Source of the DNA: Candidatus Micrarchaeota archaeon
Lineage (GTDB): Archaea; Micrarchaeota; Micrarchaeia; Norongarragalinales; Norongarragalinaceae
Direction of reading: 5' to 3'
Assembly (NCBI GenBank): GCA_016207165.1
Contig: JACQQD010000003.1
Coordinates: forward strand, 32,001 to 96,000
DNA: 64,000 nt
Position 1 is the first letter of the stretch. Each line of letters begins with the position of its first letter. Of this stretch, positions 1 to 64,000 are shown piece after piece. Under the pieces are notes generated by a model. The model was given only the letters and a program-made list of their open reading frames with translations, was not told the DNA's origin and did not search any database. A program made the translations under genes and the position numbers.

Positions 1-477
1 CTTCAAAACATCCAGCCCCAAACCCGCCTTGACCCCGTCCGCGTCCTTGAAGCCGCGCTTTTCTTGGCCAACAAGCCGCTTTCATTCCAACAGTTGCAAG
101 ACATTCTGCAAGTGCCCCGCGAACGCCTCAACGTCCTTCTGCGGGAACTGGAGAAATGGCTGCCCGCCGAATCCGCCGTTGAATTGAAAGTCACGGAGCA
201 CTCGGCGGCCCTTCAACTGAAAAACGAGTACGTCGACCGCGTGGCGAAATTATCCAAGGAAGTGGAACTCTCCAAAAAAGCCATGAAAATCCTGGCTCTC
301 GTCGCCAAAAAGAAACAGTTCCTGCAAAGCCAACTCAAGCACTACTTCAAAGGCGAAATCTACGCCTACGTCACCGAACTCAAACAAGCCGGCTACCTGG
401 AAGCCAAGAAAAGCGGCAACACCCGCCTGCTTCGGCCCACAACCAAGTTCTACGAATCATTCCAAATCAAGGAATGA
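1..477 (+). CDS. scpB: Segregation/condensation protein ScpB (5' truncated by window)
   Basis: Frame open from base 1: VLEAALFLANKPLS ... ELS..AMKILALVA ... G.TRLLRPT.KF matches ScpB winged-helix motifs. Confidence 0.85.
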   Translation, partial: LQNIQPQTRLDPVRVLEAALFLANKPLSFQQLQDILQVPRERLNVLLRELEKWLPAESAVELKVTEHSAALQLKNEYVDRVAKLSKEVELSKKAMKILALVAKKKQFLQSQLKHYFKGEIYAYVTELKQAGYLEAKKSGNTRLLRPTTKFYESFQIKE

Positions 478-479
478 AT

Positions 480-1991
480 TCAGATGGACGCGCGTCTCCC
501 GCGGGCCCGCCTTGTTTGGGCCACCATGACGAAGCTTCGCGCATCATCCGCCAAAAACTGCGCCCCACGCGTCTTGTAAGCGTAATTCAAAACCCCTTCA
601 GCGGCCTGCTTGGCGGAAGCGCGATTACGCAAGTGGTTGAGAAACTCGTCGTCCAAATCCTCGTGAATCATTTGGGTGCCACCGTTGTGCAGAAGCGACT
701 TGAGTTCGTCCGGGCCGTCGGTTCGGATGTGCAGGGCGCGGCCCGGCGTCAAATGAATCGAATGCATCGTGTAATCCTCAGGCGAATGGGGGATTCCCGT
801 AAACTTGGAAAGATCGACGCCCAGCATGATGTCTCCGGCTTCCTGCGACGGCGGCAAACGGCCGACCGAAGGGTCGAAAACAACGGGGTGGCCGTGACCA
901 GCCGCCACGTAACAGAGTTTGCGGGTATGCGTATCATACAATGCAAAGAGTCCCGCGCCCTTGACACCTCGACGCACGAACTCCTGATGGACGTCGTGGG
1001 CGTGTTCCCTCAAAAACTGTTCCTTGGCCGAATCGTCAAACAGTTGGTCTGATTTGACGTAGCGCGCGGTTTTCAGGTCCATGCCCATCAGGAGGTTGCG
1101 GACGTTGTTGACTTTGGTACGGTAGTCGTCGGCGTGGCCCTCCACATCGACGCTGGAAATCAGGAAAATGCGCCGTGAACCAGAGTAACTCGGTGCCGGT
1201 TCCAGTTCAGCCAAATTAAAATTGTCCCCGCCAAAAACCGACGGATACTGACTCAAGAATGCCGCCTTGTTGCCGACGGCTAGGTGGTGCTTGACGCCGG
1301 GAATCATCGTTTCCTTATTGATGCGCGGAAATTCGGACTCGTAGTTGGACACTTCAGCCTTGAAATTGTCAAACGCATGCGCCACGTCGTAAATGCGGTG
1401 GAAAGCGGCCAAATGATGTCCAGCCTCCCAGTTGCGCGTCAAAAAACGCCCCAGCTTTCTGGGATCCGCAAATCCGGCGAGCCGGTTCTCCAAGAAATCC
1501 AGCGTCTTTCGGGCGGACAAAAACTTGGATGTAGCCCGGTGAAGGTAAAACAGGTTCACGGGATCGATGTGGGCGCGATCAAATTCGGCCAGTTTGCTTT
1601 CGACGATGGAAAACCGCGACCGTCGGTGCGCTTCCTCCACCGCGGCCTTAAACTCTTCGCGCCGCCGATCATTGGACAAAAACTCGTCCAACGCGTCTTG
1701 GTACATCTCCTCGTAACGTTCCCGGGCGAAAGAAATCTCGCCTCTACCATGCTCGGAAAACAGTTCGGGTTCCACATGGCGGATTGCGGTCCGCTCCTTG
1801 ATGCGGTCCGAAAGTCGGCTGATTTGGTCCAAGAACGGTTCCTGAACAGTCTGCCGCAACCGTTTTTGGACGCTGGACTCATCACCGGGAAATACAGAAA
1901 TGCCAAAACGAACAGAAAACGCGTCGCCGAACCGTTGAACCGCACTCCGGAATCGGTCGCGAAAAGAACGTCTTTGCAACGGTTCAGCCAT
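480..1991 (-). CDS. Orphan N-terminal region + C-terminal SpoIIE/PP2C-like (PPM) phosphatase domain
   Basis: DVEGH, YVAAGH.HP, TDG and DD motifs in C-terminal ~220 aa; start taken at MAEPLQ. Confidence 0.6.
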   Translation of the reverse strand: MAEPLQRRSFRDRFRSAVQRFGDAFSVRFGISVFPGDESSVQKRLRQTVQEPFLDQISRLSDRIKERTAIRHVEPELFSEHGRGEISFARERYEEMYQDALDEFLSNDRRREEFKAAVEEAHRRSRFSIVESKLAEFDRAHIDPVNLFYLHRATSKFLSARKTLDFLENRLAGFADPRKLGRFLTRNWEAGHHLAAFHRIYDVAHAFDNFKAEVSNYESEFPRINKETMIPGVKHHLAVGNKAAFLSQYPSVFGGDNFNLAELEPAPSYSGSRRIFLISSVDVEGHADDYRTKVNNVRNLLMGMDLKTARYVKSDQLFDDSAKEQFLREHAHDVHQEFVRRGVKGAGLFALYDTHTRKLCYVAAGHGHPVVFDPSVGRLPPSQEAGDIMLGVDLSKFTGIPHSPEDYTMHSIHLTPGRALHIRTDGPDELKSLLHNGGTQMIHEDLDDEFLNHLRNRASAKQAAEGVLNYAYKTRGAQFLADDARSFVMVAQTRRARGRRASI

Positions 1992-2001
1992 AAAGCAAAT
2001 A

Positions 2002-2676
2002 CTATTGCTCGAATTCCTGCTCAAAAACCTTTCTCATGGATTCCGCCCGCTGTTTCCCGATGCCTTCAACCTGTTGGAGGTCGTCGGGAGAGGCGTTGGC
2101 TATGCGCTGAAGCGTCTTGAAGTGCTTCAACAAGGAAACCGCGTTCTTGGGCCCCAAGCCCGGCAGGCTTTCCACGACCAACCGTTGTTGTTCCGCCAAG
2201 GTAACGCCTTTCTTGGCGAACTGGAGCCGGTGCATGCGTTGCTCGCCGAACTGCTCTTTTTCCGCCAACGCATACAAAAAGTCGGCCAGTTCGTCGTCGG
2301 AATCAAAAAAGAAGACGGGGAGTTTGAAGTCGACAGCCAACGAAATAAACGCCCCCCGCAACGCGTTGGGCTGGATACGCTCAAAATCCGAGCCCACCAA
2401 CGCCAACAAAGGCGATTCAAACGCGTTCTTCAAACGGCCGGCTTGCACGAAGAGTCTGCCGTCGATGATGGAGGCCTCAAAATCCTTGGCCTCTTTGCGC
2501 TCCAATGCCACGCGTTCCGAAACAATGAAGTCCCCGGATTCCAGGCGCACCGGTTTTAACACGACGCCTTTGCGGAAAAGCGCCTTGGCCACCGAACTTT
2601 TCAGTTCGCGGTCATCGACGAAGAGTTGAAGCGTATTGCTGGCAGTAAGGCCTTCGTCAAAAACCAATTCCGCCAT
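2002..2676 (-). CDS. xpf: XPF/ERCC4 structure-specific endonuclease with tandem HhH
   Basis: VDDRE, GDF, ERKEAKDF..SIIDGRL, HhH motifs LPGLG and VEGIG. Confidence 0.92.
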   Translation of the reverse strand: MAELVFDEGLTASNTLQLFVDDRELKSSVAKALFRKGVVLKPVRLESGDFIVSERVALERKEAKDFEASIIDGRLFVQAGRLKNAFESPLLALVGSDFERIQPNALRGAFISLAVDFKLPVFFFDSDDELADFLYALAEKEQFGEQRMHRLQFAKKGVTLAEQQRLVVESLPGLGPKNAVSLLKHFKTLQRIANASPDDLQQVEGIGKQRAESMRKVFEQEFEQ

Positions 2677-2690
2677 TTTGGAGCAACCCT

Positions 2691-2810
2691 TCAACGCGTT
2701 TGCTCGGTTTGCTTGACAAACCGAATAATAACGTCGCTAATGCTTTCCCCGTCTTTGCGGTGTTGGTTGAGTCTGGCAATGGCCGCGTCGCTCAAATCAA
2801 TCCAAGGCAT
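2691..2810 (-). CDS. 39-aa DUF217/VapB-type antitoxin-like DNA-binding microprotein (absent from ORF track)
   Basis: MPWIDLSDAAIARLNQHRKDGESISDVIIRFVKQTEQTR; I.LS..A..RL...K.GES.SDVI.R pattern; AAAAACTTAATA promoter-like motif ~25 nt upstream. Confidence 0.65.
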   Translation of the reverse strand: MPWIDLSDAAIARLNQHRKDGESISDVIIRFVKQTEQTR

Positions 2811-2853
2811 GTACTGAAAACAGTGATTCTAGGTATTAAGTTTTTGCTGAAGC

Positions 2854-4398
2854 TCAAAAATCCCTTAAACCCTTTTGGGCGTCATGGGACGCGTTGCGGT
2901 CCCGGCTCATTTCGCGCGAGAGTTCGCCGAGCGTCTCGTGCATTTGGCGTTCTTTTCGTTTGGCAATCCAGAAAAACGCTTCGTCCTTCGTGTTTTTCGC
3001 CAACAACACCACGGCGTTGCCGGCGCGGACTCTTCCGGTCCGGCCCCGGCGCTGGATGGACCGGATTTCGGAAGGGACGGCTTCGTAGAAGATGACGAGG
3101 TCGACGGCCTCAATGTCCAAACCTTCTTCGCCGACGGAAGTGCAGACCAACACGTTGAAGGCTTTTTGCCGGAATTCGTCCAACAACGCCTTTTGTTTCT
3201 TCTGCGTCATTCCAGCTCTACCGACCAGCATTTTAGCGGAAACCCCTGAAAGCGTGTTGAGGTCTTGCGTGAGGCGGTCCGCGGTGTCGCGGTAGTGGGC
3301 AAACACGATGAGCGTTTTGCCTTGGGCCACGGCATTAAAGACCAGGGTTTTGAGGCGCGCAATCTTGGGGTGCACCACGCCTTTGGAGAGCAGTTCGTCG
3401 CATTGCGCCAAGAGTTTCGTGACGCGAAAGTCGGACAACAAGCCCGTAACCGCCTTGCTCTTGGTTTTCCGCGTCTTGAGTCCCTCCAGAAAAGAGTGAA
3501 GGGCGTCCGTTCCCTGGCTTTCCAACAAATCCAGTCCATGAGCCAAATTCATGGCGCGGGCGTGAAGCGAAGCCGCCTTGTAGGCCGCCGGATTGGAAGG
3601 AATGGCCGCGGAAATCTTGGCGCGCATGGAAAGCAAGTCGCGTTTGTTGACTTTCGCGGTGTCCGCGGATTCGGAGAATCCCAGTTGCTTCAAATCGCCG
3701 AGCGTCTCGGAGAGCATGGACCGCAACAGGTTCTGGATGGACTTGAATTCGTCGGGCAAGTCCACGAACAAAAAATCCAGTTTCACGGGTTGCACGTACT
3801 TGGAGACCAACGGGTCTTTTTCGTGCTTGAGCTCCAGGTGCGTAATGCCCAAATTACGGCAGATTTGCTCGATTTTTTCTTTCTGCGACGACGGCGACGC
3901 CGTCAGCCCCAACACTCTGGCGGAACTGTGCTGGGCCAGTTCTCCCAGGAAAACGTACGCGTAATCACCCACGGCGCGATGCGCCTCGTCGAAAACAACC
4001 AGGGAGAAATCCGTAAACGAAAGTTTGTGGGACAACACATCGTGTTCCACGGTCTGGGGCGTGCCGCAAATGATTTGCGCGGACGCGTACATGGCTTGGC
4101 GTTGATTGGGGGCAACCGAGCCGGTGACCACGATGACTTTTTCCGGGGAAACGTCAAGCACGTCGGCCATGCGCTGGGCCTGCTGGTCGGCCAAGGGTTT
4201 GGTGGGCGTCAGAAAGAGGATTTTCTTGTCGGGCTGGGTCTTGAGGTAGTGGGCGGCCAACAACGCGGCGACAAAGGTTTTCCCCAACGCCGTGGGCATG
4301 ACGACCAAGGTGTTGTGCCAAAGCGCGGACGCGGCGGCCAAGAGCTGGTAGTCTCGTTTTTCCACGTGGGTTTTCAAAAGCGACAAGTCCAATTCCAT
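2854..4398 (-). CDS. hef: Hef/FANCM-like SF2 helicase (helicase part only)
   Basis: PTALGKT, DEAH, TASP, EEGLDI, QRRGRTGR; C-terminal QKGLRDF. Confidence 0.92.
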   Translation of the reverse strand: MELDLSLLKTHVEKRDYQLLAAASALWHNTLVVMPTALGKTFVAALLAAHYLKTQPDKKILFLTPTKPLADQQAQRMADVLDVSPEKVIVVTGSVAPNQRQAMYASAQIICGTPQTVEHDVLSHKLSFTDFSLVVFDEAHRAVGDYAYVFLGELAQHSSARVLGLTASPSSQKEKIEQICRNLGITHLELKHEKDPLVSKYVQPVKLDFLFVDLPDEFKSIQNLLRSMLSETLGDLKQLGFSESADTAKVNKRDLLSMRAKISAAIPSNPAAYKAASLHARAMNLAHGLDLLESQGTDALHSFLEGLKTRKTKSKAVTGLLSDFRVTKLLAQCDELLSKGVVHPKIARLKTLVFNAVAQGKTLIVFAHYRDTADRLTQDLNTLSGVSAKMLVGRAGMTQKKQKALLDEFRQKAFNVLVCTSVGEEGLDIEAVDLVIFYEAVPSEIRSIQRRGRTGRVRAGNAVVLLAKNTKDEAFFWIAKRKERQMHETLGELSREMSRDRNASHDAQKGLRDF

Positions 4399-4571
4399 AA
4401 AAATGCAGTACGTCGTACGCGGCCCCCGCAATTAAGGGTTACCGGAACCGCGGTTTTTTTAAAGGAAAGAAGCGTTACACGTAACCCCGCTCTGACCCGG
4501 GCGGAAAAAATTGGGCTTGAACCGGCAAAACGAGGCCGGAAACGCCTTCACGGGTTGGGGGAGAGGCAGGT

Positions 4572-4772
4572 ATGGCGATTTTACCCATTGCGCCGGTGGA
4601 GCGGTTGATTCGAAAAGCCGGGGCCGAACGCGTTTCCCAGGATGCCGCCGAAGCGTTGGCTGACGTTCTTGAAGACGTAGGAGTAGACATTTCCCAGAAA
4701 GCCGTCCAGTTGGCCAAGCACGCGGGACGAAAGACGGTCACCAGCGAAGACGTCAAGCTGGCGTCCCGCTGA
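4572..4772 (+). CDS. Archaeal histone (HMf family)
   Basis: [19 protein letters not shown]...[12 protein letters not shown]. Confidence 0.97.
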
Positions 4773-4819
4773 AAACCCCTGCTTTTAATTAGCTTCAAGG
4801 CGCCTAAAGCCTTGGAATT

Positions 4820-6529
4820 ATGGCCGCGGAATTGGGCGTTTCGTTTGTCGACGTGGGTTGGCTCGTGTTCTTCGCGGCGCTGGCCAGCATTTTGGCGGCG
4901 CGGTTCGGAGTTCCCCCGGTTCTGGCACTGCTTGGAGCCGGCGTTTTAATCGGCCCGCACGCGTTGGGGTTGATCACGGAAAACCAAGTCGTCTCGTTTT
5001 TCGCGGAAATCGGGGCCGTGCTCTTGCTGTTTACCATCGGAGCCGAGTTCAGTCTCTCCAAACTCCGTCAATACGGCGCCAAAGCGTTTTCCATCGGCTT
5101 GATCAAATTGGCCGTGGTATTCTGGCTGTCGTACCAGACGGCAAGGCTGTTGTCGTTGGATGGGTTGACGTCGTTGTACGTCGCCGCGATTTTGGCCATT
5201 ACCAGCACGGCGTTGACCATCAAAATCTTGGAAGGCCACCAATTGGCTTCGCGCGAGGAAGTGCCGTATTTGGTGGCTTCCCTGGTGGTGGAGGACATCT
5301 TCGCCATCTTCGCCTTGGTGTTCTTTTCCACGTCGGACCAAGCTGGAGCCACGGCGCTGGGTTTGGCCACCTCGATTTTGGTGGCGTTGGCGGTTCTAAG
5401 CGTAGCGTACTTCGTCGTCCTGCGGTTGCTTGGCAAACTCATGGAGTGGCTGGACCAGTACAGCGTCCAGGAAACCACGCTGTTCTTGGGGTTGACCCTT
5501 GCCATCGGATTTAGTTTTTTGGCGCAAAGCGTGGGGCTCACGGCATCCATCGGCGCGTTTCTGGCCGGTTCCGTGGTGGCGTCCTTACCGAAGGGAAAGG
5601 CGTTGGAGCACGCCCTCGCGCCGTTTGCCTTGGTGTTCTCCGCCATCTTCTTCGTCTCCATCGGCTTAAACGTCAACCTGCAAAGCGTGCTGGACCACGG
5701 AGTCCTGGTAATCATCTTTGGCGGTTTGGGCGCGTTGTACCGATTCCTTGGAACCGGCATGAGCATGTATCTGAACGGGTTTTCCTCGAAAAGCGCGGCA
5801 TTCAGTGGCTTGGCCATGATGGCCGCCGGAGAATTCTCCTTGGTCATTGCAAGCCAGGGCGCCAAAGTGGTTTCCGGTTTCGATTTGGTCAGCGTCACAT
5901 CCGCGGTGGTGTTCCTCTCCACACTGTTAGTCAGCGTCAGCGTGCCGCATCACGCCGCCGCCTACCGCATCGGCAAAAACGTGGTACCCCAATTCATGCA
6001 GAAAAGCGCGCGGCGGACGGCCGTGGGCCTCACCATGATTCTAAACGCCTTCAGCCAGTTGCCGTACACGGCCCGCGAACAACTCCAGAAATTCAAGGTG
6101 GACGCGGCCGTAGTCAGCATCGTCATTAGCGCCACGGCGGCTTTGCTTTGGATATTCGGGGAAGGAACCGTTTCGCTCTTGGGCAACGTGGTGCCGTGGT
6201 ACGCCGTCATCTTGTCCATCAGCACCCTGGTGCTGTTGCCGATTCTGTTCCGCATCGGCCAGGAACTCTTCTTCGTTCTGTCTTACGTGGAACGCAAGAC
6301 GCGCGCGGCCAGCGCCATGAACTGGACGGCGCTGGTGATTTTGGCCGGGCTTCTGCTTTTGATTCCCTTCGCGTTGACGTACTGGCAACGGGAATTGGGC
6401 ATCGGCGACATCGCGTTACTGGTGCTGGTCTTGGTGGGCGGATTTTACGCCTTCAACTTGAAGACGTCCAACCGCGAAGCGAATTCCGTGTTCCTCAGCG
6501 ACGACCGCTGGAACGGAAAGAAGAAGTGA
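4820..6529 (+). CDS. CPA2-family cation:proton antiporter with extra C-terminal TM helices
   Basis: G.LIGP, AEIG..LLLF.IG.EF, VEDI, FF..IG, GEFS motifs; many TM segments. Confidence 0.88.
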   Translation: MAAELGVSFVDVGWLVFFAALASILAARFGVPPVLALLGAGVLIGPHALGLITENQVVSFFAEIGAVLLLFTIGAEFSLSKLRQYGAKAFSIGLIKLAVVFWLSYQTARLLSLDGLTSLYVAAILAITSTALTIKILEGHQLASREEVPYLVASLVVEDIFAIFALVFFSTSDQAGATALGLATSILVALAVLSVAYFVVLRLLGKLMEWLDQYSVQETTLFLGLTLAIGFSFLAQSVGLTASIGAFLAGSVVASLPKGKALEHALAPFALVFSAIFFVSIGLNVNLQSVLDHGVLVIIFGGLGALYRFLGTGMSMYLNGFSSKSAAFSGLAMMAAGEFSLVIASQGAKVVSGFDLVSVTSAVVFLSTLLVSVSVPHHAAAYRIGKNVVPQFMQKSARRTAVGLTMILNAFSQLPYTAREQLQKFKVDAAVVSIVISATAALLWIFGEGTVSLLGNVVPWYAVILSISTLVLLPILFRIGQELFFVLSYVERKTRAASAMNWTALVILAGLLLLIPFALTYWQRELGIGDIALLVLVLVGGFYAFNLKTSNREANSVFLSDDRWNGKKK

Positions 6530-6533
6530 TTTC

Positions 6534-7517
6534 ATGCGTTGGGCGGCCATGACATCCAACCGGCCAAAAAACGCGGCCAAAACTCTCCAGGCGTACGGCA
6601 AGGTTTCCTGGATTTTGGTGTGCCCCGAACGGTTTCGCGCCGACATGAAAACCGCGGCCAAGGACGCCGACGTAACGGTGGTCACCGAAGAGGCGTTCCT
6701 CAATGAAATGCCGAGACGGTTGCACGCCCCGTTTGCCAAAGGATTTGGAGGCTGGCGCAACATGGCTCTCGCTTTTTGCTCCAAGGAGAAAAAAGACGTC
6801 GTGTTCTTGGACGATGACACCACGCCGCAGAACAACGTATTGGAGCGCTTTGACGCGCTCATGCCGGAAAAAGGCATGGTGCTTGGAAAGTACGGCCACC
6901 ACGTGGGCGGCGCGTCCACCGCCCTATTGGATTTGACGCACGCCCTGGAAAAATTCAACCAAAAAAAGCTGAGGGAAAAAGAGTTCCTGCGGAGGCTTGA
7001 GGAACGCCTGCAGGGCGTGCCGCCGGAACAAAGGCCGGTTCAAGGCGCGGGGGCCGTGGGAGGATGCCTTGGCATTTCGGCGGCAACAGCCCAAAACCAA
7101 TGCTTTTTTCCATCCGTTTACCGCGTCGAGGACGGAACGTATGCCGCGTTATGCGCGGGAAACGTCGTCCAGCCCTCCATGGAAGAAGCCCCAATGGTCC
7201 GGCACGAGAAAGAGGGAAGACCCGACGGACTTCGTTCTGAACTCCAATCCGACCTGGACGGCAACGTCGTGGCCGCCTACGTGGTGGCCCGCGAAAAAAA
7301 CGAGCCGATGGCATGGGACGACCTCAAAAAGCGAATCCGTAAAGGACTCTTGGTGGACTACTTTCAGGAAAAATACGCGAAAACAGAATTCCGACACCCC
7401 GACTTGGACCGCATTGCGCAATTGCAGGTGCGAGTCAGCGAAGCCCAGGCGGACGACGCTTGCACGTCGTACCGGGACGCGCAGGCCATTTGGCTGGAAG
7501 CGTGGGAAACCGCATGA
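6534..7517 (+). CDS. GT-A-fold glycosyltransferase-like protein (paralog of 52635..53741)
   Basis: GG.RN, VVFLDDD, R.EDG motifs. Confidence 0.55.
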   Translation: MRWAAMTSNRPKNAAKTLQAYGKVSWILVCPERFRADMKTAAKDADVTVVTEEAFLNEMPRRLHAPFAKGFGGWRNMALAFCSKEKKDVVFLDDDTTPQNNVLERFDALMPEKGMVLGKYGHHVGGASTALLDLTHALEKFNQKKLREKEFLRRLEERLQGVPPEQRPVQGAGAVGGCLGISAATAQNQCFFPSVYRVEDGTYAALCAGNVVQPSMEEAPMVRHEKEGRPDGLRSELQSDLDGNVVAAYVVAREKNEPMAWDDLKKRIRKGLLVDYFQEKYAKTEFRHPDLDRIAQLQVRVSEAQADDACTSYRDAQAIWLEAWETA

Positions 7518-9274
7518 TGTTAAGCGCATTGTTTTTGGTTTCCGCGTTTTTGATGGGGCTAGCGATTTTCCCAAGGGAGAAAAACAACGGGGTTTGGGCG
7601 GTTTTGGCTGGCTCCGCCATCGCCGCCGCCACGCTTTTTTTGGTTTCAATGGGCTTGGGCCTCAACCCAGCCAGTCTCGTGTTTTCTTCCCTGCTTTTGT
7701 TGGCCGCCGCCGGAATGCTCCACCTCAAAAACCCGATCCGACTCTCGCTGGAAAAAGACGTGCGCATCCTGGCTGTCCTGGCCTTCGCGTTCTTTCTTTT
7801 GGCGGGTTATGCGTTGTTCCACGTCGACGACGTGCCGCGGGGCGTGCGCATCGATTTCGGGTTTCACGCCAGCATGGTGTCGGGGTTGGTTCAAGGAGGC
7901 GAAGTGCCCATGGAGAATCCCCTTTTCGCCGGCACGGCGCTGCGTTACTATTATTTGCCGCAGGTCTTCATGGCGGCGCTGGACGTCGGGGGACTTGATT
8001 TGCCTTGGGCCATGGCCGTTTCGTTCGCGTTGTGGAATGCGGCGCTGGTAACGGGAATTTTTTTGCTGGCGCGGCAGTGGTTTTCCAGGAAAGCCGTGGC
8101 GTACCTGGCCGTATTCTTGTTTTTGATGAATGGATCCTTCGCGTTTCTGCCGTATTTGGAGACTCACGGCGTGGTCGGCAACCTCGGCGCGTTTTTGCAG
8201 GACCCCGGCTTCTTGTCGGATTACCGGTCCACGGGGTTTCCCTTTGAAAACAACTTGGTGGCCCAGCTTTTCTTCACGCGCAGTTTCCCGCTGGGCTTTG
8301 GCATCCTGGTTTTGCTGTTGTACGGCTTGAAGGAAAAATGGGATTCCCGAAAAACCGGGGTCCTGGCCGGAATTCTTCCGCTGGTGCATTTGCCGTCCTT
8401 CGTTCTTTGGGTGCTGTTCGCCGTGACGTACGCCGCCTTTTTCGACCGGAAAAGACACTGGCTCACGCACGCCATGGTGGCATTGCCCTTGGCGGCGCCA
8501 GGACTCTGGTTTCTGCTTGAAAGCGGCGCCACGCAAAGCATTCGTTGGCATGCCGGGTGGATGGCGCCGGATGCCACGCCCTGGGGAATGCTTGTTTTTT
8601 GGGCCGGCAACATCGGATTGTTTTTGGTTTTAGCCGCGTACGCGTGGCCCAAGCAAAAAACGGTTGTACAACATGTTTTTTTGGCAGGAATTCCCGCCTT
8701 TGTCTTGGGAAACGCGATCCTAGTGGCACCCAATCCGTGGGACAACATCAAACTCTTCCTGCTTTTCTTTTTGGCCTTGGCACTCTTGGCCGCCGAAGGC
8801 CTGGCCGCGCTTTGGCAGAAAGGCATGGCTTGGAAAGCCGCCGCCGTCATCCTCGTGTTCTTCATGACATTGACCGGATTGCTGCACGCCGAAACCGTGT
8901 TGGCTCACGCTTCCGACGAGATGTATCCCGCCAACGACTGGAAGGCCTGCCAGTGGGCCAAAGAAAACCTTTCCACCCGTGCGTTGCTTTTGACGGACGG
9001 CACGCACACCTGCGCTTCAGCCATCCAGGGATTCCAAGTCTTCTTGGGTCCCTTGGAGTGGATCGAAAACCATGGCATTGCCTATGAAAACCAGTTGGCG
9101 GAAAACAACGCCATGCTCGCCGGAGACTGCCAGGCCTTGAAGGAAAACGGCGCAACCCATTTTTACCGGGGCGGGTATTTGGGGAGAAACGCGTGGGTGA
9201 ACCAATCGTTCTGGAACGCCCAGGAAAAAGCGTATGACGCCCAAGGCGTGGCCATATACAAGGTAAGTTGCTAG
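7514..9274 (+). CDS. Polytopic membrane protein, GT-C-like glycosyltransferase
   Basis: >10 TM segments, D..FH, ENP.FAG..L.YY loop, C-terminal W.K.NL domain. Confidence 0.6.
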   Translation: MMLSALFLVSAFLMGLAIFPREKNNGVWAVLAGSAIAAATLFLVSMGLGLNPASLVFSSLLLLAAAGMLHLKNPIRLSLEKDVRILAVLAFAFFLLAGYALFHVDDVPRGVRIDFGFHASMVSGLVQGGEVPMENPLFAGTALRYYYLPQVFMAALDVGGLDLPWAMAVSFALWNAALVTGIFLLARQWFSRKAVAYLAVFLFLMNGSFAFLPYLETHGVVGNLGAFLQDPGFLSDYRSTGFPFENNLVAQLFFTRSFPLGFGILVLLLYGLKEKWDSRKTGVLAGILPLVHLPSFVLWVLFAVTYAAFFDRKRHWLTHAMVALPLAAPGLWFLLESGATQSIRWHAGWMAPDATPWGMLVFWAGNIGLFLVLAAYAWPKQKTVVQHVFLAGIPAFVLGNAILVAPNPWDNIKLFLLFFLALALLAAEGLAALWQKGMAWKAAAVILVFFMTLTGLLHAETVLAHASDEMYPANDWKACQWAKENLSTRALLLTDGTHTCASAIQGFQVFLGPLEWIENHGIAYENQLAENNAMLAGDCQALKENGATHFYRGGYLGRNAWVNQSFWNAQEKAYDAQGVAIYKVSC

Positions 9275-10095
9275 ACGCCGGAAACGATGCGCAACAAGTC
9301 CCTTGTTCCCGGGGCCAAGCCGAAAATCGTGATTAGCAAAAGAACAAAGTTGCGTTCGTTGACTGCGGTTTCCTTGCGCAAGACTTCCGCGGCCACCAAG
9401 GCAAAGCCAATCTTGATGGCGAAAAAAAGCCAAGGCCCCGCCGCACCGATCAAAAAATTGCCCAGCACGTGCTGCTCCGCGTACCCGGCAAAATTCGTGC
9501 CGACAAACGTTGCCGCGCCGTCAAACACCTGGCCGAACACCATGAACGAAACCAACGCGTCGCCTGGAACCTGGCGCACGTGGTTTACAAGCCAATACAA
9601 GCCAAAAGCCAAGGCGGCCAAGCCCAAGATCATGAACCCGGAAACAAAGTCCTTGAATCCAGGCACCAACACAAAAAACGCGGCGGCGGCATACACGGTT
9701 CCGGCTTTTCCAACCCCGTCCAGCGTCTTTTGCTTGTTTTTCGTGGCCATCCACCAGACGCCGGCGGTCACCGCCAACAACAGAAAAATCAGGACGTAAA
9801 TGTAGGGCGTGACGAAGGGATACAATTCCAAGCCGCCCAGGTTCACCACGCGCGGCAAGATTTGGGCGTCCTCAAACACGCGGAAAATGCCGCCGAAGAC
9901 CACGAACGGCAAAATCGCGTAAAAGAATTTCTTGTCAATATCCACCCCGGTTTTCCGCAAGCCACGGAAAATCAGGTACACGGCGAGTAAAGCGATGATG
10001 GCGTAAACGGCCGTGTTGTAGACATTGTACGGCGCGTATTGGTCCTGGTACAGAATCGGGTTGATGAAGTATTCCTGGATGAAGTCGGAAACCAT
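9271..10095 (-). CDS. DUF63 family archaeal membrane protein
   Basis: YN.YNT..YA, R..EDA, DG.AT..G, Y.EQH, GLAPG.RD.LR. Confidence 0.88.
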   Translation of the reverse strand: MVSDFIQEYFINPILYQDQYAPYNVYNTAVYAIIALLAVYLIFRGLRKTGVDIDKKFFYAILPFVVFGGIFRVFEDAQILPRVVNLGGLELYPFVTPYIYVLIFLLLAVTAGVWWMATKNKQKTLDGVGKAGTVYAAAAFFVLVPGFKDFVSGFMILGLAALAFGLYWLVNHVRQVPGDALVSFMVFGQVFDGAATFVGTNFAGYAEQHVLGNFLIGAAGPWLFFAIKIGFALVAAEVLRKETAVNERNFVLLLITIFGLAPGTRDLLRIVSGV

Positions 10096-10138
10096 GCAAT
10101 ACGATGCCGTCGTCGTTCAAGTTGTTTAAGCTTTGCGT

Positions 10139-10858
10139 TTAATCCAGTCCCACGACCCGCCAACTTTGGTTGAACACGGCTCGGCCCTCCAAAAACCGTG
10201 CCTTCAAAGGTATTTCCGTTTTTTGCCGGCGCACCGGACAGACTTCGTTGAGCACGCAAATCCCGCACTTGGGGGTTTTTGGAAGGCACAGGTTCTGTCC
10301 GAACAAGACGAACACGTTGTTCAGATGCCGCCATTGGCCTTGGGGGTACAAGGCCTTCAGTGCGGCTTCCGTCTGTTCGGGAGTCTTCGTGCGGACCAAC
10401 CCCAGCCAATTGGCGATGCGGTGCACGTGCACGTCAACAGCAATGGCTTGTTTTTGGAAAGCGTAATTCAAAACGCAGGACGCCGTCTTCCGACCCACTC
10501 CCGGCAACGACAAAAGCGCCTCCATGGAATCCGGCACCAAGCCTCCAAAATCCCTCAACAACTGTTGCGCCAGGGCGTGGATGTAGCGGGATTTGGCTCG
10601 GTAAAACCCGATGGGCCTGATGAGTTGCTCGATGCGTTTCAACGGAGCGCGAGCCAGTTTTTCCGGCGAGTCGTAGTGCTTGAACAACTCGTTGGCCACC
10701 CGCGCCGTGGTCTCGTCCTTGGTGCGCGCCGACAACACCGTTCCCACCAAAATCCGAAACGCCGTGGGCTCCGAGCCGGAATACGCTGTGGCGTTGCCAA
10801 ACAAGCGGCGGAGGCGCTTGAAGACGAATTGGGGTTTAGGGGAATGCGGCATGAACAC
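10139..10858 (-). CDS. nth: Endonuclease III (HhH-GPD, 4Fe-4S)
   Basis: LSARTKD, LPGVGRKTA, AVDVHV.R, C-x6-C-x2-C-x5-C. Confidence 0.95.
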   Translation of the reverse strand: MFMPHSPKPQFVFKRLRRLFGNATAYSGSEPTAFRILVGTVLSARTKDETTARVANELFKHYDSPEKLARAPLKRIEQLIRPIGFYRAKSRYIHALAQQLLRDFGGLVPDSMEALLSLPGVGRKTASCVLNYAFQKQAIAVDVHVHRIANWLGLVRTKTPEQTEAALKALYPQGQWRHLNNVFVLFGQNLCLPKTPKCGICVLNEVCPVRRQKTEIPLKARFLEGRAVFNQSWRVVGLD

Positions 10859-10894
10859 CCAAACGGTTTAACAAATCTCAAGCAATAAAGAATT

Positions 10895-11917
10895 ATGCTC
10901 GCTCTGAAAGTCGAGAAAAAAAGGGCCCAAACCGCCAAGGAATGGCTGGTCCAGAAAGGCATTCTCGCCTCGGGAGTCAAAGCCCTGCGCGACGACGCAT
11001 ACGTCTATTTTGCCGTAACGAAAAAAACCGAGACGCCGTTTGACGCCTCCTTCACCCAAAAAACCTTTGAAGCCACGCCCACGGTGCCTTCGTTTAGAAA
11101 AGCCTTGGAGGACCGCCTCGGAAAAAAGCTGGCCGAAGCGGCTACAGCCAGCTTTGACACCATCGGCGAAACGGCCATCATCGAAGTGCGCGACGAACAC
11201 AAGACATGGGCCAAGAAAATTGCTTCCGCGCTCTTGGACTCCAACCCCAAAATCAAGACGGTCTTGGGCAAGGCCTCGGCCATGCAAGGCGAGTACCGCG
11301 TGCGAAAACTGGTTTGGCTGGCCGGAAAAAAGACGTTCGACGTGACGTACCGGGAAAGCGGATGCGTCATGGCCTTTGATTTGAGGAAAACGTATTTCTC
11401 GACGCGGCTGAGTTTTGAACGCGGCCGCATCGCGTCGAAAGTCAAACCCCGCGAAAACGTGCTGGCGCTTTTCGCCGGCGTGGGGCCGTTTGCCCTGGTC
11501 ATCGCCAAAAAACAGCCGGCATGCCACGTCGTGGCCATTGAACTGAATCCGTACGCCGCGAAAACAATGCAGGAAAACGTTCAGCGCAACCACGCGCAAA
11601 ACGTGACGGCGATTCAAGGCGACGTGCGAAAGGTATTGAAAGACTACGCCCAGTGGGCGGACCGCGTCACCATGCCGCTTCCGCACACGGGCCACGACTT
11701 TCTGCAGGATGCCATTTCAGCCACGAAATCCGGGGGCGTCATTCATTTCTACGGTTTCGGCGGCGAAAAGGAAGGCGTGTACAGAAACGCGCTTTCCTCC
11801 ATAAGGCGCGCCGGCCAGAAAACGAAAGTGAAATGCCGGGTCCTGGAAAAGCGCGTGGTTCGCCCCTACGCGCCCAGCGTCTACCAAGTCGTCGTGGACT
11901 TCAAAGTCACTCGTTAA
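10895..11917 (+). CDS. trm5: tRNA m1G37 methyltransferase Trm5/Met-10 family
   Basis: D.IG.IAI, YFS.RL..ER, FAGVGPF, IELNP, G.IHFY. Confidence 0.88.
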   Translation: MLALKVEKKRAQTAKEWLVQKGILASGVKALRDDAYVYFAVTKKTETPFDASFTQKTFEATPTVPSFRKALEDRLGKKLAEAATASFDTIGETAIIEVRDEHKTWAKKIASALLDSNPKIKTVLGKASAMQGEYRVRKLVWLAGKKTFDVTYRESGCVMAFDLRKTYFSTRLSFERGRIASKVKPRENVLALFAGVGPFALVIAKKQPACHVVAIELNPYAAKTMQENVQRNHAQNVTAIQGDVRKVLKDYAQWADRVTMPLPHTGHDFLQDAISATKSGGVIHFYGFGGEKEGVYRNALSSIRRAGQKTKVKCRVLEKRVVRPYAPSVYQVVVDFKVTR

Positions 11918-11945
11918 ACAAACCGAACGCTTTCGTGCAACACTC

Positions 11946-12093
11946 ACTGGTGCTTGATGAGTTGCACCAAGCCGTCAATGCGCTTGTCACACCGAATCCT
12001 CGGGGGAACCCAGGTTCCCCCTGGAGATTCGCGCCTCCTCGCCCCCTCCTACTGGTGCTTGATGAGTTGCACCAAGCCGTCAATGCGCTTGTC
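11946..12093. repeat. Exact 43-bp direct repeat (11946-11988 and 12051-12093) flanking a 62-bp spacer with a GC-rich hairpin
   Basis: ACTGGTGCTTGATGAGTTGCACCAAGCCGTCAATGCGCTTGTC occurs twice; spacer contains GGGGGAACC-CA-GGTTCCCCC. Confidence 0.95.
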
Positions 12094-12312
12094 CAGGTAC
12101 GCGTGATCCGTCTTGGAATCCAGTTCCGCACGCATGCGTTGCACGTCGGATTTAAGCGCCAGGGACTGCTGTTCCAGCGACGACAAGAGGCCCTCCAACT
12201 GTTTCGCGTCGTTGGACAACTGTTTCTGGAAGCGGTGCGTGTTCTGCAACAGCAAAATCACGACGCCCGCGGACACTGCGACGGTTAACGCCGTAAACGC
12301 GTCCAACTCCAT
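12049..12312 (-). CDS. Small N-anchored membrane coiled-coil protein
   Basis: N-terminal hydrophobic helix followed by heptad-like region; adjacent to 12314..12634. Confidence 0.7.
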   Translation of the reverse strand: MELDAFTALTVAVSAGVVILLLQNTHRFQKQLSNDAKQLEGLLSSLEQQSLALKSDVQRMRAELDSKTDHAYLDKRIDGLVQLIKHQ

Positions 12313-12313
12313 G

Positions 12314-12634
12314 CTACGTCAACCTCACGCGCACCGAAGGGTTGACTTCGCCCAGCGCCTCGGTTTTTTGGCGTAACACGGCGTTGCCCGTGGCGCGGCT
12401 CAAAAGCTTCTCGGTGTCCTGGTACGACGCCTTGGCCTGCATTGCCTTGGAAAGCTCGCCGAGGTTGGACTTAAGCGCGTCAAAGTCGTGCACCACCAAT
12501 TCGGCGCGGGAACGCATGGCCGCAAACCGCTTCTCCATGGCGTTGGCGGCCTGGTAGACGTAGACGAACAAGACGGCGCCTAAAATGCCGATGCCTCCCG
12601 CCGCGATGCCGACCAGGGTGAGGGGGTCAACCAT
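12314..12634 (-). CDS. Small N-anchored membrane coiled-coil protein
   Basis: N-terminal TM helix, then helical domain. Confidence 0.7.
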   Translation of the reverse strand: MVDPLTLVGIAAGGIGILGAVLFVYVYQAANAMEKRFAAMRSRAELVVHDFDALKSNLGELSKAMQAKASYQDTEKLLSRATGNAVLRQKTEALGEVNPSVRVRLT

Positions 12635-12657
12635 TCACAGAAAAACGGTTTCCGCGT

Positions 12658-13254
12658 TTAAATACGTTGGCGGCTCGCGGAAAGCATGTAGACGTGCCAT
12701 GGCACGGGCGGAAAGCCGATGGAAACAGGATCAAGCTTTCGGGCTTTCAACGCCTTGAGTTGGCGCACACGGACCTGGTCAGACGGCAAAACGAAAAAAG
12801 CCGCGTGTCGAAAGCCGGAATCGCTTTGCTCGACGTGTTCGACGCGTGCTCGGTCCAAAGCGGCGTCCACGCCCTGGTCCCTGAAGTCCGGGTGAACCAC
12901 CAGGGAATGCATTTGCGCCACGTGATGGACGTCGCGGCCGCGAAACATGAGTTTGGCGTGAAGGCGCCTTCGATCCGCCTCACTTAAACAAGACGTGAAA
13001 TCGGACAGGGGACCCAGCATGGCAATGCCCACCGGCTGGTTGTTGGGAGCCAAGGCGACAAAACAAGCCGTCCGGCCATGTTTTTCATGGGCCGGCGCGT
13101 CAAGCCAGGACCAATACGATTCAATCACGTCGTCGGCCGTATGGCCGGAAACCAAAAACTGTTCCGGGGGAGCGTGTCGAATCAAGTCAAGAGCTTTTTG
13201 CTGAATGCGGGCCGGCAAGTGCTCCAAGCGGCGAACTTCAAAACCCGGCTTCAT
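12658..13254 (-). CDS. GNAT-fold acetyltransferase-like orphan
   Basis: Motif A-like LVVHPDFRDQGV; PVGIA strand. Confidence 0.6.
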   Translation of the reverse strand: MKPGFEVRRLEHLPARIQQKALDLIRHAPPEQFLVSGHTADDVIESYWSWLDAPAHEKHGRTACFVALAPNNQPVGIAMLGPLSDFTSCLSEADRRRLHAKLMFRGRDVHHVAQMHSLVVHPDFRDQGVDAALDRARVEHVEQSDSGFRHAAFFVLPSDQVRVRQLKALKARKLDPVSIGFPPVPWHVYMLSASRQRI

Positions 13255-13303
13255 GGAACGACGATGATACGCTAACTGGAAATTAAACGTTTACAGAAAG
13301 AAG

Positions 13304-13422
13304 AGTGACAGCAGCAACCCGCGTTCCCACCTGAAAAGGCAGTACTGGCAGGGTCGTACGGGGGCTTTGCTTCTGTGTTCGGAAAGGGAACAGGCGTTAC
13401 CCCCCGCCTATGGCCGCTGTCG
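13304..13422 (-). rRNA. rrf: 5S rRNA (stand-alone)
   Basis: Reverse strand reads GACAGCGGCCATAG...CCCTTTCCGAACACAGAAG.AAGCCC...AGTACT...GGGAA...GCTGCTGTC with pairing termini; TATTAATA upstream, pyrimidine tract downstream. Confidence 0.95.
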
Positions 13423-13445
13423 TACCAAGGGTGCAAGAGGGGATA

Positions 13446-13874
13446 TTAATAGCTTCCTCTTCGATGGAAAGAGAACACGCGCTGGAAGTGGCGCTCCAAG
13501 CGTCGGACGACCGTCGCCGAGTCAAAGAGGCGGAACTGATTTTTTTGCCTTCTTGAAAAAACGATTCGTATGCGCGGACGGTTTTCCGAGCCCCCAAAAT
13601 CGGCGCGTTGCGCTTGGCGGCGCCGGGCCACGTATTGCTGGAAGGCGGTGTTGATCTCTTTTCGGGCCGCCGGAGAAAGCGTTTCCACGTTGGTGATTTC
13701 AACCACGAGACGCGAATCGGCGGGAGAAACCCCGGATTGCTTGGGCAGCGTGTATTCGGGGCGGACGGAAACGAAAAACCGGGGACCGATTCCGCTGACT
13801 TCAGCGGGCGCGTGGTGGCGTAGAAGAATGTCCTGGATTCGGTCAACTAGTCGCGCCGGCACAAAGCCTAACAT
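13446..13874 (-). CDS. Hypothetical Arg-rich orphan
   Basis: ORF fills the gap between 5S and the rpl1 promoter; no motif recognised. Confidence 0.5.
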   Translation of the reverse strand: MLGFVPARLVDRIQDILLRHHAPAEVSGIGPRFFVSVRPEYTLPKQSGVSPADSRLVVEITNVETLSPAARKEINTAFQQYVARRRQAQRADFGGSENRPRIRIVFSRRQKNQFRLFDSATVVRRLERHFQRVFSFHRRGSY

Positions 13875-13879
13875 AGTCC

Positions 13880-13893
13880 AAAACGCTTTTAAA
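13880..13893 (+). promoter_or_regulatory. BRE/TATA-like promoter of the rpl1-P0-P1 operon
   Basis: AAAACGCTTTTAAA; the same motif recurs upstream of other genes. Confidence 0.6.
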
Positions 13894-13971
13894 GCCGCTT
13901 GGGCACGGAGAGTACCTGCACGTTTTCCCGAAACACTATTCCGCTTTGCGGAATAGGAGGGGCAACACAAA

Positions 13972-14604
13972 ATGCATTACGACAAGAAGCACATCGGCCA
14001 GGCCGTCCAACAAGCCCTTACTGACAAGGGGGAGAAAAAATTCACTCAGAGCCTGGATTTGGCCATTTCGTTTCGAGACTTGGACCTCAAACGCCCTGAG
14101 AACCGAATCAATTTGGACGTGGTCCTGCCGTTTGCGCCCAAGAAAAAGCCGGTGGCGCTTTTCGCCGACGGCGAACTGGCGTACAACGCGAAAGACCAAG
14201 TCGACAAAGTCATTGGAAAAGCCGACATTGAATCCATTTCCAAGGACAAGAAACGCCGAAAAGAGCTCTTGGACTACCGCTTTTTGTCGGACCCCAAGCT
14301 CATGGCCGACGTCGGCAAAAACCTGGGCCAGACCCTCGCGCCGAGGGGCTTGTTGCCCAAACCCCTGCCGCCGGGCGCCAACCTCCGGGATGCCGTGGAC
14401 CGCATCCGCCGCTCCGTCTCGCTGAAAACCAAGAACTTGCCGGTCGTGCACTGCATCATCGGCAACGAGCGGATGCCCCCCGATGAAATTACGGAGAACG
14501 TGCAGGCCGTCATGGAAGCCGTGCTCAAGATTGTCCCGGAACACCAAGTCGCCAGCGTCTTTGTGAAAAGCACGATGGGCAAACCCGTGAAAGTGGGCGG
14601 ATGA
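13972..14604 (+). CDS. rpl1: 50S ribosomal protein L1 (uL1)
   Basis: KFTQSLDL.I..RDLD, LG..L.PRG..PKP, VKSTMG. Confidence 0.97.
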   Translation: MHYDKKHIGQAVQQALTDKGEKKFTQSLDLAISFRDLDLKRPENRINLDVVLPFAPKKKPVALFADGELAYNAKDQVDKVIGKADIESISKDKKRRKELLDYRFLSDPKLMADVGKNLGQTLAPRGLLPKPLPPGANLRDAVDRIRRSVSLKTKNLPVVHCIIGNERMPPDEITENVQAVMEAVLKIVPEHQVASVFVKSTMGKPVKVGG

Positions 14605-14608
14605 AATC

Positions 14609-15445
14609 ATGTTTTTGACCAGGGATGCCAAAAAGGGAATCGTCGCCACGCTTCAAAGCAAGATTGAAAAATATCCCGTGGTCGCCGTGGCTTCGCTCAA
14701 AGGCCTGCCGGCCAAGCAATACGGGTCCATCCGCAAGAAGACGCGCGAAAAAGCCCACATCGCGTTTGCACGACTGACCTTGATGAAGCGCGCCCTGGAG
14801 CAAAGCAAGCGCAAAGACGAGCTCAGGGACATTGACGCCGCGTTGGGCGACGGATCGGTGCTGGTGTTTTCCGAATTGGATGCCTTCACGTTGTACAAGC
14901 TTTTCAAGCAGAACAAGTCCAAGACCGCGGCGAAAGCCGGAGCCATTGCGCCCATCGACTTGGTCGTGCCCGCCGGAGAGACGAATCTTGCTCCGGGTCC
15001 GGTGCTCACCGAATTAAAGCAAGCCGGCATCCAAGCCAAAATCCAGGGCCCAAAAGTCGTGATTACCAAGGACGTCGTGGTCGCCAAGAAAGGCGAGCCC
15101 GTGTCCGACTCCGCCGCCATGGTCCTGTCCAAGTTGGGCATCGAACCCATGGAAGTGGGCCTGCAAGTCGAGAAAGTCTTTGACCACGGCACCCTGTACG
15201 CCGGCTCCGTCTTGGAAATCGACGAAGAGGCGGTAGTCCAGAGCCTGGTTTTGGCCCACCAGCAGGCCGTGAACTTGCTGGTGGAAGCGGAAATCTACAA
15301 CGACGTCTCGGCTCCCTTGATTTTGCTGAAAGCCCAGCGCGAGGCGTTGGCCATCCAAAAACTCGTCGAATCCAAGGCTCCGGCAAAAACCAAGGCCGAG
15401 GAAAAACCCGCCGAAGCGGCTTCCGCTTCGGAAGAGAAAAAATGA
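14609..15445 (+). CDS. rpl10: Ribosomal protein L10/P0 (uL10)
   Basis: AKAG..AP.D..VPAG.T...PGP, L.KLGIEP. Confidence 0.96.
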   Translation: MFLTRDAKKGIVATLQSKIEKYPVVAVASLKGLPAKQYGSIRKKTREKAHIAFARLTLMKRALEQSKRKDELRDIDAALGDGSVLVFSELDAFTLYKLFKQNKSKTAAKAGAIAPIDLVVPAGETNLAPGPVLTELKQAGIQAKIQGPKVVITKDVVVAKKGEPVSDSAAMVLSKLGIEPMEVGLQVEKVFDHGTLYAGSVLEIDEEAVVQSLVLAHQQAVNLLVEAEIYNDVSAPLILLKAQREALAIQKLVESKAPAKTKAEEKPAEAASASEEKK

Positions 15446-15457
15446 AGGTGAATGATC

Positions 15458-15754
15458 ATGAAAGACGTATACGCCGCTCTGTTGCTGCACAAAGCCGGGC
15501 AACCCATCAACGAAGAAAACGTGAACAAAGTGTTGATGGCCGCCGGCGTGCAGGAAGACGCAACCAAGATTAAGGCGTTGTGCGTGGCCCTGGACGGCGT
15601 CAACATTGACGACGCCGTTTCGAAGGCCGCGGTCGTTGCCGCCGCTCCAAGCGTTGGAGCCGCGGGCGCCGCCGCTGAAGAAAAGAAGGAAGAGGAAAGC
15701 GCGGAGAAAAAGGAAGAGGAAGCCGCCGCCGGCTTGGCGTCGCTCTTCGGCTAA
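15458..15754 (+). CDS. rpl12: Ribosomal stalk protein P1/L12
   Basis: YAALLLH, acidic hinge, C-terminal GLASLFG. Confidence 0.97.
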
Positions 15755-15770
15755 ACGTTCTCCCCGTTAC

Positions 15771-15787
15771 CTTTTTTTTTCTTTTTT
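15771..15787 (+). terminator. Oligo-T terminator after the ribosomal operon
   Basis: CTTTTTTTTTCTTTTTT just downstream of the rpl12 stop. Confidence 0.6.
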
Positions 15788-15838
15788 CGCACAACCCGGT
15801 CCACAGGCTAGCTATAGCGCAAGCCGCACTCTTTTTTT

Positions 15839-16393
15839 TTAATCCGAGGAAGCGTACGACTTCAGCCACGTCAAGACTTGCGTCCGGGCGAATTGTTCCG
15901 ATGCTTGCCACGCTTCGCGCTTGGGGGCCGAAAGTGCCTCATGGCCTCCCACGGGAAAATGCTTGACGGAACCAAAGAAGTCCTTGAGAAACAAGCGGAG
16001 TTGCCGGTAGTCCTCAGGACTCAATGGCACGACGGCGTGCTTTGTTGAAAGCGTGTCACCAAAAACCCCGGCAACCCCGGGCTTGGCAACGAGCTTTCTT
16101 TCCGTGTAATGGGACTTGGGCTGAACGTGAGACCCCAGAATCCACGACGTGGAATTCCATTCAAAGGGATGCAAGGTGAGTTGGACGTGCACTTGCGGGT
16201 TTCGGGCGTGGGCTTGGCATGCAAAGTGGGCGACAAAACGTCCACCGGAACCCAGGCGGCCTTGAAACGTCCAATTCACCACGCGGTCGTCGTCGCCTTT
16301 CGTGTCAAAAAGAGAAGCCGTGTTGCCGTGAAAGACTTCCGCGTTTCCCGGAGTCTCTATCTTCCGCAGTTCACGGAGGAACTCGGAAAGCAT
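15839..16393 (-). CDS. Hypothetical orphan
   Basis: 184-aa ORF filling the gap, co-oriented with neighbours. Confidence 0.55.
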   Translation of the reverse strand: MLSEFLRELRKIETPGNAEVFHGNTASLFDTKGDDDRVVNWTFQGRLGSGGRFVAHFACQAHARNPQVHVQLTLHPFEWNSTSWILGSHVQPKSHYTERKLVAKPGVAGVFGDTLSTKHAVVPLSPEDYRQLRLFLKDFFGSVKHFPVGGHEALSAPKREAWQASEQFARTQVLTWLKSYASSD

Positions 16394-16408
16394 ATCCGGC
16401 TTCGCGCC

Positions 16409-16828
16409 TCAACCGGCTTGTTGGTTGGTGGCCGACGGGCTCTGCAAATGGGGTTGGAAGACTTTGATGGGCGCGGAAATGTTGATGGCGTAACCCAACA
16501 GGGTGCCGACCGAGGACGCCGTGTACTCCAAGGAGCCCAGCAACCGTTCGGCCACGTCCTTGGGCAAGGCTTTCTGTTTTTTGAAGTGGTCCACCACGTT
16601 TTTGCGCTCGGCTTTGGGCCCTTCCAGCCACGCCTCGCCGATGACTTTCATTTCCGCCACATCCTTGGCGTAGTGGATGGTGTACTCGTAATCCACCACA
16701 ACGTCCTCGCCACGCTCGGATACATCCAAGACGTCGATGTTGACGTTGAGGCCCTCGAACTTGGCGTCGGTTTTCATGCGTTTGGCGGCGACCGAGACGA
16801 TGCGGCCCCCGCGAACTTTAACGGCCAT
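16409..16828 (-). CDS. Conserved archaeal protein, possibly SecB-like fold
   Basis: Beta-rich N-terminal half (NVNIDVLDV, YEYTIHY, MKVIGE) then helix ending in INISAPI. Confidence 0.5.
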   Translation of the reverse strand: MAVKVRGGRIVSVAAKRMKTDAKFEGLNVNIDVLDVSERGEDVVVDYEYTIHYAKDVAEMKVIGEAWLEGPKAERKNVVDHFKKQKALPKDVAERLLGSLEYTASSVGTLLGYAINISAPIKVFQPHLQSPSATNQQAG

Positions 16829-16847
16829 AATACAAAGACACCTCGGG

Positions 16848-17522
16848 TTAGATTTCCAGGCTTTCTCCAGGCTGCATGACGTGAGGCAACGTCTTGGTTT
16901 GCTTCACGCGGCTTGCAAAATCCTTGGCGTCCGCCTGGATGTTGTCAAACGTATTGTAGTGCATGGGCACCACGTGTTTTAAACGCATGCGCTTGACGGC
17001 CGTGATGGCCGCCAAGACGTCCATGGTGTACGTGCCCCCAATGGGAACGAGGCCCACGTCGGCGGACACGCGGGACAAGTCGAAAAAGTCGTAGGTATCT
17101 CCCGAGTGGTACACGGACTGGCCTCCAACGGTGACGATGTAACCCACGGCATGCACGCTTTGAGGATGCTTAGCCGCCACCACCTGCACGTCCATGCCTT
17201 GAATGGTGAACCGCTCGCCTTCGGAGACGGCCATCTTCAGCCGCTCCGGCACGTTCAACCCCTCCAACGTCTCCAGGGGAGCGATGATCTGACACATGTT
17301 GCGCGTGACGACTTGCTCCAACGTCGCGGGGTCGCGGTGGTCGAAGTGCTCATGCGAGACGAAGACGGCGTCCACATCGCGGAACTGGGAGGCCGACGCG
17401 GCCGGCGGCACGCGCCGCGGCGTCTTGGAGTTGGAGTCCTTGGACAGCCAAGGGTCAAACAACACGTGCTTGCCGCCGATTCTTACGGAAAAGCCGGAAT
17501 GCCCCAAGTACAACAGTTCCAT
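16848..17522 (-). CDS. Metallo-beta-lactamase-fold hydrolase (UPF0173-like)
   Basis: LGHS, DPW, SHEHFDH, YHSGDT, PIGG.YTM, PMHYNTF. Confidence 0.9.
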   Translation of the reverse strand: MELLYLGHSGFSVRIGGKHVLFDPWLSKDSNSKTPRRVPPAASASQFRDVDAVFVSHEHFDHRDPATLEQVVTRNMCQIIAPLETLEGLNVPERLKMAVSEGERFTIQGMDVQVVAAKHPQSVHAVGYIVTVGGQSVYHSGDTYDFFDLSRVSADVGLVPIGGTYTMDVLAAITAVKRMRLKHVVPMHYNTFDNIQADAKDFASRVKQTKTLPHVMQPGESLEI

Positions 17523-17575
17523 CAACGGAAAATGAAAGGGTCGGCTTTTATAGATTCGGTTCATTTAAGCCGATT

Positions 17576-18403
17576 ATGCGCTTTGGTCCAGCAGGCGTAC
17601 CCATTCGATCCAATCAACGGTCCAGTTTGGCGGGGGTGCAAGTCACCGCGGACTTGGGTTTGGACGCCATGGAACTGGAGTTCGTGCATGGCTGCCGCAT
17701 GAACGACGAATCCGCGAAAGCCGTGGGCGCCATGGCCAAGGAAAAAGGCGTTTCGTTGTCTTGCCACGCCTCCTATTACCTGAACCTGTTGTCTCCCGAA
17801 AAAAACAAACTTGAAAAAACCCTGCACGAACTCACGCGGACCGCCGAAGTCTTGGCCCTGGCCGGCGGAAAACGCATCGTGTTTCATTCGGGATTCTACT
17901 TGGGCATGAACCCCGCCAAAGCGTATGCGGCCATGAAGAAACAGTACGAGGCCCTTGCCAAAACCATTTCAAAAAACGATTGGAACGCGGTTTTGGCCCC
18001 GGAAGTGACTGGAAAAAAAAGCCAGTTTGGCTCCTTGGAAGAAGTATACGGTTTGGCGGCCGACATCGGCTACGACAAAATCCAGCCTTGCATCGACTGG
18101 GGGCACGTTCACGCCCGCGACAACGGCGCCTTGAATCAACCCGAAGAGTTCGAAAAAGTGCTGGAAACCGTGGAAAAATTCGTCGGCAAAGAGGGACTCA
18201 AGACCCTGCACTGCCACATCGAGGGCATCCGGTTCACGGAGAAAGGCGAGAGAAACCATTTGCGCATCACGGAGGGCCCCCCGGACTACAAGCAAATCAT
18301 CCGGGCACTCAAAACGTTCAAGTGCGATGGCACCTTGATTTGCGAGAGCCCGGCCATGGAAGACGATGCCTTACTCCTCCAAAAAGCGTGGAAAACGGCC
18401 TAA
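17576..18403 (+). CDS. nfo: Endonuclease IV (AP endonuclease)
   Basis: RFGPAG.P, H..YY.NL, VFH.G, PE.TGK..QFG, D.GH..AR, GE..H, ICESP. Confidence 0.92.
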   Translation: MRFGPAGVPIRSNQRSSLAGVQVTADLGLDAMELEFVHGCRMNDESAKAVGAMAKEKGVSLSCHASYYLNLLSPEKNKLEKTLHELTRTAEVLALAGGKRIVFHSGFYLGMNPAKAYAAMKKQYEALAKTISKNDWNAVLAPEVTGKKSQFGSLEEVYGLAADIGYDKIQPCIDWGHVHARDNGALNQPEEFEKVLETVEKFVGKEGLKTLHCHIEGIRFTEKGERNHLRITEGPPDYKQIIRALKTFKCDGTLICESPAMEDDALLLQKAWKTA

Positions 18404-18702
18404 AAGGGGATTGGGTCCGCCAGCAAGACCTCGTGACGCAGGTGCGGGCGCACGCCGTCAAGGATTCGTTGATACTGTTCGCGCAAACCATTCGGCGGAA
18501 GCCTTGCGGAAAGCACCACGGCGTGCGGCCCGCCGGCAAACACGCGCACCAGGGGCGCGCCATGCACCCAAGGCACCAGAACAGATTCAAACCGTTTCTT
18601 CCATGCTTTAACCTGGGAAAAAGACAGCAAGGACTTCTCGTCGGGATTTTCTCCCGTGCGCGCGGGAACCGTCAAGTTCACGCGGGCAAACGGTTCAGCC
18701 AA
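18400..18702 (-). CDS. Hypothetical orphan (TTG start)
   Basis: 100-aa ORF overlapping the end of the upstream ORF. Confidence 0.4.
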   Translation of the reverse strand: MAEPFARVNLTVPARTGENPDEKSLLSFSQVKAWKKRFESVLVPWVHGAPLVRVFAGGPHAVVLSARLPPNGLREQYQRILDGVRPHLRHEVLLADPIPF

Positions 18703-19217
18703 AGTGGACCCTGGAAAACCATCCGAAGCGGGTACCCCAGACCCAACAAAAATTTCTTTGCCTTTCTTCCCTCGTAAATCTCCTTGCTGATTTGCACGGA
18801 CTCCGACAACGCCTTCAATTCCTTTTCAAGAAGCGCCACCGAGGGCTCCGGAAGCATGGGGGGAAGCGTATCGGGGTGCCGGGGCAACGCAATGGAAGGC
18901 TTGGAAAACACCACCAAAAGCCGGTTGCCCAAAGACCGGTACGTCCAATCGGCTTCGGGTCGGATGCGAAGCCACTGCAAGTCAGCGTACAGGTTCCTCC
19001 AGTCCTGCCGGAACTTCGGCGCCAGTGTGGAGGAACCGATGACCGCGCTGGCTTGCGCGCGCAAAAAAGCCCTCACCAAAGGCCCTGCCAAATCCGGGGA
19101 ATGCTCAAACAAACCGTTTCGGTTGGGCAATTCAACAGCCCAATACGAACGAGGGCCCTGCGTGGAAGGAGGCAACTTGAAATGGTGAAGCGTCAGGCGG
19201 CGCGCGGTAGAACCCAT
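18678..19217 (-). CDS. Hypothetical orphan
   Basis: ORF from MGSTARR fills the gap; Arg/Pro-rich. Confidence 0.5.
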   Translation of the reverse strand: MGSTARRLTLHHFKLPPSTQGPRSYWAVELPNRNGLFEHSPDLAGPLVRAFLRAQASAVIGSSTLAPKFRQDWRNLYADLQWLRIRPEADWTYRSLGNRLLVVFSKPSIALPRHPDTLPPMLPEPSVALLEKELKALSESVQISKEIYEGRKAKKFLLGLGYPLRMVFQGPLWLNRLPA

Positions 19218-19306
19218 CCAACCGGAGTATAACGCAACCCATAAAAAGCGTTTTCCGCCTCTGTTTGAAGGAACAGAACCATCAGAACCAAGCGCGTGTA
19301 TTTTAC

Positions 19307-20035
19307 GTGGCCAAAAAAGAATTCTCTTCATTGTACGTGGGGTTGGGCGCCTTGGCGGTGCTTCTCGTCGTGGGCGTCGCCTACGTCGCGTTTTTGCAAC
19401 CCGTTTTAAGCCAACCCACGCCGACGCCCAGCGCACCCGTCATCACTTCGAACAACGCCAACCCCTCCATCCCAGCCCAAGCGGTTCTCACCGGCAAGCC
19501 CAGCTGTTCCACCAACGCCAGCACGCCCGTGCTGTTGTTTCACGACCCGTACTGCCCCGCGTGCGCGGCCAACGAACCCATCCTCAACGCCTTCTACAAG
19601 AAGTACGCCGGTTCCGCGGACATCCAGTACCGCTTCGTGGCCACGCATTCCAGGCAAATGGCCCAGCAATTCGGCATCAACGAAACGTTCATCGCCCACG
19701 ACTACCACGTGTGCGCGCAGGACCAAGGCCGACTCCAGGAATTCAAGGCCTGCTTTTACCGCACGCTTGAAATCCAGGACGGCCAGTACCTGCCCATGAA
19801 CGACTCCACGCTTCGCGACTGCGCCGTGGTTCAAAGCGGGTTAGACCAAGCGCAACTGGACGCGTGCTTGCAGACGGCGCGGGCCCGCATCGACGAACAA
19901 CTGCTGGAGGCCGCGGACTTTGGCGGCGGCACGTATTTTACGCCCATGGCCGTCGTGGGATGCGAGTACCGCGTGAACTCGGCGCTGGTGGAAGAAACGT
20001 ATTGCGCGGTTTCAGGCGCCTGCCCAACCGCTTAA
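19307..20035 (+). CDS. Membrane-anchored DsbA/thioredoxin-fold protein
   Basis: N-terminal TM, Pro/Thr linker, CPAC motif, FTP cis-Pro loop. Confidence 0.8.
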   Translation: MAKKEFSSLYVGLGALAVLLVVGVAYVAFLQPVLSQPTPTPSAPVITSNNANPSIPAQAVLTGKPSCSTNASTPVLLFHDPYCPACAANEPILNAFYKKYAGSADIQYRFVATHSRQMAQQFGINETFIAHDYHVCAQDQGRLQEFKACFYRTLEIQDGQYLPMNDSTLRDCAVVQSGLDQAQLDACLQTARARIDEQLLEAADFGGGTYFTPMAVVGCEYRVNSALVEETYCAVSGACPTA

Positions 20036-20063
20036 AAGCATCCAAAGCGTGGTATTTCGACAT

Positions 20064-21521
20064 ATGCTTCGAAGCATTCAGCCCAAGCAGGACTGGAACC
20101 AACGCGTGCTGCGCGTACTGAAGGAAGCCCCCAAACTCAAGAAGCTCCGCGTCTTGGCGGGGTTTAACGCGGTCACAGACTACATCAAGTTCGTGGATTC
20201 CAAAACCGTGCTGAAAGCCTTCAGCGGATTGGATGAAGCGGAACGCAAAAAAGCGCTGGACAAAAGCCAATCCGACGCCAACCACCTAACCCACCCCAGA
20301 GACTTTTTGGCGCAGCTTTTCCGGTGCATGCGCATCGGCAAAGCGGGTTTAGTCGTCGCGTCCCCGGAAGTGCTCAAGTGGCTGGACGACGCCTTTGGCG
20401 CGCCGGACGAAAAGCGCTTGGGGGGACAAGCCGCCCTGATGGCCGCCCAACTCTCGGAATTGGGAGCCCGCGCCTGCATCTACCCCGCCAACCTGTCCGT
20501 GGACCAAGCCAAACTGATTCCCGACGACGTCTGCGTGCCGGTGGCCGACAAAAAGAAACTCAAGCTCGCAAAGCCCCTGAAAGCCGCCCGACCCGAAGAC
20601 CCCACCCAAACCAGTTGGATTTTTGAATTCACCCACGGCCAAGTCCTGGAACTGCCTGGCGAACGCATCGAGTGCCCACGGCAGAACCGCCTCATCGTCG
20701 CCTACCCCTCCAACTACACCGCCGCCTTCAAGAAAGACATGGAACCCGCGCTGCCCAAGCTCGCCAAGCAAATCGACGTACTGCTCGTGTCCGGCTACCA
20801 TGCCCTGGACGCCAAAACCGCGAAAAAGGAGTTGGCCACGATAACGGACCAACTCAAAAAGATGCGCAACGCCAACAAGAAAATCCAAGTCCACTACGAA
20901 TTCGTGCCCTACGAGGATGACGCCGTCGGAAAAGCCGCCCTCAAGGCGCTCTCCGGCCTCATTGACAGCATGGGCATGAATGAAGTGGAGCTCGTCAACG
21001 TCTTGAAGTTGTTGGGATTCAAGAAAAACGCGCAGGACATCGAAAAACACGAGTGCGCCGAAACGCTCTACGAAGGCGCGGCCGCCGTCCTGGAAAAACT
21101 CCGGCTTCAACGCGTCCACGTGCACAGCCTCGGCTACAACGTTCTGGTCGTATCCAAGAAAGTGGACGCCGACGCGGCGCGCGACGGCGCGCTTTTTGGC
21201 TCCGCGGCCGCCACCGTCAAATCCACGACCGGTAAATTGGGCCAAGCCGAATTTTCCAAGGAGGTCTTCCTCAAAATTTCCGAAACCGGGTACAACCAAA
21301 TCGGGCAATTCGAGTCCTCCATCTGGGACTCGTGGCAGAAAAAGAAGCGAAAACCCATTTCCTCTCTTTTAAGAAAACAGTTCATGAGCTCCGGCATCTT
21401 CGACGAACAAAAAACGCATACCGCCATCATCGTTCCGGCGCCAGTGGCTACCGGGTTAAAGACCACCGTGGGATTGGGCGACGTCGTCTCGGCGTGCGCC
21501 ATTGCCTTCCAAGCCGCCTGA
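20064..21521 (+). CDS. ADP-dependent glucokinase/phosphofructokinase family
   Basis: FN..TD, R.GGQA..MA, IFEF, NRLI, SGY, GMNE.E, TVGLGD. Confidence 0.9.
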   Translation: MLRSIQPKQDWNQRVLRVLKEAPKLKKLRVLAGFNAVTDYIKFVDSKTVLKAFSGLDEAERKKALDKSQSDANHLTHPRDFLAQLFRCMRIGKAGLVVASPEVLKWLDDAFGAPDEKRLGGQAALMAAQLSELGARACIYPANLSVDQAKLIPDDVCVPVADKKKLKLAKPLKAARPEDPTQTSWIFEFTHGQVLELPGERIECPRQNRLIVAYPSNYTAAFKKDMEPALPKLAKQIDVLLVSGYHALDAKTAKKELATITDQLKKMRNANKKIQVHYEFVPYEDDAVGKAALKALSGLIDSMGMNEVELVNVLKLLGFKKNAQDIEKHECAETLYEGAAAVLEKLRLQRVHVHSLGYNVLVVSKKVDADAARDGALFGSAAATVKSTTGKLGQAEFSKEVFLKISETGYNQIGQFESSIWDSWQKKKRKPISSLLRKQFMSSGIFDEQKTHTAIIVPAPVATGLKTTVGLGDVVSACAIAFQAA

Positions 21522-21526
21522 AACCC

Positions 21527-22183
21527 ATGAGCCCCCCGCTTCCCCGCATCATTGGCGTTGAACATTACCCCTGGAACTTGGACGAAGCAAAAAAAGTCGT
21601 TGACGCACTCCCCGGAAGCTCCCGCGTGGGCCTGGAAATGGATTTGCCGCCCTTACTCCACGAGGCCTTCCAGAAAAAGTACCCCCGTCTGACTGGATCC
21701 GGAATTTACGGCGCCACCGGTTTTTTCAATGAACTGGCGAAGTACGCGACGAAGCGCGGCCACACCATCGTGTGGCTGGACCACCCGACGCGATCCATGG
21801 CAGGCGTACACCCCCTGCTTGAAAAAATGGAGCGGTACCTGGACCAACGCGCAAAAAATGGCGAACCCGCCGACATGCTACCGGTCCAAATGATATTCGG
21901 TTTTCGGGCGTTGACCCAAAGGCTCGCGCCATTCCGATCCAAAATCATGGCGCACAAAATACGTCGGACGCCATGGGCGGAAACGGACGTGGCCCTTTTG
22001 GGGGGCTTCCACGCCGAAGACGTGGCCGAGGCACTCAATGCACGCGTGGAGAAACAGATCGGCGAAACCACGCCTCAACAAGCCCGTAACGCCCGAAACG
22101 CATTCGAAGAATTTCGGTCAACGCAGGACGTGCGCCAATGGGTGGACGATTTCCTAAAGGGGCTCAAACAGCAAGGCACTTGA
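21527..22183 (+). CDS. Orphan with possible TraB/EreA/ChaN-like metal-site motifs
   Basis: IIGVEH, VGLE, WLD, R...M..KI, GGFH. Confidence 0.45.
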   Translation: MSPPLPRIIGVEHYPWNLDEAKKVVDALPGSSRVGLEMDLPPLLHEAFQKKYPRLTGSGIYGATGFFNELAKYATKRGHTIVWLDHPTRSMAGVHPLLEKMERYLDQRAKNGEPADMLPVQMIFGFRALTQRLAPFRSKIMAHKIRRTPWAETDVALLGGFHAEDVAEALNARVEKQIGETTPQQARNARNAFEEFRSTQDVRQWVDDFLKGLKQQGT

Positions 22184-22196
22184 CGCCACCCCCCGC

Positions 22197-22373
22197 AAAA
22201 ACCATTTAAACCCGGCTTGCCACCAAGAACAACGGTTGGAATGGCCCGGGATTTACTTTGCCGTTGAAAACGTCGTTTTAGCGTCCAGCCCGTTGCTTTT
22301 TCAATGTCGTTGTCCCTTGAAAGCCCAGCGTTAGCTTGGCCCCGGAACGCGTTGGGAAGAAGGACAACGAAAA
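22197..22373 (+). promoter_or_regulatory. Promoter (TTTAAA 22205-22210) and structured 5' leader of the cysteine operon, with uORF MARDLLCR (22241-22267)
   Basis: Stems 22230-40/22284-95 and 22307-15/22362-70; T-tract 22297-22301. Confidence 0.6.
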
Positions 22374-22778
22374 ATGAGGGAGAACATCATGATCATGGAA
22401 ACGCGCCGGCTTTGGGCGCATGAAGAAACAAGGCCCGAACACAAGGAACACTTGAAAAAACAGATTGTGGAAAGCCAGACCATCACGCCCATCGTGGTGG
22501 ACCGGGAGACCTTCGTGGTTTTGGACGGCCACCACCGCCTGCAAATCGTCCAAGAACTGGGTTTTGGAAAAATACCCGTGCACTGGATGGATTACGGCGA
22601 CGCGTCCATCGAAGTGAAAGCCTACGACACCGGAACGCCCTTGGACAAGGCGCACGTGATTGCGCGCGCCAAACAAAAAAGGTTGTACCCGCCGAAAAGC
22701 ACGCGGCACACGTATCAAGGAAAACACGTGTCCGAGTGGACGGAAAAACACCCGGTTTCACTATCGGAGTTGAAATGA
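22374..22778 (+). CDS. ParB/Srx-fold protein, SerK/SbnI-like free L-serine kinase (compact)
   Basis: L.AHE, PIVV, LDGHHR, P...DY and C-terminal YPPKSTRH resemble SerK motifs; heads the cysteine operon. Confidence 0.7.
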   Translation: MRENIMIMETRRLWAHEETRPEHKEHLKKQIVESQTITPIVVDRETFVVLDGHHRLQIVQELGFGKIPVHWMDYGDASIEVKAYDTGTPLDKAHVIARAKQKRLYPPKSTRHTYQGKHVSEWTEKHPVSLSELK

Positions 22779-22781
22779 CGA

Positions 22782-23726
22782 ATGCATGAATCCATCCTGG
22801 ACGCCGTGGGAAACACGCCTCTGGTCAAACTCAAGAAAATCGGCAAAAACCTCGGCGCCCGACTCTACGCGAAAGTCGAGTACGTCAACCCCGGCGGATC
22901 CGTCAAGGACCGCATGGCCATCCAAATGGTGGCCGACGCCGAAAAACAAGGGTTGCTGAAAAAAGGCGGCACCCTCGTCGAGCCCACGTCCGGCAACACC
23001 GGTGCGGGATTGGCCGTGGTGGCCGCCGTCAAAGGCTACCACTGCATTTTCGTTGTACCGGACAAAGTCAGCCCCGAAAAAATCGACTTGCTGAAAGCCT
23101 ACGGTGCCGAAGTCGTCGTCACGCCCACCAACGTGGAACGCGAGGACCCCCAAAGCTATTACTCCGTCGCCGACCGCTTGGCCAAAGAAAGAAACGCATT
23201 CCAGCCCAACCAGTACTTCAACCCCTCCAACCCCTTGGCGCACTACGCGTCCACGGGCCCTGAAATCTGGGAACAAACCAAAGGCAACGTCACGCATTTC
23301 GTGGCCGGCATGGGAACCGGAGGCACGATTTCAGGAGTCTCGAAATTCCTCAAAGAACAAAACCCGAAAATCCAGGTGGTGGGCGCGGACCCGGAAGGCT
23401 CCATTTACTCGTCCAAAGACATCCACCAGTACAAAGTCGAAGGCATTGGCGAAGACTTTTACCCCGGAACCATGGACCTCAAATTGGTGGACCGCATCAT
23501 TCAGACGCACGACGCGGAAAGCCTGTCCATGACGCGCCGGCTCGCGCGAGAAGAAGGCATCCTGGTTGGCGGGTCCTCGGGGGCGGCCACCGTGGCGGCC
23601 GTGAAACTCGCCGAAGAACTGGAAAAAGACGCGCTGGTCGTCGTGCTCTTGCCCGATGGCGGACGAGGTTACCTCAGCAAAGTCTTCTCCGACGCGTGGA
23701 TGGAAAAAAACGGTTTTGAAGTGTGA
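22782..23726 (+). CDS. PLP-dependent cystathionine beta-synthase / cysteine synthase (no regulatory CBS domains)
   Basis: GNTPLV, NPGGSVKDR, EPTSGNTG, GMGTGGT, EGIG.DF. Confidence 0.93.
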   Translation: MHESILDAVGNTPLVKLKKIGKNLGARLYAKVEYVNPGGSVKDRMAIQMVADAEKQGLLKKGGTLVEPTSGNTGAGLAVVAAVKGYHCIFVVPDKVSPEKIDLLKAYGAEVVVTPTNVEREDPQSYYSVADRLAKERNAFQPNQYFNPSNPLAHYASTGPEIWEQTKGNVTHFVAGMGTGGTISGVSKFLKEQNPKIQVVGADPEGSIYSSKDIHQYKVEGIGEDFYPGTMDLKLVDRIIQTHDAESLSMTRRLAREEGILVGGSSGAATVAAVKLAEELEKDALVVVLLPDGGRGYLSKVFSDAWMEKNGFEV

Positions 23727-23790
23727 CCATGCGGTTGAACACGAACGTTTTGCTGAAACAAAACGATTCACGAAAAAGGGGTCTGGCGCA

Positions 23791-24933
23791 GTGAAGTTCA
23801 ACACGAAAGCGGTTCACGCCGGAGAAAAACCGGATTCCGCCACCGGGGCCCTGGCAACGCCCATTTATCAGACGAGCACGTACGCCCAGGACGCGCCCAA
23901 CCAACACAAGGGCTTCGATTACAGCCGGGCGGCCAACCCCACCCGGCAAATCCTGGAAAACAATTTGGCGGCCCTGGAAAACGTGGATTACGCCGTGGCA
24001 TTCTCTTCGGGCTTGGCGGCCACAAGCTCGGTGTTGAACTTGTTCAAGCAAGGCGACCATGTGGTCGCGTCACAAGACATGTACGGCGGCACGTACCGGT
24101 TGTTCAAGCAACTCTACGAAAAATACGGAGTCACCTTTGATTTCGTTGACGCGACGAACTCGGACGCCCTGCAATCCGCCATCAAACCCAACACCAAACT
24201 CGTATGGATTGAAACCCCCTCCAACCCGCTTCTCAAAATTACGGACATCAAAGCCGCCGCCGCCATCGCCCACGACGCCAACGCGCGGTTGGCCGTGGAC
24301 AGCACCTTGGCCACGCCCCACCTACAACAACCCTTTTCCTTGGGGGCCGACTTGGTCGTGCATTCCACCACGAAGTACCTCAACGGACACGCCGACGTCA
24401 TCGGCGGCGCGGTATGCGTCAAAGACAAAACCCTCTACGAACAGTTGCGCTTCTGGCAGAAGTCCGTGGGATCGGTTCCGGGCCCCCTGGATTGCTATTT
24501 GGTGTTGCGCGGAATCAAGACCCTGCCGCTTCGCATGGACCAGCACTCCAAGAACGCCATGACCGTCGCCCAATTCCTGCAAAGCCATCCCAAAGTCAAG
24601 CGCGTCATTTACCCCGGACTTCAAAGCCACCCCCAACACGAATTGGCGAAAAAACAGATGACCGCGTTTTCAGGAATGATTGCCGTGGAATTGGACGCCT
24701 CCTTTGAAAAAGCCATGGCGTTTGCCTCCAACTTGGAACTGTTCACCTTGGCCGAGGACTTGGGGGGAGTCAAGAGCCTGACGTGCCACCCGGCGTCCAT
24801 GACGCACGCCGCCGTCCCAAAACAAGAACGCCTCAAAACGGGATTCACCGACGAACTCATCCGCCTGAGCATCGGCATCGAGGACGCCGACGACCTCATC
24901 GAAGACCTTGAAAAAGCGCTGGACCCATTGTAG
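23791..24933 (+). CDS. Cystathionine gamma-lyase/synthase (Cys/Met PLP enzyme)
   Basis: PIYQTSTY, YSR..NPT, ETPSNP, HSTTKY.NGH.D, LIRLSIGIED. Confidence 0.93.
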   Translation: MKFNTKAVHAGEKPDSATGALATPIYQTSTYAQDAPNQHKGFDYSRAANPTRQILENNLAALENVDYAVAFSSGLAATSSVLNLFKQGDHVVASQDMYGGTYRLFKQLYEKYGVTFDFVDATNSDALQSAIKPNTKLVWIETPSNPLLKITDIKAAAAIAHDANARLAVDSTLATPHLQQPFSLGADLVVHSTTKYLNGHADVIGGAVCVKDKTLYEQLRFWQKSVGSVPGPLDCYLVLRGIKTLPLRMDQHSKNAMTVAQFLQSHPKVKRVIYPGLQSHPQHELAKKQMTAFSGMIAVELDASFEKAMAFASNLELFTLAEDLGGVKSLTCHPASMTHAAVPKQERLKTGFTDELIRLSIGIEDADDLIEDLEKALDPL

Positions 24934-26340
24934 ATGAATATGCCGAAATTCTTCAACACATTGACCCGCAAGAAGGAAGCGTTCAAGCCCCTCCAGAACA
25001 ACTTAGTGCGCTGGTACGCATGCGGCCCCACGGTGTACAATTATCCCCACATCGGCAACTACCGCGCGTACGCGTTTGTTGACTTGCTCCGCCGCTTTCT
25101 GGAATGGAAGAACTACAAAGTCATGCTGGTCATGAACATCACGGATGTGGACGACAAAACCATCCGCGACTCCCAAAAACAAGGCAAAACATTGGAAGAA
25201 TTCACGCGGTTCTACGAGAAAGGCTTTTTCGAGGACCTGCAAACACTGAACATTAAGCCCGCTAACTACTATCCCAGAGCCACGGACCACATCAACGACA
25301 TGGTCAGCCTCATTGGCGAATTGACGCTGGCCCACAAGGCGTACCAAGGCTCAGACGGGTCATGGTACTACAAGATTTCCGAGTTCTTGGACTACGGCAA
25401 GCTCTCGGGCCTCCAACAAAAGGACTTGAAAGCCGGAGCCTCCGGCCGCGTGGCGGCGGATGAATACACCAAGGACAACGTCTCCGACTTCGTATTGTGG
25501 AAAGCCTGGCAGCCAGACGACGGCGACGTGTACTGGGAAACCCGTCTTGGAAAAGGAAGGCCCGGCTGGCACATTGAATGCTCCGCCATGAGCACCAAGT
25601 ACCTGGGGTTTAGCTTTGACATCCACACCGGCGGCGTGGACTTAAAATTCCCCCACCACGAAAACGAGATTGCCCAGTCGGAAGGCGCGTCCAAAAAACC
25701 GTTTGTCAAGTACTGGCTGCACAACGAGCACCTCCTGGTTGAAGGCAAGAAAATGTCAAAATCCCTGGGCAACTTCTACACGCTGCGCGACTTGTTGGAC
25801 AAAAACCTCAAACCCGCGGCCATCCGCTACGCGCTCATTGCCACGCACTACCGAAGCCAACTGAACTTCACGTTTGACGTGGTGCACGCCGCAGAAAAAA
25901 CGCTGGACCGCCTCCAAGACTTTTTGGCTCGAGCGAAAGAAGCGGATGGAAAAAACAATCCCGGCTTGGAAAACGCGATCAAAAACACGAAAAAACGATT
26001 TGAAGACGCGTTGGACGACGACTTGGACGTCGCGCAGGCCCTCTCGGCGGTCTTTGAACTGGAGCACCAAGCCAACAAGGCCATGGCGCTGGGCCACGTC
26101 TCCAAAAAACAAGCCGAACGAATCGCAGACTTCTTTTGGAACGATTTTAACGCGGTCTTCGGCGTCCTGGAAAAAAAGTCCGCCACCGTGCCGAAAACCG
26201 TTTTGGACCTCGTGGAGAAACGGGAAGCCGCCCGAAAAAAGAAGGACTTCAAGGCCGCGGACGCGCTTCGAAACCAAATCAAGGAAAAGGGCTTCGAGGT
26301 CGTGGACGAGGCCACTGGGCCCCGGCTGAAAAAAACCTAA
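24934..26340 (+). CDS. cysS: Cysteinyl-tRNA synthetase
   Basis: CGPTVY, HIGN, GRPGWHIEC, FPHHENE, KMSKS. Confidence 0.98.
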   Translation: MNMPKFFNTLTRKKEAFKPLQNNLVRWYACGPTVYNYPHIGNYRAYAFVDLLRRFLEWKNYKVMLVMNITDVDDKTIRDSQKQGKTLEEFTRFYEKGFFEDLQTLNIKPANYYPRATDHINDMVSLIGELTLAHKAYQGSDGSWYYKISEFLDYGKLSGLQQKDLKAGASGRVAADEYTKDNVSDFVLWKAWQPDDGDVYWETRLGKGRPGWHIECSAMSTKYLGFSFDIHTGGVDLKFPHHENEIAQSEGASKKPFVKYWLHNEHLLVEGKKMSKSLGNFYTLRDLLDKNLKPAAIRYALIATHYRSQLNFTFDVVHAAEKTLDRLQDFLARAKEADGKNNPGLENAIKNTKKRFEDALDDDLDVAQALSAVFELEHQANKAMALGHVSKKQAERIADFFWNDFNAVFGVLEKKSATVPKTVLDLVEKREAARKKKDFKAADALRNQIKEKGFEVVDEATGPRLKKT

Positions 26341-26969
26341 CCACGAAGGTCCTGAAACGTTTTGTAGCCTTCCACCAAAAACAAGAATGCGGGAAGCAGG
26401 GGCGGAAAAACCGCGTCGAGACGGCCGACCCACAACGTGAAAAACAATCCGCCGAAAAGCAGGGCATCCCGCAGCAAGTACTTCTGGCGTTCCACGGCAT
26501 TGGACGCGTCCTGGGTTTTTCCTTCCTGGACCAGACGGTCAATGAATACCATCGTCAACGCAAACGACAGGAACACCAAACCAAACAGCGGCGCCACAAA
26601 AAACGGGTCCACGCGGTCGCGAAACGCATACAAAACCGCCAAAAAGACGCCCAAGCCCGTGAACACGGAAAGCCAGACCGTCACGCCTTTTTGCTTGGAC
26701 AAATTGACTTTGACTTGTTCAAGGTCCGACAGCAAACCAAAAAACATCTGGAAGCGGTTGCCGCGCCACTCCTTGGGAAAATCAAGGAAACGAACGGCCA
26801 AGGACCCAAACAACAGCAAAAATTCCAAGCCGTACGCGGCGCCCAACACCTTGAGGGAAAACGCGTCAAAGAAAACTCCGGAAACGGATTTGACCAACGC
26901 ATCAAAAAGGTACAACAAAAGAAGCAAGTGAACGGCGAAAACGCCGAGGCGATCCAAGGAAAAGCGCAT
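26337..26969 (-). CDS. Hypothetical membrane protein
   Basis: ~6 hydrophobic segments; directly downstream of alaS. Confidence 0.65.
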   Translation of the reverse strand: MRFSLDRLGVFAVHLLLLLYLFDALVKSVSGVFFDAFSLKVLGAAYGLEFLLLFGSLAVRFLDFPKEWRGNRFQMFFGLLSDLEQVKVNLSKQKGVTVWLSVFTGLGVFLAVLYAFRDRVDPFFVAPLFGLVFLSFALTMVFIDRLVQEGKTQDASNAVERQKYLLRDALLFGGLFFTLWVGRLDAVFPPLLPAFLFLVEGYKTFQDLRG

Positions 26970-26975
26970 GCTGTT

Positions 26976-29633
26976 TCACGCCTTCTTGCCGCGGGCAAAA
27001 CGCGTGGACCCGCCGCCTTTGGCCCCCGCGGCGTTCAAAAGAGCAGTGGCATCCTGTTTGGACGAGTCATGCGTGGCAGCCACGACCAAGCCCGTCTTGG
27101 TCCAAAGCACGCAATCGATTTTCTTCGCCAGCTCCGTGGCCAAAAGCTCTAGCGTCTTCATGTCGTCAAACGGCACTTCCTTGTTGACTTGAACCTGTTT
27201 CTTGGCCAACGCCTCGTCCAACACTTTCCTGGCAAACGACGCCGCCAAGAGGTCCTGGCTCTTCTCCACTTTCTTTTGCGCTTCCTTCCATTCTTCAAAA
27301 AGCCGGTTCACGCCGGAAGGCAATTGGTCCGCCGACACGCTTAAAACCGAGGCGGCCTCGTCCAACACTTTTTCCTGGTGCTGCACGAACTCCAAGGCTT
27401 TCGGCCCCGCACGGTAGCGGAGGCGAATGACGCCGTCCTGGACTTGGTCCACGCCGGTAATCTTCAGAAAACCAACTTGGTTCGTCGCGGTCCGGTGGAT
27501 TCCGCCGCACGCCTCCGCATCCCAATCTTGGATGGTCACCACGCGAATGGTCTTGCCAATGGCGCCGCCGCCCTGGTACAACCGGAAACCGTGTTCTTGT
27601 TCGGCGCGCCCCCGGTCCATTTCCTGGACCGTCACGGCCCGCGCCTGCATGATGACTTCGTTGGCCACCCGCTCCATTTCCTGGACTTTCTCCAGGGACG
27701 GGCGTTCAAAGTGCGTCACGTCCACGTGCGCCTCGGCTTCCTCCTTTTTGGAGCCGTGTTGCCACACGTGGCCGCCCAGCACTTTCCGAGCGGTGGCAAT
27801 CATGATGTGGGTGGCGGTGTGATGCCTGGAAATGCTTTCCCGGCGCGGCACGTCCAATTGCAGCAACACATCCTGGTTGAGCGTGAAATCCGACGCGTTG
27901 GAAACGTAGTGGATGACGACGGAACCCTGTTTTTGGACGTCCACCACGTCCACGCCCTCCATGAACCCGTGGTCAGCGGCTTGGCCTCCGCCTTCCGGAT
28001 AAAACAGCGTGCGGTCCAGCACCACGGCGTTGAAAAGAAAGTCCACGTGCAGGACTTTGGCGTGCGTCTGTTTCAGCGTGGCGTCCAAGTAATACAGTAA
28101 CTGGGTGGGGGGAAGCGGGGGCAAAACGATTTTGGTTTTGGGATCTTTTTCCGAATCCTCGTCGGAGTGGTCTTTCCCCATGACGTGTTTTTCGGTGAGC
28201 TGCTTGTAGAATTCGGAAGGGATTTGGATGGATTTGCCGGCGGCTTTCTCCAAGAGTTCCGGGGTGATGCCGTGGCTTTCGTACAGCGTCACCATTTCCT
28301 TTGTGGACAAGGGTTTTCCGGAGGCGACGACCTGTCGGGCCATGCCGGAGGCTTTCTGAAACGACGCCTCGTACTTGCGTTTTTCCACGCCCAAGACCGC
28401 AAACACGTCATCCAGGTTCTCGCGGAGTTCCGGGAACACGGGGTGCAAGTCGTCGGCGTGCAGTTGCATGACTTGTTCCAAATCCACGTTCAAATGGTAT
28501 TGGTGGATGAACGCCAACGCCCTGCGCAAAAGCACGCGCAAGTTGTAGCCGCCCGCCGAGTTGGAAGGCAACGCGCCGTCCGTCAACGCGAACAACAAGG
28601 CCCGCGAGTGGTCCGCCACGGCGTACAAGGCTTGTTGCGGCGCGATGGAGTGCTCCAATTCATTCAGTGAAATGGATAGCGCGGAGGCAATCTTTTGCTT
28701 CTCTTGCTTGAGGTCCACCGTGCTTTCCACGTCCAAACTCGCCGAGAGCTTGGCGTAGCGGTCCAAGAGTTCCTGGTCAAGCGACAGCCCGGCCTGGCGC
28801 CGCATGAAGGACAACGGCTTGGCAAACACCGCATCGTATGCGGTGGGCGTGCCGTTGTAGTACCACAGCAGCCGCTCAAAGCCCCACCCCACGTCGATGA
28901 CTTTGGTGTCCAACTCCTCAAACCCGGCCTTGGACGCGCGGAACTGCATGAACACGGAGTTGACCAGCTCCGATCCGTGCGCAAAGGACTCCATGGAGGG
29001 GCCGAACGCGGAAAAATCCGGCATGTTCCAGACGTCCTCGCCGTAGATGAGGTCCTCCTTGGAAACGCCCAACACGCCAGTGAGAAAATCGAAGTTGTAC
29101 TGCAGGCACTCTTCCTTCCAGTAGCCGTCTTGGGGGGCGTTAAACGCGTGCTGGCCCGCCATCATGAAACACGAGAAATGCCTTCCCGTAATACCGATGT
29201 TGGCGATGTCCGGAAAACGCAGGCACATCTGCGGCACCATCAACGGGTTGGCGGGATACTCAAAGACGACTTTGCCTTGCTCCAACCGCTGAAAATCCAC
29301 GATGGAGGCAATGGTAAAGGGTAAATCGTCGCGCCACCGGGACACCACGGGATACCGGGGAATCACGGCGTGGCCGTTTTTCTTCCAGAAACCCGCGAAC
29401 TTCTTCCAGAAACTCGCGTACGTCTCGGCCCGAGGCTGTTCACGGAAAAACGCGTATTGTTCATGCGAAGAGTCGCCGCACGTGTCGCGGGCCGAAACGG
29501 ACCAAAAACCCTTGCCGCAGATTTTGCACGCGTACCGGGAAAAGCCCTGCTCGTCAAACAAGGGCACCTGGTAGTACTTGGAATAATCCTCCCGGAACGT
29601 GTCCACGAGCGTTTTCTTGGAGAGCATGGCCAC
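26976..29633 (-). CDS. alaS: Alanyl-tRNA synthetase (archaeal type)
   Basis: RWRDD..FTIASI.DFQ, DVGWG.ER, HTATH, ACGG.H, GGGS. Confidence 0.97.
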   Translation of the reverse strand: MAMLSKKTLVDTFREDYSKYYQVPLFDEQGFSRYACKICGKGFWSVSARDTCGDSSHEQYAFFREQPRAETYASFWKKFAGFWKKNGHAVIPRYPVVSRWRDDLPFTIASIVDFQRLEQGKVVFEYPANPLMVPQMCLRFPDIANIGITGRHFSCFMMAGQHAFNAPQDGYWKEECLQYNFDFLTGVLGVSKEDLIYGEDVWNMPDFSAFGPSMESFAHGSELVNSVFMQFRASKAGFEELDTKVIDVGWGFERLLWYYNGTPTAYDAVFAKPLSFMRRQAGLSLDQELLDRYAKLSASLDVESTVDLKQEKQKIASALSISLNELEHSIAPQQALYAVADHSRALLFALTDGALPSNSAGGYNLRVLLRRALAFIHQYHLNVDLEQVMQLHADDLHPVFPELRENLDDVFAVLGVEKRKYEASFQKASGMARQVVASGKPLSTKEMVTLYESHGITPELLEKAAGKSIQIPSEFYKQLTEKHVMGKDHSDEDSEKDPKTKIVLPPLPPTQLLYYLDATLKQTHAKVLHVDFLFNAVVLDRTLFYPEGGGQAADHGFMEGVDVVDVQKQGSVVIHYVSNASDFTLNQDVLLQLDVPRRESISRHHTATHIMIATARKVLGGHVWQHGSKKEEAEAHVDVTHFERPSLEKVQEMERVANEVIMQARAVTVQEMDRGRAEQEHGFRLYQGGGAIGKTIRVVTIQDWDAEACGGIHRTATNQVGFLKITGVDQVQDGVIRLRYRAGPKALEFVQHQEKVLDEAASVLSVSADQLPSGVNRLFEEWKEAQKKVEKSQDLLAASFARKVLDEALAKKQVQVNKEVPFDDMKTLELLATELAKKIDCVLWTKTGLVVAATHDSSKQDATALLNAAGAKGGGSTRFARGKKA

Positions 29634-29685
29634 CAGCTTTAGGCTTTCGGCAACTATTTAATCTTGGCCTCGGTAGTTGTTCAAA

Positions 29686-31197
29686 ATGAAGGAAGCCTTC
29701 AACGTCAAAGTCTACGACATCGAACAAGGCCGAAACGAAGTCGTTTTGAGCGCCAAGCAGGCCCGCCGCATGGGCGTCGACGTTTCCGGCCGCGTCGAAC
29801 TATCCGTCGGAAAAAAGAAAACCACGGCCATCGTGAACCTGGCGCACCGGACCGTTTCAAACCACGAAATCGGCGTGTTCTGGGAAGCCGTGCAGGAACT
29901 CAAACTCAAAAACGGGCAAAAAATATCCGTGTCCCCGCTACGGCCGCCCGCGTCCCTGGACGCCATCCGGAGAAAACTGGACGGCAAGACGTTGGAACCC
30001 GTCGAAGTGCGTAGCATCATCACCGACTTGATGAACGGCCACTTGGCGACCCCCGAACTGGCCGCGTTCATCGCGGCGGTCCACACGCGCGACATGACCA
30101 TCGAGGAAACCACCGCGCTCACGGAAGCCATCTACCAGAGCGGCGAACGATTGACGTTCAAAAAAACAAAACCCGTGCTCAGCGAGCACAGCATCGGCGG
30201 CGTGGCCGGAGACCGAACCAGCATGCTGTTCGTACCCATCATGGCGTCTTTGGACGTGTTGGTACCCAAAACCTGCAGCCGCGCGATTTCCTCGGCCGCC
30301 GGCACCGCCGACGTCATGGAATTGTTTTGCCCCGTGGACTTGACCGCCCAAAAAATGAAGGCCGTCGTCGAAAAAACCAACGGGTGCCTGGTGTGGGGCG
30401 GGGCCGTGAACATGGCGGCCGCCGACGACAAGCTCATCCAAATCCGCCACCCCCTCCACTTGGACCCCCACCCGCTTTTGTTGTCCAGCATCCTGGCGAA
30501 AAAAAAAGCGGAAGGCGCAAAATACGTCATCCTGGATATCCCCACCGGCATCGGCGCCAAAGTCCGGGAAGTCGAGGAAGCCCGCGCCTTGGCTAAAAAG
30601 TTCCGGACTCTCGGCGAACACCTGGAAATCAACGTCGAAGTAACCATCACCGACGGTTCCGAGCCTTTGATGCCGTTTGCCGGCCCGGCGCTGGAAGCCA
30701 AAGAGGCGCTTAGGACCATGGAAGGATCCGGTTGGAACGGGTTGGCGGAAAAGTCATGCCAGCTCTCCGGCGTGGCCATCGCGCTTCTTCGAGGCGTCTC
30801 ACGCGAAGAAGGCTACCGCTTGGCGCGCCACCGCCTCAAAGACGGCCACGCCCTGCAGAAATTCTTGGAAATCGTGGCCGCGCAAGGCGGCAAAAAAGAG
30901 CCGCAAAGCGCGGACGTTCAAGTCGGAAAATTCCGAGCCACCGTGTTCGCTCCAGAGGAAGGCACCGTCGAGCACGTGGACAACCGCCGGCTTTCCCGCG
31001 TGGCCCGCGCATTGGGCGCTCCGGACGACAAACTGGGGGGCCTCCACGTGTTAGCCATGAAAGGCGACCGCGTCGAGAAAGGCCAACCCATCTGCGAACT
31101 GTACGCCTCAAGCCAAGACAAGCTGGACTACGGCCTCGAGCAAATCAAGCACTTCAATCCAGTGGACATCGAGAAAATCGTCATCGACGTGGTATAA
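29686..31197 (+). CDS. AMP phosphorylase (thymidine phosphorylase family)
   Basis: HSIGGV.G, PKT.SRAI.S.AGTAD, DIPTG.GAK; N-terminal barrel extension. Confidence 0.92.
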   Translation: MKEAFNVKVYDIEQGRNEVVLSAKQARRMGVDVSGRVELSVGKKKTTAIVNLAHRTVSNHEIGVFWEAVQELKLKNGQKISVSPLRPPASLDAIRRKLDGKTLEPVEVRSIITDLMNGHLATPELAAFIAAVHTRDMTIEETTALTEAIYQSGERLTFKKTKPVLSEHSIGGVAGDRTSMLFVPIMASLDVLVPKTCSRAISSAAGTADVMELFCPVDLTAQKMKAVVEKTNGCLVWGGAVNMAAADDKLIQIRHPLHLDPHPLLLSSILAKKKAEGAKYVILDIPTGIGAKVREVEEARALAKKFRTLGEHLEINVEVTITDGSEPLMPFAGPALEAKEALRTMEGSGWNGLAEKSCQLSGVAIALLRGVSREEGYRLARHRLKDGHALQKFLEIVAAQGGKKEPQSADVQVGKFRATVFAPEEGTVEHVDNRRLSRVARALGAPDDKLGGLHVLAMKGDRVEKGQPICELYASSQDKLDYGLEQIKHFNPVDIEKIVIDVV

Positions 31198-31202
31198 ACC
31201 CA

Positions 31203-31778
31203 ATGGTCACTCATGTCGCCGTGTACCACCAAGTGGAACCAGCCGGACGCATGCAAAAGCCAGGAACCGCAATCACGTACTTTGAATTCCACGTCGGCAC
31301 GCCGGAAGAACTGGGAACCACGGCCATTTCTGAATTCAATCCGGGAAAACTATTGACCCGCGTCGCGGTCCGACGCATACCGTCCAGATACCGCGGCGTC
31401 TTGGCAAGAACCCTTCAAACCATGAGAGCCATTGGGTACATGCGCTACCGAATCGTTCAGAGAGCCGACCGGAAGCGGAAAGCCATCAGCAGCAACGTGT
31501 ACCCCAAAAAAAGCATTGGAAAGCGCATTCCAGGACTGGGAACCCGGTTGGAACGATACGTGACACGGTACCTAAGAAGGTCTCGGTGGGCCGTGCAGTA
31601 TTTTAGAACCACTAAAAATCCATCCGAGCCCCGTACCAAGCAAATCGTCGCCCGCGGCGGCCTCCCGAAAGACCAAGATGTGCATTGGCGCCGATGGGAA
31701 GCAGGACTCAAGCGGGCGGAGCGCCGGGCGTGGCGCGACCTTGGACGAAAACGCAAGGAATTGGGGACACCCGTGTGA
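31203..31778 (+). CDS. Highly basic hypothetical protein, possible GNAT-like motif
   Basis: VYP....K...GLGT.LE; Arg-rich. Confidence 0.5.
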   Translation: MVTHVAVYHQVEPAGRMQKPGTAITYFEFHVGTPEELGTTAISEFNPGKLLTRVAVRRIPSRYRGVLARTLQTMRAIGYMRYRIVQRADRKRKAISSNVYPKKSIGKRIPGLGTRLERYVTRYLRRSRWAVQYFRTTKNPSEPRTKQIVARGGLPKDQDVHWRRWEAGLKRAERRAWRDLGRKRKELGTPV

Positions 31779-32266
31779 AGAATCGTGAAAGACAGATCCG
31801 CATTGGTCACGTGCACTTAACCGTTTCAAATCTCTCCCTATCCATCGCGTTTTACCGGTTGCTGGGATTTGAAATCACGCAAAGAATGGGTGACCAAGCC
31901 GCGTTCTTGTCCTCTGGCGGATATCATCACACCATCGGATTGAACACGTGGAGCAAACCCGGAGCCCAAAAACCACAAAGCGGCCAAATCGGTTTGTACC
32001 ACGTCGCCATCCTCTACCCGAACCGAATTGAATTGGCCAAGGCCGTCAAGCGGTTGCTTGCCGCCGGACACGAATTGGATGGGACGGCGGACCACGGCGT
32101 GTCGGAATCCGTGTACGTGAAGGACCCCGACGGCAACGGATTGGAGTTGTACGCCGACCGAAAAGAATCCGATTGGCCCCGCGACGCGCAAGGAAACCTC
32201 AACATGGCCACGAATCCACTGGATTTGAACGCGTTGCTTCAAGACGCCGAAACCCATTCGAAGTAA
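31775..32266 (+). CDS. VOC/glyoxalase family protein
   Basis: IGHVHL.V, GGYHH.IGLNTW, GLYH.AI, DHGVSE..Y..DPDGNG.ELY. Confidence 0.92.
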   Translation: MKNRERQIRIGHVHLTVSNLSLSIAFYRLLGFEITQRMGDQAAFLSSGGYHHTIGLNTWSKPGAQKPQSGQIGLYHVAILYPNRIELAKAVKRLLAAGHELDGTADHGVSESVYVKDPDGNGLELYADRKESDWPRDAQGNLNMATNPLDLNALLQDAETHSK

Positions 32267-32337
32267 ACGCTTTTTAAGCGGTGTTTTCATGCGTTGTAGG
32301 CTTCTGTTCCTTTCAAACTGAAAGGTGATTGTACAAC

Positions 32338-32832
32338 ATGTCCAAACTGACGATTCCCGCCATGGTGGAAGGCGGCAAAGCCTCCGCCGGCCCGCCCCTG
32401 GGTCCCGCACTGGGCCCCACCGGACTGAACATCGGGCAGATCATCGCGCAAATCAACGAGAAAACGAAGGCCTTCGCCGGCATGCACGTGCCCGTGAAAG
32501 TCGTCGCCGACCCCAAGACCAAGACGTTTGAAATCGAAGTCGGCACGCCACCCACGTCCGCGTTGCTCAAAAAAGAAGCCGGCATCAAGGAGCCCGTCAA
32601 GGAGACGGAAGGCGAGAAAGGCAAGAAAACCATCGGCAACTTGTCCTTGGACCAAGTCATCAAAGTCGCTCAATCCAAGAAAGACCAGTCCCTGGCCAAG
32701 ACCCTGAAAAGCCGGGTCAAGGAAGCCGCCGGAACGTGCCTGTCGTTGGGCATTACCGTGGAAGGCAAAAACCCCAAAGAATTCATTGCCGACGTCTCCG
32801 CCGGAAAACACGACGCCAAGCTCAAGGACTAG
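32338..32832 (+). CDS. rpl11: 50S ribosomal protein L11 (uL11)
   Basis: GGKA..GPPLGPALG, VPVKV, GTC.S.G; AGGTGA SD. Confidence 0.97.
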   Translation: MSKLTIPAMVEGGKASAGPPLGPALGPTGLNIGQIIAQINEKTKAFAGMHVPVKVVADPKTKTFEIEVGTPPTSALLKKEAGIKEPVKETEGEKGKKTIGNLSLDQVIKVAQSKKDQSLAKTLKSRVKEAAGTCLSLGITVEGKNPKEFIADVSAGKHDAKLKD

Positions 32833-32978
32833 TGTTCCGGCTCCCGGTGTTTTTTCTCCAAATCCGGGCGCGGCCACGCCAACGCGGAGGTTGGAGCCTG
32901 GCTCGCGTTGTAAACCGCGACCATTGTTTCCTGCGTGTGGTCCAAGTGGTGGGCGCGGCGAAAGCCGTCGTAGACTTC

Positions 32979-33281
32979 CTAGTGGATGAAGTCCCGCAGC
33001 AAGTCCACGGCCTTTCGGATGGATTGGCCGATCTGTTTTTCGCTCTTGGCGCCGGAACAAATGACTTTGCCGTTCTTGAACAACAACAGCGTGGTTCCGA
33101 TGTCTTTCAGGCGCATGATGGCGCCGGGGAACTGCTCCGGCTCGTATTCGACGTTGTCGACTTCCATGGCGATGTTGAACAAATCCAGTTCCACCTTCAA
33201 ATTGGCGGAGGCGACGATGTTTTCCACCTTGAACGACATGTCGACATTCCTAGGCAAGCGCTTCTTTGCTTTCTTCACCAT
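32979..33281 (-). CDS. Single-repeat (half) TATA-box-binding protein
   Basis: VENIVAS.NL, YEPEQFPG, LLF.NGK..C.GAKS; 100 aa, one repeat only; GGTGA SD. Confidence 0.9.
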   Translation of the reverse strand: MVKKAKKRLPRNVDMSFKVENIVASANLKVELDLFNIAMEVDNVEYEPEQFPGAIMRLKDIGTTLLLFKNGKVICSGAKSEKQIGQSIRKAVDLLRDFIH

Positions 33282-33416
33282 AGAGCCATCACCGTTTTAA
33301 ATATGCTTTAAAAAACTTGGGGTCCCGCCTTATAAAGCCTCGGTTTGGGGTTGGAAAGGGAGGTTTATAAAAGGGGAACGGAACACATAGGATATTCTAA
33401 ATTTCCAGGTGTAACC

Positions 33417-33695
33417 ATGAAGCGATCCAAAGGGGCGCATTCCAAGCGCTCCCGAAACCTCCGCGCCAAGGGCCGCGTGGCCATCACGCAGTTTTTGCAG
33501 GAATTCAAGGCCGGCGACCGCGTGCGCATCGACGTGAACACCAACGTGCTTCGCGGACGGCCCACGACCCTGCGGTTTAACCGCAAAACGGGTCTGGTGC
33601 TCGGAAAGCAAGGCAAAGCCTACTGCGTGCGCATTCAAGATGGCGGCAAACCCAAAGAGATGTTCATCCTGAACGCCCACCTCGTCAAGGTGTAA
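33417..33695 (+). CDS. rpl21e: 50S ribosomal protein L21e
   Basis: F..GD.V.I, G.P..RF..KTG.V, G.AY, HL. Confidence 0.92.
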   Translation: MKRSKGAHSKRSRNLRAKGRVAITQFLQEFKAGDRVRIDVNTNVLRGRPTTLRFNRKTGLVLGKQGKAYCVRIQDGGKPKEMFILNAHLVKV

Positions 33696-33697
33696 AA

Positions 33698-34027
33698 ATG
33701 GAATTGATTCAAACCAAGCCCGTATCCATTCCCGAGTCGCTTGACTTGCTTTTGAAGCGCCAGAAAGACGGAGAACTGGGGTACGAACAGCAAAACACGT
33801 TGACGCATCTGGAAGCCGTGGCCAAGATGGACGGAAAAGACGCTAAGGCCATGGAAAAAGAGCTCAAGGCCGCCGTGGCGTCGATTTCAGACGCTCAGCT
33901 GGCCGCGCTCGTCTCGATTGTGCCCAAGAACGCCGATGACGTGCGCCAGGTGCTGGCCCAAGAGAAAAGCGAGGCCACCGAAGACGACGTCAAGAACATC
34001 CTGGCTATCCTGAAAGCCAAAAAATGA
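33698..34027 (+). CDS. rpo4: RNA polymerase subunit Rpo4 (RpoF)
   Basis: EL.YEQ..TL.H; conserved rpl21e-rpoF-DUF655-ksgA order. Confidence 0.85.
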   Translation: MELIQTKPVSIPESLDLLLKRQKDGELGYEQQNTLTHLEAVAKMDGKDAKAMEKELKAAVASISDAQLAALVSIVPKNADDVRQVLAQEKSEATEDDVKNILAILKAKK

Positions 34028-34085
34028 GGGGGGGCTTTAAATTGCCCTTTCGCCTAAACTGATTTTGCGAGGCGTATGGATTGCC

Positions 34086-34664
34086 ATGTTCAAAAGGGAG
34101 GAGAACGCGTTCGTCCTGGATTTCTTGCCCCAGGGAAAGTCCGGGGAAGCCAAGCGCGAGCCCGTGGTCCAGCTTTTGGGCGACGCACAGTTCACGTTGC
34201 TTGAAGCCACGCCCAAACCCGGCGAAGCCTTGGCGTTGGGCGAAGAAGTCTACATCGGGCGCGGCGACCGCAACAAAGTCACGCACATCCGCGGCCGCAT
34301 CCAGTACAATCAGTTGACCAACGCGGCACAACGGGAACTGGAAGTTCAAGTGGGGCAAATCGTTTTGCGCCGCGAAGCCGAATTCGTGCATTTTCTCAAC
34401 CGCGCGGGCTCGATTTCCATCCGCGTGCACGCGTTGGAGCTTCTGCCTTCCATCGGCAAAAAACACTTGCAAGCCCTGCTCTCGGAACGCGAGAAAAAAC
34501 CGTTTGAAAACTTCGCCGACGTCAACGCACGCGTGCACAACCTGGGCCGGGTCGACGAAATCTTCACGCAACGCATTTTAAGCGAACTGCGGGGCGACGA
34601 AAAGTACTACTTATTCGTCAAGATGCCCAGCCGCGACGACGAACCCCGAAGACGGCGCTTCTAA
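34086..34664 (+). CDS. DUF655 HhH nucleic-acid-binding protein
   Basis: E..A.VLDFL, FTLLE, YIG.G.R, H.LELLP.IGKK, KY.LF. Confidence 0.92.
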   Translation: MFKREENAFVLDFLPQGKSGEAKREPVVQLLGDAQFTLLEATPKPGEALALGEEVYIGRGDRNKVTHIRGRIQYNQLTNAAQRELEVQVGQIVLRREAEFVHFLNRAGSISIRVHALELLPSIGKKHLQALLSEREKKPFENFADVNARVHNLGRVDEIFTQRILSELRGDEKYYLFVKMPSRDDEPRRRRF

Positions 34665-34668
34665 AGCC

Positions 34669-35427
34669 ATGAGACGCCCTCCGCTTGCCCAACACTTTTT
34701 GTGGGATTCCCAAGTCACCCGCCGGGCGGCCAACGTCGTTTCCCTGAAAGGCCTCCGCGTGCTGGAAGTCGGCGCCGGCACCGGCGCGCTGACCGTTGAA
34801 CTGGCCCGCCAGAAACCCGAGAAACTCGTCGCCGTGGAAACGGACGCCGAACTCATTGTGAAACTCAATGCGCGCGTGCGGGACTGGCCCAACGTCAGCG
34901 TCGTACACCACGACGTACGCCAAATGGATTTCTCGGGTTTTGACCTGGTTGCCGGCAACATCCCCTTCTACCTGTCATCGGAACTCATTTTCAAGACGTT
35001 GGAAAGCGGGGCCGACGCCCTTTTTTTCCTTCAAAAAGAGTTTGCAGACCGTTTGGTGGCCCAACCCGGTTCATCGTCGTGGGGCCGGTTGAGCGTCAAC
35101 GCGCAGAACCACGCCGACGTGCGCATCGCCTTGGACGTGCCGCGGTTTGCCTTCAGCCCGCCTCCCGCCGTAGACGCTTGCGTCGTGGTATTGAAACGCA
35201 AAGCCCCGGAGGCCATCGACGAAAAACTCGTCGAGGCGTTGTTCTCGCACAAGAACCAGAAAATCCAGAACGCGTTTGAGCACTCCGCGCGAAAACTCGG
35301 CCTGAAAAAAGACGAAGCCAAAACCATTTCCAGGGAAATGCCCTTCTCGCAGGAGCGCGTGCGCCGCCTCACGCTGTCCAACTGGCTGACGCTCTCGGAT
35401 TTCCTGAAAAAGAAAAAAAAGGCGTAA
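34669..35427 (+). CDS. ksgA: 16S rRNA dimethyladenosine transferase KsgA/Dim1
   Basis: QHFL, LEVGAG.G.LT, NIPF, QKEFA.RL, F.PPP.VD. Confidence 0.92.
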   Translation: MRRPPLAQHFLWDSQVTRRAANVVSLKGLRVLEVGAGTGALTVELARQKPEKLVAVETDAELIVKLNARVRDWPNVSVVHHDVRQMDFSGFDLVAGNIPFYLSSELIFKTLESGADALFFLQKEFADRLVAQPGSSSWGRLSVNAQNHADVRIALDVPRFAFSPPPAVDACVVVLKRKAPEAIDEKLVEALFSHKNQKIQNAFEHSARKLGLKKDEAKTISREMPFSQERVRRLTLSNWLTLSDFLKKKKKA

Positions 35428-35432
35428 CCGCG

Positions 35433-36704
35433 TTACGCTTCCGAAAGTACGAGTTGGACTTTGTCCGACGGCCGCGTCAAATTGCCGGCGCGAATGCCGA
35501 CCAGCGTGTGCACGCCTTTTTGCTCCGCCAAATCCAGCAACCGCTGGGTGACGATGCCGTCCAACACCACCGCATGCACGTTCTTGGCGTCGCTCAAACT
35601 CTTCATGATCTCGCGGATGGGCACTTCACGCATCGGCTTGAAGCCTGAATCCAAAAAGCGCGCCTTGAGCGAGCCCTCCAAGTCCTTCAACAGCCCTTTA
35701 AGCGACGGGTCTCCGGCGGCCTGGGGTTCGGCAACAGCGGCAGGCACGGGCCTTGGCAGCGGCTTTGGTTCCGACTCGCCTTCCGGCTCATTCATGGGAA
35801 CCGGCTCGTCCGAGAACGGTTCGGCGAACTCTTTCTTCTCGTTGCGGCGGGACTCGCGGCGCGACTCCATCATGGAGTCATAGCCCTTGACTTGTTCCAC
35901 CGGCACTTTGCGGCGCAGGGACTTGATAAGCTCCTTGCGCGAAAGCTCTTCGACTTCTTTGCCCGGCGGAGCGCGGGCCACGAAATCAATTTCCGTGGCC
36001 GCCAAAAGCTCCCGCAAAATGATGTCTCCCCCGCGGTCGCCGTCCAGAAACGCGGTGACTTCCTTTTGCTTGCAGAGCTCGATGATGGTGGGGTTGACTT
36101 TCGCGCCGCCTACGGCTACAACATTCTTGAAGTTGTTCTTCAACATGTTGACCACGTCGGCGCGGCCCTCCACGACAATGATTTCCTCGGAGGAGGCCGC
36201 ATCCGGTCCGGCGGCCAGCTTGTCGGCGCCCAACGCGACGACTTCCGAGACTTTGACGTGGTCCCGCACCAGTTCCGCGAGCTGCTTGGATTCCGGCAAT
36301 TCTTCCGTTACCAGGCTCTGAAGCAACGCTTTCGCCCGGTCCAAGACCATCTTGCGCTTCAAATTTCGTGAGTCCTCGATGCGGTGCACCTTGATGCGCG
36401 CCTCGCAGGGCCCCACGCGGTCCACGACTTCCAACGCACCCGCCAAAATGCTGGTGTCCACCATGTCTAGGCTGGAAGGAACCACGATGGTGCCGAAGCT
36501 CTTGCCGCCCCGCAACTGCAAGTCGACTTCAATTCTACCGATTCGGCCGTTTTTCTGCAATTCACGCAAGTCCAGTTCGTCGCCCAGCAACCCCTCGGTC
36601 TGGCCGAAGACGGCGCCGACGATGTCCGGTTTTTCGACGATTCCGGAAATCTCAAAACTCGCCTTGATCAAGTACTTGACGGTATCCACGTATGTTTTTC
36701 CCAT
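35433..36704 (-). CDS. dnaG: Archaeal DnaG
   Basis: GAVFGQTEGLLG..LDLRELQK.GRIGRI, VEGRADV, DGDRGG. Confidence 0.96.
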   Translation of the reverse strand: MGKTYVDTVKYLIKASFEISGIVEKPDIVGAVFGQTEGLLGDELDLRELQKNGRIGRIEVDLQLRGGKSFGTIVVPSSLDMVDTSILAGALEVVDRVGPCEARIKVHRIEDSRNLKRKMVLDRAKALLQSLVTEELPESKQLAELVRDHVKVSEVVALGADKLAAGPDAASSEEIIVVEGRADVVNMLKNNFKNVVAVGGAKVNPTIIELCKQKEVTAFLDGDRGGDIILRELLAATEIDFVARAPPGKEVEELSRKELIKSLRRKVPVEQVKGYDSMMESRRESRRNEKKEFAEPFSDEPVPMNEPEGESEPKPLPRPVPAAVAEPQAAGDPSLKGLLKDLEGSLKARFLDSGFKPMREVPIREIMKSLSDAKNVHAVVLDGIVTQRLLDLAEQKGVHTLVGIRAGNLTRPSDKVQLVLSEA

Positions 36705-36709
36705 TGAGT

Positions 36710-37147
36710 TCACCTTACGTTTTTGGACGACAACTCGACGTATCGGGCTGGCAAGTCCTCCACGGTCCGCACGCCGAACACGCGTTCAAAGCGGTTTCGG
36801 ACGAGGGCCTGGGGGACGACGCCGTAAGCCAACAAAAATTCCGTGAAACGGTCCGTCAAGCGCCGTCCGTCCGCGTCAAAGTCGAACAACAACACCACGC
36901 CATGCTGACCGCACAGCGTCGCGTTTTTTTCGACGAAGCGCAACGGCGGCCCGTGGGGAGTGAACACCAACGCATCCACGCCCAAGGCCTCCAACGCCTT
37001 TTTGTCGCGTTTTCCTTCCACGAGGACCACGCGGCCTTCCAACAACTGGAGGGTCTTGTCCAGGACCGATTGCACGGTTTGGGCCTTCAAAGCCTGATTT
37101 TTCAACCTCGAGTTCAGCCTATGCGCGAATGCGTTCGCGTTCGGCAA
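36710..37147 (-). CDS. Small TOPRIM-domain protein (start uncertain)
   Basis: VEGKRD..AL..LG, LLFDFD..G. Confidence 0.8.
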   Translation of the reverse strand: MPNANAFAHRLNSRLKNQALKAQTVQSVLDKTLQLLEGRVVLVEGKRDKKALEALGVDALVFTPHGPPLRFVEKNATLCGQHGVVLLFDFDADGRRLTDRFTEFLLAYGVVPQALVRNRFERVFGVRTVEDLPARYVELSSKNVR

Positions 37148-37547
37148 TCAGGTCATACAAGGAGGGAGACAAATCCACGATGTCGCGTGCGGAAATGATG
37201 CCGGCCACTTCGTTGCCGTCCCTTCCGCCGAACACCACGAGTCTTTTCACGCGTTTTTGCCCCATCAACCGGGCGGCATCCGTCAAATCGGATTCCGGCC
37301 CAAGGCCAATCAACGGCTTGGACGCCACATCTTTTACGGCGGCGTCCAGTTTCTTCTTGGAGAGGACTTTTCGAACCAGGTCCTCGTCGGTGAGAAGGGC
37401 GTAGATTTTTCCGCGGGAATTGGTGACCACCAAGCACCCGACGTCGTTTTTCGTCATGCGCTCGGCGGCCTCGAAGATCGAAGCGTCATCCGCAATGGTG
37501 ACCAATTCGGTCTTCATGCAGTCTCCCACTTTAATGCCTGTATCCAT
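37119..37547 (-). CDS. CBS-domain pair protein
   Basis: V.D.M, AA..M....VG.L.V, GIIS.RDI. Confidence 0.9.
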   Translation of the reverse strand: MDTGIKVGDCMKTELVTIADDASIFEAAERMTKNDVGCLVVTNSRGKIYALLTDEDLVRKVLSKKKLDAAVKDVASKPLIGLGPESDLTDAARLMGQKRVKRLVVFGGRDGNEVAGIISARDIVDLSPSLYDLIAERERIRA

Positions 37548-37638
37548 TCAACGCATCTAGTACTTGGATTTACTTAAATACGCATCGCTTGCCGGCGTTA
37601 ACCAATTCGGCGAATGACGAACCTTTGCTGGAAATGCG

Positions 37639-38931
37639 TCAGGGATACGCCCGGTTCATGACCCGCGGAAACGCCGTGGCATCGCGGATGTGCTCCAAGC
37701 CGGCCACCCACTTGACCAAGCGCTCGACGCCCAAGCCAAAGCCGCTATGCTGGACGGAACCAAACCGCCGCAAATCCAAGTACCACGCGTAGTTCTCCAG
37801 TTTCTCGCCGGCTTTCTTGAGCTTCTTTTCAATGCGCTGGAGGTCAACCTCGCGTTCCGACCCGCCGATGATTTCGCCGCCGCCCGGAGCGATGAGGTCG
37901 TGGTTGTTGACAGTGCCGTCCGGGTTCTCCAACATGTAAAACGGCTTCATGGACGAGGGAAAGTGCGTGACGAATACCGGCTGGTCCAAGCCCTCCGTCA
38001 AAGCCGCTTCCTCGTCCGCGCCAAAGTCGTCGCCCTCCTTGAATTTGAAGCCCTTTTTTTGGAGGCGTTTGACAGCGTCCTGGTACGCAAGTTTTTCAAA
38101 CGGCGCGCTGATTTTTTCCAAGTCTTGCGGGTTTCTTCCCAAAACGGCCAACTCTTTCTGGCATTGCCGCGCCACTTCATGACACACAAACGCCACCAGT
38201 TTCTCTTCAAAAGCCATGATTTCCTCGTGGGAACAATGCGCGGCCTCGCCCTCAAAGTGCCAGTATTCGGCGAGGTGTTTTGGGGTCCGGCTTTTCTCGG
38301 CGCGAAAAGAAGGCGTGATGGCGTAGACTTTCTCCAACGAAAAAATCAACGCTTCCAAGTGCAGTTGCGCGCTTTGGGATAGAAACGCTTTTTTCCCAAA
38401 ATACGGGACTTCGAACAAAGTGGACCCGCCTTCCGCCGCGGACGACGACAAGATGGGGGGCGTGGTTTCAATGTAGCCTTCTTTCTTGCAGTACTCTCGA
38501 ATGGCTTCAAGCACAACGGCTTTGACTTTCATGGCCGCCGTCAATTCGCGCGAACGCAACCACAAATGCCTTACATCCAGTAAAAACTCGGTGGACTGGT
38601 CCTTGGAAATGGGGAAGACCTCGGAAAAGTGAAGCACGTGAAAATGGGACGCCTGAAGTTCAAATCCGCCTGGAGCGCGGGAATCTTTCTTGACGGTGCC
38701 TTCCACGATCACCGCGCTTTCAAGCAATGCTTTGGACGCATCCTCAAAGTGGTCGTCCTTGACAACTCCTTTCTTGACCGCACACTGGAGAATTCCGGTG
38801 GAGTCACGCACCACGACGAAATTGAGTTTGCCTTGACTGCGCGAGCGGTAAATCCAGCCCCGGATCTTCACGGCGCGGCCTTCGGGGACGTGGCCGTCAA
38901 GCACTTGTTCAATGGGGGTCACTTGAGTCAT
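37639..38931 (-). CDS. asnS: Asparaginyl-tRNA synthetase
   Basis: RGW, RHLWLRS, SFRAEKS.T..HL.E, GEIIGGSERE, GFGLG.ER. Confidence 0.92.
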   Translation of the reverse strand: MTQVTPIEQVLDGHVPEGRAVKIRGWIYRSRSQGKLNFVVVRDSTGILQCAVKKGVVKDDHFEDASKALLESAVIVEGTVKKDSRAPGGFELQASHFHVLHFSEVFPISKDQSTEFLLDVRHLWLRSRELTAAMKVKAVVLEAIREYCKKEGYIETTPPILSSSAAEGGSTLFEVPYFGKKAFLSQSAQLHLEALIFSLEKVYAITPSFRAEKSRTPKHLAEYWHFEGEAAHCSHEEIMAFEEKLVAFVCHEVARQCQKELAVLGRNPQDLEKISAPFEKLAYQDAVKRLQKKGFKFKEGDDFGADEEAALTEGLDQPVFVTHFPSSMKPFYMLENPDGTVNNHDLIAPGGGEIIGGSEREVDLQRIEKKLKKAGEKLENYAWYLDLRRFGSVQHSGFGLGVERLVKWVAGLEHIRDATAFPRVMNRAYP

Positions 38932-38974
38932 TGAAAGAAAAGAGGGAGAAAAAAGAAGAAAAGGCTTCTGGAGG

Positions 38975-39439
38975 TCACCGCTTCTTGCGGGCGCGAAGGT
39001 ACTGCTTGTTTTCCTGGCCGCGGGCAATGGGAGCTGGATCCAGTTTATAGTACACCCAGGCCGCCGCGGCGGTGCCGACGATGCTGAAAGGCACTTGAAC
39101 CAAGGGCACCACGTCCGGCAGGTTGTAGAAAAGCCACGCAATCACGTCGGGAATGGCTAACAAAATGCCGAACTGAATGCCGTGCTTGAGGGGTTGCACG
39201 TTCTGGCCGCGGCCCAGCTTCTCCAAAAACTCGCACATGATGTAGATGCCAGCCAAAAGCAACACCAAGAACCCGGCCATGGGAACCAACGGATCACCGG
39301 CGCGAACAACGCCTTGGGCCTGAAGCTGGAGCCACGTTGGCATCAAAATCACGCTGTTTCCAATGTTCAAAATCACAACCGCTGCAATCCACGCGCCCAA
39401 AACGCCTTTCCAAAACCGAAGATTCATGAGATAAACCAC
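38975..39439 (-). CDS. Hypothetical 4-TM membrane protein
   Basis: Four hydrophobic segments, basic tail. Confidence 0.65.
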   Translation of the reverse strand: MVYLMNLRFWKGVLGAWIAAVVILNIGNSVILMPTWLQLQAQGVVRAGDPLVPMAGFLVLLLAGIYIMCEFLEKLGRGQNVQPLKHGIQFGILLAIPDVIAWLFYNLPDVVPLVQVPFSIVGTAAAAWVYYKLDPAPIARGQENKQYLRARKKR

Positions 39440-39523
39440 CTGCTAACCACGAAGGCGGCCCAGAATAAAAACAACGAGGAAGCAGTCACCTCCGGCACTT
39501 CTTTAAAACCAAGAAGCGTAAGA

Positions 39524-39844
39524 ATGCATTCGAGGAAAAAACCCAGCATGGAAGTCAACCCGGAAGCCATCCAGGAGGCCCTCGCCCGCAAACAGCACGC
39601 CCTGGGTCAGGCGGAAGTCAGGCCAGAAGCGCAAACCGACGGAAGGAAAGCGTGGACGATTCACTTCCCCAAAGCGCCGCGGCGCCTTACGCCGGAAGAA
39701 AAGCAAAGGGAGTTGATTGCGCTAAAAGCGCACTTGGCTCAAGCGCTCTCCGTGGGATTTGAAAACGCAAACCTCGACATTCGACGCACACACGAACCAC
39801 CTGGCCTCTTCGTTCGCCTCGCCCCCCGCTATGAACCACTCTGA
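39524..39844 (+). CDS. Hypothetical orphan
   Basis: ORF after TTTAAAA box, upstream of pth2. Confidence 0.5.
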   Translation: MHSRKKPSMEVNPEAIQEALARKQHALGQAEVRPEAQTDGRKAWTIHFPKAPRRLTPEEKQRELIALKAHLAQALSVGFENANLDIRRTHEPPGLFVRLAPRYEPL

Positions 39845-39896
39845 ACGGCTTGCGCAATCGGGGGAATTATTAACCTCGGCGGAAGAAAAAAACGTC

Positions 39897-40241
39897 ATGG
39901 CCTACAAACAAGCGCTGATCGTCCGAACCGATTTGGGCATGGGCAAAGGCAAAATCGCGGCGCAATGCGCGCACGGCTCCATTTCCGCGTACCTCAAGGC
40001 CGATTCGGAAAGCCGGGCCGCGTGGGTAAATTCCGGCATGGAAAAAGTCGTCCTGAAAGTCCAATCCGAGAAAGAACTAGCCACCCTCTTCCAAAAAGCA
40101 AAAAAAGCGGGGCTCCCGGCGGCGATCATCACGGACGCGGGCCACACCCAAATCGCTCCTGGAACGAAAACCGTGGTAGGCATTGGGCCGGCGGAAGAAG
40201 ACGAGTTGGACGCCTTGACGGGCGACTTGAAACTGCTTTAG
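39897..40241 (+). CDS. pth2: Peptidyl-tRNA hydrolase Pth2
   Basis: KQ...VR.DL.MGKGK.AAQ..H, DAG.TQ..PGT.T..GIGP, LKLL. Confidence 0.96.
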   Translation: MAYKQALIVRTDLGMGKGKIAAQCAHGSISAYLKADSESRAAWVNSGMEKVVLKVQSEKELATLFQKAKKAGLPAAIITDAGHTQIAPGTKTVVGIGPAEEDELDALTGDLKLL

Positions 40242-40621
40242 CCGACGATGTTCTCAAACGTCAAGCCGATGGGCAACTCCTTTTCCGACAAGCTGTACCC
40301 TGAACCCGTTTCCTTCAACAACGCCAACGGGAAAAACCGCCAGTCCGTGTGGGGAAATTTCCAAGCCACGTATATGGGAAGGCCCGTGCGCTGTTCCCAC
40401 TCCCGGTACAAAACGATTTTGGGTTTTTCAAAATGAAGCGAATTTTTCCACGCCTTGCACTCCAACGCGAACTTCTTCGTCGTCTTCAAGACAATCAAAT
40501 CCGGTGACACGCCATCCGAGCCCGACCCCGACGCCCGCGTGACGAAAAAACCCTTCTCTTCCAGCATTTTTTTGAGCTGGCGTTCGTACAGGGTGCCTTT
40601 GGCTTTGCGGGAATTCGTCAC
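40238..40621 (-). CDS. hjc: Archaeal Holliday junction resolvase
   Basis: KG...ER.L, GF.V.R..GSG, PDL, E.K. Confidence 0.92.
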   Translation of the reverse strand: MTNSRKAKGTLYERQLKKMLEEKGFFVTRASGSGSDGVSPDLIVLKTTKKFALECKAWKNSLHFEKPKIVLYREWEQRTGLPIYVAWKFPHTDWRFFPLALLKETGSGYSLSEKELPIGLTFENIVG

Positions 40622-40683
40622 GAGTCAGTACAGCTCCAAGGGAAAGAAAAAAGAAATCAAAAAGATAAAGACCGGCACTTCCA

Positions 40684-41109
40684 CTAAGCCGGCGCAATGG
40701 TCCGCAGTGCGGGCTTCTTGGAAGGAAAGTCAGAAGCGTTGACCACGACGTCTTCTGCGCTCGCCAACTCCATTAGGATACGACCGGGCCCGGCCACGCA
40801 TAGTTCCATCTTGTCCCCGATGCGGGCTCCGACCGCCTCAAGAAGTTCGGCGGGCAAGTAAACGACGGGTTTCTTTCCTGCAGCCGAACTAATTTTGCGG
40901 GTCAAACGAATGGGCGGAGCCAAGGAATAGATGATCTTCTCAAGGGCCCTAGCCTGCGGGGAGGTGAACGCTTCCAAACCGCATTGCGGGCACCGGAGGC
41001 CTTCTGCATCCTTGACGATGACACCCCGGGCCTCGTAGTCCATACGGACAACGTCCATGGGCACGTGACATTTGTAACAGCGAATCTTTCCTTGGTCCAT
41101 GGCGTTCAT
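40684..41109 (-). CDS. Antitoxin-like protein: Zn ribbon (YgiT/MqsA-type) + AbrB/MazE domain
   Basis: CYKC...CPQCG, then RKI.....K.VVYLP.EL.......GD. Confidence 0.75.
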   Translation of the reverse strand: MNAMDQGKIRCYKCHVPMDVVRMDYEARGVIVKDAEGLRCPQCGLEAFTSPQARALEKIIYSLAPPIRLTRKISSAAGKKPVVYLPAELLEAVGARIGDKMELCVAGPGRILMELASAEDVVVNASDFPSKKPALRTIAPA

Positions 41110-41329
41110 CCTCGCTTCCTCAGGACGGTTACGACCCACACGCCCAGTTCGTCCTGTGGCGGCAGACGGCGAAAAGCACCGCGTTCTTGATTCGGCACGC
41201 GATTTTGAACTTGTTTTTTCCCTCGGGAATTCGGGTGCCGCAAGACAAGGCCTATTCGACCTGCTCTTGATTGAGGCCCATGTAAAAGAGCTTGTCGCTG
41301 GCGTGCCGCGTCCAAATGAAATGTTCCAC
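41106..41329 (-). pseudogene. DUF4258/RelE-like toxin pseudogene
   Basis: MEHFIWTRHASDKL...VE*ALSCG...FAVCR then frameshift to LGVWVVTV; in-frame TAG at 41252-41254; ATGA overlap with the antitoxin. Confidence 0.7.
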
Positions 41330-41347
41330 AAGAATGCACCGCAACCA

Positions 41348-41368
41348 TGTACGTACAATATACGTACA
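41348..41368. promoter_or_regulatory. Palindromic operator upstream of the TA pair
   Basis: TGTACGTA-CAATA-TACGTACA perfect inverted repeat. Confidence 0.7.
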
Positions 41369-41395
41369 AAAATAAAAAGGTGGGGGGAGTCCCAT

Positions 41396-41692
41396 CTATG
41401 CCGTAGCCAGGGCCGCCTGCGGGTTGCGGGTCTTCCACGCGGAAAGCCGTCGCTGCGTATCCAACTCCAACGCCTCGGACGCGTACCGCTGCAGGATGGC
41501 GGAGACCGCCAAGGCGTTTTCGGGATTCATGGACACGGAGCCCTTGTCCGAGTCGGTGATGCGCACCGAAACGCTGGACGGCAGGGCTTTGCCGTCCTTT
41601 TCTTTTCCTTCCCAAAAGCTCACGTCCAGTTTCGCGTCCGTGTACGCGAAACGGAATTGGTGGGCCTTGATGGGCCGGTTTTGTTCACTCAT
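41396..41692 (-). CDS. Hypothetical small protein (possible PC4/Whirly-like fold)
   Basis: 98-aa ORF; beta strands (LDVSFW, VSVRI) followed by a helix. Confidence 0.5.
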   Translation of the reverse strand: MSEQNRPIKAHQFRFAYTDAKLDVSFWEGKEKDGKALPSSVSVRITDSDKGSVSMNPENALAVSAILQRYASEALELDTQRRLSAWKTRNPQAALATA

Positions 41693-41810
41693 TTTTCTTC
41701 ACCCAACCTGCGTTCCAACCAATCCCTCCCAGCCCACGTTTAAAAACCTGGGGAGGGGTCCTGGCCGGTGAAACGCTTTAAACTCCGGCCACCACACCAA
41801 CGAACACCCA

Positions 41811-42995
41811 ATGGCTCAACTATGGACGGAAAAGCACGCGCCCAAGAAATTAGACGAAGTCTATGGCAACCGGGAAAGCATCGACTTCATCCGCAAGTGG
41901 GCGCTGAACTGGCAACGGGGCCAGCCCCAACAACCCCTGCTTCTGTTCGGTCCCCCCGGCACCGGCAAAACCGCCACTGCCAAGGCCTTGGCATTGGAAA
42001 TGGGTTGGAGCCTCTGGGAATCCAATGCCTCCAGCCTACGGGACGCCAAATCCGTGCAACGCGTCATACAGCCCGCCATGCAGCAAGGCACGCTTTTTGG
42101 GGAAAGGCGGTTGGTCTTGTTGGATGAAATCGACGGCGCGTTTGACCGCGGCGAAGTGCCGGCCCTTCTTGAAGCCGTGGCCAAAGCCAACCAGCCCCTG
42201 GTCTTGACTGCCGACGACGTGTGGAACCCCAAACTCTCCGGTCTGCGGGCGTCATGCAGCAAAGTCGAGTTCAAAAAAATCGGGAAAATCGACGTGAAAA
42301 AGGTGCTCCAAAGCATCGCGGAGGCCGAATCCATCCAAGCCGACGTGGCCGCCATTGCCGAGAACGCGCAAGGCGACCTGCGTGCCGCAGTCATCGACCT
42401 GCAAAGCGGGTCCCAAAGTCCTCGGCTCAAGAAGAAAAACGTGTTTGAAGCGGTACGCCGCGTGTTCAAGGCCACCTCCTTTCAAGACGCCATGGACGCC
42501 GGAGAGGAAGCCGACGTGGACTTTGACTTGTTTTCGCGGTGGATTGAAGAAAATATTCCCGTGGAATACACGGATGCAAAAGACAACGCCAGGGCCTTGG
42601 ACGCGTTAAGCAAAGCCGACGTGTTCGCGGGCCGAATCAGAAAACGCCAGTACTGGGCGCTCTACAAGTTCCAGCGGGCATTTACCCTAGCCGCCGTGGC
42701 CGCCGCCAAGCAAAAACCCTACCACCAGTTCACGGCGTACAAGTTCCCCTCCTACATCCGGTACCTCGGCCAGACCCGCAAAAGCCGGGCCGCGCTCAAA
42801 AGCGCGACGCAGAAAGCCGGAAGCCTCCTTCACTGCTCCAGCCGGAAAGTCAAACAAGACGTGGCCTACTACAAAAAAGCCGGCGGATTCTTTGGATGGG
42901 ACGACGACGAAAAGTCAGCGGTGGGCGCCCAAGACCTTGTACCCCACCACGGCCGCGGCAAACGCCAGAAGAACCCAAAGAATGAAACTGGATGA
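41811..42995 (+). CDS. rfcL: Replication factor C large subunit
   Basis: [30 protein letters not shown]...DLQ, W.EENIP. Confidence 0.93.
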   Translation: MAQLWTEKHAPKKLDEVYGNRESIDFIRKWALNWQRGQPQQPLLLFGPPGTGKTATAKALALEMGWSLWESNASSLRDAKSVQRVIQPAMQQGTLFGERRLVLLDEIDGAFDRGEVPALLEAVAKANQPLVLTADDVWNPKLSGLRASCSKVEFKKIGKIDVKKVLQSIAEAESIQADVAAIAENAQGDLRAAVIDLQSGSQSPRLKKKNVFEAVRRVFKATSFQDAMDAGEEADVDFDLFSRWIEENIPVEYTDAKDNARALDALSKADVFAGRIRKRQYWALYKFQRAFTLAAVAAAKQKPYHQFTAYKFPSYIRYLGQTRKSRAALKSATQKAGSLLHCSSRKVKQDVAYYKKAGGFFGWDDDEKSAVGAQDLVPHHGRGKRQKNPKNETG

Positions 42996-43637
42996 CAAGA
43001 CGCGGAACCACTCCACGAAGAACGCTTGTACTTCTTGGCCCAAAGTGATTTCCCGCTCAAAGGAAACGTCCCACGTGCCCGACGCAGGCCCCACCCAACG
43101 GATCAAGCGCTCGTCCGTGAACACGTTGACTCCGGCTTCCGGCGACACGGCCACGCGCAAGGCGTCCGGCGGCAGGCGCATGACCAACGCCATGTTGTTG
43201 CCCAACGTGACTTCACCAGGCTGGCCCAACGCGATTTTTTCCATGTCCACGCCGTACACCGTCTTTCGGCTGGACACCGGAGTCAACAGCGTCAGGTTGG
43301 CCACGTCGTACTCCAACGTCACGGACGCCGCCGTAAAACCGGTCGGAAACTCGCGGGCGGCCACGATGCGCAAATTAAACGACGAACCCGTAGTGTGGTA
43401 ACGGATGTTGCGCGAAAACTTCTGCCAATCCGCCAACGTCGTTTTGCCTTCTTTCAACACGAACTCGAACGCCTGAATTTCGCTGTCGCTATCCAAGTTC
43501 AAAAGCGATTTCTCAATCACGTGCGCGCTGCCGTCCTCCTTGAACTGGACGTCCATGGTAAAGCCGCGGTCCGTGTACGCGGAAATGGTGGAGGCGAGAA
43601 CCAAAACCGCCAACACGAAAACAAGGCAACGACCCAT
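42915..43637 (-). CDS. Secreted/membrane-anchored beta-rich protein
   Basis: N-terminal signal peptide, C-terminal TM anchor. Confidence 0.7.
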   Translation of the reverse strand: MGRCLVFVLAVLVLASTISAYTDRGFTMDVQFKEDGSAHVIEKSLLNLDSDSEIQAFEFVLKEGKTTLADWQKFSRNIRYHTTGSSFNLRIVAAREFPTGFTAASVTLEYDVANLTLLTPVSSRKTVYGVDMEKIALGQPGEVTLGNNMALVMRLPPDALRVAVSPEAGVNVFTDERLIRWVGPASGTWDVSFEREITLGQEVQAFFVEWFRVLSSSFILWVLLAFAAAVVGYKVLGAHR

Positions 43638-43679
43638 AGACAACCAATAAGCTGGACGGGAAAATAAAAGGGTTGGCGC

Positions 43680-44006
43680 CTAGGACGCCGGACACGACGC
43701 CACGGCAAACACCGTTCCTAAGCCGTCTTCTTGCCAGACGGTCTTTGGGTACGCCACCCGCGTGGGGAAAAGACAGTCCTGCCACGCTTTTTTGGAAAAA
43801 GCCACGCAACACCCCGTTTTCGTTGACCAAAACGATTCCAACCGCCCTTTTTCCACCGGGTCCGTCCACGCCGATTCGGGAGAGTGCCAAACCTCCTCCG
43901 CCGCCCACGCCGCCCGAATGCAATACAAAGGCACCGGCTGGACGTGAACCAATCCCGTCCACTGCACCCAGAAGAAAAGCGTTAAAGCGGCTTCCAACGC
44001 CAACAC
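43680..44006 (-). CDS. Minor pilin-like protein
   Basis: N-terminal hydrophobic helix with E at +5; Cys residues; in pilin cluster. Confidence 0.45.
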   Translation of the reverse strand: MLALEAALTLFFWVQWTGLVHVQPVPLYCIRAAWAAEEVWHSPESAWTDPVEKGRLESFWSTKTGCCVAFSKKAWQDCLFPTRVAYPKTVWQEDGLGTVFAVASCPAS

Positions 44007-44009
44007 AGC

Positions 44010-44171
44010 CTAACCCCCCAAAACCGGGTGGGCCAACTCAAGCCACCTTGCTTGCAACGCCACCGCATCCACGTGCCAAACCACGTAACCGTGGAAAACA
44101 GTGACCCAGGAAAACGTGGCCGCCACCAAAAACAGAAACAGCGCCGCGGCCAACAGCACGTCAGCCTCCAC
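44010..44171 (-). CDS. Small pilin-like protein (53 aa, absent from ORF track)
   Basis: MEADVLLAAALFLFLVAATFSWV...; overlaps the upstream stop. Confidence 0.45.
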   Translation of the reverse strand: MEADVLLAAALFLFLVAATFSWVTVFHGYVVWHVDAVALQARWLELAHPVLGG

Positions 44172-44430
44172 GGCCGACCACCAAACCGTCGGACCACCGC
44201 ACCTCCAGTCCGCAGGACGCGTTCATGCGTTCAGGCGAGAAAAAAAGCAGCGTGGTCCCCGAATTGGAAACGTCTTTGGCAAACAAGCAAAACCACGCCG
44301 CCCGACTTTCTTGGAGGTGGCCCTGAAAAGCGGCATCCAAGGAAGCCAGCCACGCACGTTGACCTATAAGCAGTGCGGCCACCAACACCAAGAAAGCGGC
44401 GAATGCCGCCATGAAGGAAAGCGCGTTCAA
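44161..44430 (-). CDS. Minor pilin-like protein
   Basis: N-terminal hydrophobic helix; TTGA coupling. Confidence 0.45.
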   Translation of the reverse strand: MNALSFMAAFAAFLVLVAALLIGQRAWLASLDAAFQGHLQESRAAWFCLFAKDVSNSGTTLLFFSPERMNASCGLEVRWSDGLVVGRGG

Positions 44431-44966
44431 ACCGCCTCAACACCCACCACGTCGCCAAAAGAGAATACCGCACCAAAAAACGGCGTTCCAAACACCGGAA
44501 ACGGAAAATTCGGGCCCCACGACACGTTCAAGGAGTCGTCCAGGGACTCTAAAAAAAGAAGGCCTTCGGCCACCCCCACGTCCAGGCACCGCGGACACGG
44601 ACGAATCGCTTGATCCGACCGCATCAAGTCCAGCCACGCCGAGACCTCGACATCGGAGACCAACCCGAACACCACGTCCAAGTCCACGCCCCGCTGAAGG
44701 TACGCCGCCTCCAAAAAACGTTCCCCGGCCACGGCGCGACGGCCGGCATCCAACGCCACCTCTTCCAAGGAACCGCCCCGCGCCCCAGACAGGGCATCAT
44801 GAAGAAAATTCCTCACGTCGTGGCCCACCACGCGACGTTGGCTTAACTGCATCATGGCCAGGGAATAATCGTCAAGTTCCGAGGAAAAAGAAACCAGGCT
44901 AGCCGACCAACCCGTGGCCGCCGCGATGACGCCAAACACCCAAAAAAGCGCGAACCCCCTCCTCAC
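44427..44966 (-). CDS. Pilin-like protein with class III signal-like N-terminus
   Basis: MRRG/FALFWVFGVIAA; GTGA coupling with upstream gene. Confidence 0.55.
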   Translation of the reverse strand: MRRGFALFWVFGVIAAATGWSASLVSFSSELDDYSLAMMQLSQRRVVGHDVRNFLHDALSGARGGSLEEVALDAGRRAVAGERFLEAAYLQRGVDLDVVFGLVSDVEVSAWLDLMRSDQAIRPCPRCLDVGVAEGLLFLESLDDSLNVSWGPNFPFPVFGTPFFGAVFSFGDVVGVEAV

Positions 44967-45349
44967 GAAAAAACCACGTCCACACCCCGGTTTTTCCGAA
45001 CCGCCACCGTATGCGTGCCCTCCACCAAAGCCGCGCGCCCGCCGCCCTCGAAAACAGCTCCGACGCTCAAAGCGCCAAACGGCGACGTCCACGCCAACGA
45101 ATCGCCGGACCAAACAACCGACACGTTGTGTTCGAGCGCAAAACGCTCTTCATGCCAGAAGCCCGGCGGCATGACGTCGGCAGCGCGAACGGCAAAGCGC
45201 ACGCGCTCAAAAGCGGCCTCGTCGGAAAAAAGTCCCGCCTGATCCAGCGCCGCTTTCCTCACCGGTTCGGTGCCCACCCAGAACACGCCAACGACGCCCA
45301 AGATTCCAGCCAAGACCAAAAGCGCTTCCAAGGAGACTTGGCCCCGCAT
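44963..45349 (-). CDS. Type IV pilin-like protein (class III signal peptide)
   Basis: MRG/QVSLEALLVLAG. Confidence 0.8.
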   Translation of the reverse strand: MRGQVSLEALLVLAGILGVVGVFWVGTEPVRKAALDQAGLFSDEAAFERVRFAVRAADVMPPGFWHEERFALEHNVSVVWSGDSLAWTSPFGALSVGAVFEGGGRAALVEGTHTVAVRKNRGVDVVFS

Positions 45350-45350
45350 G

Positions 45351-45542
45351 TCAATTCATCTTCTTGATTTGCTTGAACACGTTTTCGGCTTGCTTGGACA
45401 GGACGTCCTTTCCCTCCACAGCCGTGGCTTGAAGCTGGGTGACCAACAGCAAAGCCACCGCCACCAAAGCCGCGGTGAGAATCAGCATCTCCGCCGAGAC
45501 TTGGGCAGTCTCGTCCTTCAGGAAGTCCCTCAACGCGTTCAT
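45351..45542 (-). CDS. Small major-pilin-like protein (class III signal peptide)
   Basis: FLKDETA/QVSAEMLIL..ALVAVALL. Confidence 0.8.
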   Translation of the reverse strand: MNALRDFLKDETAQVSAEMLILTAALVAVALLLVTQLQATAVEGKDVLSKQAENVFKQIKKMN

Positions 45543-45736
45543 GTAGAAAAAGCCGGGAAGCGCCGTGAAAAGCCTTGAGTAGAAAAAAAATCAACCCAAC
45601 CGATTTATGCAACGCGCTGAATCGAAGCCACCATCGTCCAAAACAACCATAAAAAAAAGTAAGTACTTTAGACAGGTATCTAACGGAAACCCGGCGTATT
45701 GGAACGGTGTTTCGAATCCGGCAAGAAACCGGGCAC

Positions 45737-46312
45737 TCAAACCGTCAAGGCGAACAACAAAAAGAAGAATGCCAAAAACGTGGACAGCCAAACGCCCTTG
45801 TTCCACGCCCACACCTTGGCCCCGTCCAAGACGCCAAACGGCACCATGTTAAACGCGCCCAAAAACGCGTTGACGACGGCTCCAAGCAACGCGAATTGCT
45901 GCAAGCTCGGCACACTGGCGGCCAACACCAAGAACAGGATCGCCAACCCCAAATTCATCAAGGGGCCTGCAATGGAAATCTTGCCGACCTGGGCCTTGGA
46001 AAGCCTTCCGTGAAAGTAAACGGCACCCGGAGCGGCAAACACGAACTGGCCCTGCGTGGCAAAGGCCATCCCAAGCGCCAGAACCAGTCCCAAAGTCCAC
46101 GCCCGGAAATACGCGGTGGCGCCAAACGAAATGGCCACGTACTTGTGCGCCAACTCATGCAAGATAAACCCCAGCCCCACCGTCAAAAGCACGGTGTAAA
46201 AATAGTCCACGGAGAATACGTCGTCGCGGAACAACGAGAACGCCAAGGAAATGGTGATGACGGACACCAGAATGTGCAGCCATTCCTCGGCATCAATGCG
46301 AAAACGGGCCAT
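45737..46312 (-). CDS. Site-2 (M50) membrane metalloprotease
   Basis: HELAH, AAPGAV, AGP..N, FNM.P...LDG. Confidence 0.92.
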   Translation of the reverse strand: MARFRIDAEEWLHILVSVITISLAFSLFRDDVFSVDYFYTVLLTVGLGFILHELAHKYVAISFGATAYFRAWTLGLVLALGMAFATQGQFVFAAPGAVYFHGRLSKAQVGKISIAGPLMNLGLAILFLVLAASVPSLQQFALLGAVVNAFLGAFNMVPFGVLDGAKVWAWNKGVWLSTFLAFFFLLFALTV

Positions 46313-46366
46313 GGGAAATTACTTGGAAACGCAATGGTTTTTGTGGGTTTTGGAAAAGAAAAACAT

Positions 46367-46783
46367 TCACGCCAGCCGCTCGGTTTCCGTGATCTTGACC
46401 GTCGCCGGACTAAACGTTCCCCCGTACGACGTGATTTGGCCTTCCGCGTGAACCCCGTTGCCGTACACGATCTTGATTCTTTCCCCAACCCGCCCGTCTT
46501 CAAGCGCCGTGACGAACAAGACGTCCAACAGCGCCGCGCGCACGCCGCCTTCCCGCCGAAACAAGGCCACCATGGAATCGCCTTTCTTGATGCCGCGCAC
46601 GTGCGGGTACGCAAAAGCCCACACGATGGACAAGCCGATGCCCAAGGCCAAAAGACGCCACACGTCGGACAAGAATTGAGCGCCGGTAACTCCTCGTTGA
46701 ACCAAAAAGCCGCTCAAACCAAACAAAATCAGGGCTACGCTTACCGAAACGGTCAACGCCTTTCCCAACGCACTGAGGTTCAT
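46367..46783 (-). CDS. Hypothetical membrane protein with C-terminal beta domain
   Basis: Two TM helices then soluble domain; between cdc48 and the site-2 protease. Confidence 0.6.
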   Translation of the reverse strand: MNLSALGKALTVSVSVALILFGLSGFLVQRGVTGAQFLSDVWRLLALGIGLSIVWAFAYPHVRGIKKGDSMVALFRREGGVRAALLDVLFVTALEDGRVGERIKIVYGNGVHAEGQITSYGGTFSPATVKITETERLA

Positions 46784-46792
46784 GAAAAAGTT

Positions 46793-48919
46793 TCACGCGT
46801 ACTGCAAGTCTTTTTCGCGTTGCCGCTTCTTCATGAGGATGGGTGACAGCGTGGACAACGCTTTCTCAAAGTGCTTGGGTTCCACGACTTTCGCGTTGAC
46901 ATTCTCCCGAAGCGCGACCATGGCGGCTTCCCGGCACAACCCCTCGACGTCGGCTCCGGAAAAGCCGTCCGTAACCTTGGCCAGGTGCCGAACGTCCACT
47001 TTGTTCAGCGGCATGGCCTCGGTGTGCACCTTAAAAATGGCCAGCCGCGTCTCCTCGTCGGGCAACCCGATTTCAATGATCTTGTCAAAGCGGCCCGGCC
47101 GAAGCAAAGCGGGGTCAATGATGTCAATGCGGTTGGTGGCGGCAATCACGACGATTTCCTTGATGTTCTTCAGCCCATCCATTTCCGTCAACAGCGTGTC
47201 CACCACGCGGGCGCTCACGTGGGAACCCCCCTCGTCGCCGCCGCGCACCGGAGCCACGGCGTCCAACTCGTCGATGAAAACGATGGTGGGCGCCGCCAAC
47301 CGGGCTTTCCGAAATATTTCCCTCAGCCCGCGCTCGCTTTCACCGATCCATTTCGAAAGAATCTCCGGGCCCTTGATGGAAATGAAGTTGGCTTCCGCCT
47401 CCGTGGCCACGGCCTTGGCCAACATGGTCTTGCCCGTGCCCGGCGGACCGTAAAGCAGAATGCCTTTCACGGGCCGAATTCCCAACCGCTTGAAGGCCTC
47501 CGGCTTTTTGAGCGGCATTTCGACAGCTTCCCGAATCTCGCGTTTGGCCTCGTCCAATCCGCCGACGTCGCTCCAGCGCACGTTGGGCGCCTCCACGAAA
47601 ACCTCTCTTAACGCCGAGGGGTGAATCTCGCGAAGCGCATTCTTCACGTCGTCGCGCGTGACTTTGAGTTCCTCCAAAATGTGGGCGGGAATCTCCTCGT
47701 CCTCCAAATTGATCTTCGGTAAAATTCTCCTCAACGCCTTCATCGCGGCTTCCTTGACCAACGAATGCATGTCCGCCCCCACAAAGCCATGCGTTTGCGC
47801 CGCAATCTCGTCCAACGACACATCCTTGGAAAGCGGCATGCCGCGCGTGTGAATCTGGAGGATTTCCTTCCGGCTCTTCTTGTCCGGCACGCCAATCTCG
47901 ATTTCCCGGTCAAACCGCCCCGGCCGCCGCAACGCCGGATCGATGGCGTTCTCACGGTTGGTGGCGCCAATGACTACAACTTGCCCACGGCCCTTGAGCC
48001 CATCCATGAGCGTGAGAAGCTGGGAAACGATTCTTTTTTCGACTTCGCCCACCACTTCCTCCCGCTTGGGGGCCACCGAATCCAGTTCGTCGATGAAAAT
48101 GATGGACGGCGCGTTCTCCTCGGCTTCATTGAAAATCTGCCTTAGTCTTTCTTCGGCCTCGCCCACGAATTTGCTGACAATCTCGGGGCCGTTAATCGTA
48201 ATGAAGTGCGCGTCGGACTCGTTGGCCACCGCCCTGGCCAGAAGCGTCTTGCCGGTGCCTGGAGGCCCGTACAACAAAACGCCTTTCGGCGGCTCAATGC
48301 CCAACCGTTCAAACAATTCCGGGTGGCGCATGGGAAGTTCCACCATTTCCCGGATTTTTTGGACTTCCTCCTTGAGGCCGCCGATGTCTTCATACGAAAT
48401 CGTGGCAATCTTGCCCATTTCCTTGACGGGTTCTTCCTTGAGAATGAGCTCGGTTTCCGGCGCGACCAACAACAACCCAGCCGGCAACGTTTGGGCGACG
48501 ACGAACGGAAAAGACGTGCCAAACACGTTGACGCTCAAAATGTCTCCCTTGCTCAAAGGCTTTCCAATGAGGTTCTTCTTCACGTAAGAGTCAAAACCCG
48601 GCGCGTACCGGCTGTTCTGGTTGGGAGCCAACACGATTTTTTTCGCCGTACGAATCTGGGCTTTCTTGACTTTCACGCGGTCGCCCAAAGCGACGGACGT
48701 GTTTTGCCGCAAAATGCCGTCCATGCGCACGATGTTGAGTCCCTCGTCCTGAGGATGAGCCGGCAGAACCAGGGCGGCGGTGGCTTTCTTGCCCTTGATT
48801 TCCACGACGTCGCCCGTCGTCAGACCCAACAATCTTCGAGCGTTGGAATCCAGCCTTACGACGCGTTTTCCGTAGTCAATCTGCATGGCTTCCGCGACTT
48901 TCAACTCCAATTCGTTCAT
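46793..48919 (-). CDS. cdc48: CDC48/VCP AAA+ ATPase
   Basis: N domain plus two AAA modules (GPPGTGKT x2, RPGRFD x2). Confidence 0.97.
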
Positions 48920-48999
48920 GATGGTAATAGCCTCCGAAGAAGTATCTGGCGTCCAATACGTAATAGTCCCAGAACGCTTTTTTAAAGCAACGGTTGCAA

Positions 49000-49494
49000 T
49001 CACGTTTTCGGAACGAAAACGCCGGCTTTCCTGTCTTTTTGGACGTTTCCCGCCTTGAAGTAGCGGCCATTCATGGCCAAATAGACTCCGGGCGGCAACG
49101 TCTGCACGAACGCCAAGGCGGAACCCAAATTGAAGAGCCCGTCCGAAGAGCCGAACGTAAAAGGAATCATGGCGCCGGTGAGCACCACCGTCTTTCTACT
49201 GACTTTCTTGGCCACGGCTTCCGCGGTTTCCGGCATGGTGTCCGTGCCGTGCGTCACGACAATCCGCTTTTCCTTGGCTGCCTCGCACGCATCGGCCACA
49301 GCCTTTCGGTCTTCATCCTTGAAATCCAGGCTATCCTTGAGAAGCAGGGTTTCAACCTCCACGTCCAAGTGGCAGCGGCCTTCCTTGAGCACCTGCGGCA
49401 CGTGCGTCTTGGAAAACGAGAGTTTGGCGTGGATTTCATCGTAAAACTTGTCAAACGTGCCGCCCGTGACGAGAATCTTGATTTTCTCCGTCAT
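49000..49494 (-). CDS. Short-chain asparaginase (N-domain only)
   Basis: TGGT.DK, THGTDTM, TGAM.P, SDG.FNLG. Confidence 0.9.
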
Positions 49495-50456
49495 TTCTTT
49501 TGCCCCGCCAAAACGATTTGCGCCAACAACGCTTCCATTTGGATGCGTTCGTCCGCGCCCTCGCTCATCCGGAAAGAATACTCGCCGACTTTGTCAACCA
49601 GGTGCACTTTCACGGAATCCGGCAAATCCATGGACACGATTTCACGGTACACTTGCTTCATGACGTCTTCCCCGGAAAGACCGTACTTGACCATCAACGA
49701 ATCCAACTGGGTTCGGGCCTCCAAGAAAGAGCCCTTCCACGCAAGATTCACCATGTCCTGGACTTCCTTGGGCCGCGCCTGCGCGGCCACCTTGTACACG
49801 TCGTCTTCCGACACGCTGGACCCCAACACCGACGCGGCTTGAAGCACGTTGAGCACTTTGCGCGCGTCGCCTTGCGCCATGTGCACCACGGCTTCGGCGG
49901 CCCCTTCCCCTAATTTAAGCTTCTCGGCGGCGGCCACTTTTAACACCAGCTTCTGCAAGTCTTCTTGCTTGAGCGGCCCAAAACGAAACACGGCGCACCG
50001 GCTCTGGATGGGCTCGATGATGCGCGACGAATAATTCGCGTTCAAAATGAATCGGCACGTTTTGGTGTATTGTTCCATGGTCCGACGCAAGGCTTGTTGA
50101 GCATCATTGGTCAACGCGTCGGCTTCATCCAAAAAAATGAGTTTGAAGGGCACGTCCGCCAACGCCATGGTTCTGGCAAAGTCCTTGATTTTTCCGCGCA
50201 CCACGTCGATTCCACGTTCATCCGACGCATTCATTTCGTGAAAGCTGGCACGGTAGTTTTCACCGAAAAGTCCGCGCGCCAACGCCAGGGCCGCGGAAGT
50301 TTTGCCCGTGCCTGCCGGGCCCGCAAACAACAGATGCGGAACGTTTTTCTGCTCGGCATACGCTTTGAGCCGCTCGACGGCCACGTCCTGGCCCAACACG
50401 TCATCCAACGTTTGGGGACGGTATTTTTCCACCCACGGAATGTAATCGGAATCCAT
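49491..50456 (-). CDS. rfcS: Replication factor C small subunit
   Basis: PWVEKYRP, GPAGTGKT, NASDERGIDV, DEAD, SRC. Confidence 0.97.
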   Translation of the reverse strand: MDSDYIPWVEKYRPQTLDDVLGQDVAVERLKAYAEQKNVPHLLFAGPAGTGKTSAALALARGLFGENYRASFHEMNASDERGIDVVRGKIKDFARTMALADVPFKLIFLDEADALTNDAQQALRRTMEQYTKTCRFILNANYSSRIIEPIQSRCAVFRFGPLKQEDLQKLVLKVAAAEKLKLGEGAAEAVVHMAQGDARKVLNVLQAASVLGSSVSEDDVYKVAAQARPKEVQDMVNLAWKGSFLEARTQLDSLMVKYGLSGEDVMKQVYREIVSMDLPDSVKVHLVDKVGEYSFRMSEGADERIQMEALLAQIVLAGQKK

Positions 50457-50535
50457 CAACATCAGGAAGGATTTCTGTGGCGTGTTGACCTTAAAAATCA
50501 AACGGCTTAAAAACGAGGGCGTCGTCTGGTTAACC

Positions 50536-50856
50536 ATGCTTCTTTGCACCACGGAAAACCCGCCCGGTCAAAAAATAAGGGACTACAAGGGCGTGGTGTG
50601 GGCCTCGGTGGTCCGCTCCAAGCACTTGGGACACGACTTTTACGCCGTTTTGAAGAGCCTGAAAGGCGGCGACATCTCCTCGTATCAAAACCTCACCAAC
50701 CAAGCCCGCGCCGACGTGCTGAAAAAACTGGAGGAAAACGCGAAAAAGCAGGGCGCCAACGCCGTCGTCGGACTGCAATTCGGCACCACGCAAATCCTCC
50801 CATCCACCATTGAAGTCTGGGCGGTAGGAACCGCGGTTACCCTCGCCAAAAAATAA
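50536..50856 (+). CDS. YbjQ/UPF0145 family protein
   Basis: TTE..PG, GG....Y......AR, GANAVVG, GTAV. Confidence 0.9.
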   Translation: MLLCTTENPPGQKIRDYKGVVWASVVRSKHLGHDFYAVLKSLKGGDISSYQNLTNQARADVLKKLEENAKKQGANAVVGLQFGTTQILPSTIEVWAVGTAVTLAKK

Positions 50857-50874
50857 TCCACGGACCAATAAACC

Positions 50875-52638
50875 ATGAAATGGATGCTCCTGGTTTTGGC
50901 CGGAGTCCTGGTTTTTGGATGCCTCCAGTCCCCCCCTCAAAGCGCAAGCCCAACACCGGAAACCCCTGTCCCGCCAACGCCTTTCATTGAACCCTCTTTA
51001 TCGCCCACGCAAACCCCGGTTCCCAGCGACTTCGTCTCGCGGAGATTTGAAACCCGCTCCGACGGCGCCGTGCGCGTGACCAATCCCCCTGGAAAGCAAA
51101 GCGACCAGAACCCCGCGTTCTTGGACGAAAACCACGTCCTATTCACGCGCTTTGCCGACGGCTACAACCAAGGCAAAGCCAAACTCGTCTTGATGGATTT
51201 AAGGGATGGCTCCGAAACCGTGGTCGTCAACGATGGCGGCACGGCGGTGTCCACCAACGGCAACCCCTTCACTCCAGACAAAAACCAAGTTTGTTACGCC
51301 TCGGATGCCAAAAGCGAGGATGACATATGGTGCGTGCCGGTCTTGGGTGGAACGCCGACGCGCGTCACCCGCGACGAATCCGGCAAGCACTTCATTGAAC
51401 CGTCCGTACGCTTTGACGGCCAACGCATTGCCTTTGAAATGCATGGCCCCGGCGACATTGACGCCTCCAGGGGCCAGATCTGGACCACGGACTTTTCCGG
51501 CAACACACGGGTCCTATTGGCGGATGACGCCGACAACCGCTTGCCGCAATACCATCCCACGGAAAACAAGATCCTCGTCCAACGCAAAGAAAACGGGTTG
51601 TTTCGGTTGTTTGTCTTGGATGAGGCCACGGGCCTACTTGCCGAAGTCGGCATTTTAACCGACGAAGGCACCGACGCGTCGTGGACGAAAAAAGGCGGCA
51701 TCGTATACTCGGGTGAAAGCGCAAGGCTTGCCGTTCCGCAAATCTTCATTCTTGAAGACGACCAAAGCACGCGCATCACAGACTCGGCCATGCTGGATTC
51801 CGCGCCGGCGGCTTCAACCAAACAAGTGGCGTTTGAGTCGCGCGAAAGAAAAAACATGCCGTCACGCATTTGGATCAAGACCCTACCCGTTGAACGCGCA
51901 CCCAGGCCACCGCCAACGGATTACACCATTGCCAAAGGCGCCTCGTTTTCCTGGCAACTCGTCGAACCCATGAACACCAAAATCCAAGCCGACGTGTACG
52001 ACATCGACTTGTTCGAAAGCAATGCGTCTACCGTGCAACAGCTTCACGACCAAGGCAGGAAAGTGGTTTGCTACCTAAGCGCCGGCACGTGGGAACCCTA
52101 CCGCCCCGACGCCGGCGCGTTTCCACTGGAAGCCATCGGCAGAACCTATGCGCCTCCGTTTGACGACGAAAAATGGCTGGACATCCGAGACGAACGCGTT
52201 CAGGACATCATGGAAAAACGGCTGGATTTGTGCAAGCAAAAAGGCTTTGACGGCGTGGAGCCTGACAACGTCGACGGCTTCCAACAAAAAACGGGGTTTG
52301 ACTTGACGGCCAAAGACCAGCTGGCGTACAACGCGTGGCTGGCGAAACAAGCGCACGCCCGGGGACTGTCCGTCGGCTTGAAAAATGACGGCGAACAAGC
52401 CGCAGACTTGGTCAACGAATTTGACTTTGCGCTGGTGGAGCAATGCGTTTCCGACGGATTCTGCGAAGAATTCAAGCCGTTTGTGGACGCGGGCAAAGCC
52501 GTGTTCATGGTGGAATACACCGACCAAGGCACCACCCTGGATGAAATCTGTTTTTCAGCTGAACAATTCGGCTACTTTGGCTTGCTGAAAAACCGGAACT
52601 TGGATGCGTTCGAGGCAACGTGTCCGAAAGCCGGTTAA
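50875..52638 (+). CDS. Lipoprotein: TolB-like beta-propeller + GH114 endo-alpha-1,4-polygalactosaminidase domain
   Basis: Lipobox VFGC, Pro-rich linker, PD40-like repeats; YDIDLF, VCY.SAG.WE..RPD, GFDGVEPDNVD, LKND. Confidence 0.8.
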   Translation: MKWMLLVLAGVLVFGCLQSPPQSASPTPETPVPPTPFIEPSLSPTQTPVPSDFVSRRFETRSDGAVRVTNPPGKQSDQNPAFLDENHVLFTRFADGYNQGKAKLVLMDLRDGSETVVVNDGGTAVSTNGNPFTPDKNQVCYASDAKSEDDIWCVPVLGGTPTRVTRDESGKHFIEPSVRFDGQRIAFEMHGPGDIDASRGQIWTTDFSGNTRVLLADDADNRLPQYHPTENKILVQRKENGLFRLFVLDEATGLLAEVGILTDEGTDASWTKKGGIVYSGESARLAVPQIFILEDDQSTRITDSAMLDSAPAASTKQVAFESRERKNMPSRIWIKTLPVERAPRPPPTDYTIAKGASFSWQLVEPMNTKIQADVYDIDLFESNASTVQQLHDQGRKVVCYLSAGTWEPYRPDAGAFPLEAIGRTYAPPFDDEKWLDIRDERVQDIMEKRLDLCKQKGFDGVEPDNVDGFQQKTGFDLTAKDQLAYNAWLAKQAHARGLSVGLKNDGEQAADLVNEFDFALVEQCVSDGFCEEFKPFVDAGKAVFMVEYTDQGTTLDEICFSAEQFGYFGLLKNRNLDAFEATCPKAG

Positions 52639-53741
52639 GTCCGCAACGACGCCGTGAGTTCCCGCCATTTCTCCTGCACGCGGAAAAAGCGTTTGACCTG
52701 GGATTCCAAGTCAGGCAAGCACACGTCCTTGAATGAAGTCAACGCGAACCTAAAATACTCTTTCTCGATGTCCGAGTCCTCCAATTTCTTGACGGCCTCG
52801 TCCAACGGTTTCTGCTGTTGGCGCCGCAACGCAAAGCGTTCCGGCGAGAACTCATGCAACAGCGTATTTGGCCCCTCGCGGCAAGAACGCGTTACTTGCT
52901 CGTCGGTTGGAAGGCGGCCGAACTGCTTTAACGCGTACTCGACCGCCAACCCGATGCACGAGCCTTGCACGCCGTCCACGTAATAGTTGACCAGCGTGTC
53001 CAACCCGTACTTTTCCGGCTTGTGGAAACCCACCGGTGCTTCAGGAAGAAACGGTTGGAACGCCTCTTCTTTCGAAAAATACTTGGACAAAGAACAAAAC
53101 ACGCCGTCCTCGATGCGGAAACGCGTCGGAAAAAACGCGTACGGCAAAGCCAGTTTCCAGGACACCGCCAGACAACCCGCCTGGTAGCCCTCGACACTGG
53201 GCGGCCACTCGTCGGAATACCCGCAAAACGCTTCCCGCAACTTGACCAGCGCTTCTTTTCTTGAAATGCGGTGCTCGCGGAAATCCGTTAAAGCTCTGGA
53301 CGCTTTGTCCATCAAAAACGACACGCCGGTGCGGCGGCCCGCATACGCGCCCACCACCAACCCGTGGTCGTTTAAGTGCTTGGCAAACCGGGTGAAGAAC
53401 GGCTCCACGGGCACCACGTCGTCGTCCAAAAACACGACGTTTTTTTGGCGCTTTACGGCTTCCAGCAACACGGCGTTCCGGGGCCCGCCATAAGGCCCCT
53501 CAAACAAGAACCGGTACTCCGCCGCCTGATGATTCAAATACGTTTTTTCATCCAGGATGGAAACGCCGACGCCATACGGCTTGGCGGCCGCATCGCCGAA
53601 CATCTGGTTTTCTGCGGCGTGCCCCGACCCATCCACCACCACGACTTCCGCGCGAACCCCCTCGCTTTGGAGGGCCTCCAAGACGTTCAGCACGGTGGGC
53701 CGCAGGCGGTGGGCGCGATTGGAAACAATGCCGACGATCAT
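52635..53741 (-). CDS. GT-A-fold glycosyltransferase-like protein (paralog of 6534..7517)
   Basis: VVVDG, GG.RN, VVFLDDD, FFP...R.EDG. Confidence 0.6.
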   Translation of the reverse strand: MIVGIVSNRAHRLRPTVLNVLEALQSEGVRAEVVVVDGSGHAAENQMFGDAAAKPYGVGVSILDEKTYLNHQAAEYRFLFEGPYGGPRNAVLLEAVKRQKNVVFLDDDVVPVEPFFTRFAKHLNDHGLVVGAYAGRRTGVSFLMDKASRALTDFREHRISRKEALVKLREAFCGYSDEWPPSVEGYQAGCLAVSWKLALPYAFFPTRFRIEDGVFCSLSKYFSKEEAFQPFLPEAPVGFHKPEKYGLDTLVNYYVDGVQGSCIGLAVEYALKQFGRLPTDEQVTRSCREGPNTLLHEFSPERFALRRQQQKPLDEAVKKLEDSDIEKEYFRFALTSFKDVCLPDLESQVKRFFRVQEKWRELTASLRT

Positions 53742-54298
53742 TGCACGTCCCCGTGGCCCGGAGCCAGCAACCGGTAATCCAGGCGTTCAAGCAAGGAAAG
53801 GGATTCATCCAACGCCGAAGAGTTGCCGCCCCACAAATCCGTACGCCCAACCCCTCCATGGGAAAACTTGGTGTCCCCCGAAAAAAGAATTCCCGAATTC
53901 TTCTCCAGAAAGCACACGCTGCCGGGCGTGTGACCGGGGGTGTGGAAAAGCTCCAACGCAAAATCGTCAAACCCCAGCACGTTTCCCGAAAACGGCTTGA
54001 AAAAATCGGGCTTAGGCGTATCCGCATAATCCGCGTTCAAGTCTTCCAGCACCCGCAAGTCCCCGGCGTGCATGAGCCCAGGCCACTGCGCCTCCAACGC
54101 CCCCAGCACGTGGTCGAAGTGGCCGTGGGTAAACAGGACGCCGGCCACGGGCTTGGACAAAAAAGACACCACGCGATCCGGATTCAGGCCCGAGTCAACC
54201 AGCCACACCGCATTTTTTCCTTCCAACACGTAGACGTTGGACGACAACGGTTCCTCATCCCCGTAGACGACGTGGATGCCATCCGCCAATTCCTGCAT
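53738..54298 (-). CDS. MBL-fold hydrolase (glyoxalase II-like)
   Basis: THGHFDH, TPGHTPGS, FSGD..F, GRTD, PGHG. Confidence 0.92.
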   Translation of the reverse strand: MQELADGIHVVYGDEEPLSSNVYVLEGKNAVWLVDSGLNPDRVVSFLSKPVAGVLFTHGHFDHVLGALEAQWPGLMHAGDLRVLEDLNADYADTPKPDFFKPFSGNVLGFDDFALELFHTPGHTPGSVCFLEKNSGILFSGDTKFSHGGVGRTDLWGGNSSALDESLSLLERLDYRLLAPGHGDVQ

Positions 54299-54300
54299 GA

Positions 54301-54513
54301 CTAGGCGGGTTGGGACGCCGGAGCTTGAAAACGCTTCTGGGTGGACTTTTTACCCCAGCAATCCTTGCAGATGACGCGGCGCTCGGTTTTGGTCGCCGTC
54401 AAACTGGACTTGATGCAGTACTTACAAACGATCCGCTTGCAGTACGTGCAAGGCTCAAAATAGTACTCTTCCTTGCCGCACCGCTCGCATTTCTTCAACG
54501 ACGCCTTCTTCAA
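54301..54513 (-). CDS. Small Cys-rich zinc-finger protein
   Basis: Four CxxC pairs (CERC, CTYC, CKYC, CKDC). Confidence 0.7.
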   Translation of the reverse strand: MKKASLKKCERCGKEEYYFEPCTYCKRIVCKYCIKSSLTATKTERRVICKDCWGKKSTQKRFQAPASQPA

Positions 54514-54616
54514 AACAGAGACACCCCTAAGTGGAACGCAAAAACCGAATTCCAAAGGAAACCGGAAACACTCTGTAAAGGCCTTGATTTAAAAAGGCTT
54601 CGCGAGAGGGCGAGGC

Positions 54617-54967
54617 CTACTCCTTGCGACGGCGCTTGATTCGGGGCGGAAGTCTCGGCAAGACACCGCGAGTTGGCGGAGGATCCACTGGAACGCCCGT
54701 CGCCAACGGCAAAACCCGATCCGAATGCTCTTTTTTGACCCATGCCTGCAATTCCCTCTTCAATACATTGGAAACGCCGCGGTATACGCGATTCAACTTT
54801 GAAGAATCATCACGAAAAACGAAACGTCCATTTTCCAGATCCGGCAATTTTTCTCCAACGGCATGGTCCGAAACATGGATTCCCATGACGAACCCCAAAC
54901 CATTAAGGAGAATCGGGCCATGTTCAGCGTGTTCCAACGTAAACGACTTTTCCCTGGGGCCAACCAT
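54617..54967 (-). CDS. Hypothetical orphan with Arg-rich C-terminus (possibly a 5'-truncated relic)
   Basis: 116-aa ORF ending PPRIKRRRKE. Confidence 0.4.
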   Translation of the reverse strand: MVGPREKSFTLEHAEHGPILLNGLGFVMGIHVSDHAVGEKLPDLENGRFVFRDDSSKLNRVYRGVSNVLKRELQAWVKKEHSDRVLPLATGVPVDPPPTRGVLPRLPPRIKRRRKE

Positions 54968-55023
54968 GGAAATCGCATTGGGGACGCCAGAAGATAAAAA
55001 CCGTTGCCATCCATTACACCCCT

Positions 55024-55242
55024 ATGAACGCGTTCATCAAGACGTTTGGCTGCACCTACAACCACGCCGACTCCGACGACCCGGCGGCCCAACAAGGCAT
55101 TTTGTGCCGGTCCAACGGCTACCGGCCCATCATCCTGGAAAACGCGGAAATCGGGCGAACCCACTCCGTCCGAATTCAGCAGGCGGGCACCGCGTATTTG
55201 AAGGCGTACAACCCAGAACAATCCATTGTAGCGAGGTTCTAG
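55024..55242 (+). pseudogene. Internally deleted MiaB/MtaB-type tRNA methylthiotransferase
   Basis: N-terminal IKTFGC.YN.ADS joined directly to TRAM-like end R...YRPII...IG....V.I...G.AYL; no radical-SAM CxxxCxxC. Confidence 0.7.
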
Positions 55243-55249
55243 TTTTTGC

Positions 55250-55600
55250 ATGCATGAAATAATTCGAGGAATCCGCGAAAACCTCCATGTAACGGACACC
55301 AAAAAACCAGTCCTCATTAGAATGCGCACAAACGGACCGCACCTGGAGGTGCATTACGCCTCCAAGGAACACTACAAAGAAGACGAAGAACGCATCCGAG
55401 CCATCGCGGAAAAACATGGTTTTAGAGTCGACATCACTCGAAGTGGCACGAACATTCGCCGCATTCAGTTGCCGCCGGAAGAATTGGAGGAATGGCACCG
55501 GGAACGGGTTCGGTTAAAAAACATGGCCAAAATACCGCCCGGCGAACAAGGAAAGCGCATGGCGGAAATCCTGGAAAGCCTCAAAGACGCCGAAAAATGA
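55250..55600 (+). CDS. Hypothetical charged orphan
   Basis: 116-aa ORF filling the gap. Confidence 0.5.
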   Translation: MHEIIRGIRENLHVTDTKKPVLIRMRTNGPHLEVHYASKEHYKEDEERIRAIAEKHGFRVDITRSGTNIRRIQLPPEELEEWHRERVRLKNMAKIPPGEQGKRMAEILESLKDAEK

Positions 55601-55643
55601 ATTCCGAAAGCGTTTAAATCAAACGCCCGTCAACAAGAAAACC

Positions 55644-56402
55644 ATGCCCAAGGCGTACCTGGACAAGATCTTCGGCCACACGCTGGACGCCTACCGCAAA
55701 AACGGCAAACTCATCCTGTTTTTCTCCGTGCCGTTTCTCGTCGTCATACCCCTCTTGTTCTTCCTGCCGAACTTCGCGTCCTTGGGCGGATTGTTTCTAC
55801 GGTTTGACAGCGTTCCGGCCAACGTGGACTTCTCGCAGTTTGGCTTCATCGCCGCCGTCTACCTGGCATCGCTTCTATTGGCCTCGTTTGCCATTTCCGC
55901 CATCAACATCGTTTTGCGCTCCCAGCGCACCCTGACGCGCCTGACGCATTTCGAGGTCCAACGCATCGAGCACGCCACCTTCAAATTGTTCTTCGTGTTT
56001 CTCACGGCCAGCGTCGTGATCTTGGCTGCCAACGTGCTTTTGCTGAACAGCCAAATCCAGTTCAACGGTGGCCCCCTGCCCCTGCAGCCGCTCTTGGGAA
56101 GCCTCATTGCGTTCCTGGTTTCCGGAGCGGTATTGTTTGCCCCCCAAGCCATAACCGTGGACGACGCCCCGCTTTCCGAAGCCGTGGTGCGCAGCACCCG
56201 ATTCATGTTCCGCAAACCCTTCCTATTTCTATCGTTCCTCGTCGTCGCGTCCATCCTGCTTTTGGCCAACGACGCCCTGTTTTTGGCGGTAACGCCGGAT
56301 GGCTCTCGCCTGGCGACGTTGTTGGTCAACGGCTTTCTCATCGTCCCCTTCCTGGAAGTCATGAAGACGCACGTCTACCTCTCCAAATACGAGTTGATTT
56401 GA
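55644..56402 (+). CDS. Hypothetical membrane protein
   Basis: ~6 TM segments; promoter motif AAAGCGTTTAAA at 55607. Confidence 0.75.
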   Translation: MPKAYLDKIFGHTLDAYRKNGKLILFFSVPFLVVIPLLFFLPNFASLGGLFLRFDSVPANVDFSQFGFIAAVYLASLLLASFAISAINIVLRSQRTLTRLTHFEVQRIEHATFKLFFVFLTASVVILAANVLLLNSQIQFNGGPLPLQPLLGSLIAFLVSGAVLFAPQAITVDDAPLSEAVVRSTRFMFRKPFLFLSFLVVASILLLANDALFLAVTPDGSRLATLLVNGFLIVPFLEVMKTHVYLSKYELI

Positions 56403-56406
56403 ACGC

Positions 56407-56859
56407 GTGCCCCAACGACTAAAGGAAATGCATAGAGAACTCTTGGAACGCGGATACACGTTGGTTAAAGATCGGGGTACCCTGCGATACGTCGCGAAAC
56501 CAGCAAAAGCGGAACACCCGCGCCGAGAACTGGTCTTAAACATTAAACCGAACCTCGTCGAAGAAGGAAGCACGATTCCGGAACCCAACCGGCCATTCAT
56601 GATGGAAATTGAACTAACCAACGGCACCCACGTTCAACACCGCGAACTGAGCCGCGAAGCGGAAGAAGACATTGAAGCCACCCTGCCCAGGAAAATAAGC
56701 CTGTCCTACCGAAAAATCGGAGGTCGTCTCAAAGACCACGTACGTGAAGCGGAAAAAGACATGGAGATAAAATACGGGTTCGAGGGACTTGCTCGATCCA
56801 TTGCGCTAAGCCAAGCCGTATACCATTGGCTAACGGAAAAAAAAGAATCCGGCTCATAA
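56407..56859 (+). CDS. Hypothetical charged orphan
   Basis: 150-aa ORF filling the gap. Confidence 0.55.
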   Translation: MPQRLKEMHRELLERGYTLVKDRGTLRYVAKPAKAEHPRRELVLNIKPNLVEEGSTIPEPNRPFMMEIELTNGTHVQHRELSREAEEDIEATLPRKISLSYRKIGGRLKDHVREAEKDMEIKYGFEGLARSIALSQAVYHWLTEKKESGS

Positions 56860-56885
56860 CGCTTTAAACCCTAAAAAACCAAGTA

Positions 56886-58955
56886 ATGCGGTTCATGACG
56901 ATCCTCATCATCAGCGAAAAGCCGTCCGCCGCCCGAAAAATCGCTTCGGCTCTTTCCAACGGCAAAGCCAAAACCAAGGGAGCCGGCAAAGTCAAGTACC
57001 ACGAATTTGAACTGGACGGCCAAACCGTGCAAGTCGCCGCCTCGGTGGGCCACGTGTACGGCATCCGCTCTACCCAAAAAGGAAACGACTACCCCGTTTT
57101 CGACATCCAATGGAGTCCAAGCCACGAAATCGAGAAAAACGCTTCGTACACCAAAGACTACCTCAACGTCATGCGGCAATTAGCCAAGACCGCCGACGAA
57201 GTCGTCAACGCGTGCGACTACGATTTTGAAGGCGAACTCATCGGCGCCAAAATCATTGAATTCAACGCCCCAAAAAAGAAGAAAACCCGCATGAAGTTCT
57301 CCACGCTGACGGCCAAGGAACTTCAAAACGCCTTCCAGGCCCGCGGCCCACCCAACACGGGATTGGCGCAAGCCGGCGAAACACGCCACGAACTGGATTG
57401 GCTGTGGGGCATCAACGGATCCAGAGCCTTGATGGCCGCCATCAAGAAAGCCGGCATCTTCCGCATCCTAAGCATCGGACGCGTGCAAGGCCCGGCGCTA
57501 GCCGTGCTGGCGCAACGCGAACGCGAAATTTCAGCCTTCATCTCCAAACCATTCTGGCAATTGTTCGCCCACGTCGAGAAAGCCACGTTCGAGCACGTGC
57601 ACGGAAAATTCTTTGAAGAAAAAAAAGCCGACGAAGCACTGGCCCAATCGGACAAGAACGGAACCGTCACGTCGGTAGAACAACGCAAAGTCAAACAACG
57701 CCCCCCACCCCCATTTGACCTCACCAGCCTCCAACTGGAGGCGTACCGCTGCTTCGGTTTCACGCCCACTCAAACCCTGCAACTCGCCCAAGACTTGTAC
57801 TCGGAAGCCTGGATCAGTTACCCCAGAACCTCGTCCCAAAAACTTCCGGAAACCCTGGGGTTGGACGCCATCATCTTCTCCTTAACCAAACAAGCCGCCT
57901 ACCAGAAAAGCGCGCAAAGCCTCGTGGACGCCAAACGCTTTGCACCCGCCGAAGGCCCAAAAGAGGACCCGGCGCATCCCGCCATCCACCCCACCGGCGA
58001 AGCGCCTTTCAAACTCAACCCCCAACAACAAAAACTCTACGACCTCATCACCAAACGCTTTCTTTCGTGTTTCGCCGAGGAAGCCAAACGCATCAAAATG
58101 CACGTCGTCCTGACGCTGGGCAAAGAAGACTTCCAAGCCGACGGAGCCCACACCGTTCATTCCGGGTGGCATTCCATCTACGCGCCGTACACGAAAATCG
58201 AGGAAACCATCCTGCCGCCATTTAAAGAAGGACAAAAAGTAACGGCCGAAGACCTCGCCAAAGTTCGCAAAGACACGCAACCCCCCAAACGCTTCACCCA
58301 AGCCTCCGTCATCAAGGCCCTGGAATCCAAAGGATTAGGCACCAAAGCCACCCGCGCCCAAATCGTCCAAACCCTGTACAACCGAAACTACGTCTCCGGC
58401 AAAAGCATTGAAGTCACGCCCCTGGGATTGCGCGTCCAAGAAGCCCTGGAACACCACGTACCCGAAATCTTAAGCGAGGAATTCACGCGCCAAATCGAGG
58501 CGGAAATGGAGGCCATCGAAGCCGGAAAAACCGAGAAAGAAAAAGTCGTGGAAGACGGAAAAAAAGAACTCACCAAAATCCTCTCGACGTTCAAAAAGAA
58601 AGAACTCGACGTCGGCAAAGAACTCGTCTCGGCCCTGAAAGCCACGCAGTTCCAAGCCAACGTGTTGGGTGAATGCAAAAAATGCGGCAAGAACCTCGTC
58701 GTCCGAAAATCAAGGTTTGGCTTCTTCGTCGGTTGCCTCGGCTATCCGGCATGCAAGACCGTGTACCCGCTTCCCAAAGAATCCTCGGTGAAAGCCCTCC
58801 GCAAAACCTGCGAAAAATGCGGCACCCCCCAAGTCTCCGTCCACCGCAAAAGCAAGAAAACATTTTCCATGTGCCTGGACCCCCAATGCGAAACCAAAGC
58901 CAACTGGGGAAAACCCAAACCGCCCAGCGCCGCTGAAAAAACTTCCACCGCGTGA
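56886..58955 (+). CDS. topA: Type IA DNA topoisomerase
   Basis: SEKPS, D.D.EGE.IG, SIGRVQ.P.L, ISYPRT, GLGT.ATR, C-terminal Zn ribbons. Confidence 0.96.
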   Translation: MRFMTILIISEKPSAARKIASALSNGKAKTKGAGKVKYHEFELDGQTVQVAASVGHVYGIRSTQKGNDYPVFDIQWSPSHEIEKNASYTKDYLNVMRQLAKTADEVVNACDYDFEGELIGAKIIEFNAPKKKKTRMKFSTLTAKELQNAFQARGPPNTGLAQAGETRHELDWLWGINGSRALMAAIKKAGIFRILSIGRVQGPALAVLAQREREISAFISKPFWQLFAHVEKATFEHVHGKFFEEKKADEALAQSDKNGTVTSVEQRKVKQRPPPPFDLTSLQLEAYRCFGFTPTQTLQLAQDLYSEAWISYPRTSSQKLPETLGLDAIIFSLTKQAAYQKSAQSLVDAKRFAPAEGPKEDPAHPAIHPTGEAPFKLNPQQQKLYDLITKRFLSCFAEEAKRIKMHVVLTLGKEDFQADGAHTVHSGWHSIYAPYTKIEETILPPFKEGQKVTAEDLAKVRKDTQPPKRFTQASVIKALESKGLGTKATRAQIVQTLYNRNYVSGKSIEVTPLGLRVQEALEHHVPEILSEEFTRQIEAEMEAIEAGKTEKEKVVEDGKKELTKILSTFKKKELDVGKELVSALKATQFQANVLGECKKCGKNLVVRKSRFGFFVGCLGYPACKTVYPLPKESSVKALRKTCEKCGTPQVSVHRKSKKTFSMCLDPQCETKANWGKPKPPSAAEKTSTA

Positions 58956-58965
58956 AAAACGTTCC

Positions 58966-59589
58966 ATGGCGTCCCCCGAACTCCTCGCACTCATCGCGTA
59001 CGGCGCCAGCTTGGGATTAACCGGCGCATTGACCCCCGGACCACTGTCCACCGTCATGGTCTCGGAAACCATGGCGCACGGGAAACTTCGCGGCGCGTTA
59101 TTTGCCTTGGCGCCCCTGCTCACCGACCTGCCCGTCTTGCTGGCATTCGTCATCGGATTCACCGTCCTTCAAAACGGCATCATGCTTTGGGCCGCAGGCT
59201 TTTTGGGCGGCGCATACCTCGTCTACCTCGGCGTCCGCCAAATCACGGAAAAACAAAATGCCACAAAAAACCAGGCCGGCAAGAAATCGGCGCTCCGAAA
59301 AGCCTTGACCGTCAACGCCGCGAACCCCAACCTCTACATCTTCATGGGCTCCGTCATGGCCCCCCAAATCGTGCAAGATATCCACGACCCGCTTCTTTCC
59401 GCCGCCTTCTTTGCCTCCTTCCTCCTGTTCCTCGTCGGCGGCAACCTGGGCGTGGTGGTAGCCGTTGACCGCGGCAGAACGTTCTTCGAAAGCCAGAACT
59501 ACCGGTTCATCCTTCAAGCCCTCGGCGTGCTCCTCGTTTTTTTCGGCGGCAGGTTATTGTACGCCGCCCTCCAACAGGTCTTTCCATGA
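58966..59589 (+). CDS. LysE-family exporter
   Basis: G..G..TPGP, GG.YL.YLG, NP. Confidence 0.85.
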   Translation: MASPELLALIAYGASLGLTGALTPGPLSTVMVSETMAHGKLRGALFALAPLLTDLPVLLAFVIGFTVLQNGIMLWAAGFLGGAYLVYLGVRQITEKQNATKNQAGKKSALRKALTVNAANPNLYIFMGSVMAPQIVQDIHDPLLSAAFFASFLLFLVGGNLGVVVAVDRGRTFFESQNYRFILQALGVLLVFFGGRLLYAALQQVFP

Positions 59590-60332
59590 AAATCACGGTG
59601 GACCTGCGCAAAAGCGTGCACGAAAACGCGGCGGCTTATTTTGAAGAAGCCAAGAAATGGGAGAGAAAAGCCGAAGGCGCCAGAAAAGCCATCGCGGCAT
59701 TCGAACAGAAAAACATCCACGCCAAATCCAAGCCAAAACAGGCCTCGTCCAAGAAAACCAAGGCCAAGTGGTTTGACGGTTACCACTACACCACCACGAA
59801 AAACGGCTTTTTGGTCGTAGCCGGAAAAAACGCCAAGCAAAACGACGAACTGTACTCCAAACACCTCAAGGACGGCGACCTATTCTTTCACGCCGACGTC
59901 ATCGGCGCGCCCACCACCCTGGTCAAGTCCGGCGGCAAACCCGTTCCAAAAGAAGACCAAGAACAAGCCGCCCAAATCGCCGCTTCCTACTCCAGAGCCT
60001 GGAAACAGGAATGGAACACCGTGGACGTGTACGCCGTACAACCCAGCCAAGTCACCAAGTACAGCCAAGGTGAATTCGTGGGAAAAGGCGCATTTCTCAT
60101 CTCCGGCAAACGCGAGTGGTTCCGCAACACCGAATTGAAGTTGTACCTGTCGCACGACGAAGAAGGCGTCCACGTGCACGCCGTCCACCACGCCCCAAAA
60201 CCCGAAAACGCCGTTTTGATCCAACCCGGCCGAACGCCAAAAGAACAAGCCGCCAAAACACTCTCCAAGAAATGGGGCGTGCGGGAAGAAGACCTCCTCG
60301 GCGTCCTTCCCGGCGACGTGGCACGCATTTAA
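59586..60332 (+). CDS. NFACT-R (DUF814) domain protein
   Basis: D...SV.ENA..YF, W.....GK.A.QN, FHAD..GAP, G.F.I.G.R. Confidence 0.88.
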   Translation: MKITVDLRKSVHENAAAYFEEAKKWERKAEGARKAIAAFEQKNIHAKSKPKQASSKKTKAKWFDGYHYTTTKNGFLVVAGKNAKQNDELYSKHLKDGDLFFHADVIGAPTTLVKSGGKPVPKEDQEQAAQIAASYSRAWKQEWNTVDVYAVQPSQVTKYSQGEFVGKGAFLISGKREWFRNTELKLYLSHDEEGVHVHAVHHAPKPENAVLIQPGRTPKEQAAKTLSKKWGVREEDLLGVLPGDVARI

Positions 60333-60389
60333 ACCGAAAAAAACCAAGACAAGTCAGTGGCCGAAAACAATGGAGTGAATTTCTGACGC

Positions 60390-61316
60390 ATGGTCCTTGA
60401 ATTTCTGCTCGTCATCTTGGGTTTGGTCCTCTTTGAAACCGTGTCCAGCGTCGACAACGCCGTGATCAACGCCGAAGTTCTTTCCAAAATGTCGGAACGC
60501 GCGCGCCGGTGGTTCCTCATCTGGGGCCTGCTGGCCGCCGTCTTTCTCTTGCGCGGCGTGCTTCCCTGGCTGATTGTCTGGGCCGCCAACCCGTCTCTTG
60601 GACCTGTGGAAGCGCTTTTGTCCACATTGTCCGACGACCCGCACGTCGTTCAGGCCGTGGAAGCCTCGGCACCCGTTCTGCTTGTAGGCGGCGGCGTGTT
60701 TTTGATGTTTTTGTTCCTGCACTGGCTGTTTTTGGAAAAGAAAAACTTCGGATTGTACGGAGAAAAGTTCTTCCAAAAGCAAGGCGTCTGGTTTTACGCC
60801 GTCGTCTCCGTGTTTCTGGCGGCCGTGATTTGGTTCTCGCTTCAAATCAACCCCGTCATGGCGTTTAGCGCCGCCATCGGCTCGACCGTGTTTTTCATCA
60901 CGCACGGCTTCAAGCAGAACGCCGAAGAAAAAGAGCGGGAGCTTTTGGAAGGAAAACACTCCAGCGCCTCGGATTGGAGCAAGATTTTCTACTTGGAGGC
61001 CATCGACGCCTCCTTTAGCATAGACGGCGTGGTTGGAGCATTTGCCTTCACGTTGAGCGTGCCCCTCATCCTGATTGGCAACGGCATCGGCGCGTTCGTG
61101 GTAAGGGAAATGACGATCCGCAACATTGAAACCGTGAAAAAATACGTCTACCTCAAAAACGGCGCCATGTACTCTATCTTCTTCTTGGGCGCCATCATGC
61201 TTCTGGACGCCTTCGGCTACCACATCCCCGCCTGGCTCTCGCCGGTCATCACCTTCTTTACCATCGGCTACTTCTTTTTGAAATCCAAGACGGAACTCAA
61301 GGCCGCCGCGCATTAA
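60390..61316 (+). CDS. DUF475 (TerC-related) membrane protein
   Basis: E...S.DNAV.NA, YLE..DASFS.DGV.GAFA, YL..GA. Confidence 0.9.
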   Translation: MVLEFLLVILGLVLFETVSSVDNAVINAEVLSKMSERARRWFLIWGLLAAVFLLRGVLPWLIVWAANPSLGPVEALLSTLSDDPHVVQAVEASAPVLLVGGGVFLMFLFLHWLFLEKKNFGLYGEKFFQKQGVWFYAVVSVFLAAVIWFSLQINPVMAFSAAIGSTVFFITHGFKQNAEEKERELLEGKHSSASDWSKIFYLEAIDASFSIDGVVGAFAFTLSVPLILIGNGIGAFVVREMTIRNIETVKKYVYLKNGAMYSIFFLGAIMLLDAFGYHIPAWLSPVITFFTIGYFFLKSKTELKAAAH

Positions 61317-61360
61317 ACCCAATTCTTTTTAAGCGGTTCAACCGTTTCTTGAATCCACAC

Positions 61361-61921
61361 ATGAAAACGGTTCTTTTCGCGCTCTTGACTTCCCTGCTGC
61401 TTCTCGGCTGCGTCCAGCAGAACCCAACGGCCACTTCGGCCCCAGTCATCGACACCCAGGACTCCGACGCGGCCATCAACGACGCCAGAGAAACCGGAGA
61501 GGAACTGGACCAAACCGGCGACATCCCTGCTGCCGAAAACGCGGATCCGACCCCCAAAGCAACGACAAGCCTCGGCGGAGGATTTTACGAACCATTCACC
61601 AAGATCCGGTACGAACAAGCCCGAACCGAAGGCAAAACCGTCTTCCTGGAATTCTACGCCAACTGGTGCCCCATCTGCAAACAGCAAGAGCCCCACATCG
61701 AAGCGGCATTCCAGGAAATCACGGACGAATCCGTGATTGGATTCCGCGTCAACTACAACGACGATGACACGGATGACGACGAACGACAACTGGCGCGGCA
61801 ATTCGGAGTTTCCTATCAACACACCCACGTGATCTTGGACTCCCAGGGAAACGTAAAAACAAAGTCGCTTGAACTCTGGGACAAAAACCGCGTCCTCGAA
61901 GAAATCCGAAAGGCGGCGTGA
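61361..61921 (+). CDS. Thioredoxin-like lipoprotein
   Basis: Lipobox LLGC, FYANWCPIC, YQHT. Confidence 0.85.
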   Translation: MKTVLFALLTSLLLLGCVQQNPTATSAPVIDTQDSDAAINDARETGEELDQTGDIPAAENADPTPKATTSLGGGFYEPFTKIRYEQARTEGKTVFLEFYANWCPICKQQEPHIEAAFQEITDESVIGFRVNYNDDDTDDDERQLARQFGVSYQHTHVILDSQGNVKTKSLELWDKNRVLEEIRKAA

Positions 61922-61928
61922 CCTCACC

Positions 61929-62657
61929 ATGGCGGAAGTCACCTTGTTGCTGGCATTCGCGGCGGGCCTCATCTCGTTTCTGAGTCCCTGCGTTCTGCCG
62001 TTGATTCCCGCGTTTTTGACGTATTTGGCCGGCTCTTCCTCCAATGAACTCCAGAAAAACCCAAGCCAAGCCAAAAAAAAGATCTTCTTTTCCAGCGTCT
62101 TTTTCGTCCTCGGGTTCTCCGTCGTATTTTCTTTACTAGGCGTGCTGCTTCAAAGCGTCCTGAGCGGAGTCGCCTTTGACTTGCGCACGTACTTGGGTTA
62201 CCTCGGCGGCGCGTTCATCATCTTCTTCGGATTGACGCTCACGGGCTTGATCCAAATTGACTTCCTCCAAAAAGACCACAAATTCGACGTCCAAAAAACC
62301 AGGCATTCGTACCCCACGTCGTTTTTGTTCGGCGCCGCGTTCGCCGTGGGCTGGACGCCCTGCGTCGGCGCGGTGCTGGGAAGCGTCCTGACTTTGGCCG
62401 CCACGCAACCCCAGACCGCGCTTCCCTTGATGCTAGCCTATTCCCTGGGTTTGGGAATTCCATTTCTAGCCGCCGGCCTGTTTTTGTCGCGCTTGACGGG
62501 TTTCATCCAAAAAATCAGCCCCCACCTGAAAACCCTCAACATCGTCTTCGGCATGCTTCTGATCGTCCTAGGCATCCTGGTGTTCACCAACACGTTGAAC
62601 GTAGTGGCCAACTGGTTTCCCGCCCTGGGACTGGCGGAATCCCTCATGGGAAACTGA
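61929..62657 (+). CDS. ccdA: CcdA/DsbD-type disulfide transporter
   Basis: SFLSPCVLP, GWTPCVG. Confidence 0.92.
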   Translation: MAEVTLLLAFAAGLISFLSPCVLPLIPAFLTYLAGSSSNELQKNPSQAKKKIFFSSVFFVLGFSVVFSLLGVLLQSVLSGVAFDLRTYLGYLGGAFIIFFGLTLTGLIQIDFLQKDHKFDVQKTRHSYPTSFLFGAAFAVGWTPCVGAVLGSVLTLAATQPQTALPLMLAYSLGLGIPFLAAGLFLSRLTGFIQKISPHLKTLNIVFGMLLIVLGILVFTNTLNVVANWFPALGLAESLMGN

Positions 62658-62658
62658 C

Positions 62659-63726
62659 ATGATCAAAACCACGCGCCCGTTGGCCTTGGTCGCCGTCTTG
62701 GTCCTCATCGGAATCAGCCTCTTCGCCATTCAAGCCACGAAGAACACGGCATCCGCCGACATCCAGAACCAAAGCGCGTCCCATGCGTTTTTGGCCGACA
62801 CGGAAAAACAAGGGTTCACGCCCGCACCGGAGTTGAACGACATCAGCGGGTACCTCAACGCCCCAGAAAACTTTACGTTGTCCTCCGTCAAAGGAAAAGT
62901 CATCCTGGTTGACTTCTGGACGTACAGCTGCATCAACTGCATTCGGACGCTTCCATACCTCAAGAACTGGCACGAAAAATACAAGGACCAAGGACTGGCC
63001 GTCGTGGGAGTGCACACCCCCGAATTCCAGTTCGAGAAAGACTTGCAAAACGTGCAGGCCGCCGTCCAACAAAACGGCATTTCGTACCCCGTAGTCCTGG
63101 ACAACGACTACGCCACGTGGCGCGCCTACCAAAACAATTACTGGCCCCACAAGTACCTCATCGACGCGCAAGGCTACATCCGCTACGACCACATCGGGGA
63201 AGGCGGATACGAAGAAACCGAGCGACAAATCCGGAAACTCCTCATGGAACGCGACGAACAACTCCAACTGGAGCCAACCCAAACCGCCAACGCCACGCCC
63301 CTTCCATTAGGGCAAATCGGCACCCCCGAAATCTATTTCGGCTACGACTTCATCCGCCAGCCCTTCGGCAACCTCGCGGAACTCAAAACGGAAGAACCCA
63401 TCGCGTTTACGTTCAACGGCGTCGACCAATTCACTCCAAACCTGGCGTACCTGGAAGGAACCTGGGTCATCCGAAAAGACCACGCCGAACTGGTCTCCGA
63501 CTCCGGACGCGTGGCGTTGGCGTTCAAAGCGAAAACCGCAAACATCGTGGCCGGCTCCAACCCACCCCAACCCGTTACCGCGATGGTCTTTGGCTTGCCG
63601 GAAAAAACCGTGGCCATCCACCGCCAAACCCTGTACCCCGTAGCGGAAACACCGGACTACGAACAAAAAACCCTGGTTCTAACGGCTTCCAAAGGCTTTC
63701 AGTTGTACACGTTCACGTTCGGCTAA
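62659..63726 (+). CDS. DipZ-like redoxin with C-terminal beta domain
   Basis: DFWTYSCINC, GVHTPEF, N.YWP, GEG.Y, TPE.Y.G, YTFTFG. Confidence 0.9.
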   Translation: MIKTTRPLALVAVLVLIGISLFAIQATKNTASADIQNQSASHAFLADTEKQGFTPAPELNDISGYLNAPENFTLSSVKGKVILVDFWTYSCINCIRTLPYLKNWHEKYKDQGLAVVGVHTPEFQFEKDLQNVQAAVQQNGISYPVVLDNDYATWRAYQNNYWPHKYLIDAQGYIRYDHIGEGGYEETERQIRKLLMERDEQLQLEPTQTANATPLPLGQIGTPEIYFGYDFIRQPFGNLAELKTEEPIAFTFNGVDQFTPNLAYLEGTWVIRKDHAELVSDSGRVALAFKAKTANIVAGSNPPQPVTAMVFGLPEKTVAIHRQTLYPVAETPDYEQKTLVLTASKGFQLYTFTFG

Positions 63727-64000
63727 CCGAACTTCTCGTCCAATTTCTCGCCCAAATACTTGTACGTCGCCGACTTGATGGCCTTCAAACTCAACAAAGC
63801 ACACTTGGTTCTGGCAGGACTGACTGGCACGCCCAACAACTTGAACACGTCATCCCGTGAAACCTTCTTGACGTCGTCCAACGACATGCCCTTGACATGG
63901 TCCGTCAACAACGACGTGGCGGCCGTGGAAATGGCGCACCCAATGCCGTCAAACTTAACGTCCTGGATTTTATTGTTTGAAATTTTCAAGAAAACCTCGA
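63723..64000 (-). CDS. iscU: IscU/NifU Fe-S scaffold (5' truncated by window)
   Basis: F.G.GCAIS.A.TS, R.KCALL. Confidence 0.88.
   Translation of the reverse strand, partial: EVFLKISNNKIQDVKFDGIGCAISTAATSLLTDHVKGMSLDDVKKVSRDDVFKLLGVPVSPARTKCALLSLKAIKSATYKYLGEKLDEKFG

Follow-up and report, generated by a model that had tools for sequence, protein, structure and literature searches.

Ribosome-mediated attenuation is a textbook bacterial mechanism, and T-box elements and metabolite riboswitches control bacterial cysteine and methionine genes as well as aminoacyl-tRNA synthetase genes. Archaea couple transcription to translation and make many leaderless mRNAs, and we found no description of an archaeal amino-acid or leader-peptide attenuator in the literature searched, at title and abstract level. 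In mycobacteria, ribosomes stalled in leaderless polycysteine short ORFs (sORFs) unmask a Shine-Dalgarno (SD) sequence, a system named the 'Cys ribulon' by Canestrari et al. (10.1101/834739), and that report describes a requirement for at least two consecutive Cys codons in the sORFs studied. Cysteine leader peptides have also been predicted ahead of actinobacterial cys and cbs operons, with runs of Cys near the stop codon (PMC1262725).

We analyzed a 190-nt spacer ahead of a cysteine operon in a 64-kb stretch of archaeal DNA (the window, meaning the whole stretch analyzed), which may contain a long regulatory leader sensing cysteine by way of a short ORF. The leader as a Cys-sensing translational attenuator is plausible but unproven, and on the modelling presented here we put it forward as a tentative reading. 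The archaeal leader and the mycobacterial system (10.1101/834739) are alike in that an operon of cysteine metabolism has a leaderless sORF (predicted here) as its first cistron, in that the Cys codons of the sORF lie in a strand that pairs around the downstream ribosome-binding site, and in that this site is proposed to be unmasked when a ribosome stalls. In both schemes, control is translational and needs no terminator. They differ in that one is bacterial and the other archaeal. [quoted passage not shown] The mycobacterial system has been proven by mutants and proteomics, whereas the archaeal leader is known from sequence and modelling. Translational attenuation of the ermC and cat type, named in the same source, is set off by an antibiotic together with the nascent peptide, whereas the archaeal leader would respond to how much charged tRNA is available.

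Two other kinds of leader invite comparison. Like the classical trp, his, and leu attenuators, the archaeal leader places a predicted sORF with cognate codons before a biosynthesis operon, and alternative pairings with a hairpin and a U run can be drawn for it. In contrast to those attenuators, the hairpin concerned (stem A, see below) is not above chance here and lies partly upstream of the predicted transcription start, and moving the modelled ribosome from one position to the other does not switch it. A structured leader before a Cys-pathway/cysS operon, acting on termination or initiation, would also resemble a T-box or riboswitch, but this archaeal leader is without any Rfam match up to E = 10.

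Genomic context and promoter

By family matches, the genes behind the leader form a four-gene operon of the cysteine pathway plus cysS, encoding a SerK-N-like protein, a CBS/CysK-like enzyme, a cystathionine gamma-lyase/synthase, and CysRS. An initial annotation, made from the sequence alone, had read the operon as Cys-biosynthesis/cysS, and the CBS/CysK-like, Cys_Met_Meta_PP, and CysRS matches bear this out. Gene 1 (22374..22778, plus strand) encodes a small ParB/Srx-like protein akin to the N-terminal portion of SerK and SbnI, which are serine kinases (NCBIfam SerK, 5.7e-11, and SbnI, 3.4e-05, both matches falling far under the family cut-offs). It has two start candidates, ATG 22374, which fits the homologue lengths and with which the homologues begin level (alignment A1), and ATG 22389, which is the database gene call (P0001). 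Gene 2 (22782..23726, plus strand) encodes a PLP enzyme of the CBS/CysK/CysM type (Pfam PALP, 4.2e-86) which scores 490.7 bits against NCBIfam cystathionine beta-synthase (cut-off 510) and 345.5 bits against cysKM (cut-off 344). Gene 3 (23656..24933, plus strand) is assigned to the cystathionine gamma-lyase/synthase family (Pfam Cys_Met_Meta_PP, 3.6e-156; NCBIfam PRK07811, 527.9 bits, cut-off 513), with its true start probably located downstream of its overlap with gene 2. Gene 4 (24934..26340, plus strand) encodes the cysteinyl-tRNA synthetase, cysS (NCBIfam TIGR00435, 470.8 bits, cut-off 340). Family searches and inspection of the neighbourhood made no regulator gene evident beside the operon, the lineage seems to have a small genome with few regulators, and no further amino-acid operons with comparable leaders are present within the 64-kb window.

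The preceding unit is the ADP-PFK unit, in which the ADP-PFK gene ends at 21521 and the last gene (21527..22183, plus strand) encodes a 218 aa protein with no family match in Pfam or NCBIfam. The TGA stop codon of this last gene (22181-83) lies 22 nt 5' of the promoter box of the cysteine operon. The genome of the window is very compact, with most spacers in the window being 0-45 nt long, and the 190-nt spacer is unusual.

The predicted promoter (22197..22210, plus strand) consists of an A-rich BRE-like stretch and the TATA box TTTAAA (22205-10). TTTAAA occurs 17 times in the window, with 8 of the 17 copies in the 3,421 intergenic bases, giving densities of 2.3/kb in intergenic and 0.15/kb in coding DNA, i.e., a 16-fold enrichment in spacers. 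The box at 22205 fits this promoter pattern and looks genuine. The initial annotation was correct in placing it far upstream, as it lies 169 nt ahead of the gene compared to 23-50 nt between the remaining boxes and a candidate start codon. Calling the ATG at 22374 the first one was loose wording, with ATGs at 22241 and 22304 coming earlier. Since the box at 22205 is the sole TTTAAA box distant from its gene, the leader is likely to be about 140 nt long, or about 155 nt with ATG 22389 as the start of gene 1. From the 28-37 nt that separate the start of TTTAAA from the start codon at leaderless genes in the window, we infer that transcription starts at about 22234 on the plus strand (about 22232-22238).

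A hairpin over the ribosome-binding region

Folding and shuffling of the leader sequence support a long hairpin, the extended stem B (22292..22385, plus strand). In its outer helix, GUU.CUUUUUCA (22292-22303) pairs with UGAGGGAGAAC (22375-85); in its middle helix, 22307-15 pairs with 22362-70; and in its inner helix, 22324-31 pairs with 22349-56. The middle helix had been proposed in the initial annotation as burying the region before ATG 22374, and it is indeed a perfect 9 bp helix over that region, in a hairpin whose z-scores run from -2.99 to -3.56. The predicted pairing includes the purine tract ahead of ATG 22374 and the SD-like GAGGGAG ahead of ATG 22389, and the modelled hairpin covers both candidate gene 1 ribosome-binding sites.

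The core of stem B (22305-22372) has a z-score of -2.99, with 2 of 200 shuffled sequences folding as well, and the longer region 22290-22388 has a dG of -35.6 kcal/mol and a z-score of -3.24, with 0 of 200 shuffles folding as well. A separate calculation gave z = -3.56, and in it z <= -3.0 was reached by 7 of 260 random windows of 99 nt drawn from the same DNA; the bounds of the hairpin were picked after folding, and about 3% of random windows match its z-score. In raw energy, the best 100-nt window of the leader is unremarkable, ranking 650th of 5,112. With z-scores of about -3.2 to -3.6, the extended stem B is a real structure.

Short open reading frames and modelled ribosome stalls

The initial annotation pointed to an 8-codon sORF, ATG..TGA, encoding MARDLLCR (22241..22267, plus strand), and this sORF is present just as described, including the acknowledged caveat that it contains a single Cys codon (UGC, 22259-61). 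Its ATG at 22241 lies 36 nt past the start of TTTAAA, at the upper edge of the leaderless spacing given above. Constraint folding gave identical predicted structures for a ribosome paused at the Cys codon and for one positioned at the stop codon, 6 nt apart, and the ribosome-binding site was unchanged. In the model, a stall at this one Cys codon does not act as a switch.

A second sORF, TTG..TAG, has 32 codons (22236..22334, plus strand) and is in frame 1, the sole frame open from the predicted transcription start. Its TTG at 22236 lies 31 nt past the start of TTTAAA, inside the leaderless spacing. This reading, which was found post hoc, ends in QCRCPLKAQR before the stop codon, with the Cys codons UGU at 22305-07 and UGU at 22311-13 and a CGU between them. 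In the TTG frame only, the Cys codons (22305-13) lie within the 5' arm of stem B, which pairs through 22307-15 with 22362-70 and so adjoins the ribosome-binding region. Cys accounts for 1 of 8 codons in the ATG frame and for 2 of 32 in the TTG frame, where the two are separated by Arg, and neither frame contains consecutive or tandem Cys codons. It is not rare for a short random frame to contain one or two Cys codons, and other leaders examined likewise contain Cys-bearing sORFs.

Stalls were modelled by forcing a 32-nt stretch to be single-stranded, with the footprint size and the transcription start both being assumed. With the ribosome at the two UGU codons, the unpaired probability of GAGGGAG rises from 0.14 to 0.57 and 0.49. 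The corresponding values for the purine tract are 0.36 without the stall and 0.92 and 0.95 with it, and those for the 3' arm are 0.01 without it and 0.70 and 0.56 with it. When the ribosome sits at the stop codon of the TTG sORF, GAGGGAG is unpaired with a probability of 0.17. In silico, a stall in the TTG sORF would free the gene 1 ribosome-binding site and make a coherent switch.

The TTG sORF would need to be translated from an uncommon kind of start. According to a study of archaeal initiation, UUG can initiate archaeal mRNAs whatever the leader length and is disfavoured at fully leaderless starts in Sulfolobus (PMC7531240). Two other genes in the window appear to have leaderless TTG starts (34065 and 4431 on the minus strand). 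These were rejected as TTG starts, with a Met at residue 8 or 12 and a DUF655 match from residue 12; both genes probably begin at downstream ATGs and lend no support to TTG starts.

Proposed mechanism

In the mechanism we propose, transcription would begin near 22234, about 25-30 nt past the TTTAAA at 22205, and the 3' two-thirds of the leader would fold as the hairpin 22292-22385, hiding the gene 1 ribosome-binding region for either ATG. The transcript would open with leaderless short ORFs, the most coherent sensor among them being the frame from TTG 22236 to TAG 22334, whose Cys-Arg-Cys codons (22305-22313) would themselves be the 5' arm of the hairpin. If Cys-tRNA were scarce, a ribosome would pause at the Cys codons and hold this arm open, leaving the ribosome-binding site free and allowing the operon to be translated. 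If cysteine were plentiful, the ribosome would reach the stop codon in the apical loop, the hairpin would re-form, and initiation would be low. The mode of control would be translational attenuation of the mycobacterial polycysteine-sORF or ermC kind and not terminator-based.

The Cys-sensing idea gains indirect support from the genuine-looking distant promoter, the cysteine operon behind it, the Caldisericota leader described below, and the mycobacterial sORFs (10.1101/834739). Several points argue against the TTG frame as the sensor. It needs a TTG start, and Sulfolobus avoids UUG where a start is fully leaderless (PMC7531240); it offers only two Cys codons, which are not adjacent; and the better-placed ATG 22241 opens the other, 8-codon frame, which has no modelled effect. 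The post hoc bounds of the hairpin, the roughly 3% of random windows that equal it, and its unremarkable raw energy also count against this reading.

At its broadest, the reading we tentatively favour, which we hold possible and no more probable than that, is of an archaeal ribosome-mediated amino-acid sensor in which the Cys codons of a leaderless sORF form one strand of a hairpin hiding the ribosome-binding site, tuning an O-phosphoserine-linked Cys/cysS operon to charged tRNA-Cys, with an origin independent of the bacterial Cys leaders, those of Caldisericota included. If true, Archaea would here have their first described case of leader-ORF attenuation, as far as the literature searched goes, and a functioning instance would establish that leaderless short ORFs are able to serve as sensors in archaea. 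The model, being made up of two codons and one hairpin, is simple and testable.

Alternative explanations

A real possibility, albeit a doubtful one, is that there is no switch at all. The spacer would then comprise the 3' end of the ADP-PFK unit, marked by stem A and its T5 run, followed by the promoter of the cysteine operon, with the short ORFs and Cys codons being coincidental. As part of this explanation, the hairpin and the long 5' UTR that carries it would be constitutive, e.g., an mRNA-stability element or a leftover of operon acquisition. Folding of the whole leader fits such an explanation in giving z-scores of -0.73 and -1.62, not above shuffles, as do the share of random windows as structured as stem B, the ordinariness of Cys codons in short random frames and in other leaders, and the lack of an Rfam match. 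Stem A can also be extended by pairing 22225-35 with 22290-22300, and this extended form, AAGAACAACGG/CCGTTGCTTTT, is complete only in transcripts reading through from upstream. Against the absence of a switch, the gene and the only good TATA box are still about 140 nt apart in a very compact genome, the hairpin lies exactly on the ribosome-binding region, and stem A is not above chance even when extended.

Stem A and the T5 run (22230..22301, plus strand) were described in the initial annotation as the stem 22230-40/22284-95 followed by TTTTT, which would serve as a terminator. The stem is there, with 11 pairs and one bulged C, and so is the TTTTT next to it (22297-22301), along with two competing pairings that are exact complements in the sequence. 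The stability of the stem is not above chance. The z-score from shuffles is -1.07 for 22228-22303 and -0.26 for the region beginning at the predicted start of 22234, and wider frames, including the extended stem, gave -0.85 and +0.70. Shuffled sequences fold as well as stem A with the T5 run does, and this element could either be the 3' terminus of the upstream unit or have arisen by chance.

A trans-acting factor that opens or closes the hairpin in place of a ribosome (an RNA-binding protein, e.g., CysRS or the ParB-like gene 1 product acting on its own mRNA, or a small RNA) is rather unlikely to be the explanation, as is the related idea that a transcription factor uses the CGTTG/CAACG repeats, downstream of the TATA box, as DNA operators. 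The initial annotation counted CGTTG four times and CAACG twice in the leader and noted TGGCCC(G/C)GGA in both halves; the counts are right, and TGGCCCGGGA and TGGCCCCGGA are both present. Four copies of CGTTG compare to 0.32 expected (nominal P = 3e-4, uncorrected over 1,024 pentamers), and at least six CGTTG/CAACG per 190 nt are found in 0.15% of windows. CAACGG is located at the predicted transcription start, and archaeal repressors often bind at transcription starts. The significance of the hairpin is likewise compatible with a trans-acting factor, and the NCBIfam name of the gene 1 relative SbnI is bifunctional regulator/O-phosphoserine synthase, with the gene 1 match being far under the cut-off. 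The repeats, however, are the same bases as the stems and thus not independent evidence, the spacing of CGTTG is irregular (29, 17, and 42 nt), and the operon has no evident regulator gene as a neighbour. The leader does not appear to be a repeated or mobile element, with blastn searches giving chance matches only (at most 17 nt in the window and at most 31 nt in 80 loci).

A metabolite riboswitch, in which cysteine, O-phosphoserine, homocysteine, SAM/SAH, or sulfide would bind stem B or the whole leader as an aptamer and the extension hiding the ribosome-binding site would be the expression platform, is unlikely. The operon is metabolic, a structured element with internal loops, 68-99 nt in size, sits directly on the ribosome-binding site, and a glycine riboswitch (RF00504) precedes the gene 1 homologue in 3 of 3 deltaproteobacterial loci (L001, L012, and L014; 12 loci scanned). 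Nevertheless, Rfam yielded no riboswitch match and no match to an unrelated small RNA family. Over the 64-kb window at the gathering threshold, only 5S rRNA was detected and no leader family, T-box included; over 22000-22600 at E <= 10, only the MS2 operator and DUF3800-XI were retrieved, both on the other strand and at chance level (E of 1.1 and 6.5). Stem B is also a simple long hairpin and has little resemblance to the multi-helix junctions usual in aptamers. A tRNA or tmRNA-like element was considered as well and rejected, as ARAGORN found 0 genes in the window.

The mechanism of the initial annotation itself was transcription attenuation, with a stall at the single Cys codon of the 8-codon uORF toggling stem A and the U5 run between terminator and antiterminator. 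We consider this terminator model very unlikely. All of the named pairings exist, ATG 22241 is within the leaderless spacing from TTTAAA, and classical attenuation precedes the homologous Caldisericota operon. The Cys codon is near the stop codon, as are the Cys runs of the actinobacterial Cys leaders (PMC1262725). Against the model, stem A is not above chance in any of the four frames folded. The TATA spacing places the start of transcription at about 22234, which would remove 22230-33 from the 5' arm of stem A. Runs of at least five T number 402 over both strands, with about 0.6 expected per 190 nt, and since 133 of them are on the sense strand within genes, T5 is a weak termination signal here. 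Archaeal termination is, to our knowledge, independent of hairpins. The stalled and terminating positions, 6 nt apart, share one predicted fold, and there is only one regulatory codon. Of the initial annotation's Cys-sensing leader, the general idea survives in the translational switch favoured here, and the specific terminator mechanism is not supported.

A separate small RNA or micropeptide mRNA of about 65-70 nt, running from the 22205 promoter to the T5 run, with the operon transcribed from a second, weak promoter that overlaps CTTTTTCAA (22296-22304), is similarly improbable: the T-rich CTTTTTCAA could serve as a stop or a weak TATA-like box and the first 70 nt of the predicted transcript can fold as a three-way structure, but that fold has a z-score of -0.26, not above shuffles, CTTTTTCAA departs from the GCTTTAAA-type boxes of the window, Rfam has no match, and the window contains no second copy of the leader.

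Relatives of gene 1 and the Caldisericota leader

A homology search with the gene 1 protein retrieved 12 matches, among which the nearest, encoded on a 3-kb contig, shows 76% identity and the others at most 47%. In a genome scan with gene 1, the best match among the 80 loci kept, which do not include the genome of the window itself, is 43% identical over 60 residues (L074), and the best among longer matches is 41%. No conserved Cys sORF was found in the archaeal homologous loci with long upstream spacers.

In Caldisericota, by contrast with the proposed translational switch, a bacterial attenuator based on termination was found ahead of a homologous operon of the small gene and CysM. A conserved 20-codon leader peptide with a CxC motif, a terminator, and an antiterminator are present in 14 of 14 loci (Cryosericum; L036, L040, L043, L045-L047, L049-L055, and L059, from 14 genomes). 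The terminator is strong and intrinsic, GCCUCCCGG-loop-CCGGGAGGC followed by a U run. The likeness to the archaeal locus extends to the small SerK-N-like gene, which is 32-34% identical to gene 1 of the window, to the CysM/CysK-type PLP enzyme, which is 40% identical to that of the window, to an sORF beginning at the predicted transcription start, and to a Cys-x-Cys motif within the 5' strand of a helix. The Caldisericota loci differ in being bacterial, in having a sigma-70-type promoter, and in combining a strong intrinsic terminator with a conserved antiterminator.

A covariance model built from the 14 Caldisericota loci (R1) recovered all 14 of its training loci at E <= 4e-37 (130-150 bits) and gave no match to the window at E <= 10. 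By this measure, the archaeal leader shares no homology in sequence or structure with the Caldisericota leader, and on sequence comparison the Caldisericota Cys attenuator appears analogous, not homologous, to the archaeal leader. With the comparison, a new and well-conserved Cys attenuator of bacteria also comes to light, one that links a small ParB-like relative of serine kinases to enzymes using, or maybe using, O-phosphoserine.

Genomic setting of the cysteine operon

The window is of archaeal origin, with genes for an AlaRS of archaeal type and for an ADP-dependent phosphofructokinase (ADP-PFK), and belongs to a very compact genome in which, by a crude gene call, spacers are mostly 0-45 nt. 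On the forward strand the ADP-PFK gene ends at 21521 and is followed 5 nt later by a gene (ATG 21527 to TGA 22183) for a 218-aa protein that falls in no known family, after which a 190-nt spacer (22184-22373) leads to four tightly packed genes of the same strand. Gene 1 (22374-22778) encodes a ParB/Srx-like protein of 134 aa that is akin to the N-terminal portion of two serine kinases, SerK and SbnI (NCBIfam matches of 5.7e-11 and 3.4e-05, respectively, both far below the family cut-offs), and is followed by genes for a CBS/CysK-type PLP enzyme (gene 2), a cystathionine gamma-lyase/synthase (gene 3), and CysS (gene 4). The initial annotation had described a cysteine-biosynthesis/cysS operon, and the order and families of the four genes therefore show this description to be right. 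Elsewhere in the window, an isolated 5S rRNA gene lies at 13306-13421 on the reverse strand (70.1 bits), ARAGORN reported no tRNA gene in the 64 kb, and many genes have no Pfam match, a combination in keeping with an archaeal genome that is small and little known.

A probable long leader behind a well-founded promoter box

The boxes, upstream ORF, stems, and repeats listed in the initial annotation are all present where it placed them, and its TATA call is well founded within the window: 8 of the 17 copies of TTTAAA fall within the 3,421 bases counted as intergenic, a 16-fold enrichment. The other intergenic boxes lie 23-50 nt ahead of the nearest credible start codon, most of them at 28-37 nt, i.e., in a leaderless arrangement. 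The sole exception is the box at 22205-22210, which stands 169 nt from ATG 22374 or 184 nt from ATG 22389, and because of this distance the natural reading is a leader of about 140-155 nt behind a predicted start site at 22234.

Two start codons are candidates for gene 1, ATG 22374 and ATG 22389. Seven of the 11 homologues in our alignment begin level with the former, and the N-terminus MRENIM is common to gene 1 and its closest relative; the latter is the start in the database gene call (P0001) and has a Shine-Dalgarno-like GAGGGAG (22376-82) just ahead of it. Each of these starts has a candidate ribosome-binding region that is paired in the minimum-energy fold: the purine tract at 22355-63 sits between and inside the helices of stem B (22307-15 with 22362-70), and GAGGGAG pairs with the U-rich 22296-22303. 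With no ribosome placed, the two are unpaired with probabilities of 0.36 and 0.14, respectively.

The stem B hairpin is where folding rises above chance when judged against dinucleotide shuffles. Its core (22305-22372) has a dG of -26.5 and a z of -2.99, a stability equalled by 2 of 200 shuffles. Extended outward, so that GUU.CUUUUUCA (22292-22303) pairs with UGAGGGAGAAC (22375-85), it reaches a dG of -35.6 and a z of -3.24, matched by none of 200 shuffles. A separate script gave the extended hairpin a z of -3.56; of 260 stretches of 99 nt drawn at random from this DNA, 7 had a z of -3.0 or lower, which places the hairpin in about the top 3% of windows before any correction for its bounds having been picked after folding. 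Across the window, the 100-nt stretches that fold most stably (-50 to -56 kcal/mol) are at 15576-15675 (both strands), in the spacer after the L10 gene, 44726-44825 and 36851-36950 (reverse strand), and 62326-62425.

A candidate cysteine-codon frame reaching into the hairpin

A listing of short ORFs revealed a second leader frame of 32 codons, from TTG 22236 to TAG 22334; no other frame is open from the predicted start. The TTG of the 32-codon frame is 31 nt past the start of TTTAAA, mid-range for the leaderless genes of the window. Its cysteine codons, UGU-CGU-UGU at 22305-13, contribute to the 5' arm of stem B. We modelled stalling by assuming the start at 22234 and forcing a 32-nt ribosome-sized stretch, itself an assumed footprint, to be single-stranded. 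With the stretch opened at the first or second UGU, the unpaired probability rose to 0.57 and 0.49 for GAGGGAG, to 0.92 and 0.95 for the purine tract, and from 0.01 to 0.70 and 0.56 for the 3' arm of stem B. With the ribosome at the stop of the frame, in the apical loop, GAGGGAG was only 0.17 unpaired. A ribosome stalled at these cysteine codons would thus open stem B and free the ribosome-binding region of gene 1, and one that had reached the stop would leave GAGGGAG masked.

We tentatively propose that a leaderless cysteine-codon short ORF drives a translational attenuator here, with the TTG frame as the favoured ORF. The same logic is known from mycobacterial polycysteine leaderless ORFs, where ribosomes stalled at the cysteine tract block a structure masking the downstream ribosome-binding site (10.1101/834739), although that system was shown experimentally and ours is a model. 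Against this reading, however, it requires a TTG start, offers just two, non-adjacent cysteine codons, faces a competing ATG 5 nt downstream in a different frame, and was identified post hoc; the two other apparent TTG leaderless starts in the window are also probably not genuine. A review (PMC7531240) reports AUG, GUG, and UUG as archaeal start codons at any leader size, and UUG as avoided at fully leaderless Sulfolobus starts. A Haloferax ribosome-profiling study (PMC7261190) describes upstream ORFs in 5' UTRs. Attenuation by a leader ORF is a class known in bacteria, and an example from archaea would add a new variant to it; we found no description of archaeal amino-acid attenuation of this kind in literature covered mostly as abstracts and titles, which is weak evidence of absence.

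Alternative readings of the leader

It is also possible, if doubtful, that the region is an ordinary spacer whose long UTR is constitutive; stem A (22230-40 with 22284-95) and the following T5 run (22297-22301) may then be the 3' end of the upstream unit. The whole leader is no more stable than its shuffles (z of -0.73 and -1.62), and the raw folding energy of the extended hairpin is ordinary (rank 650 of 5,112 windows). Stem A with its enclosed sequence does not exceed shuffles either (z of -1.07, or -0.26 if the RNA starts at 22234; -0.85 and +0.70 in wider frames), and the T5 run is uninformative, runs of at least five T numbering 402 over both strands of the window and 133 on the sense strand within genes.

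Control through the hairpin or the repeats by a protein or small RNA, or by a DNA operator, seems unlikely. CGTTG is nominally enriched in the leader (4 copies against 0.32 expected), but these copies are the same bases as the stems and carry little independent weight. The only other 190-nt stretch of the window with six CGTTG/CAACG pentamers is at 2000-2400, inside an ERCC4-nuclease gene region. Rather improbable is a metabolite riboswitch, although homologues of gene 1 do stand behind one elsewhere: among 12 loci scanned, the glycine riboswitch RF00504 lies upstream in all three deltaproteobacterial loci (L001:5627-5858, L012:5643-5743, and L014:5616-5717; 70-73 bits), with the homologue as first gene behind it.

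The terminator switch of the initial annotation, worked by a ribosome stalling at the single cysteine codon (22259-61) of an ATG short ORF (22241-22267, MARDLLCR), has little support, since stem A does not exceed chance and a T5 run is only weakly informative in this window, and we consider it very improbable. The structure predicted for the modelled stall did not differ from that for a ribosome at the stop of that ORF, the ribosome-binding region was still closed (unpaired probability of 0.19 against 0.14), and the predicted start cuts 22230-33 off the 5' arm of stem A. By our modelling, the TTG-frame reading is the more coherent of the two. A separate small transcript with a second promoter is likewise very improbable.

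A candidate cysteine leader in Caldisericota

Fourteen Caldisericota/Cryosericum loci with gene 1 homologues (L036, L040, L043, L045, L046, L047, L049-L055, and L059; e.g., L047:5810-6010) share a leader of about 165 nt with a mean column identity of 87-90%. A CysM/CysK-type enzyme follows the small gene in all 11 with a readable, scanned downstream ORF, that of L047 being 40% identical to the enzyme in the window. Behind a -35/-10-like promoter, a leaderless 20-codon ORF starts about 7 nt past the -10, with frame and length kept in 14 of 14 (the start in L043 was corrected by hand). It contains Cys-x-Cys, the first cysteine (codon 9) being present in 13 loci and the second (codon 11) in all 14, and ends in TAG in 13 loci and TAA in one. 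Conserved helices come next, and after them a GC-rich terminator of 9 bp and its U run. In the terminator state 97.7% of cells are paired, with two compensatory pairs, and an alternative helix of CCGAGGGGC with the 5' arm of the terminator has 99.1% of cells paired. The cysteine codons lie in the same strand as CCGAGGGGC, and a ribosome at the leader-ORF stop codon would cover that segment.

By its predicted elements this leader looks like classical attenuation, and, with no Rfam family over it in the five loci scanned, it looks like an undescribed cysteine attenuator. A covariance model built from it finds no match in the window at E <= 10, and the two leaders are not homologous. The Caldisericota case nevertheless suggests that operons of this kind come under cysteine-codon leader control elsewhere; cysteine leader peptides have likewise been predicted ahead of actinobacterial cys and cbs operons (PMC1262725).

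Relatives and neighbours of gene 1

Among the candidates scored, 12 homologues of gene 1 were found at E <= 0.001, the closest, P0002, being 76% identical and on a 3-kb contig, with all others at 47% or less. P0002 has a C-terminal tail with the precomputed Cys/Met PLP-enzyme domain PF01053, and because of this domain the small gene of that contig seems to run into the end of a gamma-lyase-like gene, by fusion or a frameshift; the tail could also be a misassembly. A genome scan kept 80 loci, all outside the window's own genome, with a best identity of 43% over a 60-residue match and of 41% among longer matches. The 74 downstream neighbours scanned include 23 glycine-cleavage H or P proteins and 15 PALP enzymes; gcvH or gcvP comes after the small gene in Deltaproteobacteria and Thermodesulfobacteriota.

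Genes for the small ParB/Srx-like protein, which is about half as long as SerK, adjoin those of PLP enzymes in many lineages (window 22374-22778; L008, L026, L041, L057, L065, L069, and L080). These neighbours are CysM/CysK-type in bacteria; several archaeal loci encode, next to the small gene, a PALP enzyme of some 430 aa, TrpB-like in both loci checked (L065 and L041) and known as PALP by Pfam match alone in the others. TrpB2 and some cysteine synthases use O-phosphoserine, and such neighbours would fit the small protein being a minimal serine kinase.

In the Micrarchaeota loci L065 (4543-4675) and L069 (1-167), where the TrpB-like gene precedes the small gene, about 140 nt downstream of a TATA-like box and ahead of the TrpB-like gene are conserved, and this stretch contains no conserved cysteine short ORF. 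In a Falkowbacteria (CPR) locus, the 466-nt spacer ahead of the small gene and PALP pair has no Rfam match at the gathering threshold and carries a GC-rich hairpin with runs of A and T behind it, along with more sequence that looks structured (L038:5840-5997).
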